Origin: Selaginella moellendorffii
Taxonomy: Eukaryota; Plantae; Lycopodiophyta
NCBI RefSeq assembly: GCF_000143415.4
Contig: NW_003314318.1
Location: 496,001-560,000, forward strand
Direction of reading: 5' to 3'
Length of the DNA: 64,000 bases
Shown here piece by piece: positions 1-64,000 of the stretch (position 1 is the first letter of the stretch; every line of letters begins with the position of its first letter). Under the pieces are notes generated by a model. That model was not told the origin of the DNA, did no database searches, and saw only the letters and a program-made list of their open reading frames with translations. The position numbers and the translations under genes were made by a program.

Positions 1-1148
1 AAAAAGATTGAAGCCAATTCAATTCCATAACCATTTCTTTCTGGTCTCAGGTACCTGTCCTCCATCCAGGCCACACTGTAAAGATCTCCGATGCAAGTAT
101 CATACTCTGGCGGTGGAGAAGGCTCCATTCCTGGACAGTAGGTTCCCCAGCTGCTTTCAACAGCGTTGGATGCCGTCGTCACGAAGATGTTTAAGTTTTT
201 TGGAAGTAATCCCTCAAAGATGCTGCCACTCTCACAAGCTTCAATGTAAAGCACCTGTGATCACAAACACGTCGTCAGAACTTCCCCGTTCCAACATAAA
301 GCCAAGCATACCATTTCCTTGTACTTATTATTGTCGTGCATATCTTTGAGAGTTGTGACCAAATCAACAGCATATAAATACGGAGTGACCGGCATACCTG
401 CGTAGCATGTTTCAAGTATACCGAAAGAAGAAAAGAATGAAGCTGTGCCTTACCAAGTACGCCAGGACCCCCATGATCCGAGTAGAACACAAAGATATGA
501 TCATTTGGACCACTTTCCACAACTTTTCCACTGCCGCCTTGAAGAGCTTCTTTATCCCCGCGAAGGACTGCCAGAAAATTGTTCACTGTGACTTGATCTC
601 CAGTGTAGTCCTGTAGTGGAAAAAATAAAGAACAGGCCTTTTAGTGTTCTGGAAGTTGTCTATTAGAATGAAAGAGATTGTTCTCACATTTGGAACACCC
701 TCATAAACGTTGTCTCCATTGGGGTGATTTATCATGACTCCAGGCCGGGGATTCGCAAAGTTATTCGCGATGTCGTCATACATAAACACCACTATATTCT
801 CTTCTCTCATACCTCCCCTCCTCAAGAGTTGATACGCATGGCAAACATCCGCCTGGAATTTTTTTTTCCAAAACATTAGAGCTAGATCCTCGAGAAGAAC
901 AAGAAAAGAAAGTTCTAATAATACTAGAGCCAAGATTTCTTTGATCGCTAAGTTACCTGGTGTCTGTAATTCCAATATCCAGCTGAGCCAGCGATTAGAA
1001 CAGCCCATCGCGTGCCACGGGGGGATTGATCCTCCAAGAACTCGTCGCTTGCACTCGAATCCCTCTTCCACTCGAATTTTCTCGCAGCGCAGGCCTGCTG
1101 CGTAAGAATCAGCAACCAGAGGACGCATTCCAGACGAAATCGCCCCAT
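1..1148 (-). CDS. VPE: Vacuolar processing enzyme / legumain (peptidase C13), 5' part; gene runs off the window start
   Basis: Spliced exons give a signal peptide, then [18 protein letters not shown]|[10 protein letters not shown]...[12 protein letters not shown] and the catalytic His motif [14 protein letters not shown]; ATG at 1148. Confidence 0.95.
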
Positions 1149-1648
1149 TCCCGCCCGAGCGCTCTCGAAATCTAGACCTAGTAAGCTAGGAGGAGGAGAT
1201 GTGGATGCGATTACGCGCGGAAACAATCGATCGCTGTGATCTTGACACGCATGGTGCCAACGCGCGCTTATTGAGGAGCCATGCAATGCAAGACGATAAA
1301 ATATTGCCACTCCCGGGCCCTAAACAAAGAAAAAGAAGAGTGAGAGAATAGAAAGATCTGGATTCCTCGTCCTTCTGCGCAAAGCGCCAGCGCCATCGCC
1401 AAGGCTTTCCATTTTCGCCAAATGTTACGTGTCACTTCCAGCGGCACCCACGTGTCCCATGCAAATAGGGCTTACGTGGCACCACCATAGCCAGCCACGC
1501 CGCTTGACGTAAAACAATCGGTTCGATTCCCGGGTCCCTACAAAGTCGGTCTGGTCAGTCACTCCAATCACTTTCTACAAGGGAAGGAAACCAGGAGAAG
1601 CAACCAATGCTTACCTCTCATTGAAAGGATATCATGTCGTCAGTGGCT

Positions 1649-2943
1649 TTAGATCTTGTAGACTTTGTAGCCATCGTCGGGATTTTTCATTCCGTCCTCC
1701 CAGTCGCCAAATTTGTTACCGCCAAACACGAGCAGCTTCATGCCGACATGGCTACGCAATGATAGGAAAAAAAAAAGGTTTTTTCTTATCGAGAGGCATA
1801 AATCTAGTGAGACTTACTCGGAGCTTACAGCAGACAAGGAATTTATGATCACATCCCACGCAAGCGGGTCGGAAGTTCCCAGATCGACCCTGTTTTGTTG
1901 GAAAGAAAGATTTTTTAGATCGTAATAGAAACTTCCGAGATTTACCAGACTCTTCCGATAGTGTCTTGGTACTCTATATCGCCAATGTTGTGGAAGTAAG
2001 CTGGCAAGGATTGCTTGGCTAGTTCCGGGGAGTACTTGGGTGGTGCTTCTACTGGCAACTTCGTCAGCTGAGAAAAATCGCCAAAAAACACACAGTGAAC
2101 AAACTTTTTTGTATCATTGCTCTTACTTGCATGTTAAGGGTGTTGAAAGCTCCCAGCTTGCCAAGAATGTACCATGATCTAAAGACCTGGATTGCCACTT
2201 AAGAATCACACTTTAATTATCTTAAAGTGAACTTACGCCTCCGATGATGTCCAAGTCCTTTTCTGTTGGCGCACCACACAGCTCGAACCAAATAAATGCT
2301 CCCGCTGGATCGAAGCTGTGTTGACAATTACAGTAAACAAAAATGAGCGAGAAAGAACTATGGAAACGTACTCTCGGAACTGTACTTCCAGAGGTATAGC
2401 AGTACCAGTCTTCGGAGTAAAGAGGTCATTTCCTTTCCGGAGTACCCTGTCCCTCAACTATAAAGAAAAGAGAAAAGAGGATAAAACAAGACAAAAGAGT
2501 GAATGAATTCTTTCCGTGGAAAAGTGCTCACCCGTTTTTCCATCTCCTCTGGATTGCCAAGGCTGTCACCTAGAATCTCCCGAACTTCATCGTCATTGCG
2601 AGCTTGATCTTCAAAAATCCTGGCAGCAAAGGAAATACATAGCATTTGTCAGCACAAACACGAAGGAATGAGCAAACCTTGCCCATTCGGGGTATGTGGA
2701 GGCTTCCTTCTCCTTGCGAGCTTGCTTCTCATACCTTACTTTCTCCAGCCTCTTTGCCCTCGCGCCGCCCTCCTTGAATCCTCCTCCCTGATCGCCCTCG
2801 TCCGTGGCATCGATGTCGCTCAAATCAGCCCCAACAGCGCAAATGCGAGCGCCGATCCTGCGCCGTCGCCACTGGCATTTTTTCGCCTGGACTGGCAGCG
2901 GCCGCCATAGCCTCGGCGGCGAGAGCCAGCAACAAGAAGCCAT
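1649..2943 (-). CDS. Chloroplast-targeted DUF3531-family protein (multi-exon)
   Basis: Transit-peptide-like N-terminus; hand-joined exons give EVQFR..FIWFEL..VFRSWYILGKLGAFNTLNMQ..YFHNIGDIEYQD..VDLGTSDPLAWDVIINSL..LLVFGG..DWE, matching my recollection of the cyanobacterial/plant DUF3531 consensus; TAA at 1649-1651. Confidence 0.8.
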
Positions 2944-3151
2944 AGCTAAAACCCTGGACCCTAAAATTTAAATTATGGCGGTAAGTTTTAATTTGCAAAA
3001 GGAAGGTCGCGCGTTCGAATTGCCCTGGCTCTCCTTCGTCCGGATAAGATCCATCACTACCAGGTATGGCGCTCTCTTTCTTTTTCTCTCGATCTTCTGT
3101 CTCTCTCCGGTCGATCGTCCTACCTAGGGTATTTCGCGTTCAGCGTCGGGC

Positions 3152-4098
3152 ATGGAGGCAGTGTCAACGATTTCGAGGCCGCATTGCGGTGAGTCGGCGC
3201 AGCCGAGGCGATTGGAAAGCTCGTTTCTAGGGAAATTTAGGTCGCCGGCGATGGATCGGGCGGCCATAGCGAGCAGCGAGCGATCTTTGCAAGTCTTGAC
3301 GATTGAAGCGTCTAAGAGGAAAGGGCCGATGCGGAGGATGCAGCAGCAGCAGCAGATGCAGCAAAGATCACTCCCGAAAGTCCCAGCGGCGGAGGACGAC
3401 AATCCGCGATTCGTGATCTTCATTCGCAGTAAGAACGTAAGCTCACGATCGATCGCTCTCTTTTCTGGTTTCTTGCTCGTTCTTTGGAATCTAATACTTT
3501 CTTCCAGGTTCCACTTTGGTACCCTTTAAACATTGTCTCGGGAGGAAATGCGGCAAAATTCATGGTGGGAGTCACTAAGAACGAGTGGGGAAAGAAGATC
3601 TATGGCAACAGCTTGACAAACAACATCGGTGCCGCTGTTTACAAAGTAAGCACGCCGATCGGAAAGATCGGACTGAAACAAACATCGGCTTTGGAAATTC
3701 ATAACGATGGTTTCTTAGATGTGACCAGGACGAGGAGAAGATCATTGCCTCGGTGGTGAAGACCTACCCCACGCTGAAAACAGCGAAGGAGTTCCAGTTT
3801 GGTTACAAGCTCGTGGTAAGTGCTCAGATTGTTCTCGAGCTCGATCACACTGCTTCGATCGTCACAAATCTCTTGCTTCTTGAAACAGGACGAAGAGAAA
3901 GCCAACGAAGCTCTCCGGCCTGTGGATGTCACTCTGGTCAGGATCTCACTTATTTTTTCCTCTCGCCAAAGTTCTAAGCTTTTTTTCTTGTTCTTGATCC
4001 AGATTCCTCCCAAAGAGGAGCTCAAGCCCATCACAGAGAAGGTCACCGACTTCGTGGGAAAGGGCATGGACAACTTGAAGAGCTCCCTTGGCCTCTAA
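3152..4098 (+). CDS. HHL1: HYPERSENSITIVE TO HIGH LIGHT 1 homologue (thylakoid PSII repair protein)
   Basis: Exons give EDDNPRFVIFIR..WYPLNIV.GG..AKFMV..KDEEKI..TAKEFQFGYKLV..IPPKEELK; GT-AG introns; transit peptide. Confidence 0.85.
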
Positions 4099-4191
4099 AA
4101 TTTTCAAACCGCCAGAATATTCTCACAATCTCCCGCGAGTTTTTCAACGGCCTGGATCTCTCTCGTCACGAGCGGCTGGGATTTCGACCTA

Positions 4192-4235
4192 ATTAGGGTT
4201 TAGGGTTTATGGCGGCTGGGAGAGGGCTTTATAAG
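4192..4235 (+). promoter_or_regulatory. Telo-boxes plus TATA box, probable promoter of the downstream snoRNA cluster
   Basis: attagggttttagggttta at about 4192-4210 and tttataa at about 4228, 50-90 nt upstream of the predicted snoRNAs; telo-box plus TATA is typical of plant snoRNA and ribosome-biogenesis promoters. Confidence 0.6.
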
Positions 4236-4284
4236 GATGCGCGAGAACGAAGGGTTTTTGCGTGGACGGACTCACAATCTAGAA

Positions 4285-4467
4285 GTGGAGCGGCTTGTTT
4301 TGGTGTCGTAAGGTCCACGGTGGGTCGCCACAGATTGATTCACTGCGCTTGTTGATGATCGCCCTCTCGGGGGTGGGATTCCGAGCGGCAGCTATCACAT
4401 ATTCCATTGCCATGGGGAGCGGCTATGCCGCGATTACCTCTTTGGACAGACCATGTGATAAACATCC
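4285..4467 (+). ncRNA. Box H/ACA snoRNA, U17/snR30-like (18S rRNA processing)
   Basis: 5' hairpin (gtggagcggctt/gggtcgccac), hinge AGATTGA, internal hairpin (ctgcgcttg/cgagcggcag), 3' hairpin with basal stem tatcac/gtgata enclosing m1-like ATATTCCA (4399-4406) and m2-like AGACCAT (4448-4454), then ACA at 4462-4464 plus 3 nt. Confidence 0.75.
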
Positions 4468-4504
4468 CCCAAACTACTCTTCCTCTCTCTCTCGATTCTC
4501 TAGT

Positions 4505-4587
4505 GCAAGTGATGATCTTTCATCTTTTTCGCATCCATTCGCTATCAGAGAAATCTGTGCTGAGCCCGAGATGAAATGGTCTGATGC
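4505..4587 (+). ncRNA. Box C/D snoRNA candidate, target not assigned
   Basis: C box GTGATGA 4509-4515, D box CTGA 4581-4584, terminal stem gca/tgc, internal CTGA at 4560, internal stem tttcatct/agatgaaa; lies about 40 nt after the H/ACA RNA. Confidence 0.65.
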
Positions 4588-4783
4588 TCTGAATGAATGG
4601 AACCTTTGTTGTGTTTGAAGGATTTCTCCGAAAAACAAACCAAGAACATCCGTGAGCAAACCAACTAAACTTTACACTTTACAACCAAAAATCACAAAAA
4701 AATACCGAATGGATGAACTTTATGGTGGCAAAAGAAGCAAAACGAATTGTCTTTTTCCATTTTCTTCGTAAATAATCTCATTC

Positions 4784-7027
4784 TCAGTAGCTGCGTCCCC
4801 AGAGAGCCCACTTCTTTGCAGGTTTTTCCGAAGCAAAGCACTTGGTCCCTGAGAAAAAAGAAAGAATTAATCGCGAAAACCAGCGCCGAGGAATCGTGAT
4901 ACCTTCTGGGAGATCTGGCTGATCGAGAGGCATGCATAGCGTCTTGGCAGCTCCACTCTCTCCTTTGGTTCTGGCCTTGACGTCCTCTTCTACTTTCTGC
5001 CAAATATCAAACAATCGTGTAAGGAAATGTAAATGCAACGTTCTTGTAACTCACCTCTTCGTCACACCATGGAGCGAGCACCATCTTCTTATCGTCCAGG
5101 GCCTTCATAAACTCCTTCCAAGTGTACGCCTTGACGATGCAATCGTCCCTCTCTTTGCGAGCCTTTTCTAGCAGCTGGAGTTGGATCTCTTCCAAAAGCT
5201 CGCTGATACGGTCGACGATCTTGTCCATTGGCACATCTTCTTTAGCGCCAGTATCCCGCCTCACAACACGGACCTGTAACAAAAGAACCAAGTTCTCACT
5301 AGAACAAAAGAAGTGAACATACCTGACTGTTTGCTAGATCTCGAGGACCAATCTCAACTCTCAAAGGGACGCCTTTGAGCTCCCAATTCGAGTATTTCCA
5401 ACCCGGCGAATAGTTGTCTCTCGTATCCTCCTTCACTCTCAGTCCAGCGGCTTTAAGCTGGCGAGCTGTGCTAGCGGCGGCGTCAAAAAGCTTCTGTGTG
5501 TCCACGTCCTTGTAAGGCACTGGAATTATGATAACCTGTACTGGAGCGACGCGAGGAGGGAGCACCAGACCCTTGTCATCTCCGTGTACCATGATCATGA
5601 CGCCAATCTTACATGTAGCAATCAAACACCAAGTCAAGAATCAAGTGGAAAAAGAAGAAAAACTGCTTACTGTTCGAGTAGTCAGACCCCACGAATTCTG
5701 CCAAACTTTCTTACGCTCACGCTTCTCGTCCTCAAAAACAATGTCGAACATTTCCGCAAAGTTCTGGCCTAAGCAATGCGAGGTAGCACCCTGGATTCCA
5801 CGACCAGTGAGCGGAATAAATGCCTGGAACAAACAGCAACAGTTGAATAAGTTCAGGCTTCGAATCAGAATTTTTACCTCCACAGTCGTCGTGTAGAGTC
5901 CACCCGCGAACTTCTCGACTTCACTCTTCACCCCCTTGATGACGGGGATAGCGAGTAATTCCTCGTACACTCTTCGATAGAGATCAAGCACCGCATACAC
6001 TTCCTCATCCGCTTCTTCCTTGGTTGCATAAGCGGTGTGGCCTTCTTGCCAAAGAAACTCACGACTCCTGAAAAGAGAATTACGTATCATCTCAGAAAGA
6101 GAATCGAGGAGAAGCTACCTTATGAAAGGAGTTGGGTGCTTAAACTCCCAGCGAACCACGTTACACCACTGGTTGATCTTGAAAGGAAGATCTCTGTGAC
6201 CCCGAATCCTCTTAGCAAAAATGGGGTACATCACGGTTTCGCTGGTTGGACGGATGGCTATAGGGACTTCCAGAGCCGATTCTCCCGACTTTGTCACCCA
6301 TGCAACCTGGAAAACTGGATCATAGCATCGAGAAAAAAATAGTCGCGGATCTACCTCAGGAGCAAATCCCTCTACGTGTTTTTTTTCCGTGACAAGCGCT
6401 CTCTCGGAAACAAACAGTGGGAAGTACGCATTTTCCACTCCTAGATTTTTAATCTCCCCATCAAGAAAACGCTGTAAAAAGGAGAGAAGAAATAAAGTTA
6501 CGCTTTGCGATGAAAATCTAAGATCATTGACTTGCCTGGATCGACTCCCAGATCGCGTAAGACCATGGAAGAAGAATGTAGCAGCCGGAGATATCATAAT
6601 ACTCGATCATATCACCCATGACAACCACCTATGAATCGTTGAAAAGATAAAATCAAAGCTCTCCCGAGATCCAACCTAGTAATGCGCTTACCTCGCTATA
6701 CCACTCCCCGAAATTCTCCCCTTTCTTCACTGTGAGGCCAAGCCCGGTCTCCTTCTTCCCCTCCTTCTTGGCTGCAAGGCGCTCGAGACTAAGAAAGAAG
6801 CGCATTCGCGAAAAACTTTGCTTACCAGCTACTGGCACCTGCGATGGCTTCTTCTTCTCCTTCTTCTCCTTTTTCTTCGCCTCCACTGGCGCCATCGCCT
6901 CCGTCGCCTCCATTGGCGCCTTGGCCTCCGTCGCCTCCATTGGCCGCAACGCAAGAACCCTAAATCTCTGTAGAGGTTTAGCCAGGCGATTAAAGCCGCT
7001 AGACCTTAAGCCCGAAGAAACGAACAT
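4784..7027 (-). CDS. Prolyl-tRNA synthetase, eukaryote/archaeal type (multi-exon)
   Basis: Motifs [74 protein letters not shown] and C-terminal WALWGRSY; start is either ATG 7027 or ATG 6940. Confidence 0.95.
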
Positions 7028-7257
7028 TCTTGGATTTGAAAAAGAGGCCCTAGAGAACAGGGACGTCTTAGCACCCGTGACAGCGCCAGGGTTTTCAGAG
7101 CGCGGCGCGTAAATTCCATCCATGCTAGCTGTTCTCACAAGTTCCTGCCTCGCACTGGGAGGTAGAATCCAAAAATCCTCGCTACTTGCCAGTGCGCCGG
7201 GACGAAGATCATCACTCCATCTTTTCGACCAGCAGCAATCGATCGAGCGTCGCTGCG

Positions 7258-8774
7258 ATGCAAGAATCCAGGCAGGAGGAGGGCCGGGATTTCGAAATAT
7301 TTCCGGCCATGGCGGTGGATGAGCAAGAACAGGACGATCCAGGGCCCCGGCAGTCCAAGATCACGGCCGAGCTGATCGTCAATCTCGAAGATCCCGTCCT
7401 CGTCTATCCGAAATCCTCGCAATCGAGCCACCAGGTCTTGTATCTCTCGCATCTCGATCGCCAGGCGCCGCTCTTCATGTATAGCTTGTATTTCTATCGC
7501 GCCGGCGGCGATAGCGGCGTCTTCAATCGCCTCCGCGACGCCATGGAGCGCAATCTCGTGCCGCATTTCCCCGCGGCGGGCAGGATCAGGTATGGCGAAT
7601 CCGGCGAGCCGGAGCTCCACTGCGGGGATCAGGGCGTGGTGCTCGTGGAGGCCTCCACCGGCGCGAGGATCGACGATTTCGGCGATATGCGCGACGCGAA
7701 TCAGGAATTCGAGAAGTTCGTGTACAAGATCCCGCCCAGCTCCGACACCGCTTTGATCGTGGCCCAGGTAGAAATGTCGTGTTCTTGGTGTTCTTCACGA
7801 TAGATCCATGGCTGGCTTTCCAGGTGACGCGATGTGGGTGTGGAGGCTTCGTGATTGGATTTGGATCCAGGCACGAGCTCTTCGACGGGCTGAGCGCGCT
7901 CCATTTCCTCTCGGATTGGGCGGCGCTGGCGAGAGGAGGGGTAGAAGAGATCGAGCCGCCCTGTCAGGACCGCCAGCGCCTCCGTCCCAAGATCAAGGCG
8001 GAAGAGCCCGACCGCGCGATCGATCTCAGCGAGCTCTACCGCGAGAGGTTCCAGGGGATTCCACTGCTCCGACCGGGTAGCGCCAGCGCTGCCGAATCGA
8101 TCGAGGAGTATTTGGGTGCTCGGCACAAGTGCCGCGTCAGGGCCTTGAGCATCAGCGACGAGATGATCCAGCGATTGAAGGCCAGGGCGATGGATCGCGA
8201 CGAGGGCAGCGCTCTCTCCTCGTGCACCACATTCGAGGTCCTCGCCGCGCACGCCTGGCTCGCGCGGATCAAGGCCCTGGAGATCGGCGATGGCGAGCGC
8301 GCGCTGCTGGAATTCACCGTCAACACGCGGCCGAAGATCGATCTCCCGCACCGATTCATGGGCAACGCATTCATCATGGCCTACTCCAACGCCGCCGCGG
8401 GGGATCTCCTCTCGGCGCCATTCCACGCGGTGGTGGGCGCGATCCAGAGCGCCAAGGCGAGCGTCACCGAGGACTACATCTGGGGATCGATCGACGCTCT
8501 CCGGGCGGCGCACAGCGCCAAGGGATCGTCCGGGCTGCTGCCATCTTTCCGGCAGACGACGATCGTGTCAGATTGGACAAGGTTCTCGTTCGATCAGCTG
8601 GATTTCGGGTGGGGCGCCGCGGCATTCGCGACGCCCGTCGCGATGCTGCTGCCAGACGTGCTGTTCTTGCTGCGGGATGGGATGGATAAGCGCCGGATTT
8701 GCCTCAAGCTCGGGCTGATGCCACACACCATGGAGAAATTCGAGAAGAACTTCTATGATCTGGGCCTGTCATGA
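7258..8774 (+). CDS. BAHD-family acyltransferase (one intron at about 7768-7822)
   Basis: LSHLD, HFPAAGR, AQ|VTR across the conserved Q-intron, catalytic HELFDG (HxxxD) and DFGWG motifs. Confidence 0.92.
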
Positions 8775-8844
8775 TGATCCCAAGCGTACGGTAGATCACT
8801 GATTGTCATGCCGTACGAGTTCTTCATCAAAATTATATCATGGA

Positions 8845-11070
8845 ATGAAACGCAGTGACTGCCTTGGCTTGATCCAGGAATGCCGCAGCATCACGGTCGC
8901 AAGGGAGCTCCACAAGCGCATCCAATCGGCGATCCATGCCACTGATCTCTTTCTCCTCAACAAGCTCATCGAGATGTATGGCCGGTGTGGAAGTGCCGAG
9001 GATGCGCGGCTCGTCTTTGATTCCATGGCCACAAGGGATTGTTTCTCCTGGGATCTCATGCTCACAGTCTACTGCAAGAACCGCAAGATCGATCAAGCCA
9101 GGGAGATATTCCACTCGATGCCAGGCAGGAATCTCGTCTCTTGGAACTCTCTTCTTACTGCATATGCCAAATCTGGGCATCTGGATGAAGCCAAGGCGTT
9201 GTTTGATGCGATGCCGCAGAGAAATTTGGTGTCCTGGACGACAATGCTGCTAATCTTTACACAACACGGCAGAATCGAGTTATCAAAAACTATGTTCGAT
9301 GAAATGCCTGCGAAAGATTTGGTGGCCTGGACCGCGATGGTGGTTGCTTATGCCCAAACTGGGCATTTTGAGAAAGCGAGATTGATGTTTGATACAATGC
9401 CTGCTAGAAATCTCGTCTCTTGGAATGGATTACTCTCGGCTTTTTCACAGAACGGGTGTTTTAACCAAGCAAAGGAGATGTTCTTGACAATGCCTGAGAG
9501 GGATATCGTCTCGTGGAGTGCCATGCTTGCTGCATATGCCCAGAACAGGCATCTGGAGGACGCTGTAAGGATCTTTGCCGATATGCCAGAGACGAATCTA
9601 GTGTCTTGGAACGCAATTCTGTCGGCTTACAGTCACAATGGAGACGTGGAGAGACCAAAGTTAGCATTCAGTAAGATGCCAGAGCACGACATAGTGTCTT
9701 GGAGCGCTCTCCTCGCAGCATTTGCCCAGGCCGGGTATTTGGAAGATGCCAAGATTGTGCTGGATACAATGCCCGAGAAGAATCTTGTAGCGAGCAATGT
9801 GATGCTTTCGGCTTACGTCCAAGCTTGTCGAGTTGAGGATGCCAAGAGCTTATTCGATGGATTGTCGGAGAGGAGTATTGTGTCGTGGAATGCGATGTTA
9901 GGTGCGTATGCTCAGTCTGGAGACATGGAAAGGTTGAAAGAGCTGCTGGATCAGATGCCGCTCCACAACTTGATCTCGTGGAACACTTGTCTCAGCGCTT
10001 TTGCTCAGCACGGGCAGCTCAAGAACGCGAAGAGATTGTTCTCGGAGATGGTCGATCGAGACATAGTTTCGTGGAGCATCATGCTGGGAGCTTATGCCCA
10101 GACCGGCTTCGTGGGCGAGGCCGAGGAGATCTACAACACAATGCCGCAGAGGAATCTGGTGTGCTGGAATTCGATGCTCTCGGGATATGGCGAGAGCGGG
10201 CAACTGAGCAAAGCGAAGCAGCTCTTCGACGAGATGCCGGAACGAGATATCGTCTCGACGAGCGCCATGGTGGCTGCGTATTCTCGCCTGGGATTCGTGG
10301 AAGAGGCAAAGCACGTCCTGGACACGATGCCGCAGCATAACTCGGTATCGCTCAACACCTTGCTCGACGCTTACACTCGAAACGGCCACCTCGAGCTCGC
10401 AGTGGAGATGTTTCACGCAAGAATGCCACAGCGGGACGTGGTGGCCTGGAGCATTATGCTGGTTTTGTTCACACATCTCGGCGGCCATCTCCGGGAAGCA
10501 AAGAGGCTTTTTGATGGCATGCCCGAGCGAGACTCCATCGCTCACAGCGTCATTCTCTCGGCCTACGCTCACAACGCCGCTCACTTCCACGCGGCTTGCT
10601 CCATTTTCTACGAGACAAAGCTCGCAGCGATGGCGGACGGAGCCGGCTTTGCAGCGGTGATCGCTGCTTGCAGCCACGGAGGCAAAGCTTTCGTGGGAAG
10701 GGACTTGTTCGTGTCGATGGTGGCAGATCACGGCGTGAAGCCGAGTAAGCAGCACTACTCGTGCCTGGTCGATCTCCTAGCTCGCTCAGGATATCTAGTC
10801 GACTGCCAGGACCTCATAGCTCATATGCCCTTCGTCCCGGACGCTCTCGAGTGGACGTGCTTGCTCGCGGCTTGTTGCACGCTCGGCGGAAGCAGTGTGG
10901 AGATCGGGGCTCGAGCAGCAGGGTCTCTGGTGGAGATGGACGCTGGTAGCGCTCAAACTTTTGTGCTGCTCGCAAACTTGCGCTCGTGGTCAGGGGAGAG
11001 AGAGAACTTAACCAGAAGAGGTGGACCACTTCTGACCTCACGAGGTCAAAAAGTCAATGAAAGTCAATAG
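8845..11070 (+). CDS. PLS-class pentatricopeptide repeat protein with a long array of 31-aa S-type repeats and a C-terminal E-like region, no DYW domain
   Basis: Intronless; repeats like NLVSWNSLLTAYAKSGHLDEAKALFDAMPQR; HYSCLVDLLARSG and MPFVPD..W..LL.AC tail. Confidence 0.92.
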   Translation: MKRSDCLGLIQECRSITVARELHKRIQSAIHATDLFLLNKLIEMYGRCGSAEDARLVFDSMATRDCFSWDLMLTVYCKNRKIDQAREIFHSMPGRNLVSWNSLLTAYAKSGHLDEAKALFDAMPQRNLVSWTTMLLIFTQHGRIELSKTMFDEMPAKDLVAWTAMVVAYAQTGHFEKARLMFDTMPARNLVSWNGLLSAFSQNGCFNQAKEMFLTMPERDIVSWSAMLAAYAQNRHLEDAVRIFADMPETNLVSWNAILSAYSHNGDVERPKLAFSKMPEHDIVSWSALLAAFAQAGYLEDAKIVLDTMPEKNLVASNVMLSAYVQACRVEDAKSLFDGLSERSIVSWNAMLGAYAQSGDMERLKELLDQMPLHNLISWNTCLSAFAQHGQLKNAKRLFSEMVDRDIVSWSIMLGAYAQTGFVGEAEEIYNTMPQRNLVCWNSMLSGYGESGQLSKAKQLFDEMPERDIVSTSAMVAAYSRLGFVEEAKHVLDTMPQHNSVSLNTLLDAYTRNGHLELAVEMFHARMPQRDVVAWSIMLVLFTHLGGHLREAKRLFDGMPERDSIAHSVILSAYAHNAAHFHAACSIFYETKLAAMADGAGFAAVIAACSHGGKAFVGRDLFVSMVADHGVKPSKQHYSCLVDLLARSGYLVDCQDLIAHMPFVPDALEWTCLLAACCTLGGSSVEIGARAAGSLVEMDAGSAQTFVLLANLRSWSGERENLTRRGGPLLTSRGQKVNESQ

Positions 11071-11305
11071 CAGTCAATAACATTCTTCAAAGACTATGTT
11101 TGACCATTGACTTTGAGCTCAACTCATAAAGAGTTTCACATTTGAGACTCACAACTATGAAATACTTACCATTGCAGCATTTACCATTTTAACTGTTGCT
11201 CTTGATAACACGACGTAAAAGTTGCCGTGCATGGGCAATTGCAGGAAATGATGAAACCTCAGACTCAACAAACAGTGAAAAGATAATTTCAAGAGTAAGA
11301 TTTTC

Positions 11306-11650
11306 CTATCTCCTGGCAAACATGATCATGGAGACCCCGATCAAAGCAACGATGGATCCAACCACGTCCCACACATCCGGCCGCGCGCCTTCGGTGATCC
11401 AACCCCACACCAGCGACAGCACAATGAAAAACCCACCATACGCCGCGTAGGTCCGCGCAAACGTCTGCCTCTGGAGCGTGGGGATGATCCCATACACCAC
11501 CAGCAGAATGGAGCCCAGGATGAAGAAGGCCCAGCTCCATCCCTCGCGCCTCCACTTCCACACCAGCCAGCCCCCTCCAACCTCGCAAATGCCCGCCACG
11601 ATAAAGAGAAGGATCGCCAGCGCCACGCCCTCGGCATCGTAGCTCACCAT
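11306..11650 (-). CDS. ynfA: YnfA/UPF0060 small membrane protein (SMR-like)
   Basis: Intronless 114-aa ORF with 4 TM helices; AGICEVGGGWLVW.W.R, FARTYAAYGGFFI.LSL.W, PD.WD..G..ALIG signature of bacterial YnfA. Confidence 0.88.
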   Translation of the reverse strand: MVSYDAEGVALAILLFIVAGICEVGGGWLVWKWRREGWSWAFFILGSILLVVYGIIPTLQRQTFARTYAAYGGFFIVLSLVWGWITEGARPDVWDVVGSIVALIGVSMIMFARR

Positions 11651-11899
11651 GGTTGCTTTGCTTCGCCTTGCTCCTCTTTTCCTTCTCTCTTCTCGCTTCC
11701 GAAACCCTCCAAAACGCCGCCGCTACTGTTCTTCCCGCTCTCTGCTATAAATGATAGCCGGAATGCTTCAAACTTTGCCCGCCACCATCACATCGATTTC
11801 AGTGAGCGCACTGAGCAAGAGAGAACAAAAAAAAAAAAAAAGAATCAAAAGAGTGAGCGAGACAGCTCCTACGTACAAGAAAAAAAGAGTACCTTTTGG

Positions 11900-13885
11900 T
11901 CAATGTAGATTCGATCGAAGTTCTTTCAGTGGCTTCTGGACAGATACCATCTGAGCGGCCTTTGCAACATGAGATCCTGCAAGAACAAAAACACAAAAAC
12001 TTCACCATCGCGTGAGACGAAGCACAGTGAGATCAAGCTTAGCTTCCGAGCTACTCGAAAAGAATTGATAGCGAATGGAATGGATGGAGGCGCTCATACC
12101 ACCTCGTCTTGTTTCGTCACACACTGACGCGTTACGACATCGCACTCCACTGCTGCGTTCTCGTTCTCGTCTTCGTCCTCGTCCTCGTCCTCGTCCTCGG
12201 TTAGTTCTTCCTCGTTTGATCCTTCCTTTTCGTCTTCTTCTTCACCGGCTCTTGTTGACGTCGGAGCAACCGCTGCTGCTGCTGCTACATACTGCGTGTA
12301 GTCAAAGCTTACGTGGTTTTTTTCTGATCGAGCATCGGCCATGTCTCGCTCAAACTCCGTCTTGACTTTTCTCAACGCTGCGGCGTATTGTCGATCCAGT
12401 AAATCCAGCTCCGTTTCAATCACTCCCTGGAAAGAGTCAGGCAATCAGACTCAGAAAAAACCAGCGAACTTGTCTTACCAGATCGATTTTTAGCCAACGA
12501 TTGAACGTGTTCGTAATTGCTTGTTTCTACAAAACAAAAAACATGTAATAAAAGATTTCTCGCAGATCTGCAATCGAACAAACCTGTGCTGCTTCCCAGT
12601 CCGATTTGGAATTGCCACTAAGGCCCTTGCTGCAGCGACATTCGTAGATTTGTCTTGACACGGCTGTCAGCTCTTCTGATCTTCCGTCTGTACGAGAGAT
12701 TGCATCAAAATCAGTTTTGTTCCACTTGAATACTTTTTTACTATCATACCGAGTAATCTTCTCCTGGCTTCGATCCAGCAGTCAATGTAGGGATGCGCTA
12801 TGCTTCGAGCTGATCTAATAACATTAACAGCGTCATCGAGGTCCATTCCCTGAGAAAAAGAAATCGAAGTTAAACTCTGATAAAAACACTTCGAAGCTCT
12901 TGCCTGTATAAATGTAAGATATCCTACGACCGTTAACGTAGCACGATTGATACCGGCAGTGCAATGGACGTAAACCTTCAATCCTCGCGCGACAAGCATG
13001 TTTAACATCCTCACCGCTTCTGGCAACATCAGTGCCTGATTGAGACCAATGAGTTAGGCCAGCTACAAAAATGAACTGGAGAGCTACAAAAACAAACCTG
13101 ATCACCGTGGTCGAAGTCATGGATAGGGACTCGCTCCAAGTAGACGCCTCTTTCTGACGCTCTTCGTTTTATGCTCTCAAATGGTATCTGACTCGCAAAA
13201 TACAAATCTCGATCAGAGTTCTGAGACCATCAATCCTCAAACTCTATTACCTTGAGAGCATCCAAACAAACATCCGACTGCACGCTTAAAATCGCATTGA
13301 CCCCACATCCCTCGGCAATTCTATCCTGGCAGGCACCATACAAATTAGCCTGCCATCCAAAAGTAAAACAAAAACATCACATACCACATCGTCGGGACTT
13401 CGTGGACAAGAGCCAACAACAATGCTTGAAGTGATCTCGTTCCAGTTTAGAGTCCAGTGCCAGGATGACGTCGATCCTCCATTATCTGCTTCGTTCTAGA
13501 CAGCTTGAGCACAAGCTTTAGAACCTTGGAGAAATCGCAAGAACATATCACATACCTGACGCTTTTCCCAGCCTTCTTGCTCAGTCTCCATGGCTGGAGC
13601 GGTGCTCTGAGCTCTACAACTTACATCCAGCCCACGCCCCATCCTTTCTCGCAAAGTACACGGACTTTCTTCCTCTGGCAAAATCGCGTAGCCCCCTACC
13701 TTCATCATAGTTCTCAAAGTCTTCTTTCCCGGAATGCTAGCTATGGACGATTTCCCCTTGCTGGCACCATAGCTGGCTTGTAGAAACGAGCAAGAAGACG
13801 GAGAAGTCGAGGTCAGCGGCGGCGGCGGCGATGGGAATGGCGACAGGGCGGCAATGCGAATTTCGCTCGACACGGCCAGCGCCAT
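11900..13885 (-). CDS. Plastid-targeted dual-specificity phosphatase, phosphoglucan-phosphatase (SEX4/LSF2)-like
   Basis: Ser-rich transit peptide; LNWNEIT..IVVGSCP; PIHDFD; catalytic VYVHCTAGINRA (CX5R); acidic C-terminal tract; the last exon and stop are approximate. Confidence 0.8.
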
Positions 13886-14409
13886 TGCGCAGCACGTCGT
13901 TGCCCGCCTTTAATCTGCCACAGCCACGAACAAGATGGTCATAATCCAGCTAGAAACAGTGCCGATTCGCCGGATTCCCAGCTCCTCTCTTTTAAAAATC
14001 GCTGCAAGAATCCACGCCGAGACCAGGTCTGGTGGAGAGATTGCGAAATTGATCGAATCGGACTGAATAAAAAGGGGCGATCGATCGAGAGCGCATTTAC
14101 CTCGCGGCGGCTCCTCTGATACACGAGGAATGGATCTTTCTCGCGCACGACGTCACGATGCACGCTCCTTGACTGCGTGCGCCATCGAAGAACAAGACGA
14201 CGAACAAGGGAGCGAAGAAAATACGAAATAAAAACCTCTTGTGATCTGATACACTGTTTAACCTACGAAATCCGTCGGTCCATATTCAGCGCTTTTCACG
14301 TGGGCAAAAAAGTAAAGAGCCCTAGATTCTGGTATCTTTTCCTTTCTTTTGGTATATTCTCTCTAATTCTTTTTCTTCTGGTATAGAAGAACCCTAAAAA
14401 TGCGTGGGC

Positions 14410-16286
14410 ATGAGGCTTTGCTCCAGCGCGAGAGATCTAGCCGACGCGCGGCGAATCCACGCTGGGATCGTGAGAGCGGGGCTGGGGTCCGACAAGCGCG
14501 TCGTCGATCAGCTCATCCAGATGTATGGCAGCGTGGGGAGCGCGGCCGATGCCCGGGCGGTGTTTGAGGGATTTGCCGCCGCTAGCACCGAGCCGCCGGA
14601 TGCCTTCCTCTGGACCGCGATCATCACGGCCTTCTCCAGGAATGGCGACCCGATCGCCGCGAGGGCGATGTTTGATCGAATGCCGGAGCCCAAGCATCCA
14701 GTCCCCACGAACGCGATGCTTGCTGCCTATGCCAAGAACGCCCTTCTGGAGGATCTCTCGCAATTCTTCTCCTGGATGCGCGATCGCAGCATCTTCTCCT
14801 GGAACACGATCCTTGCAGCGTACGCGGGCAGCCTCGCGATCGACGCAATGGAGCTCGTCTTCACGAAGATCCCCGAGAGGAATGTGATCTCTTGGAACAC
14901 GATCGTGACTGCCTATGCCGAGGCTAGGGATCCGAGACGAGCCAAGAACGCTTTCGATGCCACCCCGGAGAGGAGCATCGTCTCCTGGAACGCGATCGCC
15001 GAGGCATTCGCCGTGAATTCCGACACCGATGCCACGATCCAGGCATTCGATCGAATGCCGCAGCACAATCGCGTCTCCTGGACCGCGACTTTCTTGGCTC
15101 GCGCCGATCACCGCCCGCTGGAAGAGATCAAACACCTCTTCGATCGGATCCCCGTGAGAGAGCCCGGGACATGGACAGTGATCGTCGTCCGCTGCTCGAA
15201 ATCCTCGCAGCCCACAGCAGCGCTGGAGCTCCTGGATCGAATGCCGCAGTGGAACATCGTGTCACTCAACGCAGCGCTCCACTCGCGGTCGATGGGCGAT
15301 CTGGAATCCGCGATGGCGATGTTCTCGCAGCTTCCGGAGAGGGATTCCATCACCTGGAACGTGATGCTCAACGCGTTCGCGCGATTGGGCTTCTTGGATC
15401 GAGCGCGCGAGACCTTCGATCGGATGCCCCAGTGGCACCTCGCGTGCTTCATTCCCTCTGTCACGGCCTCCTTGGCAGCGATCCGCGATCGATCAAGGAG
15501 ATCTTTGACTCCTCCCCCGAGCACAACGTAGTCTCCGCGACAACGATGATCGTAGCGTATGCCCAAACCGGGCATCTTGGCGAGGCCGAGGCGCTCTTCG
15601 ATTCGATGCCGCAGCGCACGGTCGTCACCTGGAACGCGATGATCGCGGCCTACGCGAGGAATTCGTGCCTCCGCGACGCCAAGGTCGCCTTCGATCGGAT
15701 GCCCCAGTGGAGCGTCGTGTCGTGGAGCTCCATCGTGGGGGCGCTGGCCAAGAACACGCGCGTGGGCGAGGCCAAGGCGGCGTTCGACGCCATGGCGGAG
15801 AGGAACGCCGCCGCCTGGAACACGATGATCGCGGCCTACGCGCAGTCGAGCCAGCTCGAATCGGCCATGGCGCTCTTCGACGCGATGAAGCTCGAGGGGA
15901 TCCAGCCGGACGCGAACACGTTCACGGTGGTGCTGGGGGGATGCGCGGCGGCGGGGGCGGTGGCGGAGGTGTGGCGGAACTGGGCGCTGCTGGCGGAGTT
16001 TGGGGTGGCGGCGATTCGGGAGCACTACAGCTGCGCGGTGGATGTTCTCGGGCGCGCCGGGATGCTGGAGGAGTCGGAGGAGGTGCTGGCGGCGATGCCA
16101 TTCGTGCCCGACGATGTGGCGCTGGGGACGCTGCTGGGGGCGTGCTGGACGCAGAGTGATGTGAGGCGAGGGGAGAGTGTGGGGGGTCTGGTGCTGGAGA
16201 TGGAGCAGCACAGCCCATCCAGGTACGTGCTCCTGGCAAACCTCCTGGCCACCGAGACCGTTGACCGTCCCGTTGACGTTCTATGA
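14410..16286 (+). pseudogene. PLS-class PPR gene split by a frameshift near 15450-15480 (pseudogene or sequence error)
   Basis: PPR repeats run in ORF 14404-15531 and continue in another frame (ORF 15171-16286: IKEIFDSSPEHNVVSATTMIVAYAQ...HYSCAVDVLGRAG...MPFVPD); no intron-like sequence at the junction. Confidence 0.75.
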
Positions 16287-17035
16287 CAAGGTTTGACTGA
16301 CCACACAACCGTTGACTGTTATGGGGAATTTTATTGACCATTGAGCTATCCGTTGACTCTGCAGCCGTTGACTATCATGGAATTGGCCGACTTTGGAAGA
16401 GCTTTTGGTTTGTAACAAGATTTTAGACTTCTCGCGCGGAATCTAGAGACATTTTTGGTTACTTTTGAGTGGCTCATGTCAAGAAATTCAACCATTATCT
16501 TTTTGTGCTTCAGCGTTTGATCTCAGAAGCGCGGATAGTTTGTAATCATCGCCACAAGGAAAGGAAAAGAAAGAACTCCAGACAAACAAGTGCTCATTTC
16601 CCTAAAAGATTTTCAGGCACTAGCACGAAGAATGCCTCTGAATTTGATGGTACAGGAAGAGTAATCAGAGCACTGCAATTCCCCAAACGTGACGAGACTA
16701 GACGAGAAGAGTCAGAAATTGGGTTTTCTAGGCCCAGCAAATCGCTCATAACAATCGGAGCCCAGTGCGGTTTCATCAGCCTCAAAAAGAAAGAGAAATC
16801 TATCTATCAAATCCGGCAGCTATAGCAAAGAGCGAAGCCTGACGACCCACAGACCAAAGCATCGCGGCATTAGAAGCTTTGCGAGAACGATGTGCGAGCG
16901 CCATTGTCACAGGCACGAAGAGGAAGCGCGCCGCAAAGAAAAAGGAGGCGCTCGACCAAAACCCTAACAGCAGATAAAGAACCCTAAGAATGCGATTAAC
17001 TAACTAGATTAACCATTTTAAGTTAGAACGAAAAT

Positions 17036-17106
17036 GCGTCAGTAGTCCAACAGTTAGGATAATTGCCTTCCAGCAATGGACCCGAGTTCGACTCTCGGCT
17101 GACATG
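17036..17106 (+). tRNA. tRNA-Gly(TCC) degenerate copy 1 (probable pseudogene)
   Basis: GCGTCAGTAGTCCAACAGTTAGGATAATTGCCTTCCAGCAAT..GTTCGACTC..; one nt missing from the anticodon arm and the 3' acceptor strand mutated (gacat). Confidence 0.7.
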
Positions 17107-17123
17107 TTTGAAGGTTATAAAAT

Positions 17124-17159
17124 GCGTCAATTGCCTTCCAAGAGTTCGACTCTCGGCTG
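17124..17159 (+). pseudogene. Internally deleted tRNA-Gly(TCC) remnant
   Basis: gcgtca-attgccttccaa-gagttcgactctcggctg, lacking the D-arm and part of the anticodon/variable arm. Confidence 0.7.
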
Positions 17160-17214
17160 TTTAAAGAATTTAAAGTAAGCCAAAGACTAACCCGTTTTAG
17201 TTACTCATAAAAAT

Positions 17215-17286
17215 GCGTCAGTAGTCCAACGGTTGGGATAATTGCCTTCCAAGAAATTGACCCGAGTTCGACTCTCGGCTGACGCA
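17215..17286 (+). tRNA. trnG-UCC: tRNA-Gly(TCC), full length with one anticodon-stem mismatch
   Basis: 72 nt; acceptor GCGTCAG/CTGACGC+A; anticodon loop CTTCCAA; T-arm CCGAG TTCGACT CTCGG; G:A mismatch in the anticodon stem. Confidence 0.8.
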
Positions 17287-17427
17287 AGCTTTTAAAGAAT
17301 TTAAAGTAAGCCAAAGTTAACTAAGATTAACCTCATAAAAATACGTCAGTAGTGCAGCGGTTACCTGCAAGCTTTAAAGGAAGCCAAAGTTAACTAAGAT
17401 TAACCCGTCTTAGTTACTCATAAAAAT

Positions 17428-17498
17428 GCGTCAGTAGTCCAACGGTAAGGATAACTGCCTTCCAAGCAATAGACCGAGTTCGACTCTCGGCTGACGCA
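17428..17498 (+). tRNA. trnG-UCC: tRNA-Gly(TCC), near full length
   Basis: 71 nt; intact acceptor stem and T-arm; C:A mismatch in the anticodon stem; 3-nt variable loop. Confidence 0.75.
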
Positions 17499-17576
17499 AA
17501 AAGAAACAACTTTTCACCTTTTCTTAAGTTCTATTCTAAGGGTTTAAAGTAAAAAGCAAAAACTTGGTTCCTTCTT

Positions 17577-20372
17577 TCACAGAATCCGATCGGCCAGCGA
17601 TGGCAACCTGCGGAAGAAATTCATGGGCACGCTGGGCGACTTGTCCCGGAACCTGGGATGCCTCATCGCATACAGTCCCACCAGGATGGCGATCACCTTG
17701 AACGGCACCACGTACAAGACGATGGCCAGCATGAAGCAAAACGTGATGAAGATCCCCGTCGCCCGAGGATCCCTCCAGCTGAGCAGTGCATGGACCCTCT
17801 CCCCCTGCGCAGCGATGTCGCCCACCACCGTCTGGAGCCGGCTCGCCGCCAGCCTGAGCCTCTCATACCTCGCCTTGACGAGATCTGGGTGCTTCTTCGT
17901 GAAAATGGTGTCGAATTCCTCGTCCAGCTCGTCCGGGGATAACCCATCCGTGGCGTGCGAGAGCTGCGCGTCCATGGACGGCGGCGCTCGCGGCCTGTGC
18001 CGGTAGTGCGCCACCCCGATGAGGAAGAGGTAGAGGAAGAGCGTCGGAAGGATGAGCTCCGGGAACCAGGCGAGGATGAGGAAGAGGACGTGAACCAGCA
18101 GCGTTGTCACCGGCGACGACCACTTGCAGATCTCGTGGAACCAGTTCGACACCACCACCAGGCCCGAGAGGACGTTCGTCAGCCGCGCGTAGTTCGCTCG
18201 GCTCCTCCGCATGCTAAACATGTTGGACTCGGTGTCGAGCATGTAGCGGATCACCTCCTGCCGGAGCGGTGGCTCCGCTCGTCCCAGCCTCCCGGCCACG
18301 ATCCGGATGGCCTCGATGCGTAGCATCTCCTGCTCGGCCACCGGCAGTGGACGCGTGTAGTGGAGCTTCGGCAGCGGGGGCTGGACGTAGGCCTGGAGGA
18401 CGTGGATGAGCGTCGTGGTCGCCAACCGGACCGTGATCTCGAGTTCGCCCATCTTCTTGACGCCGCTGGGCTGGAGGGCGATGAGCGGATACGAGTTGGC
18501 GTACACCTTGTTGCTCTCGAGCGTGGACAGGCGGATCCGGATCTTGCCGATGAGGCCGTCGGGCTGCGCGTTGCTGCTGTTGTCGCTAAGGTGACAATTG
18601 TCGAAGACACAAATGGTGACGACTGTGCATGGGTCGTAGACTTCCCAGGTGTACTGCTCGTTCCACTTCGGGTTGAGGCTGTCCACCACGGTTCTCGTCC
18701 GGATCCACTTCGGCCCATACTTTGCGACGCAGTAGGCGTCGGTGGTGCCGCGCCCGTCCTTGTTCTTCATCGGCAGGAGAGCCTTCGCTTGGAGAATCCC
18801 GACTTGGAGGATCCCCAGGCTCTTCTTCCACAGGTGCTTAGCCGTGGGTCTCATGTCGCTGATGTAGCTCGTCGACTCGTCCATGACGTGGTAGCCGCCT
18901 TCGAAGCTCAGCCTCAGGTGGACGCGGCCTTTGAATCCCTTGTCTCCGTTCTTGTCCAAGTTGTACCAGAAGGACGCCACCGGTTCCTTTGGATCGCTCC
19001 TCCTTGCGATCTGCTTGTTGCCGGCGAGAGAGATCTTGACGCTGCCGAGAACCTCAGCCTTGTCCGCGGAAACTTTGTCCTCCACGAACACCATCAGGTG
19101 CTCCTCGAAAGGCTCCGCGGCTACGAACATCTTGCTCTCGTTCCACATCGGACTGGCGCTGGGAGTTTTCGGGAACGTGGTCGTCCACTTCTGGTATGGC
19201 CCGAGAGTCACTCGTGCGCAAACGTTTGGAAAGCGCGACTTGTCCGAGACGGCCAGGTCCTGTGCCTCGATCACGTTCACCATCAGGTACCAGAGCTTGG
19301 GAGATAAATACACTTTGGCCTTTGTGTGCGCGTGACCACCTGTGTCCGACTGCCAGGCGATTGGAAAACTCTCGTCCTCCTGTGTCCCAGACCAGACTGC
19401 CAGCATCACCTCGCCTTCATCCTTCTTCACGCGGGTTTTCCGATCTTCCAGCGAGTGCCACTGAGGAGCGAGAGGACTGTCCGGAACACGGAATGGAATG
19501 TCGCTGATCTCGAGCACGACACTCCCAAAATCTTTGCTTCCCTTCTCGTCCTCGGCAACGACAATCTCCACTGTCGGCCCCTGGATCTTGTCTTTGCTGA
19601 ACGCAAAGACTTCCTCCCACACAGCAACTTTGTCCTTCTTTGTTGCCTTTTTCTTCGCGACCACGGCTTCTCCAAACTTGATCACCACATACGGCTCTTC
19701 CTTGCTGATGTTCCTCCCTTTGACGACGCGGACGTAGAGATACAGCATTTTCTCCACCAGATCATACGTCCTCACCTTCTCTGTCACCACCGGAGCTCGC
19801 TCCTTCAGGACGTAATCGGCCGCTGGAACCACAGTCGGGGGTGGCGGCCTCTCAACTTTCTTCTCGTCCTTCTTCTCGCCATTTTTCTTCTCTCCTTCCT
19901 TCTTCTCTCCATCTTTCTTGTCGCCATCTTTCTTCTCCTCTCCCTTCTTCGCCTCCTCCTTCTTGGCCTCGTCCACCCAGTACACCTTAACCCGGAGCTC
20001 CCCCTTGATGTGCGAGAAGGGGCTTCTCTTCTGCAGCAAATAGCTCACAATCGCCTCGTCCCCCTGTTTCTTGATGCTAATTCCCTCAATCCGGACTCTT
20101 CCCAGAAATCCATCCTTCTTCCTGTTGTTCTTCTCCTTTGGATGCGCCGTGAGCACCTCAATCCGGACAGCGTCCTGAGCCATGGTTTGCGCATCCCGGA
20201 CTTGAAACTCGAGCTTCTCGTTCCACACCGGATTCAAATCCTTGGTCTTCACCTTGGTTGCCTGCCGCTGCCCGTCGAACTCCACAATGCAGTACGCATT
20301 GGCGGAGCCGTGCCCGTCCTTGGGCATGAGATTGTGCGCGCTCAAAATCTCCACCACCACCTTCTTTCCCAT
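17577..20372 (-). CDS. Multiple C2 domain and transmembrane region protein (MCTP; FTIP/QUIRKY family)
   Basis: Intronless; four C2 domains (VVEILSAHNLMPKDG, YDLVEKMLYLYVRVVK, KVYLSPKLWYL, TDAYCVAKYGPKW) and PRT_C tail (DELDEEFDT, LLSWRDPRAT, NFFRRLPS). Confidence 0.95.
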   Translation of the reverse strand: MGKKVVVEILSAHNLMPKDGHGSANAYCIVEFDGQRQATKVKTKDLNPVWNEKLEFQVRDAQTMAQDAVRIEVLTAHPKEKNNRKKDGFLGRVRIEGISIKKQGDEAIVSYLLQKRSPFSHIKGELRVKVYWVDEAKKEEAKKGEEKKDGDKKDGEKKEGEKKNGEKKDEKKVERPPPPTVVPAADYVLKERAPVVTEKVRTYDLVEKMLYLYVRVVKGRNISKEEPYVVIKFGEAVVAKKKATKKDKVAVWEEVFAFSKDKIQGPTVEIVVAEDEKGSKDFGSVVLEISDIPFRVPDSPLAPQWHSLEDRKTRVKKDEGEVMLAVWSGTQEDESFPIAWQSDTGGHAHTKAKVYLSPKLWYLMVNVIEAQDLAVSDKSRFPNVCARVTLGPYQKWTTTFPKTPSASPMWNESKMFVAAEPFEEHLMVFVEDKVSADKAEVLGSVKISLAGNKQIARRSDPKEPVASFWYNLDKNGDKGFKGRVHLRLSFEGGYHVMDESTSYISDMRPTAKHLWKKSLGILQVGILQAKALLPMKNKDGRGTTDAYCVAKYGPKWIRTRTVVDSLNPKWNEQYTWEVYDPCTVVTICVFDNCHLSDNSSNAQPDGLIGKIRIRLSTLESNKVYANSYPLIALQPSGVKKMGELEITVRLATTTLIHVLQAYVQPPLPKLHYTRPLPVAEQEMLRIEAIRIVAGRLGRAEPPLRQEVIRYMLDTESNMFSMRRSRANYARLTNVLSGLVVVSNWFHEICKWSSPVTTLLVHVLFLILAWFPELILPTLFLYLFLIGVAHYRHRPRAPPSMDAQLSHATDGLSPDELDEEFDTIFTKKHPDLVKARYERLRLAASRLQTVVGDIAAQGERVHALLSWRDPRATGIFITFCFMLAIVLYVVPFKVIAILVGLYAMRHPRFRDKSPSVPMNFFRRLPSLADRIL

Positions 20373-22071
20373 CTTCCGGGAGCTAAGGTCTCGGCGCACA
20401 CCTCCCTTGATCAATAAAGCTCGTCAATGTGAATTTTATCTCCTACCATCGCTGTCACTCCAATCAAAGAACCTTCTACGACTGTCCCTCGCTCAACTTC
20501 TATGACTGTCCCTCGATCTCGAGAAGAAAAAAAACGTCACAGAAATCGACCATCTCGCAAGAGCATGCAGCAACAAAAAGCCCAATTTTGCAAGAGACAC
20601 AGTGATCCAGTCTGGCTGCCGTCCCCGGCAGCATTAGTTTAATCTGGATCCCGGGACTGAACCTGGAGCAGCTTTCACTCAATCTAAAGCATCCAAAAAA
20701 GGAAACAAAGAAAGAAAAACAGCTCCCCTCTTTACAAAGAAAACTCCCGCAAAATCACAAAAAATTGGTCTACCTATGATCCTCTCTAGCTCGCTGCCTC
20801 ATAAATGCACCACCACCAAGAGATCTAGACTGGATTGCACTAACACCGCTCCTACCTCACGAAATCAAACGCGACACCCCGCTCACATAAATGCCAGCGT
20901 CTATCACAAGGATTGCTTGCTTAGAAGACAAGCCTCCCAGAACACATTGTCTCGCGAATTCCTGGACAAGATGTAAGGCCTGGAAGCAAAAAGCGTCTCA
21001 TCCAAGGCTTACTCTCGGACGAATTTTCTCACGGTTCATGCCCAATGTATGCCGTCAAGAACGAATTCCAGCACCAAACGTTTCCGAGAGCGATCTGCAA
21101 GGGGGAAAGAAGCGCAACGATCCTGTCAGCACGAAAGAGACGCTCCACATCACAGATAGAGAGCAGAGGAGAGAAAACTAACTGATTTGAGAGGCGCGAG
21201 TAGAGTAGGCCACCTAGAAACGCTCGCTAGCGCATCCCTTCGAATCCTCGCCGCCAATTTGACCTTCCAGCTTCCGATCGATCCTATCGGTCAGAGAGAG
21301 CGAAATATTTCGCGCAAGAACCCTAGAGGCGGCAAAAATAAAAACCATGGAACGTTGGCAACGGGACACACATATCGCGGGCGGCGAAGTGAAGCTTCTA
21401 TATCCCACGTGGCAGACGGCGTGAGCCAGCGCCGTTACTCTCCCCGCCGGCAATGACGGAATGTCCCGCCATTTCCAAGCCGGCGAGTTGACCGGCGTTT
21501 CGTACCACGTGGCTCAAACCAGTAGTGGCTCAAGCGTACGACAGTACCTAGCATGACACAATGATCAAGGTTCTCTTAACATCATAGTGTAACGATTCCA
21601 CCTATCTTTTTGATCTTTTCGGACAATTGGCCTCTCTTTACGCAGCTCTTTGCGAGAGTGCGTTGCCTCTTTTCGCCTTAATCCTTTACACCTATGCGAT
21701 GATCGAATTCGATCCAATTGGATCAAATTTCTCGACTCCCTTGATTGCATATTGATAGTTTGTCGCGTGACTCACAGAGAAAAAAAAATCAAAGCAAGTG
21801 ATTTACGAGAATTGAAGTGGCCCATTTGAGTTGTGGCCCAGGTGTACGAACGTAGGCCCCATGCTGAAAGTGGTGTTTTGGAGGTTACGGGAAAAATACG
21901 ATATTCCGGACGTTGACCATGATACCACTTCAAAAGATGATGCCATACGTACCCGTTATTACAGTGTAGTTTGCTGTTACTCTGAAAAATAACCGTGATG
22001 TCAAAGTTACAAGTACTTGAGAAAACCCACGAGGAAAGAAGAGTAACTTTTACCTTTGGAAAAGGTCTTGT

Positions 22072-24038
22072 TCACGCGCCTGACTTGTGAGCTTGCCAGG
22101 GAAGAACATCGATGGGTTCTGGAACATCATGGTCCGGTGTGGAATCGTCAAAGCTTCCGACCAAGCTTTTCGCGAAAGGGCCAGCTTGTTGGTGGAGAGT
22201 TAGCTGCGCGATTCGAAAGACAGCAGCCCCGAGATCGATCTGTGGTCGATCGAAAGTTCCTCGGACGGGAACCTACACGGAAACATATAGCTGAAAAAAA
22301 CTGTAAAGAGAGAGAGATGGTTAATCACCTGGAAATGGAAGTTTTTCGGAAGGTTGTTCAATCCTAGAAAGTCTTTCAGGATTGTCTGTGGAATCACTAG
22401 TTTTGTGTTCATTTTCTCTTCGATCCAGTTGAACTCGCCCCAGGTAGCAACATGAACTTTGCCTGTTTAGAGATGAAATAAGAAGAACAAGTAGTGAATC
22501 CAAGACCATACCCGCAATGAGAAGATCAATGCGTCGGCACTTTAAATGACCATCCACATTGGCTACGGCCTCGATAGCACTTGTTTCCATCTTGAGCTGG
22601 CGTCTTCCACCCGAGACTTCGTCTTTGTTTTTGCTTCGCGAAAGCAGCGTGAAGATCCCATCGAGAATAGGTCCTCTTGCCAATACCTATAGAGGATGAC
22701 ATTAAAACAGTTGGCACTTTCGGGAAGGAACAAGAAAGTACAACTTTGAACAGCTTACCACACTCATTGGTTCGAAGCGTAGCTTGTATTCATCGGCAGG
22801 AAACTTCATTTCTTTTGGAATGACTTCCATGATCACGTCAGGCATGTCATTTTCGGCCACAGCAGGACCGACTATATAGCCTAGCAAAGGATTCACTCGA
22901 GCAAGGTAGAGGCGACCGAGCTCAGGAGTGAGATCCATCTGAGACAAACGAAAAGATATATAAGTTTCTCAATCATTAACAAAAGAGAAAACAGTACCTC
23001 GATTTTTATAGGCTCGATGAGCTCGATCTTCTGATTCGAGGCATTGAGAAATCCAAGCACCTGTGCTTCAAGACAATCCGACCAGGCATTGATTTGCACC
23101 GGCAAAGAACGAAGACCACCACCCGACTTAAGAGCCTCGGATCTTTCTTTCGCAGGACTGCCAACCAGAACGTCGACAAATATTTTCTCTCCAAGAGCAG
23201 CCGCTGCGTCAGCTGGAAGAAGCAGCTCTCCGCCACGAATCGTCAATCCTCCATTAACAGCCTTGAAGTCCGATGCCAGTTTCACGACTCCGGTCGAAAC
23301 AACGGCATTTTTCTTCTTCGGTTGCTGATGTGCTTTTCGAGTCGAGGATTCCACCGCACGAGCAAGACGAGAGATTCCGGTCTCTGGATCCTCGAGCAAG
23401 TTCATCCATAGCGAAGAAACCGTGCAATCCCCTGTGAAACCACGTTTTGATTTTCTCTCATGAAATCTGGAAACAAAGAAGGAAAAAGAGTAAACTAGGA
23501 AGTTATATCTCTTTTCCATTCTTACCGAAACCACTCCTTCCGGTTACGATCGAGAAAAGCGACGCCTTAGTCGTGATGTTTTGGATGTCAAGAACACGCT
23601 CTCCATCACCATCCTCGAGACAAATTCCTTCCAAATCCACAGGCTTCGTCCAGCCAAGGGTGGCCTTGCGAACTCGAAGTTTCCCTGGAAGAGATCTTGC
23701 TAAGAAATTATACTTTAATCATTTCACTCACCTGGAATGGTATGATTCGCGACCCAGACAGTGGCATTCAATCCTTTCTGCCAAGAAAGCATCGCCGGTA
23801 GAGCAGCCACAGTGATCGCCGCGCAGCACAGCACCGCCGCCAGGGCCCGGGAAGCAGTCGAAACCACCGCACCAAGCGATGGCATGCGCGGAGATGATTG
23901 CATCGCAAAAACACCTCTCCTGCCGCTCCAATGACGCCGAAGCGGAATTCTCACGCCATGGCGAGATGGAACGATGCCGATCACTCCCCGAGGAGAGAAA
24001 TGCGTTCCATGCTCACAGGCAAGCGCCTGCCCGCCCAT
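22072..24038 (-). CDS. Organelle-targeted AsmA/TamB-like (repeating beta-groove) protein, multi-exon
   Basis: Transit-like N-terminus, one TM helix, then KLRVRKATLGWTKPVDLEGICLEDGDGERVLDIQNITTKASLFSIV; C-terminus RIDLLIA-KVHVATWG...VPVRGTFDRPQIDL...DVPEPIDVLPWQ; exons join in frame by GT-AG. Family call is from pattern only. Confidence 0.6.
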
Positions 24039-24183
24039 TCTTGATCCTCCAAGAACCCTAAAAAACAAACCTAGGCTTGTCTCATCACAACAATTAAACT
24101 TGAGATTGAACGGCTAGGATTTAGGCTAGAATTATTAAAACGTTTCAAGAGCTAAATAAATATTCCAGTAGATTCTCCCTTCG

Positions 24184-24518
24184 CTAGTCCGGTGTAACCT
24201 TGTCATAGTTGAGCTCCTGGAATCTCATGCTCACCCGCATAGCGTGCTTTAGAAATTTCTCCGCGCAGCGCTTCACGCACGTCTCCTCCTGCTTCTCCAG
24301 CGTCTTGCGCCGGAAGGAATCCACGCAGTGCCCAAAGCATCGCTCCACCAGCGCGTTATACATCCTCAAGCTGCGCAAAAATGCCCAAATCCATCCCAAA
24401 ATCCCATCCAACGCAGAGACATTTACCTGTCGCGGGCTTGCAGCGCATCGATCATGCCCGCAATTCGCTGCTGATCCTCCTCCGCCATGCCGGCTACCTC
24501 CATACCCGCTCTCTCCAT
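24184..24518 (-). CDS. TIM9: Mitochondrial small Tim chaperone TIM9
   Basis: Two exons: MERAGMEVAGMAEEDQQRIAGMIDALQARD|SLRMYNALVERCFGHCV...EETCVKRCAEKFLKH (twin CX3C). Confidence 0.92.
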
Positions 24519-24653
24519 CGCTCCTTCTCCCCAAGAACCCTAAACCCAGAAAGAAAGGAAGAACTTTACCATGGTCAAATGCTATATATAATATTTCACA
24601 TACAACCCTTTTGTGTGAACGAACACGAAAGCTTCAAAGCCTACTTTTTCTTA

Positions 24654-25750
24654 TTAGTAAGAGTCAGCTCCCTCAACTTGCTGCCTCGCCAAATACTTTT
24701 CTCGACGCTCTTTCTGCAAATCATTGACAAAGCTTGTGAGTGACGAGAGAATTGGAAAAAGATTTGGTACCCATTCGTCAATGACAAGCCCCTCCACGAC
24801 CGCTCCTTTGGGGTTTTTCTCCTCACAAGGTTTCTTGCGGGCTTCCTGCGCTGCCTCGGCCTCCGCTAGACGCTTCCGGAGCCTCTCCAGCTCCGCCTGC
24901 ATCGATTGAATCACTCGTGAGTTGGATGCAAGGAAAATGCGAATGATCTTACCGGAGAAGTGTGTTGCGGGTCTACAAAGACCACTTGCAGTATTCTCTC
25001 AACGGTGACTAGTTCGCGCTGCTCTTCAAACTGTTTTGCGAAGTGAGAGCGAGAGAAAGAGAAGGGCTCTTAGATCTCATACTTTGCAAGCTTATGACGT
25101 ACCAGCTCTGGCGTGTACTCGACCCCGTCCTTAACTTTCAGGCTGACAATCTTAAATTTCTCCTTCGCTCTCTTCTGCTGTGGACGCTCTGGCTGCTCCA
25201 CGAACTTGACGACTGCCACGGGATGGGAAAGAGTCAAAAACACGAAGAACCGGACGAACTTCATACCAGTTGCGTAGATGGTCTCGTTCGGCTTGATGAT
25301 TCCATTTGGAGGACGCATGAAGCAGCTCTTTGGTGCCGTGGTTTGGAACTTCACAAGGAGAAAATCAGAGTAGAAGACGATGCGAAACGAAGAACGAGAT
25401 GCTCACCTTGAATGCCACATTGGAGCGGCTCACATTCTTGATCTTCACAGCGCTGGAGACTTGCTTTCCCGGTTCATCTAAATTTTTAAACTGTGAGAGA
25501 TCGATTTTACAAGCAAAGGAGAGAGAGAGTGAAAGAACTTACACTCAAAAACGAGCTTCTTGTCAGGGTCGAGGCGCAAGCGCCGCTTGTTCAAGAGAAA
25601 GGCCTTTGCGGCAGCAGAGACGCTGCGCAGACTGGTCGCATCCCTTCCAAATCCATCGGGCTGCATTTGGCTCTGCTGCTGCTGCTGCTGCTGCCGGTGA
25701 TCGAACAGAGAAGGGTGCTGCTCGGCTGTGATGCGTTGCCACCACCGCAT
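24654..25750 (-). CDS. MSP-domain VAP4/MAMI-type protein (no TM anchor)
   Basis: RRLRLDP.KKL.F, VSSAVKIKN...VAFK|FQTTAPKSCFMRPPNG, FKIVSLKV, GLVIDEW|KERREKYLARQQVE. Confidence 0.88.
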
Positions 25751-26104
25751 TCTGCCTAAACCCTAGCCTTGACCATTCCAGCTCGCGGATTTCCCTCCAC
25801 TCTGGCCTCCGCGACAAGGATCCAGCTCCCAATCCGTGGAATCTGCCACAGCAGCTCGGGTCTTACCGGAAATCGACTCGCAGCGCCAATGAGAGCAAAG
25901 ATCTACAGGCCTGAGAAGAAATGTATGTAGAGCCCTAACGCTCTTGGGGGGCCAATCCTAGCCGTTTATCTGCTGACCCAGTTGACGTAATCTGGATAGC
26001 TACTACTACTGCCACGTGGAAGACATCCGGCCGTTGGAAGGGTTGACCTCTGAGTATTCAAATAATTTGGGGAGAGGTGTTAGGGTTCTTGCGCTTGGGC
26101 AGTG

Positions 26105-27755
26105 ATGTTGATGCAAGTCGGGGGCGAGGGCGATCGGCCGACATTCTTTGAGATGGTGGCTGCGCAGCAGCTCCCGGAGAGCTTGAGGGCGGCGCTAATG
26201 TATTCATTGGGGGTAATCGTGATTTTCTTCATCGTCTGGGCAGGAAAATCTCACAACTTCGCCGATTTTTCAGGTGATTGCACAGAGAAGGCCCATTGTG
26301 CACAGGGTTTTGGATTATAGCGACGAGTTCTTCGCATTTCTAATGCTAATTCTCGAGGCGCACAACGTCCGGACAGCGGGTATTGTGTGATGGCTAGCTT
26401 ACATTCATGACATGACGCTATGATTCTTTTTTTTTTTTTTGGTTCTTCCTTGCGGCAGATGCTTCTTTCGCGGAAGCTCTTTATGGCTTACGGAGACAGC
26501 CAGTGGAGATTGTAACCGATGTGACACAGAAAAAATCGTCGCTTCCTTCTAGAGCCGGTCTGACTAGAGCTCAAAAAAGCCTCTCGATATTTTTCCTGGT
26601 AAGTTCTTTCGTCTGCAAAACTCCCGAATTCACACGTACTTTGTTTTATCAACATGGTAAAGGTTGGATTGCCTTACATCAAGGCAAAGTTGCAAGGAGC
26701 ATACACGGCTCAAAGAGGCAGCGCTTTGCAAACGGCGTTATGGGGAAGTAGCAGTGCTCCAGTGGAAGAAGTTGTTCCACATAACAATAGAAGCATTTTC
26801 CAACGCTGGAAACTTAATCTGGTTGCTGTTCTCACGTACTCCTTTCCTTGGATTCACGCCACTCACGAAGGTATGTTTTGAATGTAACTTATCTTACTAG
26901 TCTTTATGCTCGTTCCAGGACTATCGTTCGCATATCAATTGCTGTATTTACTCGAGGCAACGCGGTTCTATTCTCCAGCCTTGTACTTGACCGGAGTCTA
27001 TGTCCGCCGTGCATCCGGACAGGAGCTGGTAATCACGATGTCGTTTTACCTTTGTCGTTTTACCTTGTTGTGTAAAGCTAGATGGAACTAAACATATCCA
27101 GGAAAGAAGAAATCACGACTATGAACGGATTCGAGGCCCGGCTTCTTTGAAGGTGAAGAGCACTTTCTCTTCATGCCGTTGTGTTTCTTTTTAGTGACTG
27201 ATTTATCACTTGACTCTATAGGCTGTTCAAAGAGGCCTCTTGAAGTCACTTTACACTTTTCTGGACTATGCTCAAACAGGCCTTATTGCCGGAGTATTTC
27301 TCTTCAAGGTACGCACTCTTCTTTCACTGCAGTTCCATACAACTCCTAACACGAGCCTCAGATGATGGAATGGTGGTATCAATCTGCCGAGGAACGAGTC
27401 ATGGCCCCTACGATATATCCCCCGCCTCCACCACCACCGCCACCAAAGGTAACTGTTTCAGAGCTTCTTTTTTGTCTTGAATGCGCTTTGTAGGTGGCAC
27501 CAAACGGCATCCCTCTACCGGAAAGTGTTAGAACTTGTCCACTTTGCCTGCAAAGGCGAACAAATCCCGCCATGGCCGCTGTATCTGGATACGTTTTTTG
27601 TTATCCTTGCATATACAAGTACATATCCCAGGTAAATAGTGTTTGCTTCCTTTCTGCTCTATCTGGCTTCTTCCTTTGGACAGTATAAGCGCTGCCCAGT
27701 CACTCTGATCCCAGCTGATATCGAGCACATCCGCCGGTTGTATAAGGATGCATAA
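26105..27755 (+). CDS. PEX12: Peroxin 12 (RING peroxin)
   Basis: RPTFFEMVAAQQL, DASFAEALYGLRR, FKMMEWWYQSAEER, PPPPPPPK, CPLCLQRRTNP..SGYVFCYPCIYKY..RCPVT. Confidence 0.95.
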
Positions 27756-27875
27756 ACTAACAGATTTGAGAGGTACAAAGTGATATCTTACATATATAAA
27801 GCAAATTTTCTGCTTTGCAGCGACCAGTGATTTGCTGCAAAAAATGAAGACTAGCAAGGCTACACAAGAGATTTT

Positions 27876-29409
27876 TTATCTCGGACTGTCCTCTGGTTTG
27901 TCTCCAAAGTGTCTCCATGCAACCGCTAGTGCGCTGCCCATGATGTTCATCAATACAGCCGACACCGCAGGTGGTACACATGCTAGAGGAGAAGCGAAGT
28001 GCGAGTTTGCCAGAACAACGCCGAGAGACGAGTTCTGCATCCCAACTTCGATTGAAATCGCTCGGCTCTGTGGCTCTTCGAACCCAGCAACCTTGGACGC
28101 AACGTATCTACATCCAAAACAGCGCAGACTTGTCAACAAGCAGTGCAACCTTTGGAGAATAACTCACCCCAGCAAGAAGCCAGCAGTATGCACCATAACA
28201 ACGCCTGTGGCAACGAGCAAGAGAGACGACGAGTCTGCGTCATTGAAGCTCAAAAGGCCAACATTTACAGAGAAGACACTGCAATACGATGGTTTCGACA
28301 AGCGAAAGAAGAAATCCAAAGGGACAAACCTGCTAGCAAGTAGAGACGAGATCAATACAGCTGCGAGGGGCGCAAAAGGCTTAATGAAGGCAACACCGTG
28401 TGGAAAAGATCCTTGTAGCCAGGCACCGAGAAGAACTGGAGCAAGAACTACCTGGAAAAGCCGAGCGTCACAGAAAACAAAGAAACTTTACAACCAGTCT
28501 CACTTGTAGAGTGCTGAGAGCCAGGCCTTTGATGTCCACAGGGATGTAAGCTCCGGCAAAGGACAGTGTCAAGAGCGGTGTAGCAAAGACTGCTCCAATC
28601 GTCGTGCACGCAGTCATGATAATCGAGAGAGGAACATCTCCTCGAGCGATGTAAGTCACCTTTGGAAAAAAATGGATTTTGAGAGAAGTTCTCGCGAGAT
28701 CAAAGACTAGAAAACTTACGACGTTTGATGCGGTTCCTCCCGGGCAGCACGACATCAAGATGAGCCCAGCTGATAGCATGGGAGAGAGATTTAAGAACCG
28801 GCTAGTAGCAGCACCCATGACCGGCATAATCACGTACTGTGCCATGAATCCAAACGCAATCTAAGAACCAAACGCGAAAGAAAACCATCCAAGTTAGAAG
28901 CAAAGAAGGGAAAAAGAAGCCAAAGAACCAACACGAAACGAAGAACAACACCTTTGAAACTTTGGATGAAGTTTTTTTACCGCGGCCGGGCGCCTCCGGA
29001 GGACGTCCGCCAGATCCGAGAGCTTGAGCGTGAATCCCATGGACAGCATGATCGCCCCCAGAGCAAAGCTGTAAGAGCCGGGGCTCCTGCTCACAAACCA
29101 CGAATAAGCCTGTGGCCTGGCCAGCGCGAGCAATCCACCAAAGACGACGTAGACCGGATACAAGCTCGTCGCCACACCTAGAATCTCCTCCAATCGACTG
29201 CTGCTAGGCGCGGCGCTGCTCACATCCTCGCCCGCGCTTGCCTGGGCCCTGCATTCTCGATCCCTGGAGCGAATTGGAGCGCCGCGGGTCCGGCAATCAG
29301 CCAGAGCTGGACGGTGATGGCGCGCAGCGATTGGGAGGAAGGAGGCTGGAGAGTCGAGGTGGACGGCGAGGCGCAAGCACGCGGTAGGACACCAAGCGCA
29401 CAACGCCAT
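27876..29409 (-). CDS. Plastid bile acid:sodium symporter family transporter (BASS1/2-like)
   Basis: Transit peptide; [55 protein letters not shown]..HF. Confidence 0.92.
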
Positions 29410-29565
29410 CCCTATAAACCCTAAAACCAATTGTTTTGTTTAAGTTGAAATACAGTCAACCTGGTCAATGAAAAGTCAATAAAGGCAAACTTTATTTGCT
29501 TAAAAACCATCTTAGCAAACATCATTTTATTCTATTTCTTATACCAGCTCCCTTGGATTTTTGTT

Positions 29566-31163
29566 CTATTTCGCAACGTTGAGCTTCATGGGAACAGGGA
29601 TGCGATATGTCTGGGTGCCGTCATATATGTCCGCATCAGTCCTGAAAGCCAACACACCATCAAAGACACCGTCGATGCGATCCACAGGCTCACGCTCCAC
29701 GCCATTGAGCGATGTGTCCCTCGTCTTGTAGTGGAACGGGATGGCCAGTTTCGCAGTGCTGATCACAACCTGCACAGTTCCCTGGATGGATAGCAGAGGA
29801 TGTCAGTCAATCAATCGAGCAAAGGCGCACAGGCAGATTCTCTTACGTACCGTTTTCCCTGGAGGAATCGTCACTTTGTAAGTCGTCTGATAAGTGACTT
29901 CCTCGGACAAAGTCTCGTCCCACTGGTTTCCAAACTCTTGCTCGGCTCCGATCTGGATCTCGGTGCTCTCTTTGGCAAAGAACGGCACACCGAGCGTCAA
30001 AGTCTGCGTGATGCTCTCGGAGAAGGTGAACGAGTTGTGGAAGGACCTGGTGTTGCTCACTGTGGTGGTCTTGCTCGCGCTGATCTCCATCTCAGCAGGC
30101 TCGCTGCCTCTGTTCGTGGCAGATCCATAGGCGACACCGATTGGCGCCTCCTCGCTCGCACTCGCCAGATCTAGCAGATACGTCACGTTAAAGATTTGCC
30201 TGCTCCTCACAGCTTCTTCGACCACCAGGTGGCTGGACGTTTCCTCGTAATCGGATGCCCCAGCAAAGACCACGTCCGGATTATTGGTGACCCAGGACCG
30301 GCTTCCACGCATAAGGTAGAGGCCATTGGAACCCTTGAGAGCGAGTGTGGTGCTGTTCACTCGGACTGGATCGAACTGGCATTCAGCGTAGTCGGGAGTG
30401 TCACCTCTAGGTGCGACCCACTTGTCTGTATCGGCCTTCCAGTAATTGTTTGAAGTCCAGGAGGCGGCTTGGTTGGATCGAAGAGCTATCTTGCCGTTCA
30501 GGAGATACGCCACCTGGTCGAGGGCCCTGGGAATGTGAAAACAGATGAAAGACGAAACCAGCAGTGTACCTGGTGGGTGGTAACACGAATATCCGCGGAT
30601 TCGTTTGTGAAAGCGAACTGGTCCGGGAAGCCTCCAATGCCCATAGGCTCGGAGAGGCAGCTGAGGTACTTGGCATTGTTACCTTTGAGACCCACGTACT
30701 CGGGCATGTTGACAACGTAGTAGGACGACTCCACCACTTCTACCATGGAAACGATCTCATTGGGCTCCTTGAGCAACGCGTGGTACTGGGTGTTGAAGCG
30801 CTTGAGGAAGAGACCGTCGTGGACGGAGGAGAGTGCCACCTTTCCTGGGGCGACCTCGGGATGGAGCTTGAACCGGTTTGAGGCATCGGTGTCGCTGGGT
30901 GGGTTCTTGAGGTCGGCTACCACAGCAGAGGTGGAGGAGTGGCGGCGCCAGAAGTGCTTGTTGGCGGAGCAAATGACGAAGGAGGCGTTGGAATCATTGG
31001 CATTGTAGACCGCCTCGTGTGTGGTGTATCGGGTGGTGGTGTCGGACTCGAATGCAAGGGTGCCATCGGACTTAAGCATGAGGTACTTACCATTGTCGGC
31101 TTTGAGAGAGAAGAAGCGGGGAAGCTTGAGCAATGGGGATTCTGGATTTGGGGTCTGAGCCAT
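29566..31163 (-). CDS. Amaranthin-like lectin with two agglutinin domains and a C-terminal aerolysin-type pore-forming domain
   Basis: LPRFFSLKADNGKYL and MPEYVGLKGNNAKYL agglutinin repeats; Ser/Thr-rich SKTTTVSNTRSF...GVPFF..EIQIGAEQEFGNQW...YKVTIPPGK..IPFHYK.RD...DGVFDG; two short introns; no signal peptide. Confidence 0.85.
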
Positions 31164-31244
31164 TGCTGACAGACACAGAGCAAAAGAAACTTGGGCTGGA
31201 GGTTTGAGAGCTGCGTATCAAGTTAGTGCTTCCACAATGGCTTG

Positions 31245-31578
31245 GAATTACGATGACAAAATACATGTGCAAAGAGTATATGCCAGCAGCACAGTAAAAT
31301 TTGTTGGTTGTGAATTATGATGATAAAATACAAGTGCAAAGAGTATATGCCAGTAGCACAGTAGACTTTGTTTGTTGTGAATTGCGATAACAAAATACAA
31401 GTGCAAAGAGTATATGCCAGCAGCACAGTAAAATTTGTTTGTTGTGAATTATGATGATAAAATACAAGTGCAAAGAGTATATGCCAGTAGCACAGTAGAC
31501 TTTGTTTGTTGTGAATTGCGATAACAAAATACAAGTGCAAAGAGTATATGCCAGCAGCACAGTAAAATTTGTTTGTTG
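31245..31578. repeat. 67-bp tandem repeat, about 5 copies, alternating A/B units (134-bp higher-order period)
   Basis: aaaataca(a/t)gtgcaaagagtatatgccag recurs at 31258, 31325, 31392, 31459 and 31526; cagc..aaaattt units alternate with tagc..agacttt units. Confidence 0.95.
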
Positions 31579-31655
31579 CTGATCTCTCTCATGCATTATT
31601 TTGGGTTCACTATTGGTTTATCTATCCAAGTTCTATTTTAATATTTTGGTTGCGT

Positions 31656-31667
31656 CACTACAAGAAA
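31656..31667 (+). mobile_element. Possible CACTA (En/Spm) terminal sequence at the edge of the AT-rich island
   Basis: CACTACAAGAAA matches the canonical CACTA terminus; no partner end or transposase found. Confidence 0.3.
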
Positions 31668-34584
31668 CAACAAGCAGGCCTCTCCTTGCCGGCACTAGAA
31701 TAGTAAAATTTTATATTCCAAAATTGATTATATCAAACCTGACTATGTCTACTCTACATTGTGTCATATCTCACAAATTTGTTCATCTCTATCTATTCCA
31801 CATATATATCACAATGATAGGGATGGGGTGGGTGGTGTGGCAAACGATTGAATTATACTGCAATCACATCAATTTAAAACACATATGTGTTTTATTATTG
31901 AATTGTTTAAACAGACATGTGTAACTCACAAAATAATCTTGCATTAGTGCATACCACACACAGACACACACACACATGTATATATATAGCAAAATTCAAA
32001 TCAGTGCCACTTGCATTAGTATTTGATTATGTGCATGAAAAAATATATTATTTATCTTTATTTTAGTAATAATGTTGCAAAGTACTTCTTCTTAACAAAT
32101 TAGTATACTACTTTAAAACAACATCTTCCTATACATCTCAAAACTTACTAATACCTATAGAACATTAAAGTTTCCCATAGATCTATAGTATAATGGAACT
32201 CATAGGTATTTATTAACTTTTAAATGACAAAGCCATTATAGAGCCTATAATGCTTTTGAATTATATTGAATATGACTAATGACACAATTTTGAGATTTCT
32301 CTCCATATATACAAAAGGATCTAAAACTCTTGTGACTTTGAGAAATAAAAAATGATTGCTTAAATGAAAAAACAAGTCAATTGTCTTATTGGAATGGTTT
32401 TAATAATAGTAAGGCCACAGCAATGGGGTCCACTATGCACACATTATGTTGCTTGGTGGACTTCAACACCAAAACTGCTAATAACAACACAAAGCAAGTT
32501 TGAATAAAATCCACTAATGTTTAGTAGGAAGAGATGGAAATGCATAAAGGTAGTCATATAAAGTTAAGTGTATATAAAATTGTAAACCAAGAAAAAAGCT
32601 TGGAGGATTTAAAGATAGAATGTGCTAGAGTTGGGAGGCCACTCCTATATGTGCCAAATTTGCTATTAACCAAATATAACATCTATAAAAAAAATTTAAT
32701 AACAATGTCCATGAAATCTACTATGGGCCTCCCTTTATTGCTTTATTGTTATAAATATTATACCACCAAGGAATTAATTAAAATATAAAAAAGTCTTTAA
32801 AGATGTTTTAATGGGATGAAAAAGTGTTTCAAATGAAAACCATCTTTCAAATCTATATAAAACATACATGTACATATGTGTTAATTATTATTGACATTTT
32901 CTTGACACTTCATCTAGATAATCTATAAGTGATAAAGAAAAATATTTAAAAAAATTTAAAAACCTATCAAAGATGAGATAAAAAAATAAAAAATAAAAAT
33001 AAAAAATACTTACTTTGATTAAATAAAAATGCTCTTCAATCCAATCTTATAAACTTCTTAACTATACTTTATTTACTTTAGCACTTTATTCCATGAAATG
33101 AAATGAAGAGAGAGAGAGCAAGGATCTAAATATACCTAGTATAGATGTATTTCTTTAAAAACATCATTGAAATTTATATATACTTTTGATATATAGAAAT
33201 TCACTTGCTAATAGTGTTACTATAAAAAAGAATAAATAAATAAATACATTGGGTATGAGTGGACTACTTGAATTTACTTGGAAATGTTTATAACTTTTTT
33301 TATTCAATTTCATAGACTTTATCCCATTTTTACTTTTAGGAATTTGATCCTAGAGCATCTTTATTATATAAAAGCCTCAATGCAAATAAAATAGAAATGA
33401 TTTACAACCATTATAGAGGGAGTATTATGGCAAGAGATAATTATATATAACAATAAGAATTTTTCATTGGTACCTATGACTTTTATAACCTTATAGGGCA
33501 TATAATTTAAATACATTTCAATTGCAAACAATTAAGTTGGACATCACTGTCTTCAACCAAGGTGCAAGGCTACCAAGACCAAATTAAAATCAGCAAAAGC
33601 TCACTACTCTCATAAAATCTAAAAAAAAATGTAAAGTGCAATCTACTATTAAACATAATACTACAAAAGAAAGGTACAAGAGTTACCTTTTTAAAAAAAG
33701 TGCAACAATCACTTTTTTACACCAACTCTAGACTCTATTTAACTCAATTGCCTTTAGCCCCAAAAGTCAATATCACTTTTGGGTCACATCATACAAACTA
33801 TATATTAAAGTTTAAGTTAACCAAAGTTAACTCCAACCCTTTCACTAATGTGTAATGACTTATGAAAATGGAATGGTTTACAGGTAAAGTGACTAACATG
33901 TTAACCATTGGAATAGTCTAAAAAAATTTGTGGAAAATTTTCTATCCTAAAGAAAGAATGACTCTTAATTTAAAAATACAAAATTTCAACTAACTTCCTC
34001 TTACTAACAACTTCACAAATGTTCATTTCAAAATAAATTCTATATGCATAAGTACTGAATATTATGCTCAAATTTCTGCTAACATCAATATTTGCAAAAA
34101 TGTAAATAAATACCCAAGACTCAATCACGAAGACCATATCTTTGGATATCCACATTGCATTAACACTCTTCTTCAATCACCTTCAAAATCTAATATGAAG
34201 CTAAAACACTAATTAAAAAAATGACATAAAAAATCAAGGTCTAAAGAAAATTCTTTATCACTCAAAATAATAATGTCACTTCTATTAACACAAATGCTAG
34301 CAATGTCAATGCCTTAATTTCACACTTTTTCCATCTGACAATCTACTCCAGGTGCTAACAGATCAACCAATAAGCTATCGCAAATGAATGGAACAACTTT
34401 TTCTATCACTTTACAGGCAAATCTTCAAGAAAACAAAGTATCAATTTAAGCTTAGTATAATGGGTCATCATTGAGAACTTAGTCAAAGCTACTTCAATGC
34501 TACTATATACAAATAAACTCCACTTCATGGTTGATTATCATTTGATAAAGCAACTTCATAAACACATTACTTATGACCACATAT

Positions 34585-34879
34585 ATATATGCTTTATTTC
34601 GTTAAAGTGGAACTTTTCATTATCCCACTTATGGTGTGTGGCCACATGCCATTTTTATAACAACAATAAAAAATTGAAGTTTTAGCTTTATAATTTATAA
34701 ATTAAAAACTTTTCATATGATTTTGTGTTATAATATTGTGAAATATAAAAAATAAATTAAAAAACTGATAGAAATATTAATAAATATTAATTAAGTACTA
34801 GGAAATGGCATGTGGACACATGCTAATTAATGTCCCACTTTACTGAATAAGTTCCACTTTAACGAAATAAAACATATAT
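34585..34879. mobile_element. MITE-like foldback element, about 295 bp
   Basis: TIRs atatatgctttatttcgttaaagtggaactt (34585-34615) and aagttccactttaacgaaataaaacatatat (34849-34879), 1 mismatch; sub-terminal IR gtggccacatgccattt/aaatggcatgtggacac; TA-rich flanks. Confidence 0.8.
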
Positions 34880-37616
34880 GATATATATACAATGACTTGA
34901 TTATCAATTGAACAACAACATGAGCAATACCTATATCATTACTATAAAGGCTTATGTGAGTATCAAGTGCCAACTCGATTCAGCAAAATATAACATAAAT
35001 GCCATACCCCATTAATAGAGATTTACAACACTCAACACCATTAACTTTTATTCACAACATAGACAAGTTTATGCCACTCTCTTTTTGACTAAAACTCAAT
35101 ACTAATCCAACACCAAGCTATTCAAAGAGTAATAACAAGGTTCCCCAAAAAAGAATTAAGTATTGTAGTCTTTAATAGCAAGTAAAATGATTTAGCATTT
35201 CACCACTATTCATCCCATAACTCACCATTTGTAAAACCATCATAACTAACATCCATTAAGATAAGGACTCTTGATTATATGATGTGAACATAAGTAATAA
35301 ATTAACACCTCATTGCAAATCATCTCTTGAGGAAGAGAAGATGATTTACGTGTTTAATCCTTTGTCCATAATGACTCTCTTTTCAAACTCAACTTTGATT
35401 AAACCTCCAATTTGCATTTGCACTGCCTTTAATCCAATCCAAGAAAAGTTTATAAGAGAATGCGGCAATGACTATTTGAATTAATAAATTAATCATTATA
35501 GTCTTGATTGATTCACTTAATCATGAAAAATAACCATATGTCTAAAGACAATGATACAAAACCCAAGTTTTAAGGCCTTGGGCCACTAAATGAAGAAATA
35601 GAGCCAAATTTCTAAGTTTGTAACCAATGAGTGAAGAAATTGGCACATGAAGTGACTCTTGAACATTTAGCCTAAAGAGTGAAGGGATAAGAGCACAGAA
35701 CGACTTAAAACAATCTTAAAGTGACCAACATCCTAATGCCAAGACCAACATACAAAATAAAGACAAATGGAGTAGCATTATTTCAACATATTAATGCCCT
35801 ATTGTGAGGATATGGGTACTCCATTAGTTAGCATGGTGTGGAACTTAGACTTAAACCTAAATTAAACGCAAAACAAAGATAGACACAAAAATTAAAGTTA
35901 GACTATGCTTTAAGTTGATCAGCTATGCCTAACCTATTATCCCTACTATACATTTGGAACCCTTTGCAGCTCCCCCCCACCCTCCCGCTAGGAACACATG
36001 CTTTAATCTTTCACCCTTAGTATAAGAAGTTAGTCTTTACGACAAATTTGAAACTTATTAAATATAGAATGGTGTTAGATTGCGAATTTGGATATGGGAT
36101 AAACACCATTGTATTTAGGACAATCTCTATATTCTATAGATATGCCAAATTAGCAAATCTACACACTTTTTATAAATAACAATTGAAACCGAATGCTGCT
36201 AACACAAGGTGTATGATAGCAAGGGTGTTTGACAAACATGGTAAGCTATCATTTAGTAAATATTGAAAGACCAAATTCAATATCACAGGGGTTCCCAACA
36301 CTAGCAAATGCAAGTCAATGACAAGAGTTTCTCAAACTAGGTTGAATATGCTTAGCAAGGAATATATAAGAGTTCCTACCCTATGTTTATTCAATTTAAG
36401 TACACGGCCATTGATTAGTTTCTCAACTAGCTTAAGTGGAGATTAATAAAAGATTTAGCAATACCAATTTCTTGCCGTCATGGCAGTAAGGAAAGAATAT
36501 CCAAAAGGACTAATTGACAAATAATTTTCGATATCCACAGTCACATTCGCGACATAAAATGTCTTGACTTGTTTGGCAACTTACAGCATTTTTTAAATAA
36601 CACCCTAATTCCACTAAAGACGTTTGATAGATACTTATACTAGAGTAGAAAGTTTCTTAAGAAGAAAGATTATAAATATAAAGCCTAAACCTTTTATCCT
36701 TATGAAGACTTTCATATTTAGAAGGGGAATACTTTCTTTGGAGCTTAACAAATACAAGAAAAATGTCTTACTTCAAGGATTTAGATTTCTTTCATGAAAT
36801 ATATAACCATATTCTCCAAGACACCAAAAAGGGCCAAAACATGGCTCATAAAATGTTTTTCATTAGTAGTAAGAGACTCTAGTGCTTGGCATCCTTAGGA
36901 GAGAATTACCTCCTTAGTTGAAAATTGAATAAAGAGAAAGAGCTGCAAATACTTGGCTAAAAAACAATAATCACACTATAGTTATAAATGCACTAGTGTT
37001 ACTAAGAAAATATTTCCTTTTACATTTCAAGAATTACAATAGTAATAATAACAATGCTATTGTTGAAAACATACCTTCTGCTGCTATAACTTATTTTCCA
37101 TCTCAACCACCCAAGAAAAAAATTTCTAGATTAAATATGTTGCACTTGCTCTTTTAAATATAGAAGGATGATGATTGTTTAAATCTTTTAAAGTAAGCAC
37201 TTTCTAACATATTCTAGGATATCAAGAACATTTGTCCTTAAAATAAAAGGAACACATAAATAATAAACACAAAGAATAGCAAACACACTTGATGCTCAAT
37301 TATAGAATTTTGAACTTGGAGCACCCATGTTCCATGAAGCCAATACTTTTTAACACTATTTTTTCAAAAGAGGAACAAAGGAATAGAAGGACAAATGTTC
37401 AAGAAGGAAATTTAATGGTAATTCATTCACACCACCACACTATTATATTAGATTTTGAAACTCTAATCTAATAGCTAAATTTAATGGTAACTTGTTCACA
37501 CCAGAAATAAACATTAAAGTAAGATAATGTTACAATTAGCATTTCTTTTGCATTTTTCACTAAAATCCTAATGCTACACTTTTGTAGCATTAAGATTAAA
37601 TTATTCCATAAATATT

Positions 37617-38230
37617 CTATAGGGCAATGCTGCGGCACCACTTGGAGCGCTGGCTGTGCTGCTGCTGCTTCTCCACACGCACAACCCTCCGATTTGCATG
37701 GATTGCCATCTTCTTTGACGACTCCTTGTGGTGGTGTTGGTGGTGGTGGTGGTGATTGGTGGCAGTGTTGTTGGCAGAGCTGTGATGGTGCTGCGGCACC
37801 ACAAGTGCCGCCTCTTCCTCCTCCCTTGGTCACTTCCACGACACGCCCATTCCGCTGCCTCTGCCGCTGCCCCCACGAGAGAAGTCTCTTAGGCTCGTCG
37901 GGGCTCTTGCACTTGTGCCCAACACCAGATTCCAGAGCATTGCTCAGCTCTGCCGTGCCGCTTGACGCCATCGCTGCCACCGTGGAAGCTCCTCCTATCA
38001 TCGTCATTGCCGCCGTGGCACTCCTCTCCTCTGCCGCTGCCGCTTTCGAGGAGGGGGGAGATAGAGGAGGTGGTGCGAAGAGGGCAAGGGAGATTGATGC
38101 GGATGGGGGTGGCTGGAGCCAAGATCTTCGTGATTTCTGCCACCTTTTGCTGCCGCTGCTGCTGCCGCTGCTGGCTTGAATCGGCCGCCCAAAGTGTTGA
38201 GAACAGGGCGGCCCTTGAACATGTTGGCGC
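37617..38230 (-). pseudogene. Broken GC-rich gene fragment resembling the N-terminal part of DUF1639 proteins
   Basis: LLSWGQRQRQR (compare L.WG.RKR.R) in one frame; KWCRSIAL* (start of the W.+.SIAL domain) in another; internal stop; abrupt GC-to-AT transition at about 37620. Confidence 0.5.
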
Positions 38231-39195
38231 CACTGGCGTTTTGAAAATACTTAAAATCCAAGACTGTGTTCCCTCCTCTTCTATAGAGATCTTTGTTTTT
38301 GCGGTGCCAGTGATCAAGGAAGTTCTTGCTTCGTGATCCATGGCTTCTCTCCCTCTCACACAAGGGAAATTTTGATTCCTTGTTTGTGGAATCCTCTCTT
38401 CTATCACATGCTCAACATTTCTGAGAGATGTGTTTCTAAATCACTTTTAGGTATAATTTAATGGCTGGTGTGAACAAAGCATTATTAAATTGACTAACTT
38501 ATTGGCATTATCTAAAGTTTTTATTACAAAAATGTAGTATTGAATAACATTAAAATTGTAAAAATTCTGGTGGGTGTAAAACCCTCCTGTATGTAGATGA
38601 TTGTATGCAAGTGTCCAATTAACCAAACACACAAAACCGTCTATATGTTATCTTACAATTTGTCTATAATTTGATCACTCCAGACTTGTCTTGATTAATT
38701 TTCTTTCTAGTCTTCTATTTTGTGAGCTTAACAAATGAAAAGGTGGATAATTTGGGTAAAATTGGATTCATAAAAACCCACGAATTGGATTCATAAAAAG
38801 GGTGACTAAATCCTTCTTGCATGACCTTTCATATTGGCACATGATGGCCATGAAATGAATCATACTATGGGGTCATGAACATGCCATTATTCATAGGTGA
38901 TATTCTAGGAATATCTGATCATGTACGTGCATAGACCTCGATTCAGCCATGGCACCTGGACAATGCCTGGTTATATGCAACCGCATACAACCATCCGCTC
39001 ACGGTTTTACGGCTGCTGGTGGTGAGTCGTTGGCAAAGAGCGCAAGGCCTCATTCATTTGCACGTTTTTTTGCCCTAGCAAAAGCCTGTCAAAAGTGTTG
39101 TACGATGGACGAAGTGTTCAACCGCATGGTCCTTGTGGGGTGTCGTGAAATGCTTTTATAGTCCTTCGTTCTCGTGCTTCAACGACTCTCTAAGA

Positions 39196-40359
39196 ATGTC
39201 TCCTCATCCCTTGGTCTCGATTTCGTTCCTCCTCCTGCTTGCTGCAAATGCAAATGCCGCCCTTCGGAGTACTATCACAAGTGATAGTAATCTGGATGGT
39301 GATGCAGGCATCAGAATGTTTGGCGACGTTGGCTCTGACCCTCCCAAATCCATCGACTGGAGAACTTTGGGAGCCGTCACACCTGTGAAAGATCGTAAAG
39401 GATGCCAGAGTAAGTCGGTTTTTCTCTCTATTTATGTTTTAGCCTGTGGTTTGGATGGAAAATCATGTTACAGATGGCAGCTGGGCATTCGCGACGGCAG
39501 AAGCCATCGAGGGAATCAACAAGATTGCGACTGGAGTGTTGGTGGAGCTGTCGGCGCAGCAGCTGCTGGATTGCTCCCGGAGCTACGGCAGCGATGGCTG
39601 CCACAGCGGGTTTCCCCAGAACGCATTTGCATACCTTGACGACACAAGGAATGGCCTCTCCACCGCATCAGATTACCGCTTCACAGGATTCAATGGCACC
39701 TGCCGAAAACACGTAAGTGCGTGCGTGCTCTTGTGTTTCCATTGTTTTTTACTAAAGTTGTGCTCTTCCAGAACCGCAACTCCGTAGGCATTGACAATTA
39801 CGACAATTTGTACGGCTCCAGCGACGACACTGACATCGTCAAGCAGGTTGCCAAGCAGCCAGTGACAGCTCTAATCGATGGCAACGCGCCGGAGTTCCTT
39901 CGCTACAAAGGGGTATGAGAAAAATCATTCGTTTTTGAAGGAAAACTCGCTGAAGCCTTTGAACTAAAAATGCAGGGGATTTACAAGGGCCCGTGCAAAG
40001 ACGACCAGGCAACTCCGTATCTAGCAGTGCTCATCGTCGGTTATGGATCCGAAAACGGCCAGGACTACTGGATCATCAAAAACTCGGCGGGGACAAGCTG
40101 GGGAGAGAAAGGCTACATGAGGCTGCAGCGTGGAAACCATGGCCTCCCACTGGGTCGATGCGGAGTGAATGGCTTCGTCTACTTTCCTGTCAAATCGAAG
40201 GTACCACCGCCGCCTCCTCGACCACCGCCATCACCCCCAGTTCCGTGCTCCAAGAGGATTAGCTGCGATCTTTCAGACTTTGAGTGCTGCCCTCCGAAGT
40301 CCAAGCCTATTTGTTGCCCTATATGGAAGAGATGTACTACCTCTGGATGCGCTGTTTAA
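39196..40359 (+). CDS. Secreted papain-like (C1A) protein lacking catalytic Cys and His, with Pro-rich linker and Cys-rich granulin-like tail
   Basis: Signal peptide; [17 protein letters not shown]; spliced RKGCQNGSWAF; LSAQQLLDC; [11 protein letters not shown]; [16 protein letters not shown]; 4 exons join in frame. Confidence 0.85.
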
Positions 40360-40733
40360 ATATGTTTCGGTGTGGTCCTTAATAGATGTTGATCCCATGA
40401 CTAAATTCCCTTGGAGAATCCACGACTTCCTAAAGCTCCAAGAAACGGAATTTAGCGTTCTGGAATTGCATAGCATTTGTTGAAATACGCTTCCCGTAAT
40501 GCCTTCAAACCAATGCTCCTAAAGCAACGAGGTTTTAAGCCTATAGACGTCCACATAGTGCTTCAAGGCCCCTCGAAAGAAGCCCTGAGCAACCTGAGAC
40601 ATCAAATATTGAATTGAGTCGAGTCAAGCAAAGCAATGTAGTTGCAAAGTAAAATTAAAAAGTGTATATCAATCAAGTGACAGATGTATCTGCAGAGGTG
40701 TCGATGTTTTTGTCTCAAGTCCCGGCATCCATG

Positions 40734-41028
40734 TCAAAAGAGAAGCAAGTAGACATCCTCCCCACAAAAATTCAGGTAGTTCCCATCTTGACCAGTGAAC
40801 TCGATGTCGTAATTGACATGGAAATCAATCAGATACTCGCTCGCAAGCCTGGTCACCAAGATCTGAACCTTACGCTCGCCGCAATTGGTAATCACCATCA
40901 TTACATAGAGCTTGGATTTCCAAGCGGCGAGGTAGATATCCTCGCCATCCTCGGGCAAGGCATAATACGAGAAAAAAATTAGTTGCGGTATCAAACTCTT
41001 CTTCTTGTTTAAAGGTTGACGCACGATG
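40734..41028 (-). pseudogene. Unassigned coding-like fragment
   Basis: About 100-codon ORF with protein-like composition, behind a telo-box; no family recognised. Confidence 0.25.
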
Positions 41029-41076
41029 GAGATCAAACCCTAAATCTATTTTACTCCGTCAATCCAACTTTTCTTC

Positions 41077-43227
41077 TTACGAGCCGTTCTCCGAGAAAAA
41101 AAATTGGTCCGCGACGCACAACAATCTCGCGACCTGTAAAACGCTCAATTCTACCACTCTAGATCTTGGCAATACCTCCTCTGGTAGCGGCGGCAAGCAT
41201 CGAGGATAATACTCGCTCTTTCCTACGTACAGTCGGTGCAAAGAGTAGCAAGCGCGAGCAAACACGAATCTAGCAGGCGAGACGGCGATTCTCAGCTAAG
41301 ATAGAAAACTCGAAGTGACAAACTTACCGGAAAAGGAGCTGACGAAGGAATGGATCACCCAAGACACGTCCCCAGGCAACGTTGAGGCTACCGGAAGAAG
41401 CCAGCAAGTTTCCCAATTCCAGTAGTGTGCTCGACACCATCTTTTCGGCCTGCTCGTAACTTCCCTGGAAAAGAAGAGGGAAAACGTAAGGAAGGAAAAA
41501 TGTTGACACCATTTTCAATCTTCCATACCTGCTGGAGCTCAGTGACACGCACATTTGTCATTTGGCAAAGAGCTTGCAAAGGCGCAGTGAGGAAAAAGGT
41601 GAAGGTGCTGCCTGTACCTGGGTGCTTTGCCGTGTATGGCTTTGCGGTTGGCGAAAGAAGTAACACCACTGGCTCGCCTCTTTCGTCACCGCACAAGGAC
41701 TGCAAAGAGTGACAAACCAGAGTAATGTTGTTTCCAAAAAGCATAAGCGAGGTACCTCAAATATGTTGCTAGCGTCACTGTCGACGACGATAAAAAGCGG
41801 CCTCCTTGTAAATGGAAGCAAGTCGCCTGGATAGACGTTGCTTCCTCGTCGTCCAAGCGATAAGCCAGTCGATCCATCAACTCGTCGCCTAGGACTGCCG
41901 GCAGAAACAGGAGTCTCTTCTAAAAGAGCGTCCGAGCGATCGGGGGATGAGTCTGTGCTTGAAGCCTCCTTTGAAAATTGATTAGAAACACCGCTCCTGT
42001 CATGGGAACCAGGACGGGATCTTCCTGAAAAGCAATCGAAGCACGAATTGATGTGTCACACAAGAAAATTTCGAGTACCTGCAGCTGACAGATACAGCAA
42101 TACTGCAGAGTCCGGAGGCACTTCCTCACAAGCAGTAGCTAAAACCTGCAAGAAAAACCATAAGCAAGAAACGCACGCACGAAAGAAATCACTTCTTACC
42201 ATAAGCAGCTGGTGAATGTTGGGACGATATAGAATGTATTTGTGAGGGTTGGCAGGAAGAGTCGGATCAGCTATATCCTGAGCAAGCAACCCTCCAGCAT
42301 TTGAATCCGTCGCGGACTTCATGCGATAGAAAGACCCGCTAGGCTCCCATTCCAAACATTGAAGCATTCTAAAGTTGTCCAGTGTCAGCTCGCTAAACTT
42401 CACCTGGCACCAGAAAGCATTAAAGTTACCACCATTCCGCCGCAGCAAAAGGAGTCAAACCATGTACCTCATTATGGAAATAGCTCACGAGAACAGCATT
42501 CTTGAGCCTCAGAGCTTTGTGTCCCTCCAACTTGGAGACACTAGGAAAGGAGGAAACTTGACCATCGAGAGCCGAGATGTATCGAATAGGCCTGCTCAGC
42601 TCAGCCAAGGAATCGGCCTTTAGAAAACGGACAATCTCCTGCGTGACGGTTTTCCATTCCTTGACATCACTATTCTGTAAGGAACAGCGAAAAGTAAGTA
42701 GAAAAATAAGGAACTTTTCAGGTATTTTTCCCCATGATCGATACCTGGAAAGAGCTCGAGTAGTCCTCGACGAGGATATGGAGTTGCCTGACAAGGCGAT
42801 TCACCATATCCCACCTGTTAAGTAGCAAACATATGACAATGAATCGAGCGAAGTATCTGAGCTGCTTATTCGCGAGCGTTATATCCTTGCCTGGTTCCTT
42901 GAAATACTCACGGCTGAGAATGGCCTCGTAGAAGATGTAAGACTCTTTCACGAAAGTAGCATCGCTCGTGCGGAGATAGTAGATGTAGTAGAGCTGCCCG
43001 ATCCGAGAGGCAATCTCGCCAATCTCCCAGCGCTTGAGCCCTGCCTCGACGAGCTTCTGGCGATTATCCTGCTGGAATTTCCACAGCTTGGTGTACACCT
43101 GGAATGCCTTGCGGAAGTAGAAATCCCACTTGTTCTGGCCGTAGGGAGGGAAATCTCGCAGCCGCGAGAACTTGTTGTAGGCCTTGTCGACGAGCGCGCG
43201 GTACTCCTCACACACGGACAGCGCCAT
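41077..43227 (-). CDS. SCAI: SCAI-family protein (DUF3550)
   Basis: YTKLWKFQQ.NRQKL...GLKRWEIGEIASRIGQLYY.YYLRTS, KFSELTLDNFRMLQCLEWEP, NPHKYILYRP, PFTRRPLFIVVDSD, FTFFLTAPLQA. Confidence 0.92.
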
Positions 43228-43512
43228 GAATGGAATCGATTCCGCCGAGCAGTAGCAGCAGCCGGCGCAGCGAAATCACGATCCATACCTCACTGCTGAT
43301 GATGTTTCCGTGGCGCCGTCGCTGGCGATCGCTCTGGTGGCGTTGTCGGCGGCACCTAGGTCGCGCGCCTTCATCGTCACCGCCAAAAACAAAATGCTCG
43401 CTTCTCCTCTCTGGAAAACAAAAACCCCAACCTCCGCCAAATAAATTCTTTGACCTTGGGTAACTTTCAAGGTAAAAGATAAAAACCCTTGCTTGAAGTT
43501 TTAGGGTTTATC

Positions 43513-43786
43513 ATGTCAGCGCGAAAGACAATGGAGTATTTCGTGGCGGCAGTGGTCTCGCAATTGAGGTATAAGTTTTGGGTAGCGATGATGTTCTTCC
43601 ATGGATTGATGAAAGATCTTTTATTTTTCCAGACAACGCGAAGGCGAGCTCCAAGGAGTGATGGATGTGCTCAAGCCCGGGCCTCTGGGAATCAAAGAAC
43701 TCCAATTTTCCGAGGCCGAAGTGATCAAAGCCCGGGCAGCCGTGAAGAGAGCTCGAGAGAACTGGGTAAAATCCTCGCAGCTATAG
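43513..43786 (+). CDS. Small spliced protein, about 69 aa, unknown function
   Basis: Exon 43513-43568, GT-AG intron, exon 43633-43786 gives MSARKTMEYFVAAVVSQLRQREGELQGVMDVLKPGPLGIKELQFSEAEVIKARAAVKRARENWVKSSQL*; telo-box just upstream. Confidence 0.7.
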
Positions 43787-43867
43787 GAAGAACTCGAGAA
43801 ATCCTCGTAGACAAAATTTGATGAAAAGAAGAAAGAAAGAAAAGAAAACTCACTCGCAAGAACTTGT

Positions 43868-45163
43868 CTAGCTGATCTCCAGGTACTCGATTATGTGCTC
43901 CGAGCTTTGAACTCCCAGCTTCTCGCCGGGAAGCGCTGTTCGCGAGATCAAATGCTGGAGCACACCCTCCATGCTTCGCATTTTTCCACCCACGGCCAGT
44001 AGTGAGCTCACCAGACCCGCCGTCTCTCCCAGATCTTCGCTCAAGTCGCGTGCTATCACCAGACTCGCGTATCGGATCTCTAGAATCGTCGAGATCCAGC
44101 GGATGATTGTTTGCAGCGACGGTACCAAGCTTTGATCCATCTCCCGAGCGTGGATCATCTTCGAGGAGAAAACCTCCAGCCACTTGTTGAGGTAACGAAG
44201 AAGTATCGAAACTTGAGAGGTGTCCAGCTCTTCCGAGACTATGGCGGTTAGAACAGCTTCATCGTGGTCGGCGCTGAGAAAGATGTGGAGGCACAGCTCG
44301 GACGCTGTGAATCTGTCGAAAGCAACAGCCAGGTTGACGCAAGCTGCCACATTGAGCGCCAGTTCTTCCCTTTTACGAGCTAGGAACTCCTCGGTTTGGT
44401 TTCCATCCGCGGAGATCTCCCCTCGAAGCCTCACAGCGTCCTGGATGTGGTTGGAGACGAGTTCATGCCAAACTTGCCGCTGGAGCTGGAAGAACTTGGC
44501 AAACTTCTTGCTGTTGGCGAGAAAGAGTTTCAGGATCTCCAACCACTGGGAAGGACGAATGTCACGGACGGAAAGAACGCAGAGAAGAACCAGCGGTACG
44601 TTGCCATCTTCCACAATCCTGTCGATGATCTCTGGATCCTCGTTGGAAGAAACCAATCCACACTCCAAAAGCGTCGCAACTGGATCCCAAAACCCGACAC
44701 TGACAGACCATCGTAGAACAGTGCTCACAAGTCTTCGACTGATTCCCCTGGACTTTTCCTTGAGCAAATTCCTGAGCTCCTGATCCTGGACTACCCGGTC
44801 GTTCACTAGGCCGGAGAATAGAAGACCGCCGTCACTGCTGCTACTGCTACTGCTGCCAAAATGTCTAAGATTCTGAAGATGATGTTTGAGCAGCTCTAAA
44901 ACTTTAGACTTGGAGGCTTTCGGAATGCTTGCCACGAGCGCCTCCTCATTACTCACCTTGGAAGCCAAAGCGCCGGACAACACCGCGATCTTGCGCAACG
45001 ACACATCTCCGATCTCCTGTGATTCGGCCCCACCATGGCTCGCATTCCACAGCGGCAGGAGCAGGAACGATTGCTCGCCAGCGCTGGCAGCAGCCCCGCG
45101 ATCCAGCGATCCCAACACGATTTCCAAAGAGGTGGGCACCGCGGGAGGAGGAGCGGCGGCCAT
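43868..45163 (-). CDS. Helical protein, NOL11/Utp8 C-terminal-like (possible t-UTP ribosome biogenesis factor)
   Basis: Intronless 431 aa; LLRYLNKWL, PSLQTIIRWISTILE..Y..LV and terminal HIIEYL resemble the NOL11/Utp8 tail; several telo-boxes upstream. Confidence 0.5.
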   Translation of the reverse strand: MAAAPPPAVPTSLEIVLGSLDRGAAASAGEQSFLLLPLWNASHGGAESQEIGDVSLRKIAVLSGALASKVSNEEALVASIPKASKSKVLELLKHHLQNLRHFGSSSSSSSDGGLLFSGLVNDRVVQDQELRNLLKEKSRGISRRLVSTVLRWSVSVGFWDPVATLLECGLVSSNEDPEIIDRIVEDGNVPLVLLCVLSVRDIRPSQWLEILKLFLANSKKFAKFFQLQRQVWHELVSNHIQDAVRLRGEISADGNQTEEFLARKREELALNVAACVNLAVAFDRFTASELCLHIFLSADHDEAVLTAIVSEELDTSQVSILLRYLNKWLEVFSSKMIHAREMDQSLVPSLQTIIRWISTILEIRYASLVIARDLSEDLGETAGLVSSLLAVGGKMRSMEGVLQHLISRTALPGEKLGVQSSEHIIEYLEIS

Positions 45164-45403
45164 AGGCACGGGGACTAAGAGCCCTAAAACCTAAACCCTA
45201 ATGCCGCGAACTAGCCGTTTTGGAAACCCTAAATGTTTGAATTCTAAAAGACAGAATATACCAGAGACGAAGGTGGAAATTTTTTGCCGCGAAACATGGA
45301 AGTAGCCGTTTTGAAAGCCCTAGAGTTCTTTCATACAACGAATAGGAATGCTACATGCTTTTCTTCTAAGAAAAGAAAGCTTCTTCTTCTTCCTTCTTTT
45401 TCT

Positions 45404-46165
45404 TCAAATCGTGGAGCCAGTTGTAGGGCCGCCCTTCTGTTCCACGCCCTGTGCCATGCCGCCATAGCCAGGCTCCTTGATCCTCGGCCCCATCCTCGCC
45501 AGCATGCCAGAATGGAGCGACAAAATGTAGAGGAGTTGCATTCCTGCCAGGATGATCGAGAACGCTTCGAGTGCTTTCTGCCAAAGAGAAAGATTCCTCA
45601 ATCCATCAATCGAAAGCACGGAATTCAAGGCCTTACCAGGCGCCTGTTGCGGTATCCACCGCGGAGCTGGATTTCCTTGCAAGCGAAACTGGGAAAAGAG
45701 ATCAATTCCGTCAAGAAACCCCGAGAAATCTCCCAAGACCAAGGCTCGATTCTTACCCGAATGCCAGGAGAGTGAAGAGCCAGGCAATCAAGGCGGAGGA
45801 AATCGCCGCGGCGAGGCTCTCGCTGCGCCACAAGCTGACATGAATAGCGCCGGCGAGTATCGATGCCAGGCCAAGAACGCCCGCGCCGAGGATGAAGAGG
45901 AGGAAGAAGGGCGTCGCCGCGTTCCCTGAGAGAGAAAGATCTCGGGGGTGAGCGATTGACAAGAATGAAAGAAAGATTTGGCAGCCTTACCGACGGGGAA
46001 CCTTGTGAGCGTTGTCACTGCGCCAGTCTGATTGACGATGTTCGCCTGGCTATAGTCGATCGCCTTGTTCATCGCCCAGCCCGCCAAGCCTAGCACCACC
46101 ATGTACATACAGAAGTTGAGGAAGAGGAGGAATGCCGCAACCGATCGTCCCGGTCCAAACGCCAT
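45404..46165 (-). CDS. AWPM-19-like ABA-induced membrane protein
   Basis: LLFLNFCMY..VLGLAGWA.N, GNAATPFF, WRSESLAAA.S, AFG|LACKEI, LKALEAF.IIL; 3 introns. Confidence 0.92.
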
Positions 46166-46465
46166 CTCGATTCGATTCTTCTTTGATCGATCGAAAGAGA
46201 AGCCTTGGTCGAGAGATGTCCTCGCTCCAAGGAAAAACCACCCTCGTTTTCTAGCTGTTGAGGAGGAGGAGCCGCCGCGAGGAACTAAAAACCAACGCCC
46301 CTTGGAGATGCTATAATGGAGAAGAGTCCACCACTCGAGTTTGGATTTATAGAAGAAATGGAGGCTGGAGAGATGGATGGCTGGATAGATGGATGCGTGG
46401 AGCGATGGATGCGCATCATGGGCCGCCTTTAAGAGCTTCTCTAGGTATGCATGGCGATGGGAGCG

Positions 46466-46495
46466 TAACACGTGCGCAGCGCGCTCCACGTGGCA
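46466..46495 (-). promoter_or_regulatory. Paired ABRE/G-box elements upstream of AWPM-19
   Basis: acacgtg at about 46469 and ccacgtggc at about 46486; TATA (tataaat on the minus strand) at about 46345. Confidence 0.6.
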
Positions 46496-46805
46496 CCATA
46501 CACCTGTCCCGCCCAGATTTGTAAAGAGAATATGCGCACCCTCCCCTGTTTTTAGGGTTAGGGTAAGCAGGATTAGATTCTCCGTACGGTTCTTTGTGGC
46601 TAGGGCACGAAACGCCGCGACAATGGCTCTCTTTTAGGGTTTTCTGGCAGGGGTAAACCCTGGAGTGGATGCGCGCTTGCGGCGGATGGATCCGCCACGG
46701 TGATCCTCGCATTCCTGCTGCTGCATTGTCACGGTAAATTGCGGGCGCGTGATTCTTCCTCGTCTTGTGTGGCGGATTGGATCGCTAGGGTTTTCGATCC
46801 AGGCG

Positions 46806-49800
46806 ATGGAGGCGGAGGTCGCAGCTGTGCTGGGGATGGAGATGGCGCCATTCGAGGCGCTCGTCGCCCAGCTGATGAGCCCCACGAACGACCAGCGCGG
46901 CCACGCCGAGCAGCTTTTCAACGCTTGCAAGGCGCAGCACCCGGACACGCTGGTGCTCAAGCTCGTTCACACTCTACAGTCCGGGCATGTCGAGACGCGC
47001 GCTATGTCCGCTATCCTCTTGCGGAAGCTCATCACCAAGGACGAGGTCTCGCTCTGGTCGCTGCTCAATCCCAACACCCACGCCACGCTCAAGACCCAGC
47101 TCCTGGTGTGCGTCCAGAGGGAAGAGACCAAGAGCACCCTCAAGAAGCTGTGTGACACTGTGGCGGAGCTAGCGGCCAGTTTGATCGAGGATGGGAGCTG
47201 GCCAGAGCTCCTTCCATTCATGTTCCAGTGCGTGAGCTCCGACGTTCCCAGGCTCCAGGAGAGCGCGCTGCTCATGTTTGCCCAGCTCGCGCAGTACATG
47301 GGACCTCACCTCCGCTCACACTTGCCGACTTTGCACGCGGTCTTCCAGCAGTGCCTGTCGTCCAACACCTCGAGCGACGTGCGCATTGCGGCACTCCGCG
47401 CGACCGCCAGCTTCGTGCAAACGCTGGAATCGGTCCAGGATCGAGAGAGGTTCCAGAACTTGCTACCCGGAATGATGCAGACGCTGTCTCTGGCTCTAAA
47501 CAACAACGAGGAGGCCACAGCGCAGGAGGCTCTTGAGATGTTTATCGAGGTTGCCGGGTCGGAGCCAAGGTTTATGCGACGCCAGCTTGTGGATGTGGTG
47601 AGCACCATGATGCAGATCGCTGAGGCTGAGTCGCTCGAGGAGGGTACTCGTCACTTAGCGGTGGAGTTTTTGATCACTCTCGCTGAGGCCAGGGAGAGGG
47701 CGCCGGGGATGATGCGGAAGTTGCCACAAATGATCAGCAGGCTTTTCGCGACACTGGTGAAGATGCTCTTGGATTTGGAGGACCTTCCGGCGTGGCATGT
47801 CGCGGACACGGAAGATGAGGACGTTGGAGAGAGCTCGAATTTTGAAGTTGGTCAGGAATGCTTGGACAGGTTGGCGATCTCTCTGGGGGGAAACACGATC
47901 CTGCCGGTTGCATCGGACATCCTGCCCGTTTACATTTCTGATCCGGACTGGAAGAAGAGGCATGCCGCGTTGATCACCCTTGCACAGATTGCCGAAGGAT
48001 GTGCCAAGGTAATATATTTCCTTTTTCCTTTCTTTGGTGCTTTTCAAGACATACTGACTTATGCTTGGTTATAGGTGATGATAAAAAATTTAGAGCCGGT
48101 TGTGTCCATGATTTTGAATTCGTTTCAAGATCCACATCCCCGAGTTAGATGGGCTGCTATTAATGCGATCGGACAGCTCTCCACAGATTTAGGACCTGAT
48201 TTGCAACAGCTCTATCATCAGCGGGTGCTTCCAGCTCTTGTTGGTGCCATGGATGACTACCAAAATCCTCGGGTTCAGGTAACAATCTTTTCTTTTATAT
48301 TCTTTTTTATCATTAACAAGTTTGCTCGGTACAGGCTCACGCGGCAGCCGCAATATTGAATTTTAGCGAAAGCTGTACTTCTGATATTTTGACGCCTTAT
48401 TTGGAAGGTGTCATCGGTAAATTGTTGATTCTTTTGCAGGTAATTTTCTTTATAACCCTGAGCAAGGTTTCAACATCGTTGTTTCTATCAGAATGGAAAA
48501 AGAATGGTGCAAGAAGGTGCTTTGACAGCACTGGCTTCTGTCGCTGATTCCGCTCAGGTTAATTCATGATGACGCTTGCCCTTCGACATCTCACGTTCGA
48601 TATTTGCAGGTTCAATTCCAAAAGTATTACGATGCAGTCATGCCGTACCTGAAGACTATTCTTATAAATGCCACAGACAAGCAAAACCGCATGCTTAGAG
48701 CGAAGTCTATGGAGTGTATCAGCCTTGTAGGTATGGCCGTCGGCAAAGACAAGTTCAGAGATGATGCGAAGCAGGTATGTTTCTTATGGAAACGGTTGCT
48801 TATATTCTAATGTCTCTACGTTTCCAGGTGATGGAAGTTTTGATGAGCCTCCAGGGTGCGCACTTGGAGGATGACGATCCAACCATTAGCTACATGCTGC
48901 AGGTTTGTATCTCCTTTCATAGGAACGATGTGGTTTTGTTTTATCTCCTCATTTAATTTCAGGCTTGGGCCCGGCTATGTAAATGTTTGGGTCAAGAATT
49001 TTTACCGTATATGAATGTTGTTATGCCACCCCTTCTGCGCTCTGCGCAACTTAAACCAGACGTGACCATAACGGATGCGGACACCGAGGACGAAGGGAAC
49101 GATACAGATGACGACAGGTATTCTTTGGATTTGCTGCACTACCATAACTTTAATTTTTCCACTATATGCTAGTGTGGAGACAATCACTATCGGGGACAAG
49201 AAAATTGGTATTAGAACAAGCGTTCTGGAAGAAAAGGCAACAGCTTGTAATATGTTGTGTTGTTATGCGGACGAACTCAAGGAAGGGTTCTTTCCGTGGA
49301 TCGAGCAGGTAGGTACGCTATGGCGGATCAACAATGCATTACATGTAATTCCCCGTTTACTTTCAGGTCGCGCCGATCCTTGTACCCTTATTGAAGTTTT
49401 ACTTTCATGAAGAAGTTCGAAAAGCCGCTGTTTCAGGTATGTTTCATACTTTAGTTGTACGATAAATTTATCATGTATATATGAACAGCTATGCCTGAGC
49501 TTCTGAGGTCTGGTAAGCTGGCTGTGGAGAAAGGACAAGCACAAGGGCGGGATCAAACTTATGTGAAGCAACTGACGGACTACATAGTACCGCCTCTTAT
49601 CGAAGCTCTACGCAAGGTTTTCTTCTAGTTTGTAGTTTTTTTCAGATGGTAATGGTCAATTTACAGGAGCCCGAGACTGAAATAATTTCTAGTATGCTGG
49701 ACTCCTTGAATGAGTGTATTCAGGTATGCTATTCCAGTTTTATTGAGGAATCGAAATAATTATAGGTGCATATGTTTGCAGCTTGTTGGTCCAATGCTCG

Positions 49801-51197
49801 ATCAAGGGCAAATAAAAGCTATTGTTGAGGAGTTCAAGCAAGTGTTGACAGCGAGCAGCACACGGAAAAGGGATCGTGCGGAACGAACAAAGACAGAAGA
49901 TTTTGATGCAGAAGAGCGTGAGTTGCTACACGAAGAAAACGAACAGGAAGACGAAGTTTTTGATCAGGTGATTCTGCTATTTATTTCTTTTAACATCTCA
50001 ACGAGTTTTCATAGATTGGGGAATGTATTGGAACACTCATCAAAACGTTCAAAGCGTCTTTTGTTCCTTTCTTTGACGAGCTCATGCCTTTCGTGACACC
50101 TATGCTGGTAAGACGCCTAGTATATATTCGTCTCGGTTGCTTACCTCTTGTTTTAATGGTTGGAAGTCTAAAGATCGAACATCTGAAGAACGGAGAATCG
50201 CAATTTGTATTTTTGACGACATCGCCGAGCAGTGTGGAGAAGCTGCAATCAAGTATTGCCAGTTTTTACGATTAAAATTCTCTTATACGCCTTTTGTGTC
50301 TGCAGATACTATGATACGTTCCTGCCGTTCATGCTGGAAGCAGCCAATGACATCAATTGTGATGTCCGACAGGTTGGCTAAAACAAGAACTAGAAAGTGC
50401 GTTCATTCATTCGCTTGTTTATGTATCACAGGCTGCCGTATACGGCATTGGTGTATGTGCTGAGTTTGGTGGAGCAAAATTCAAGCCTGTTGTCCGAGGT
50501 TACATTACCGGCTTGTTTCTGCGGCTAAACTGTATGTTTATTTACAGAGGCTTTGGAGCGTTTGAATGCTGTTGTAAGCCATCCCGCTGCGCGGCAACAG
50601 GATAACATCATGGCAACCGATAATGCTGTGTCTGCTCTTGGAAAAATATGTCAGTTCCAAAGAGATAGCATCGATGCTACACAGGTGTGTGTGTGTGTGT
50701 TCTTCTCTGTTATGTACTGATCATCACTTTGTGTGTGTTTCTCATCAGGTCGTCCCTGCTTGGTTGGGCTGTTTACCACTCAAAGGTGACCTTGTGGAAG
50801 CCAAAATTGTCCACGAGCAGCTCTGTAGCATGGTTGAAAGGTAAACAAAGCATCCTTCAGATTTCTGGTTAGAACTTATTTGCAATGTGTCCAAGCAGCT
50901 CGGATCCCCAACTTCTCGGCCCCAACAATCAGTTCCTACCAAAGATCGTCTCCGTTTTTGCAGAGGTAAGATTTTTAGAAGGCCTGAGCTTCTTGGAATC
51001 ATTCTTTCTCCCGGTGAATTCAGGTGCTTAGCTCGGGAGCAGAGCTATCAAACGAACAAACTGCTGCACGCATGGTGACTTTGCTGAGACAGATGCAACA
51101 AAGACTCCCCCCGGCTGCTCTTGCTTCGACATGGTCTGCGTTGCAACCTCAGCAGCAGGCTGCGCTACAGTCGATTTTGTCACCTCAAACATCGTGA
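46806..51197 (+). CDS. IPO5: Importin-5 / karyopherin beta-3
   Basis: HEAT protein with many short introns: [78 protein letters not shown]. Confidence 0.95.
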
Positions 51198-51593
51198 TCG
51201 CGCGAGCGGAGATTTGTTTTGGATCATTGCTTTAACATTTTTACAGAGGTTTGAGGGGCAGGAACGGTTTTCTTCTCTTTTTTTTCTATCTCCTTTTTCT
51301 TTTTCTTCTTCCCTGTGAAGGGGGCGTCGAGTTAAGAGTGGTGGTCATATTACTTTTTGTGCGTCTTACAAATGTGAGAAATAATAAGAAAAAAAAAAGG
51401 CTTGTGAGATCAGGGAAGCTTTCATGCTCGTTCCATGTCCTTGAAATTTTGTGTGTGTGTGTGTGTGTGACTTTTGTTACAAAGTTGTCTGTGTGGTTTC
51501 CGTGTCCACGATGATTTTGTGACTTTCGTGGTTTCGTGTCCTTTGTGACTTGTTAGAAAGTTATCCGATAGAGAGAGAGAGAGAGAGAGAGCT

Positions 51594-52545
51594 ATGGCGA
51601 AGCGAGAGAGCAAAGTGGCTGTAGTTACAGGAAGTAACAAGGGGATTGGTTTCGAGATTGTGAGGCAGCTCGCGAGCAAGGGATTCACGACCGTTCTCAC
51701 GGCCCGTGACGCAAAGAGAGGAATTGATGCGTTGGAGCGGCTCAAATCGCAAGGCCTGGAAGCCGAATTCCATCAGCTGGACGTCTCGAGCTCGCAATCC
51801 GTGTCCGCTATGGCCGCTTGGCTCCAGCAAAAGTTTGGCGCCATAGATATCCTGGTAAGAAGAGAGTGGTAAGAGAGGAATTCTTCCAAAGATTGAAAAG
51901 CTTGTGTGTTCTTCAAAGGTGAATAATGCGGGGATCAAGTCCAAGGGCTTTGAGAACGAAGTGGAAGGAGCCCAAGCACTTTTTGAGACGAATTACTATG
52001 GTGCCAAGCGGATGGCTCAAGCGGTCCTCCCGATAATCAAGCCTGGAGGCCGGATTATCAACATAAGCTCCCGCCTCGGCCAGCTTAACAATGACTTTCT
52101 TGTAAGTGTTTCTCTTAAATGTATGTGTTGTTTTAGATTTTGTAATGTTTCTTGGCAGCCTCTCAAGAATGAGTTTCAAGTGGCAAAGTTCTCTGATGCG
52201 GAACATCTCAGCGAGCAAGTGATTGACTTGTGCTTGCAAGAGTTTCGGGGTGCTGTTGAGAGAGGAAAGGTGGTGGAGGAAGGCTACCCAAACATGGACG
52301 CGGATTACTGCATGTCCAAGTTTGCGCTCAACGCCTACACCAGGATTCTCGCACAGAAGCTGCAAAACAACAAGATTAGTGTCAACTCGGTGTGCCCAGG
52401 ATATACAAAAACGGACTTGACTGGCGGTGAAGGCCATTTTACAGCTGAACAAGGGGCAGACACCCCGGTTTGGCTTGCAACGCTTGAAGCTGAGGATTAT
52501 CCCTCGGGAAAGTTTTTCGCGGAGCGAAAAGAGATACACTTTTGA
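51594..52545 (+). CDS. Short-chain dehydrogenase, carbonyl/neomenthol reductase-like
   Basis: TGSNKGIG, L|VNNAG, TNYYG, NISSRLG, YCMSK (YxxxK), VCPGYTKTDL. Confidence 0.92.
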
Positions 52546-53733
52546 CTTGATACACAATGACCTTTAAAGTTATTAGAACCTAACTGTTACGATAATTTAT
52601 TAAAGGTAAGAGTGTTTAGGATGTAGGGTTTGGAATGTGCGCTTTCTTCCTCTCCAAATCCAAGCAATGCCGCTCTTTTCCTGTTGAGTTCCTAGAATGC
52701 GCCATGCCTGTGCGCTGCGAATCCATGTTTTTCTTGCCCGGAAATGCCTTGCAAGTGATGCTCTACACTTGATCGCTGAAAGTTTTCTCATTTCTCAGGT
52801 AAGTCCTGTTGAGAAACTATCCACACCTGATGCAATGCCAAGGCACTGATACTGATATGGGCTTGCGTGCTTGAGAGAAAAGAAAAGGAAAAGGAGAGAC
52901 TTGGAAGAGAGGCAGGAATTTCTTGTGGCTTGTTTTTGGAATCCAATGCCGCCGTGCTAAAGTTTAACTAGCTAGTGGCTTTCTCTGGGCCTGGCCCTGT
53001 GTCCTTGGCTCATTAGACTTGTATTTCTTTTGTGGATGCTTGTTTGTACTCGTGCTTGCTGCTGCTGCTATCATTCTCGTACCACTGCTATTTTAGCTCT
53101 CTCTCTCTTGTTGTTGCCGAATTGAGTGATTGATACTCCATATCCCGCAACATCCCAGCGAGAGGAATTATCCATTAATTAGCAGTGAGAGCAAGGAAAG
53201 TGATAGGCTCTCACTCGGGGCACTCCTTTTCCTCTTCCTTCTTGGGAGTTCTTGGGAGCTTTCATACTGTACAAGTGTTGCAAGTGTACAGGAAGAACAG
53301 AACTTACAACGTTCTTTGTTTGTGTGCTCTGTTTCAGGGAGTTTTGTTCACAGTCTCACACAAACATACAAAGAGAGGTATGGGCATCTCCCTGTGGCAG
53401 GCCGAATATCACACCAAAGCCGGATACAGATACAGATCGGATCACCCGGGTACGCTTTTATATTATTTCCAGAGCAGGCTAAAGAAGTGAGACAAAATGT
53501 AAGGGGTGGGAGGAAGGAGTAGTCTATTCTTTCTTCTAGGCACGGAACTAGAAACCATGGCTGGTGGATCCAGCCGCTCACCGCTGCTGGTCACCGCTAC
53601 AAGATGTGAGAGTCGTGGGCTTTGAGCTTCTGGACAAAGCAGCGAGGAAAAAGAAGAGTTTTTTCTCCTCCTTTCCCATCTCAGAGGTGTGTAGTCATAG
53701 ATAGGGATAAAAGGAGGAGCGGACAGGAGGGAT

Positions 53734-55980
53734 ATGGGCAGATCCAAGGCCATTGTTGTTCATCAACAGCAGCAGCATCAAGCGAGAAAGAGCGGTGATG
53801 CGGTGCACAGGCCAGCAAACATACGCATCAGGCGTGCGATACTGGCTGGGAAGCGGGGGCCTACGACGCCAGTTCCGAGCTGGAAGCTGTACGAGAATCC
53901 TTCCTACGACGGGATCATGGCGGGGAGCGAGGCTGCCGGTCGCCAGATAACTATCTCGGCACGAAAGTTAGCCGCCACGCTGTGGGAGCTCCAGGAGCTT
54001 CCGCTTTGTCCTGCCAGAGGAGGCCCACCTTCGTCGGCTAAAATGCGCTCGCGCTCATCGTCACAGGCCAGGCAGCGGGAGTCCGTTGCAAGTCCAAAGC
54101 ATCTGATGCTGCCTCCACCGTCGCCTACGACCCCCGTTCCTCACAATGTAAGCAAAGCCTTGTTTTCTCTTTCTTTCCTCTCTAGTTGAGTGCTTTTCCC
54201 AGATTTTTTTTTCTCTCTAGAGTTGCGAGTTTTGCAAGTTTGGATCACTTTGTTTCTGATGTAAGTTTGTGCCTCGCAGGCCACTAACAATCAGAGAAGA
54301 AGCCCATACTCGGACTCGGTAACCTATCACAGCCGAAGAGCGTCGGAAGAACTCTACGCGTCGGAAACATCCCGGCACAGCTTTGAGGTGACTATTCTTG
54401 CATTGCATTGCGTTGCATGGCCTGTACTAAACTGTTTCTATTTTTTCTTTTTTCCGTAGATGGAGTCCCAGAATAAACAGCAGCAACAGCAGCAGCAAGA
54501 TATGGTCGACGAAGTTGCTTCGCGAGTAAAAGAATGCCTTCCAAACTCGAATGATTTCCTCAAAGTTCTATCGCACATCCGGGGCATGGACCAGCAACAA
54601 GCCGGATCGACTCCTTTGGCTACTGTTCTACGGGTGGAGCTAGAACACACACGACAGCGGGTGAGAGAGCTGGAACACGCCAACAAAGCGGCTCGCAGGG
54701 ACGTCGAGATCCTCTTGGAGAGAAGCGAGAGCGAGAGGGCTGCATGGCGAGCCAAAGAACAGGAAAGGTGGCGAGCCATCGTTATCGAGGCGAAGAGCGA
54801 GGCCGAGGAAGAGAAGCGGCATAAACGCAAGGCCGAGCACCTGAACCGGAAGCTGGCACGGCAGCTGGAAGAGACAAGCTCGGCTCTCTCGAAAGCCATG
54901 AACGATCTGGAGCGAGAGAGAAAGGCGAGGCAGCTGATGGAGGAAGTGTGCGACGAGCTGGCTCGTGAGATCGGGCAGGACAAGGCGGAGGTGGAGGAGC
55001 TCAAGCGAGAGTCGGAGAAAGTCCGCGAGGAGGTGGAGGAGGAGCGAAGGATGCTGCAAATGGCGGAGGTGTGGCGGGAGGAGCGAGTCCAAATGAAACT
55101 CGCGGAAGCGCGCCACGAACTGGAAGAGAAGAACGCGAGCCTGGACAGGCTTCGAGGCGAGCTGGAGGAGTTTCTGCGGAACAAGTCCGCGGCAAGAGCC
55201 GGCGAGAGCCAGGAGCTGGACAAGGCGACGACGCTGCGAGCCGCGGTGGATTCCCTGCGGAAGCCAAACGAGACTGGGAGCTCGGCCGAGGAGGACTTAC
55301 ACTCGATCGATCTGAACAAGGAATCGCTCTACGATCGAACGCAAGGGAACCGCTGGACTTACGCCAGGAACAAGCAGGGCCAGGCGGACAATCCAGCCGA
55401 GAAGAGGCAAGAGCTGCGGAGAAAAGCCGTCAGGGGACGGAGGAGGCTTCGGAGGCAGCGAACTTACGACGAGAACAGCCTGGTGGAGCAGCAGTCGACG
55501 GAGCAAGAGAATGGTCCGGACGAGAGCTGCTTCGATGGACGAGGTGAGGGCTATGGTTTCGGCCCGAGCAGAAGGATCGACACGATTCCAGAGCAGCAGG
55601 AGCTCTACATGGAGAGCGTCCGAGCTTCTTCCAGGCAGCACAGAGGAGGAGGAGCTTGGCATGGCAACAACGAGGAGGACGAAGAGGAAGACGAGGACGG
55701 GGATCAACAAACGCTATGCAAAGCTGAGGATGATTTCGCTCTCGAGTACGCACAGCACAGGAGGAGCCAAGACGGGAGCACGCCGACGCTGTCGCCTCTG
55801 CTGCACTCGTCGTTTCCATTGATGAGCTCCTCGATGGTGGCGACGCCCCAGAGAAATAGCTGGAGCTCTTCCGGGGACGTGAATTGGCCGCGGTCGAGCA
55901 GCCGAGACAACAGCCTGAGAGCCAAGCTGTTGGAGGCCAAGATCATGGACGAGCCTGTGCACCACCACCATCGCGTTTGA
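53734..55980 (+). CDS. Plant coiled-coil protein of the BRANCHLESS TRICHOME / At5g41620-like family
   Basis: TTPVPSWKL, SARKLAATLWEL, ERERKARQLMEEVCDELAREI, EERRMLQMAEVWREERVQMKL, SLRAKLLEAK. Confidence 0.8.
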
Positions 55981-56234
55981 ACTAGAATTACCATTTCATG
56001 GTCAAGGTTGACGCTTTTGACAATTGACTGTGCACTTGGTCAAACTTTGTAGCAATTAATTTATCATACATTTTACGGCCAACGAAGGAGGGGAGGAAGA
56101 CGTCGAAGATGCGGCCTCAAATTTCAATCTTGCATGTTTGCATCACGATGCGCTATCAAAGCAACATATAGATAGAGATAAATAGATGACCTCCTGCCAT
56201 TCTCCAATGGTACAATGGCAGTTTTTCTTACTAT

Positions 56235-58060
56235 CTAACAAGCGGCTTGAAGATCCAGTTCTGCTCCATGAAGGTCTCCATCTTGAGCATAGTCACAACC
56301 CGGACACAAAAAACCTGTGAGGGGTCTCTGGTCCTCCCACGGAAGGCTACCACCATCAAGCAGCAGTAAACAGTCCCTGGACGCAGTCTTTCAGGTTCCG
56401 AGGTTCCTCAAAGAACAGTGCACAGCTCCCAATCTTTTATCGGCGGGATCGAGACTGTGACGAGAGCACGCGGCCAGGCCTTTGCTACAGCTCCCTGAGA
56501 GGATCGAGCCCCGGCCGACAGGCCATCCCCCAGTCAATGAGGTGGTACACACCATTTTTGCAGCATATGTTCCGCAGGGCAATGTCGTTGTGGCAAATGC
56601 CATGCGCGTTGAAAACCCGGACGAGCGTTGCATAGAGCTGCTCGCCATTTGCCGTGGTGAAAGGAGGCCTTTCCTCTAGCGCGAAACCAGCGTCTCGAAT
56701 TAGCATGGGTGGTCTATCAATTCCCTTCACCTCCACCGGAAAGGCTGCCAGTTCCTCGTCTTGCAGCAGGGAGTGTCAGAACATGTCACGCTCAACCTGG
56801 AACCAAAACTCCCACGGCCACTTGGATGACATGAGCACCATCTGCGCTTGCCTCGCGTTCCTGTTCGGCCCCAGCTTCAGCCACCACTGCTCGCCATTAA
56901 TCGTCACTGAGACTACAGTCGACAGAGCCGCGGCACGAGCGGCCCGGTTCACCGTCACCGCCTCCACTGCCTAGGCCTTCACGTGGATTGCCATCTCCAA
57001 ACTTTCGTTACCAATCCTGTATCCACTAGTTGCTCTCACTTTGACTTGCTGTCCTTCGCTTCACAGGTGCACTGCTCCTCAGCTCTCGCTTGAAGCTGGA
57101 AATCCTCGTACACGTCGTTGGCACAGTGCCACACAATGCTCTTCATGGGTAGTAGTCTAACGGTTCACCGTCAACCGGCTGATTGAGCAGGCGCTGTCGC
57201 TGGAAAATAACACCCTTCGGGATGTCAAGAACAGAGTGGAGAGCCTCCGCCCAGTGAAGGCAAAGCCCCTGAAAGTGTTGCTGAAATCCAGATTTGTGCA
57301 CCGTTCTGCGTTTCTCTGAGCTTCGTATTTCGCCTGGAAGCACTGGTTTGAGAGGCGCACGAGCTCTCCCCGTGCTTCTGCTAGCTTGTGGTAGTCACCT
57401 TCTTATCTGACTTGCCTTGTGCAGGCATTCTTGGAGAACCGCTCACAAAGATGTGGCACTGCCGCTTCCTTGTGCTGGCCAGTTGATCAATGCCGTAAGT
57501 CACCTCCTTTCGCATGCCGAACCACAATCGCCATGACCTCCGCCACCACGTGCATGAAGCTCTCGTATTGCTTCTTAACTGTATCCCAACCACACACACC
57601 TCCAGCCTGAGGTTTTCGATAGCCTGCAGGATGTTCGTGTTGAGTATACGCTCTCTATGACATGATCCTAGATGGCAGGAGTGCCACTTCACTGATCCAG
57701 GTGTAGGCTAGAGGCGTGTCTCTTCATCATGTATATATATCTTTGATATTATATACGACTATCCTTGGAGTCATCCACCATCGTAGCTTCCGCTCTTCTT
57801 CTCTTCAGTTCGTGTTGGGGTCCGGGTCCGTGACAAACCGAGTCCAGAAACGTTCCAGAGGACGATATCCAACCCACAGCGGTATTGGCACCGAAGTGAG
57901 AGCGTAGTCACTTCCTTGAGGTCGACCATCTAAAAACCATCAGAAAAACATGTAAGCTTACCAAGAGTGGGTTCCGATTTCATAGCTTCGCTTTCGTCCA
58001 AGCATGAGCCTGAAGAAACCCCATCCTTGTCGATCTTGCCCAGGACCTCTAAATCCTCTG
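56235..58060 (-). pseudogene. Decayed atypical kinase-containing gene, copy 1
   Basis: WWLKLG, ICHNDIALRNI (HxDxxxxN) and LIDWG motifs spread over several frames with stops. Confidence 0.7.
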
Positions 58061-58424
58061 TGACTTGTGGCTTTGAAACATGCATTTATAGCGTTTTCTT
58101 ACGAGAGTTAGTGTGGAATTTTTTCACCTTGCACTTATTGTCCTTGCCCTCTGTTGTTATTTCATCAAAGAAGAATTACCTGTAGTTAATATATACATAC
58201 GAGCAAGGACGGGAGCACGCCGACGCTATTGCTGCTGCTGTGTTTCCATTAATGGTGGCGACGCCACAGAGGACAAGCTGGAGCACTTACTGAACTTCAA
58301 AGTTAAGGTCAAGCTTTCAGGCTCAACAAACACTCAAAGGCAGTCAATAAGCTCAATGCATTGACTCGCATTGAATATATTACTGTCATTGACTTTTAGA
58401 ACGCCAATCTTCATGGTGGAGGTA

Positions 58425-60130
58425 TCAACAAGCCGCTTGAAGATTCAGTATGAAGCTCTCATCTTCGGCCATCTTGCGCATTGCTTCATACCGGGCACAA
58501 AGAACTTGGTAGACGTTTCTGGAAGCCGCCGCTTCCTTCCACGGAAGACTACCACCATTGAGCAGCATCAAGCAGCAGTATAGTAGTCCCTGTACGCAGT
58601 CTTTCAAGTCCTGAGGTTCCACAAAGAACAGTGCACAGTCCGGCGACAGGGTCCAAGCTGTTATCAGCGGAAGCCAGACTTTGACGAAAGCACACGGCCA
58701 GGCCTTCGCTACAGCGTCCGCGAGAGGATCCAGCCCCGGCCCGCAGACCAGTCCCCAGTCGATAGCTGGTCTCCCGATTCCCTCCACCTCCACCGGAAAG
58801 GCTACCAGGTCTTGCAGCAGGGAATGGGAGAACATGTCGCGCTCAACCTGGAACCAAAGCTCCCAGGCACACTTCTTCGATGGCATGAGCGCCATCTCCG
58901 CTTGCCTCTCGTCCCTGTTTGGCCCCAGCTTCAGCCACCACTGCTGGCCATTCACCGTCACTGAGACCACAGTTGACATAGCCGAGGGACCCGGTTCACC
59001 GTCACTGCCTCACTGCCGCTGCTGCATTCGTGCGGACCGCCAGCTCCAAACTTTCGCCACCAATCCTGTATCCGCCAGCGGCTCTCACTTTGAGTTGCTG
59101 TCCTCCGCGCCACGCTCCTCCGCTCTCGCTTGAAGTTGGAAGTCCTCGTACGCCTTGTTAGCGCAGTGCCACACGATGCTCTTCATGCACTCTCCCCACG
59201 CGTCAACCGGGTAGTACTTAAGCGGTTGGCTGTCGTCAACCGGTTGCCCGTCCTTGATCAGGCACTGTCGCTGGAAAATAACACCCTTCGGGATGTCAAG
59301 AACCGAGTGAGCCACTGTGACAGCCTCAACCTCCCGCCCGTGAAGGCAAAGCCCCTGACAGTGTTGCTGATATCCGGATCTGGGTTGTAGCCCAGTGCGA
59401 GCTTCTGAGCTTCGTATTTCGCTAGGAAACACTGATTCGAAAAGCGGACCAGCTCTCCCCGTGCTTCTGCTAGCTTGTGAGCAGTCACGTTCTTATCTGA
59501 CTTACCTTGTGCAGGCATTCTTGGAGAACCGCTCACAAGGATGTATCACTGCCGTTGAGCAATGCTGTAAGTCACCTCCTTCCCCAGACGATCGCCATGA
59601 CCTCCGCCATCACGCGCATGAAAGTCTCGCATTGCTTCTGAACTGTATCCCAGTCCTGTTCCTCGTCAACCACGCACACCTCCAGCCCGAGGTTTTCGAT
59701 AGCCTGAAGGATCGGGTTCCGCGTCCGAGACAAACCGATTCCAGAAACCTTCCAGAGGACCTACGGTATCCAACCCACAGCGGTTCCAGCTTACTAGCAT
59801 CGAAGTGTCTATCCCAAGAGCGTAGTCGCTTCCTTGAGGTAGAGCGCGTTCTGAGAAGAAAGATCATCTACAAAACCATACATCTTTATAAGTTATAATT
59901 ACAAGCCACAAGCTTACCAAGTGTGGGCTTGAACGATTCCAACAATTTCACGCGGGCACGAAGCTCATCAGGGGCTTCCAAACTCTCCCTTTTCCGCTTT
60001 CGTCCGTAGGAAACCATGAGCCTGAAGAAACCCACCATTTCTGTATCTTTGTCAATCTCGTCCAGTTCGTCTAGATCCTCCTCGGATGCATCCTTCATAC
60101 TCTCCAAGTACTTCAGTAAGGAAGTGGCTG
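58425..60130 (-). pseudogene. Decayed atypical kinase-containing gene, copy 2 (tandem paralogue, catalytic loop deleted)
   Basis: Colinear nucleotide similarity to copy 1; stops and frameshifts; GIGRPA joined directly to IDWG. Confidence 0.7.
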
Positions 60131-60250
60131 TGAACAGTCAGCAGCTTGGGTAGCCACCTCGAAACACGCTAAAACACAATGAATCTTCGATCCAGGAATC
60201 ACAAAAGACTCACCAGAGTAGGCAACTTACAAAGCTTACTCACATTAATC

Positions 60251-61656
60251 TTAGTTTTTCTTCCTTGACTTTCTACCAGCCTTCCTTCTAGGCTTGCCAG
60301 ATTTTCCATTCTCCTGATAACAAAAAGGTTGGGATGCAAACACATCAAAACAACCAATACCTTCATGTAGCGTTTGTAGCCTTCTTTACCCATCATACGT
60401 TGTCCTTCGGCCGTGACATACACCTGAGATTTTGCCAATTATCATAACAGTACCAAAACCAAGAGAACGAAAAGTACCTTGCTACCACCCGATGTTAACC
60501 AATATCCTTTCCTTCCCGTCGTTCCTGTGCTGGCATTTTCTTGAAGGATCCGCGCATTGGAGTTTCCATTCTTCCGCTTATTGCCTCGAGTAGTCTTGCT
60601 CCTTGCTTGCGGCTGTGTTTGAACAGCGTCGAAATCCTTAGAACCAGCCGGGCCCGAGAACTTGGCTCTTACTGCACTGTTTCTTCCAAATTGCCCTCTG
60701 CAATTATTTTCAGTGTACGATCAGCTTCATCGAAGACAAAACCCGTACCTGTAGTCGATATATACAGGCTCTCCGCTGTTGCCTTGTTCGAGATCATCAA
60801 CAGATAAAAAGTGAGGAAATCTCTCGCGTCTGAGTTGAGCGGTCTGCATGTCTGTGGACGGAAAGGAGCTGCCTGGTTGTTCTTCGTACTCCTCATCAAG
60901 GTCTATACAGATCGTGTTGTCTCGGAACTCGTATAAGGGAGTCTTTGCTTTTTCGGTTCCCGAGCTTGAGCTTGCCTTTCCAGCTGACGACCAGTCGACG
61001 CCAGCAGTGGAAAATGTCGATGGCGGACTGGCGTACGTATTCTCTATCCCTTGGAACTTTACCTCCTTGGAACCAAGGCTGGTTTTCTTACATGTTACTC
61101 GGGAATGCAAAGCCGAAGGTAGAATTTCCTCGTTTGCTTCTCTTCTTTCATATACTGGAGGTGTTCTGACGGGCTTGAGCGCAGAGAACGATCTGGGATT
61201 ATACGACTGGGATTGAGATCCTACCAAAAAAAAAAAGAAAGAGAAAATCAAATAAGAAGTCCGTAGAGAAAGAAACTTACTATTTGGCTGTTCCTCTTCG
61301 GAAGAAAACTCCTCAATCTCGTCAGCACAACTTGTATCTGTAACAACACTTCTCGTCGACGGTGAGCACGTCTTCTCCTCAAAAACGCTCTTTGATGGTC
61401 CGCGACGAAGACGCTTCAAACTTCTCTTTGGAGTGGCTTCGACAAGATCAACACCACCATCGTCATCGGCCAGGAAAGAACTCTCATTTGTAGCAAATGA
61501 CGACCTAGCACCTGCTCTAGCGCTACCCGCATCATCCCTCCTTCCACTCACGCCCGCCGCTGGAGCGGCAGAAAAAAAATCGTCCAGCCCCAACGAGAAA
61601 GACGGCACCTGCGTCTCATCTAAGCCCAGAGAAAACGAGGGAGGCTCAAAATCCAT
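60251..61656 (-). CDS. Uncharacterised plant nuclear protein (MDFEPPSFSLGLD type), with a micro-exon
   Basis: Twice-repeated PSFSLGLD; LKRLRRGP; DEIEEFSS; YIDYR|GQFGRNSA|..GYWLTSGGSK|VYVTAEGQRMMGKEGYKRYMK|basic tail; GT-AG joins keep the frame. Confidence 0.7.
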
Positions 61657-61884
61657 CGCCCGCGACTCACAAATCCTGGAGATCTAAGCTGCCGCTACTC
61701 AATCCAGCCTAGAATCGCCCATAGTCGACTCACCGCATCGATCCCGCCCTCGCATTGCGCTCTGCAAACCCTAGCTCCCTCCACTTCTTGGGCGCGATAT
61801 TTGAAACAAAAGGGCTCTTAATATTTAACGAAGATTCACCCTACTCTGTTTTTAGGGCTCTTCACAATCTAACAAGAAATTATT

Positions 61885-64000
61885 CTACGAATCTTTTTGT
61901 AAAGAGGCGCGACCAGCGAAGTATTGCCTGTGAATCAATGAGAAGTAGACTCCCTTGTTCGTCTTCCTCTTCTTGGCTATGGTGTTAGTAGCGGCCATGG
62001 TGGCTTCTTCGTTCTCGTCTTCTCCTTCCTCCTCCATACCTTGCCATTGGAGGAGATCCTCGTGAGAGCCTTGCTCCACAACGCTACCGTCCTGGACCAC
62101 GGCTATGGAGTCGGCATTTTGGATCGTGGATAGCCTGTGAGCCACCACGATCGTCGTCCGGCTGGCCATTATCGTCTCTAGAGCCTGCTGGACGATCTCC
62201 TCCGACTCGGCGTCGAGAGCGCTCGTTGCCTCGTCCAGCAGGAGGATCGCCGGGTTCTTGAGGATGGCCCGCGCGATTGCGATGCGTTGCTTCTGCCCGC
62301 CGGAGAGCTGGAGACCTTTCTCGCCCGCGAACGTCGAGTAGCCATCCGGCAAAGCGCTGCAAAGTCGATTCTATCAGTGCCAAGTAAATGACGAAAAAGA
62401 ACGGAAGTCATGAAAACGAAAGCAAATCCCACGAAAACAAGAGAATCGCACAAGCAATATCAAAAGCAAATCCCACGAAAACAAGAGAAAGAAAGCACGG
62501 AAAAGTCTAGCACTAGGTGAAGAACACGAAGGCACGAGAACAAACATGAAGCATATCGTGAAAATATATGAAAGAATGGAAGTCATGAAAACGAAAACAA
62601 ACCTCATGAAAACAAGAGAAGCACACAAGCAATATCAAAAGCAAGGAAAAGTCTAGCACTAGCTGAAGAACACGAATACACGAAAACAGACATGAAGAAT
62701 ATAGTTGCTAGGAGTGTTGAAAGTTTACCTGATGAAGCTGTGAGCGTTTGCTGCTCGTGCTGCCTCCACCACTTCCGAATCACTCGCGTTCTCGGTCCCG
62801 TAAGCGATGTTCTCCCAGATACTTGTGGCAAACAGCGTCGGCTCCTGGCTCACAAGAGCAATCTGTCTTCTCAGCCACTTTAGACTCAATCCCCGGATGT
62901 CCCTGCCATCGATGGTAACCTTCCCACCAATCGGATCGTAAAACCTCTCGATCAGTCCGATGGCAGAGGACTTCCCGCAGCCGCTTTCGCCAACCAGTGC
63001 TACAGTCTGGCCAGCATTTACTCGCAGCCTGAAGTTTTTCAGCACGAGCAAGTCCGGCCTCGATGGGTACGCGAAGTAGACGTCGTAGAACTCGACGTCA
63101 CCTTTGAGAACCGGCACACACTTGGCAGAGTCCTTCTCTGCATCTATCTCTGTCTTCCTGTCCAAAATCTCAAACACGGACTTCACCGCTGAGACCCCCT
63201 TGGCAAGATCAGGACTGAGAGTTCCCGCTTCGGCTAAAACTCGTCCCGTGCTCACCAATATGAAAATCGTCTTCAAAACCGCACCAAACGTGCTCTCCCC
63301 GTGCTTCACCAGCAGGCCTCCATACCAAAAATCCAGCCCCCACGATGCGTAGAGAATAAACTGAGCTACTCCCAGGCTAAACCCCGCAATATGTGACCGC
63401 TTCATGGTCTCTCGAATCGGAACTTCGAGCTTCGACTTAAAAAACGCCAGAACCCGCTCCTGTGACGAGAATGCCGTGACTGTCCGGTGATGTGATACTG
63501 CCTCGCTTGCAATTTTGCAGGCTTCCCTCTGTGCTGCCGCAGTATTCTGAGCAAATCCTCGCAGACATATATTTTTCACGTAGTAGCAGAGGATGATGAG
63601 TGGTTGTATCGCTATTATCACCATGGCCAGCTTCCACGAAGTTATAAGCCCAACGATAAAGCTCACTGACGTTGCGCTTGCTGTCTGGACGAGTAGAGAA
63701 ATACGATCACCAACAAGTCCACGAACCTGCAACATGGTAAAGGAGGGTGAGAATAAATAGGAGAAACGTAAAAAAGAACTCACCATGCTTGCATCCGAAG
63801 CTAGTCTGGAGCACAAAGCACCAGTTGAGTTTTCTTCTCTATCGAACCAGCCGACTTCAAAACTGAGCATTGAAGCCAGCAACTTCTCACGTACCCTCTT
63901 TGTCAAGCTCTCGCCAAGTGCCGCAAAGCTGCAATGTTGCACAATGTTCACAATGAACGAAGCAACTCCCAGACCGAGGAAGGCGTAGACGTGAATTCGA
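61885..64000 (-). CDS. ABCB (P-glycoprotein/MDR) transporter, C-terminal TMD2-NBD2; gene continues beyond the window
   Basis: [68 protein letters not shown]. Confidence 0.96.
62398..62702. repeat. Imperfect direct duplication inside the last ABCB intron
   Basis: aagaa(c/t)ggaagtcatgaaaacgaaa...gcaatatcaaaagca...ggaaaagtctagcactag...gaagaacacgaa...catgaag at about 62398-62557 and 62572-62702. Confidence 0.85.

What the first reader, a model, noticed from the sequence alone, without database searches (positions are those of the whole stretch)
4285..4467. U17/snR30-like H/ACA snoRNA in a plant, with m1/m2 motifs that appear to co-vary with 18S rRNA
Seen: three hairpins, a terminal ACA+3, and a 3' hairpin whose basal stem (tatcac/gtgata) is followed by ATATTCCA on one side and preceded by AGACCAT on the other. 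Known: yeast snR30 and vertebrate U17 carry m1 AUAUUCCUA and m2 AAACCAU in this position and pair with 18S expansion segment 6 for pre-rRNA cleavage rather than pseudouridylation. Inference: UAUUCCAU and AGACCA would pair with AUGGAAUA and UGGUCU, which is how I recall ES6 in seed-free plant 18S (from memory, unverified). I know of no well-characterised land-plant orthologue but cannot check that. The H box is imperfect (AGATTGA).
Basis: partly seen in the sequence, partly recalled or inferred. Interest (0 to 1): 0.88.

Follow-up and report, generated by a model that had tools for sequence, protein, structure and literature searches.

The report
Candidate plant U17/snR30 snoRNA
An expressed H/ACA small nucleolar RNA of a spikemoss carries, in the right place and at the right spacing, the two short motifs by which yeast snR30 and human U17 dock on 18S rRNA so that it can be processed. 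The papers I could search report no plant counterpart of this essential RNA, so this is a strong but not yet proven candidate.

Summary
A 3'-terminal hairpin (4393-4460) has a 6-bp basal stem that directly encloses AUAUUCCAU (m1-like) and AGACCAU (m2-like). Exactly 7 nt separate m2 from ACA (4462-4464), which is the spacing reported as invariant for U17/snR30.

The motif combination occurs once in the window and in none of 100 shuffles. With the stem required, about 0.004 chance cases are expected per 212-Mb genome.

In one small-RNA-like run, a sequencing adapter follows position 4467 directly. That run's coverage begins at 4183, so the RNA is probably about 285 nt rather than 183. It would consist of a leader, a long 5' domain, an imperfect H box, an internal hairpin and the 3' hairpin, as in snR30/U17.

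m1 is a perfect 8-bp complement of AUGGAAUA at the rm1 position of non-seed green-lineage 18S. The single m2 change (A2 to G) pairs with a C found at that rm2 position in all 57 distinct green-lineage ES6 variants recovered, where yeast has U.

Three things remain unresolved. The host's own 18S could not be obtained. No orthologue was found in other plants. Rfam gives no hit. I put the confidence that this is a genuine U17/snR30 orthologue at about 0.7.

The parts
4183..4467 (+). Probable full RNA, about 285 nt
   Evidence: Run X4 does not cover the highly expressed upstream mRNA at 4000-4182. From 4183 to about 4478 its contig depth is 110-450, and it falls to about 50 beyond. The adapter follows 4467 directly in + orientation. 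The start is inferred from where the contigs begin, not from mapped read ends.
4183..4209 (+). 5' leader containing TTAGGGTTTAGGGTTTA (4193-4209), plant telomere repeats in G-strand sense (telo-box-like)
   Evidence: It lies inside the X4 contig 4183-4306. Yeast snR30 also has a 5' leader (PMC7601244). The role here is unknown.
4210..4330 (+). Long branched 5' domain closed by helix UGGCGGCU (4210-4217) / GGUCGCCA (4323-4330)
   Evidence: The minimum-free-energy fold of 4205-4338 has z -2.40, with 5 of 200 shuffles as stable. This is prediction only, with no comparative support.
4330..4342 (+). Hinge with H-box-like ACAGAUUGA (4330-4338); no exact ANANNA
   Evidence: Allelic variants at 4341/4342 lie just 3' of it.
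4343..4391 (+). Internal hairpin between hinge and 3' hairpin
   Evidence: Fold z -1.84. An internal hairpin at this place is a described feature of yeast snR30 and human U17 (PMC7601244).
4393..4460 (+). 3'-terminal hairpin: basal stem 4393-4398/4455-4460, pocket, upper stem-loop 4408-4447
   Evidence: Fold z -2.48, with 3 of 200 shuffles as stable. No variant was reported here in the four runs laid.
4399..4407 (+). m1-like motif AUAUUCCAU (consensus AUAUUCCUA), 5' strand of the pocket, next to the basal stem
   Evidence: UAUUCCAU is a perfect 8-bp complement of AUGGAAUA at the rm1 position of 18S in L063, L024 and L065.
4448..4454 (+). m2-like motif AGACCAU (consensus AAACCAU), 3' strand of the pocket, next to the basal stem
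   Evidence: It lies 7 nt before ACA. G2 would pair with the C at rm2 position 5 present in all green-lineage 18S recovered.
4462..4464 (+). ACA box; RNA 3' end at 4467
   Evidence: In run X4 the adapter AGATCGGAAGAGCACACGTCT follows 4467 directly (table 7). A second, longer end lies at 4478.
4504..4588 (+). Downstream C/D-box snoRNA candidate (C box GUGAUGA 4509-4515, D box CUGA 4581-4584, terminal GCA/UGC)
   Evidence: Read from the sequence. Covered at lower depth in X4. No Rfam hit and no convincing rRNA target. It suggests a snoRNA cluster.

Best explanation
This is the spikemoss orthologue of the U17/snR30 box H/ACA snoRNA. Earlier notes of this scan name the genome Selaginella moellendorffii.

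Shown:
- A + strand RNA accumulates from about 4183 to 4467 and ends 3 nt after an ACA box.
- Its 3'-terminal hairpin has a pseudouridylation-pocket-like internal loop whose top lies 14 nt from ACA.
- The two strands of that loop, on the side next to the basal stem, carry AUAUUCCAU and AGACCAU.

Inferred, by analogy with yeast and human. [quoted passage not shown] It docks on nascent pre-rRNA by pairing m1 with rm1 (AUGGAAUA) and m2 with rm2 (predicted UGGUCU) in expansion segment 6 of 18S, on either side of a small rRNA hairpin. Because the rRNA binds to the basal half of the pocket rather than the distal half, no uridine reaches the catalytic site. The RNP would therefore act as a chaperone or assembly platform needed for the early cleavages that release 18S rRNA, and not as a modification guide.

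The long 5' domain, leader and internal hairpin are lineage-specific additions, as in other species.
For: 1. Motifs and geometry. 7 of 9 m1 positions and 6 of 7 m2 positions are identical to the consensus. [quoted passage not shown] PMC2664660 reports the 7-nt spacing as invariant and functionally required. PMC7601244 gives 14-16 nt for the pocket top and describes the basal location.

2. Chance. About 0.004 cases are expected per genome with the stem required. None was found in 100 shuffles or in 1.2 Mb of control DNA.

3. Expression.
- The stretch is held by runs from 8 studies.
- X1 and X9 are shown to be RNA, because the intron 3938-4001 is spliced out.
- X4 covers 4183-4478 at high depth but not the neighbouring mRNA.
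- In X4 the adapter follows 4467, which is ACA+3, directly.
- Only three adapter junctions were reported in about 620 covered nt.

4. Architecture. A leader, a long 5' domain, a hinge, an internal hairpin and a 3' hairpin, as described for snR30/U17. The domains fold better than shuffles.

5. Complementarity.
- m1 pairs perfectly over 8 bp with rm1 of non-seed green 18S.
- Yeast rm2 forms a perfect 6-bp helix with AAACCA, so it is UGGUUU.
- All 57 distinct green-lineage ES6 variants among the 120 contigs recovered have C at rm2 position 5.
- The candidate's only m2 change, A2 to G, is the Watson-Crick partner of that C.
- The rRNA between rm1 and rm2 is about 28 nt long and forms a hairpin, as in yeast.

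6. No canonical pseudouridylation target for this pocket exceeds shuffled controls in a plant rDNA unit.

7. It is not protein-coding. The ORF over it has no homologue in either protein search.
Against: - No Rfam hit to SNORA73/snR30 or to any other family, even at E<=10 on an 801-nt stretch.
- The H box is not a proper ANANNA.
- The host's own 18S ES6 was not available. If its rm2 is UGGCCU, as in seed plants and in two of the three non-seed sequences, m2 would have a central A-C mismatch.
- No orthologue was found in any other species, so there is no comparative support for the structure or the motifs.
- The expression evidence comes from assembled contigs, not reads. The library type of X4 is inferred from adapter orientation and coverage.
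- The 5' end is not mapped.
- Function was not tested.
Confidence: 0.7

Rival explanations
1. It is an ordinary or orphan box H/ACA snoRNA, either a pseudouridylation guide for an rRNA, snRNA or other target or one of unknown function. On this reading its resemblance to m1/m2 is coincidental and it plays no part in 18S processing.
For: - It is clearly H/ACA-like and expressed.
- Rfam does not recognise it as SNORA73/snR30.
- m2 differs from the otherwise invariant AAACCAU.
- Complementarity to the host 18S is unverified.
- Plants have several orphan H/ACA snoRNAs (PMC2875012).
Against: - The coincidence needed is large: two motifs on the correct strands, on the basal side, at exactly 7 nt from ACA.
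- No canonical target above chance was found in a plant rDNA unit.
- The three-hairpin layout with an internal hairpin matches snR30/U17.
- The single m2 change matches the green-lineage rm2 C.
Confidence: 0.2
2. It is not a discrete functional RNA. On this reading the motifs are a chance match within read-through transcripts from the HHL1 gene or a snoRNA-cluster precursor, and the adapter junctions mark degradation products.
For: - RNA-seq contigs run continuously from HHL1 into the region (X9 to 4340, X1 to 4234).
- There are other adapter junctions, at 4306 and 4478.
- The folding z-score of the whole RNA is unremarkable.
Against: - X4 depth is 110-450 over 4183-4478, against zero on the HHL1 3' part and about 50 downstream.
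- One of only three junctions falls exactly at ACA+3.
- The individual hairpins are more stable than shuffles.
- Motif chance is about 0.004 per genome.
Confidence: 0.05
3. It is an H/ACA RNA with a different specialised role, for example a Cajal-body or telomere-linked RNA. The telomere-repeat sequence in its 5' leader prompts this idea.
For: TTAGGGTTTAGGGTTTA at 4193-4209 lies inside the apparent transcript. Vertebrate telomerase RNA has an H/ACA domain (established knowledge).
Against: - The repeat is in G-strand sense, so it cannot template TTTAGGG synthesis.
- No CAB box (UGAG) is present in the terminal loops.
- Telo-boxes are common promoter or 5' elements of plant translation-apparatus and snoRNA genes (established knowledge). 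The repeat may simply be promoter DNA if the true start is downstream.
Confidence: 0.05

Closest known systems
Saccharomyces cerevisiae snR30 (606 nt, essential box H/ACA snoRNA)
   Same: - 5' leader, long 5' hairpin, H region, internal hairpin and 3' hairpin
[quoted passage not shown]
- 7 nt from m1/m2 to ACA
- pairing to rm1/rm2 on either side of a hairpin in 18S ES6
(PMC2664660, PMC7601244)
   Different: - The candidate is about 285 nt.
- m1 ends CAU rather than CUA, which gives 8 bp rather than 6 bp with rm1.
- m2 is AGACCAU rather than AAACCAU.
- The H box is imperfect.
- The essential distal 3'-hairpin element and the C2/C3 contacts were not assessed.
- No functional data exist.
Vertebrate U17 / E1 / SNORA73 (about 205-220 nt)
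   Same: A size of the same order, a small internal hairpin, and a 3' hairpin with m1/m2 and ACA.
   Different: - Vertebrate U17 is encoded in introns. This one lies between HHL1 and ProRS, next to a C/D snoRNA candidate.
- It gives no match to the Rfam model.
- The m2 variant.
Trypanosoma brucei snR30 (Barth et al. 2005, as described in PMC2664660)
   Same: It is a precedent for a diverged recognition motif that is kept functional by a compensating change in the cognate 18S.
   Different: In T. brucei it is m1/rm1 that changed, while m2 is invariant. Here m2 is the changed motif, and the rRNA partner is inferred only from other green-lineage 18S.
Tetrahymena thermophila and S. pombe U17 (about 240 and 325 nt)
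   Same: Intermediate lengths similar to this RNA. The m1 end is variable (AUAUUCCUG in Tetrahymena), which shows that the last two m1 positions are free to vary.
   Different: m2 is invariant in both.

Membership tests
U17/snR30 box H/ACA snoRNA | Box H/ACA RNA whose 3' end lies 3 nt after an ACA that follows a terminal hairpin | tested here: met
   ACA is at 4462-4464. In run X4 the adapter follows 4467 directly, in + orientation.
U17/snR30 box H/ACA snoRNA | H box (ANANNA) in the hinge after the 5' hairpin | tested here: inconclusive
   The hinge ACAGAUUGA (4330-4338) has no exact ANANNA; ACAGAU and AGAUUG(A) are near-matches. The review notes that the U17 H box is not needed for RNP formation in vitro, whereas the snR30 H box is needed in vivo.
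U17/snR30 box H/ACA snoRNA | m1 motif AUAUUCCUA on the 5' strand of the 3'-hairpin internal loop, next to the basal stem | tested here: met
   AUAUUCCAU at 4399-4407 directly follows the basal stem. The first 7 nt are identical. The last two positions also vary among known members (CUU, CUG).
U17/snR30 box H/ACA snoRNA | m2 motif AAACCAU on the 3' strand of the same loop, next to the basal stem | tested here: inconclusive
   AGACCAU at 4448-4454 is in the correct position, but position 2 is G, whereas all 14 listed members have A. The change fits the C at rm2 position 5 of green-lineage 18S.
U17/snR30 box H/ACA snoRNA | m1/m2 element exactly 7 nt upstream of ACA; top of the pocket 14-16 nt from ACA | tested here: met
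   GUGAUAA (7 nt) lies between m2 and ACA. The pocket top is 14 nt from ACA (criteria).
U17/snR30 box H/ACA snoRNA | m1 and m2 base-pair with rm1 and rm2 of the cognate 18S ES6 | tested here: inconclusive
   The host 18S could not be obtained. Against other green-lineage 18S, m1 gives 8 of 8 bp with L063, L024 and L065, and 8 bp including one G-U with seed plants. m2 gives 6 of 6 bp with L024 (UGGUCU) and 5 of 6 with UGGCCU.
U17/snR30 box H/ACA snoRNA | Internal hairpin between the H box and the 3' hairpin; long variable 5' domain | tested here: met
   Predicted hairpin 4343-4391 (z -1.84) and 5' domain 4205-4338 (z -2.40). This rests on structure prediction only.
U17/snR30 box H/ACA snoRNA | Match to the curated covariance models (Rfam SNORA73 / snR30) | tested here: not met
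   No hit at the gathering threshold, at E<=10 on 4000-4800 or at E<=5 on the whole window. To my knowledge those models are built from animal and fungal sequences, in which only about 16 nt are shared across kingdoms.
U17/snR30 box H/ACA snoRNA | Conservation of the RNA and its motifs in related species | tested here: inconclusive
   No orthologue was retrieved. Two metagenome pattern scans gave 0 hits and 118 chance hits. Contigs fetched beside ProRS or PPR genes carry no such motif. Only a second copy in the same genome is noted (s1-421263).
U17/snR30 box H/ACA snoRNA | Required for the early pre-rRNA cleavages and 18S accumulation; does not guide pseudouridylation | not testable with these tools
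   The only indirect evidence is that no canonical target above shuffled controls was found in a plant rDNA unit.
U17/snR30 box H/ACA snoRNA | Essential distal element of the 3' hairpin (yeast C561-G566/C572-A577) | not tested
   No consensus for this element was available to compare.

The most novel reading that the evidence does not exclude
Land plants do have a U17/snR30, and it was missed because its m2 motif has co-evolved with a green-lineage change in 18S ES6 (rm2 UGGUUU changed to UGGYCU). On this reading seed plants should carry AGGCCA at m2 and perhaps UAUCCC at m1. The spikemoss RNA then supplies the search key (pocket position, 7-nt spacing, species-specific complement of rm1/rm2) that would uncover the orthologue across plants. 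It would also give the first natural m2/rm2 co-variation for this essential RNA.
Probability: 0.55. Interest if true: 0.78.

Novelty: new member of a known kind. Interest (0 to 1): 0.68.

Why it matters
snR30/U17 is one of the very few snoRNAs essential for making the small ribosomal subunit. It is described as ubiquitous in eukaryotes, yet the plant literature states that it could not be identified in Arabidopsis and speculates that plants use another route (PMC8351944). A 2020 review lists no plant member (PMC7601244).

A credible plant orthologue would close that gap and make the plant snR30-ES6 interaction directly testable. If the m2 change really tracks the green-lineage rm2, it would also add natural co-variation evidence for the m2/rm2 helix, which so far rests on yeast genetics, plus one natural m1/rm1 example in trypanosomes.

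Tried and rejected
1. Rfam at three settings gave no hit at the locus.

2. I translated the ORF lying over the RNA (4295-4615) to catch spurious ORFs at orthologous loci. Neither the word-indexed search nor the exhaustive phmmer search found anything.

3. Synteny route.
- ProRS exon homologues reach at most 76% identity.
- The contigs fetched (L001-L004, L244) and the locus of a distant PPR relative from S. moellendorffii (L243) carry no such motif.
- The PPR search gave only 24-42% identity hits.

4. Exact look-ups of three window ORFs, meant to fetch the host's other copy, found none on record.

5. Metagenome pattern scans.
- The strict host-like pattern gave 0 hits.
None has a basal stem of 5 bp or more, so I take all to be chance.
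- This does not exclude orthologues, because the scan was cut off and the motif was a guess.
- I took none of the fetched contigs for human DNA.

6. Host 18S.
- It is not in the window.
- Earlier notes mention 18S fragments elsewhere in the genome, but give no sequence.
- As a substitute, 120 plant and algal 18S contaminant contigs from bacterial assemblies were used.

7. Supplementary files of two Arabidopsis snoRNA papers hold no sequences with the motifs. Atzorn et al. 2004 is not held.

8. A canonical pseudouridylation target search gave nothing above shuffles.

9. Target search for the downstream C/D candidate was unconvincing.

10. One literature search was mis-specified and uninformative.

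Full report
**What is in the sequence**

Between the stop codon of an HHL1-like gene (+ strand, ends 4097) and the 3' end of a prolyl-tRNA synthetase gene (- strand, from about 4770) lies a non-coding stretch. Its 3' part reads TATCAC-ATATTCCAT-(40 nt stem-loop)-AGACCAT-GTGATA-A-ACA-TCC, at 4393-4467.

The two hexamers form a 6-bp basal stem. ATATTCCAT and AGACCAT are the two strands of the internal loop directly above it. ACA lies exactly 7 nt after AGACCAT, and the top of the loop is 14 nt from ACA.

- The pattern ATATTCC-N30-60-ARACCAT-N7-ACA is found once in the window and in none of 100 shuffles.
- ATATTCC alone is at chance frequency.
- Analytically, about 1.5 such composites are expected in a 212-Mb genome, and about 0.004 once an abutting 6-bp stem is required.

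**Is it an RNA, and where does it end?**

The stretch 4240-4640 is held by 20 runs from 8 studies, all but one labelled as one organism. When contigs of four runs were laid on 4000-4800, two runs (X1, X9) proved to be RNA, because the intron 3938-4001 is spliced out in them.

Run X4 does not cover the strongly expressed HHL1 3' part at all (4000-4182). It covers 4183-4478 at contig depths of 110-450, and the region beyond at about 50.

In X4 the adapter AGATCGGAAGAGCACACGTCT follows positions 4306, 4467 and 4478 directly, each time in + orientation. I read this as a ligation-type small or mid-size RNA library reading the + strand; that is an inference.

With three junctions in about 620 covered bases, one hitting that exact base by chance has a probability of about 0.5%.

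The caveats are that these are assembled contigs and not reads, and that the library type is not on record.

**The 5' boundary**

X4 coverage starts at 4183, not at 4285. Folding 4183-4467 gives these parts:

- a short leader
- a long branched 5' domain closed by UGGCGGCU (4210-4217) / GGUCGCCA (4323-4330), z -2.40
- a hinge ACAGAUUGAUUCA
- an internal hairpin 4343-4391, z -1.84
- the 3' hairpin, z -2.48

The whole molecule is not more stable than shuffles (z -0.35 and -0.70), so the structure rests on the domains and on analogy.

The leader contains TTAGGGTTTAGGGTTTA. I first took this, together with TATAAGG at 4230, for a telo-box/TATA promoter with a start near 4260. The X4 coverage speaks against that, but only mapped read ends can settle it.

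**Comparison with snR30/U17**

Fayet-Lebaron et al. 2009 (PMC2664660) report the following:

- m1 (AUAUUCCUA) and m2 (AAACCAU) lie on opposite strands of the 3'-hairpin loop.
- They pair with rm1 and rm2 of 18S ES6, which are G802-A806 and U836-U841 in yeast.
- The element lies invariably 7 nt upstream of ACA.
- Shortening that distance by 2 nt abolishes function.

The 2020 review (PMC7601244) adds:

- The pocket top is 14-16 nt from ACA.
- snR30 has a 5' leader, an over-long 5' hairpin and an internal hairpin, and U17 also has a small internal hairpin.
- In 14 listed species m2 is invariant, while the last two m1 positions vary.

The candidate meets the position, strand, spacing and architecture criteria. 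It shares 7 of 9 m1 positions and 6 of 7 m2 positions. It fails the Rfam test, with no hit to any family at the gathering threshold or at E<=10. To my knowledge those models are built from animal and fungal sequences, whose only cross-kingdom conservation is these two short motifs. I therefore weigh this failure lightly, but it is a tested criterion that was not met.

**Complementarity to 18S**

The host 18S could not be obtained. As a substitute I scanned bacterial and archaeal assemblies for a green-lineage 18S signature. This recovered 120 contaminant plant or algal rDNA contigs, carrying 57 distinct ES6 variants.

| 18S source | rm1 region | rm2 region |
|---|---|---|
| All seed-plant variants | GCAUGGGAUAACA | GUUGGCCUUCGG |
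| L063 (non-seed) | AUGGAAUAA | UGGCCU |
| L065 (non-seed) | AUGGAAUAA | UGGCCU |
| L024 (non-seed, probably a marine green alga) | AUGGAAUAA | UGGUCU |

In all of them the roughly 28 nt between the two sites form a small hairpin, as in the yeast model.

The candidate's UAUUCCAU is a perfect 8-bp complement of AUGGAAUA, against 6 bp in yeast.

For m2, 5'-A1 G2 A3 C4 C5 A6-3' pairs antiparallel with 5'-U1 G2 G3 N4 N5 U6-3'. Yeast rm2 pairs perfectly with AAACCA and is therefore UGGUUU. Every green-lineage sequence has C at position 5. The candidate's only departure from the otherwise invariant m2 is G2, the Watson-Crick partner of that C.

This is the part of the co-variation claim that my data support. 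Its limits are that the positional homology between plant and yeast rm2 is inferred from spacing, and that a G would also pair with U as a wobble.

The other half depends on rm2 position 4. A3 needs U there, as in L024. With UGGCCU there would be a central A-C mismatch. The prediction for the host is therefore UGGUCU. It is unverified, and only one of the three non-seed sequences has it.

**Rival readings**

*An ordinary pseudouridylation guide.* A search of a complete plant rDNA unit (L012) for canonical bipartite targets of this pocket found nothing better than shuffled sequence. The best was 12 bp with 3 G-U pairs, and shuffles reach 12-13. Seed-plant rRNA was used and snRNAs were not tested, so this weakens that reading but does not exclude it.

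*A protein-coding explanation.* This is excluded for practical purposes, because the 107-codon ORF over the RNA has no homologue in either protein search.

*Degradation of read-through transcripts.* This does not explain the depth profile or the junction at ACA+3.

*A telomere-linked role.* The telomere-like leader prompted this idea, but the repeat is in G-strand sense and the loops lack a CAB box.

**Conservation**

This is the main gap. Earlier notes of this scan, which are unchecked AI notes, call the genome Selaginella moellendorffii. That fits the best PPR hits, which are all distant paralogues from that species.

The earlier notes also record an independent first-reader note of a 'candidate plant snR30/U17 snoRNA between ProRS and HHL1' on another piece of the genome (s1-421263). 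Given the identical gene neighbours, this is probably the second haplotype or a duplicate.

Variants seen in the runs are 4235 G>C, 4341 C>T and 4342 A>T. All lie outside the 3' hairpin. A diverged contig downstream (4573-4800) carries 5 substitutions and several indels. This is weakly consistent with constraint on the RNA.

Every attempt to reach another species failed or was inconclusive.

**Literature**

Within the searchable library, no paper reports a plant snR30/U17. [quoted passage not shown] Subscription journals are not covered, so novelty is 'as far as I could search'.

**Verdict**

This is a real, expressed H/ACA RNA with the defining recognition element of U17/snR30 in the defining position. 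It is most likely the plant (lycophyte) orthologue, with confidence of about 0.7. I classify it as a new member of a known kind, carrying a variant m2.

Noticed in passing
window 4193-4209: TTAGGGTTTAGGGTTTA is about 2.4 plant telomere repeats in G-strand sense (telo-box-like). It lies inside the apparent transcript if the 5' end at 4183 is real. It is either a promoter element or part of the RNA leader.
   Followed up: partly
window 4292-4303: The apical loop GGCUUGUUUUGG of the 5' domain is complementary (10 Watson-Crick and 2 G-U pairs) to 18S ES6 UCAAAGCAAGCC, about 35 nt 5' of rm1, in four green-lineage 18S sequences. This recalls the extra ES6 contact of the yeast snR30 5' hairpin. However, matches of this length occur at chance frequency, about 4 expected. 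An adapter junction at 4306 lies in this loop.
   Followed up: partly
window 4504-4588: A C/D-box snoRNA candidate lies directly downstream (C box GUGAUGA 4509-4515, D box CUGA 4581-4584, terminal GCA/UGC). It is covered in the RNA runs, has no Rfam hit, and no convincing rRNA target was found.
   Followed up: partly
window 16470-17499: A small RNA gene cluster: snoU36a (16470-16554, -), an snR76-like C/D snoRNA below the gathering score (16708-16784, -), and three tandem tRNA genes on the + strand. Two of the tRNAs are Gly-UCC and one has an aberrant anticodon loop.
   Followed up: no
window 52760-52834: An snoR101 match just at the Rfam gathering score (40.7 against 40).
   Followed up: no
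window 8803-11070: A 755-codon single-exon PPR ORF has no near-identical protein among 5.8 billion clusters (best 42% identity), although the genome is said to be S. moellendorffii. It is probably an unannotated gene.
   Followed up: partly
loci L005-L124 (genome contigs): More than 120 bacterial or archaeal genome assemblies carry plant or algal 18S rDNA contaminant contigs. Among them are leaf-nodule Candidatus Burkholderia assemblies, where the contaminant is presumably host rDNA.
   Followed up: no
window 4098-4234: The HHL1 mRNA contig in run X1 runs to 4234, and in X9 to 4340. The HHL1 3' UTR therefore overlaps the 5' part of the snoRNA transcript. The snoRNA may be made from read-through transcripts or from its own start inside that UTR.
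   Followed up: no
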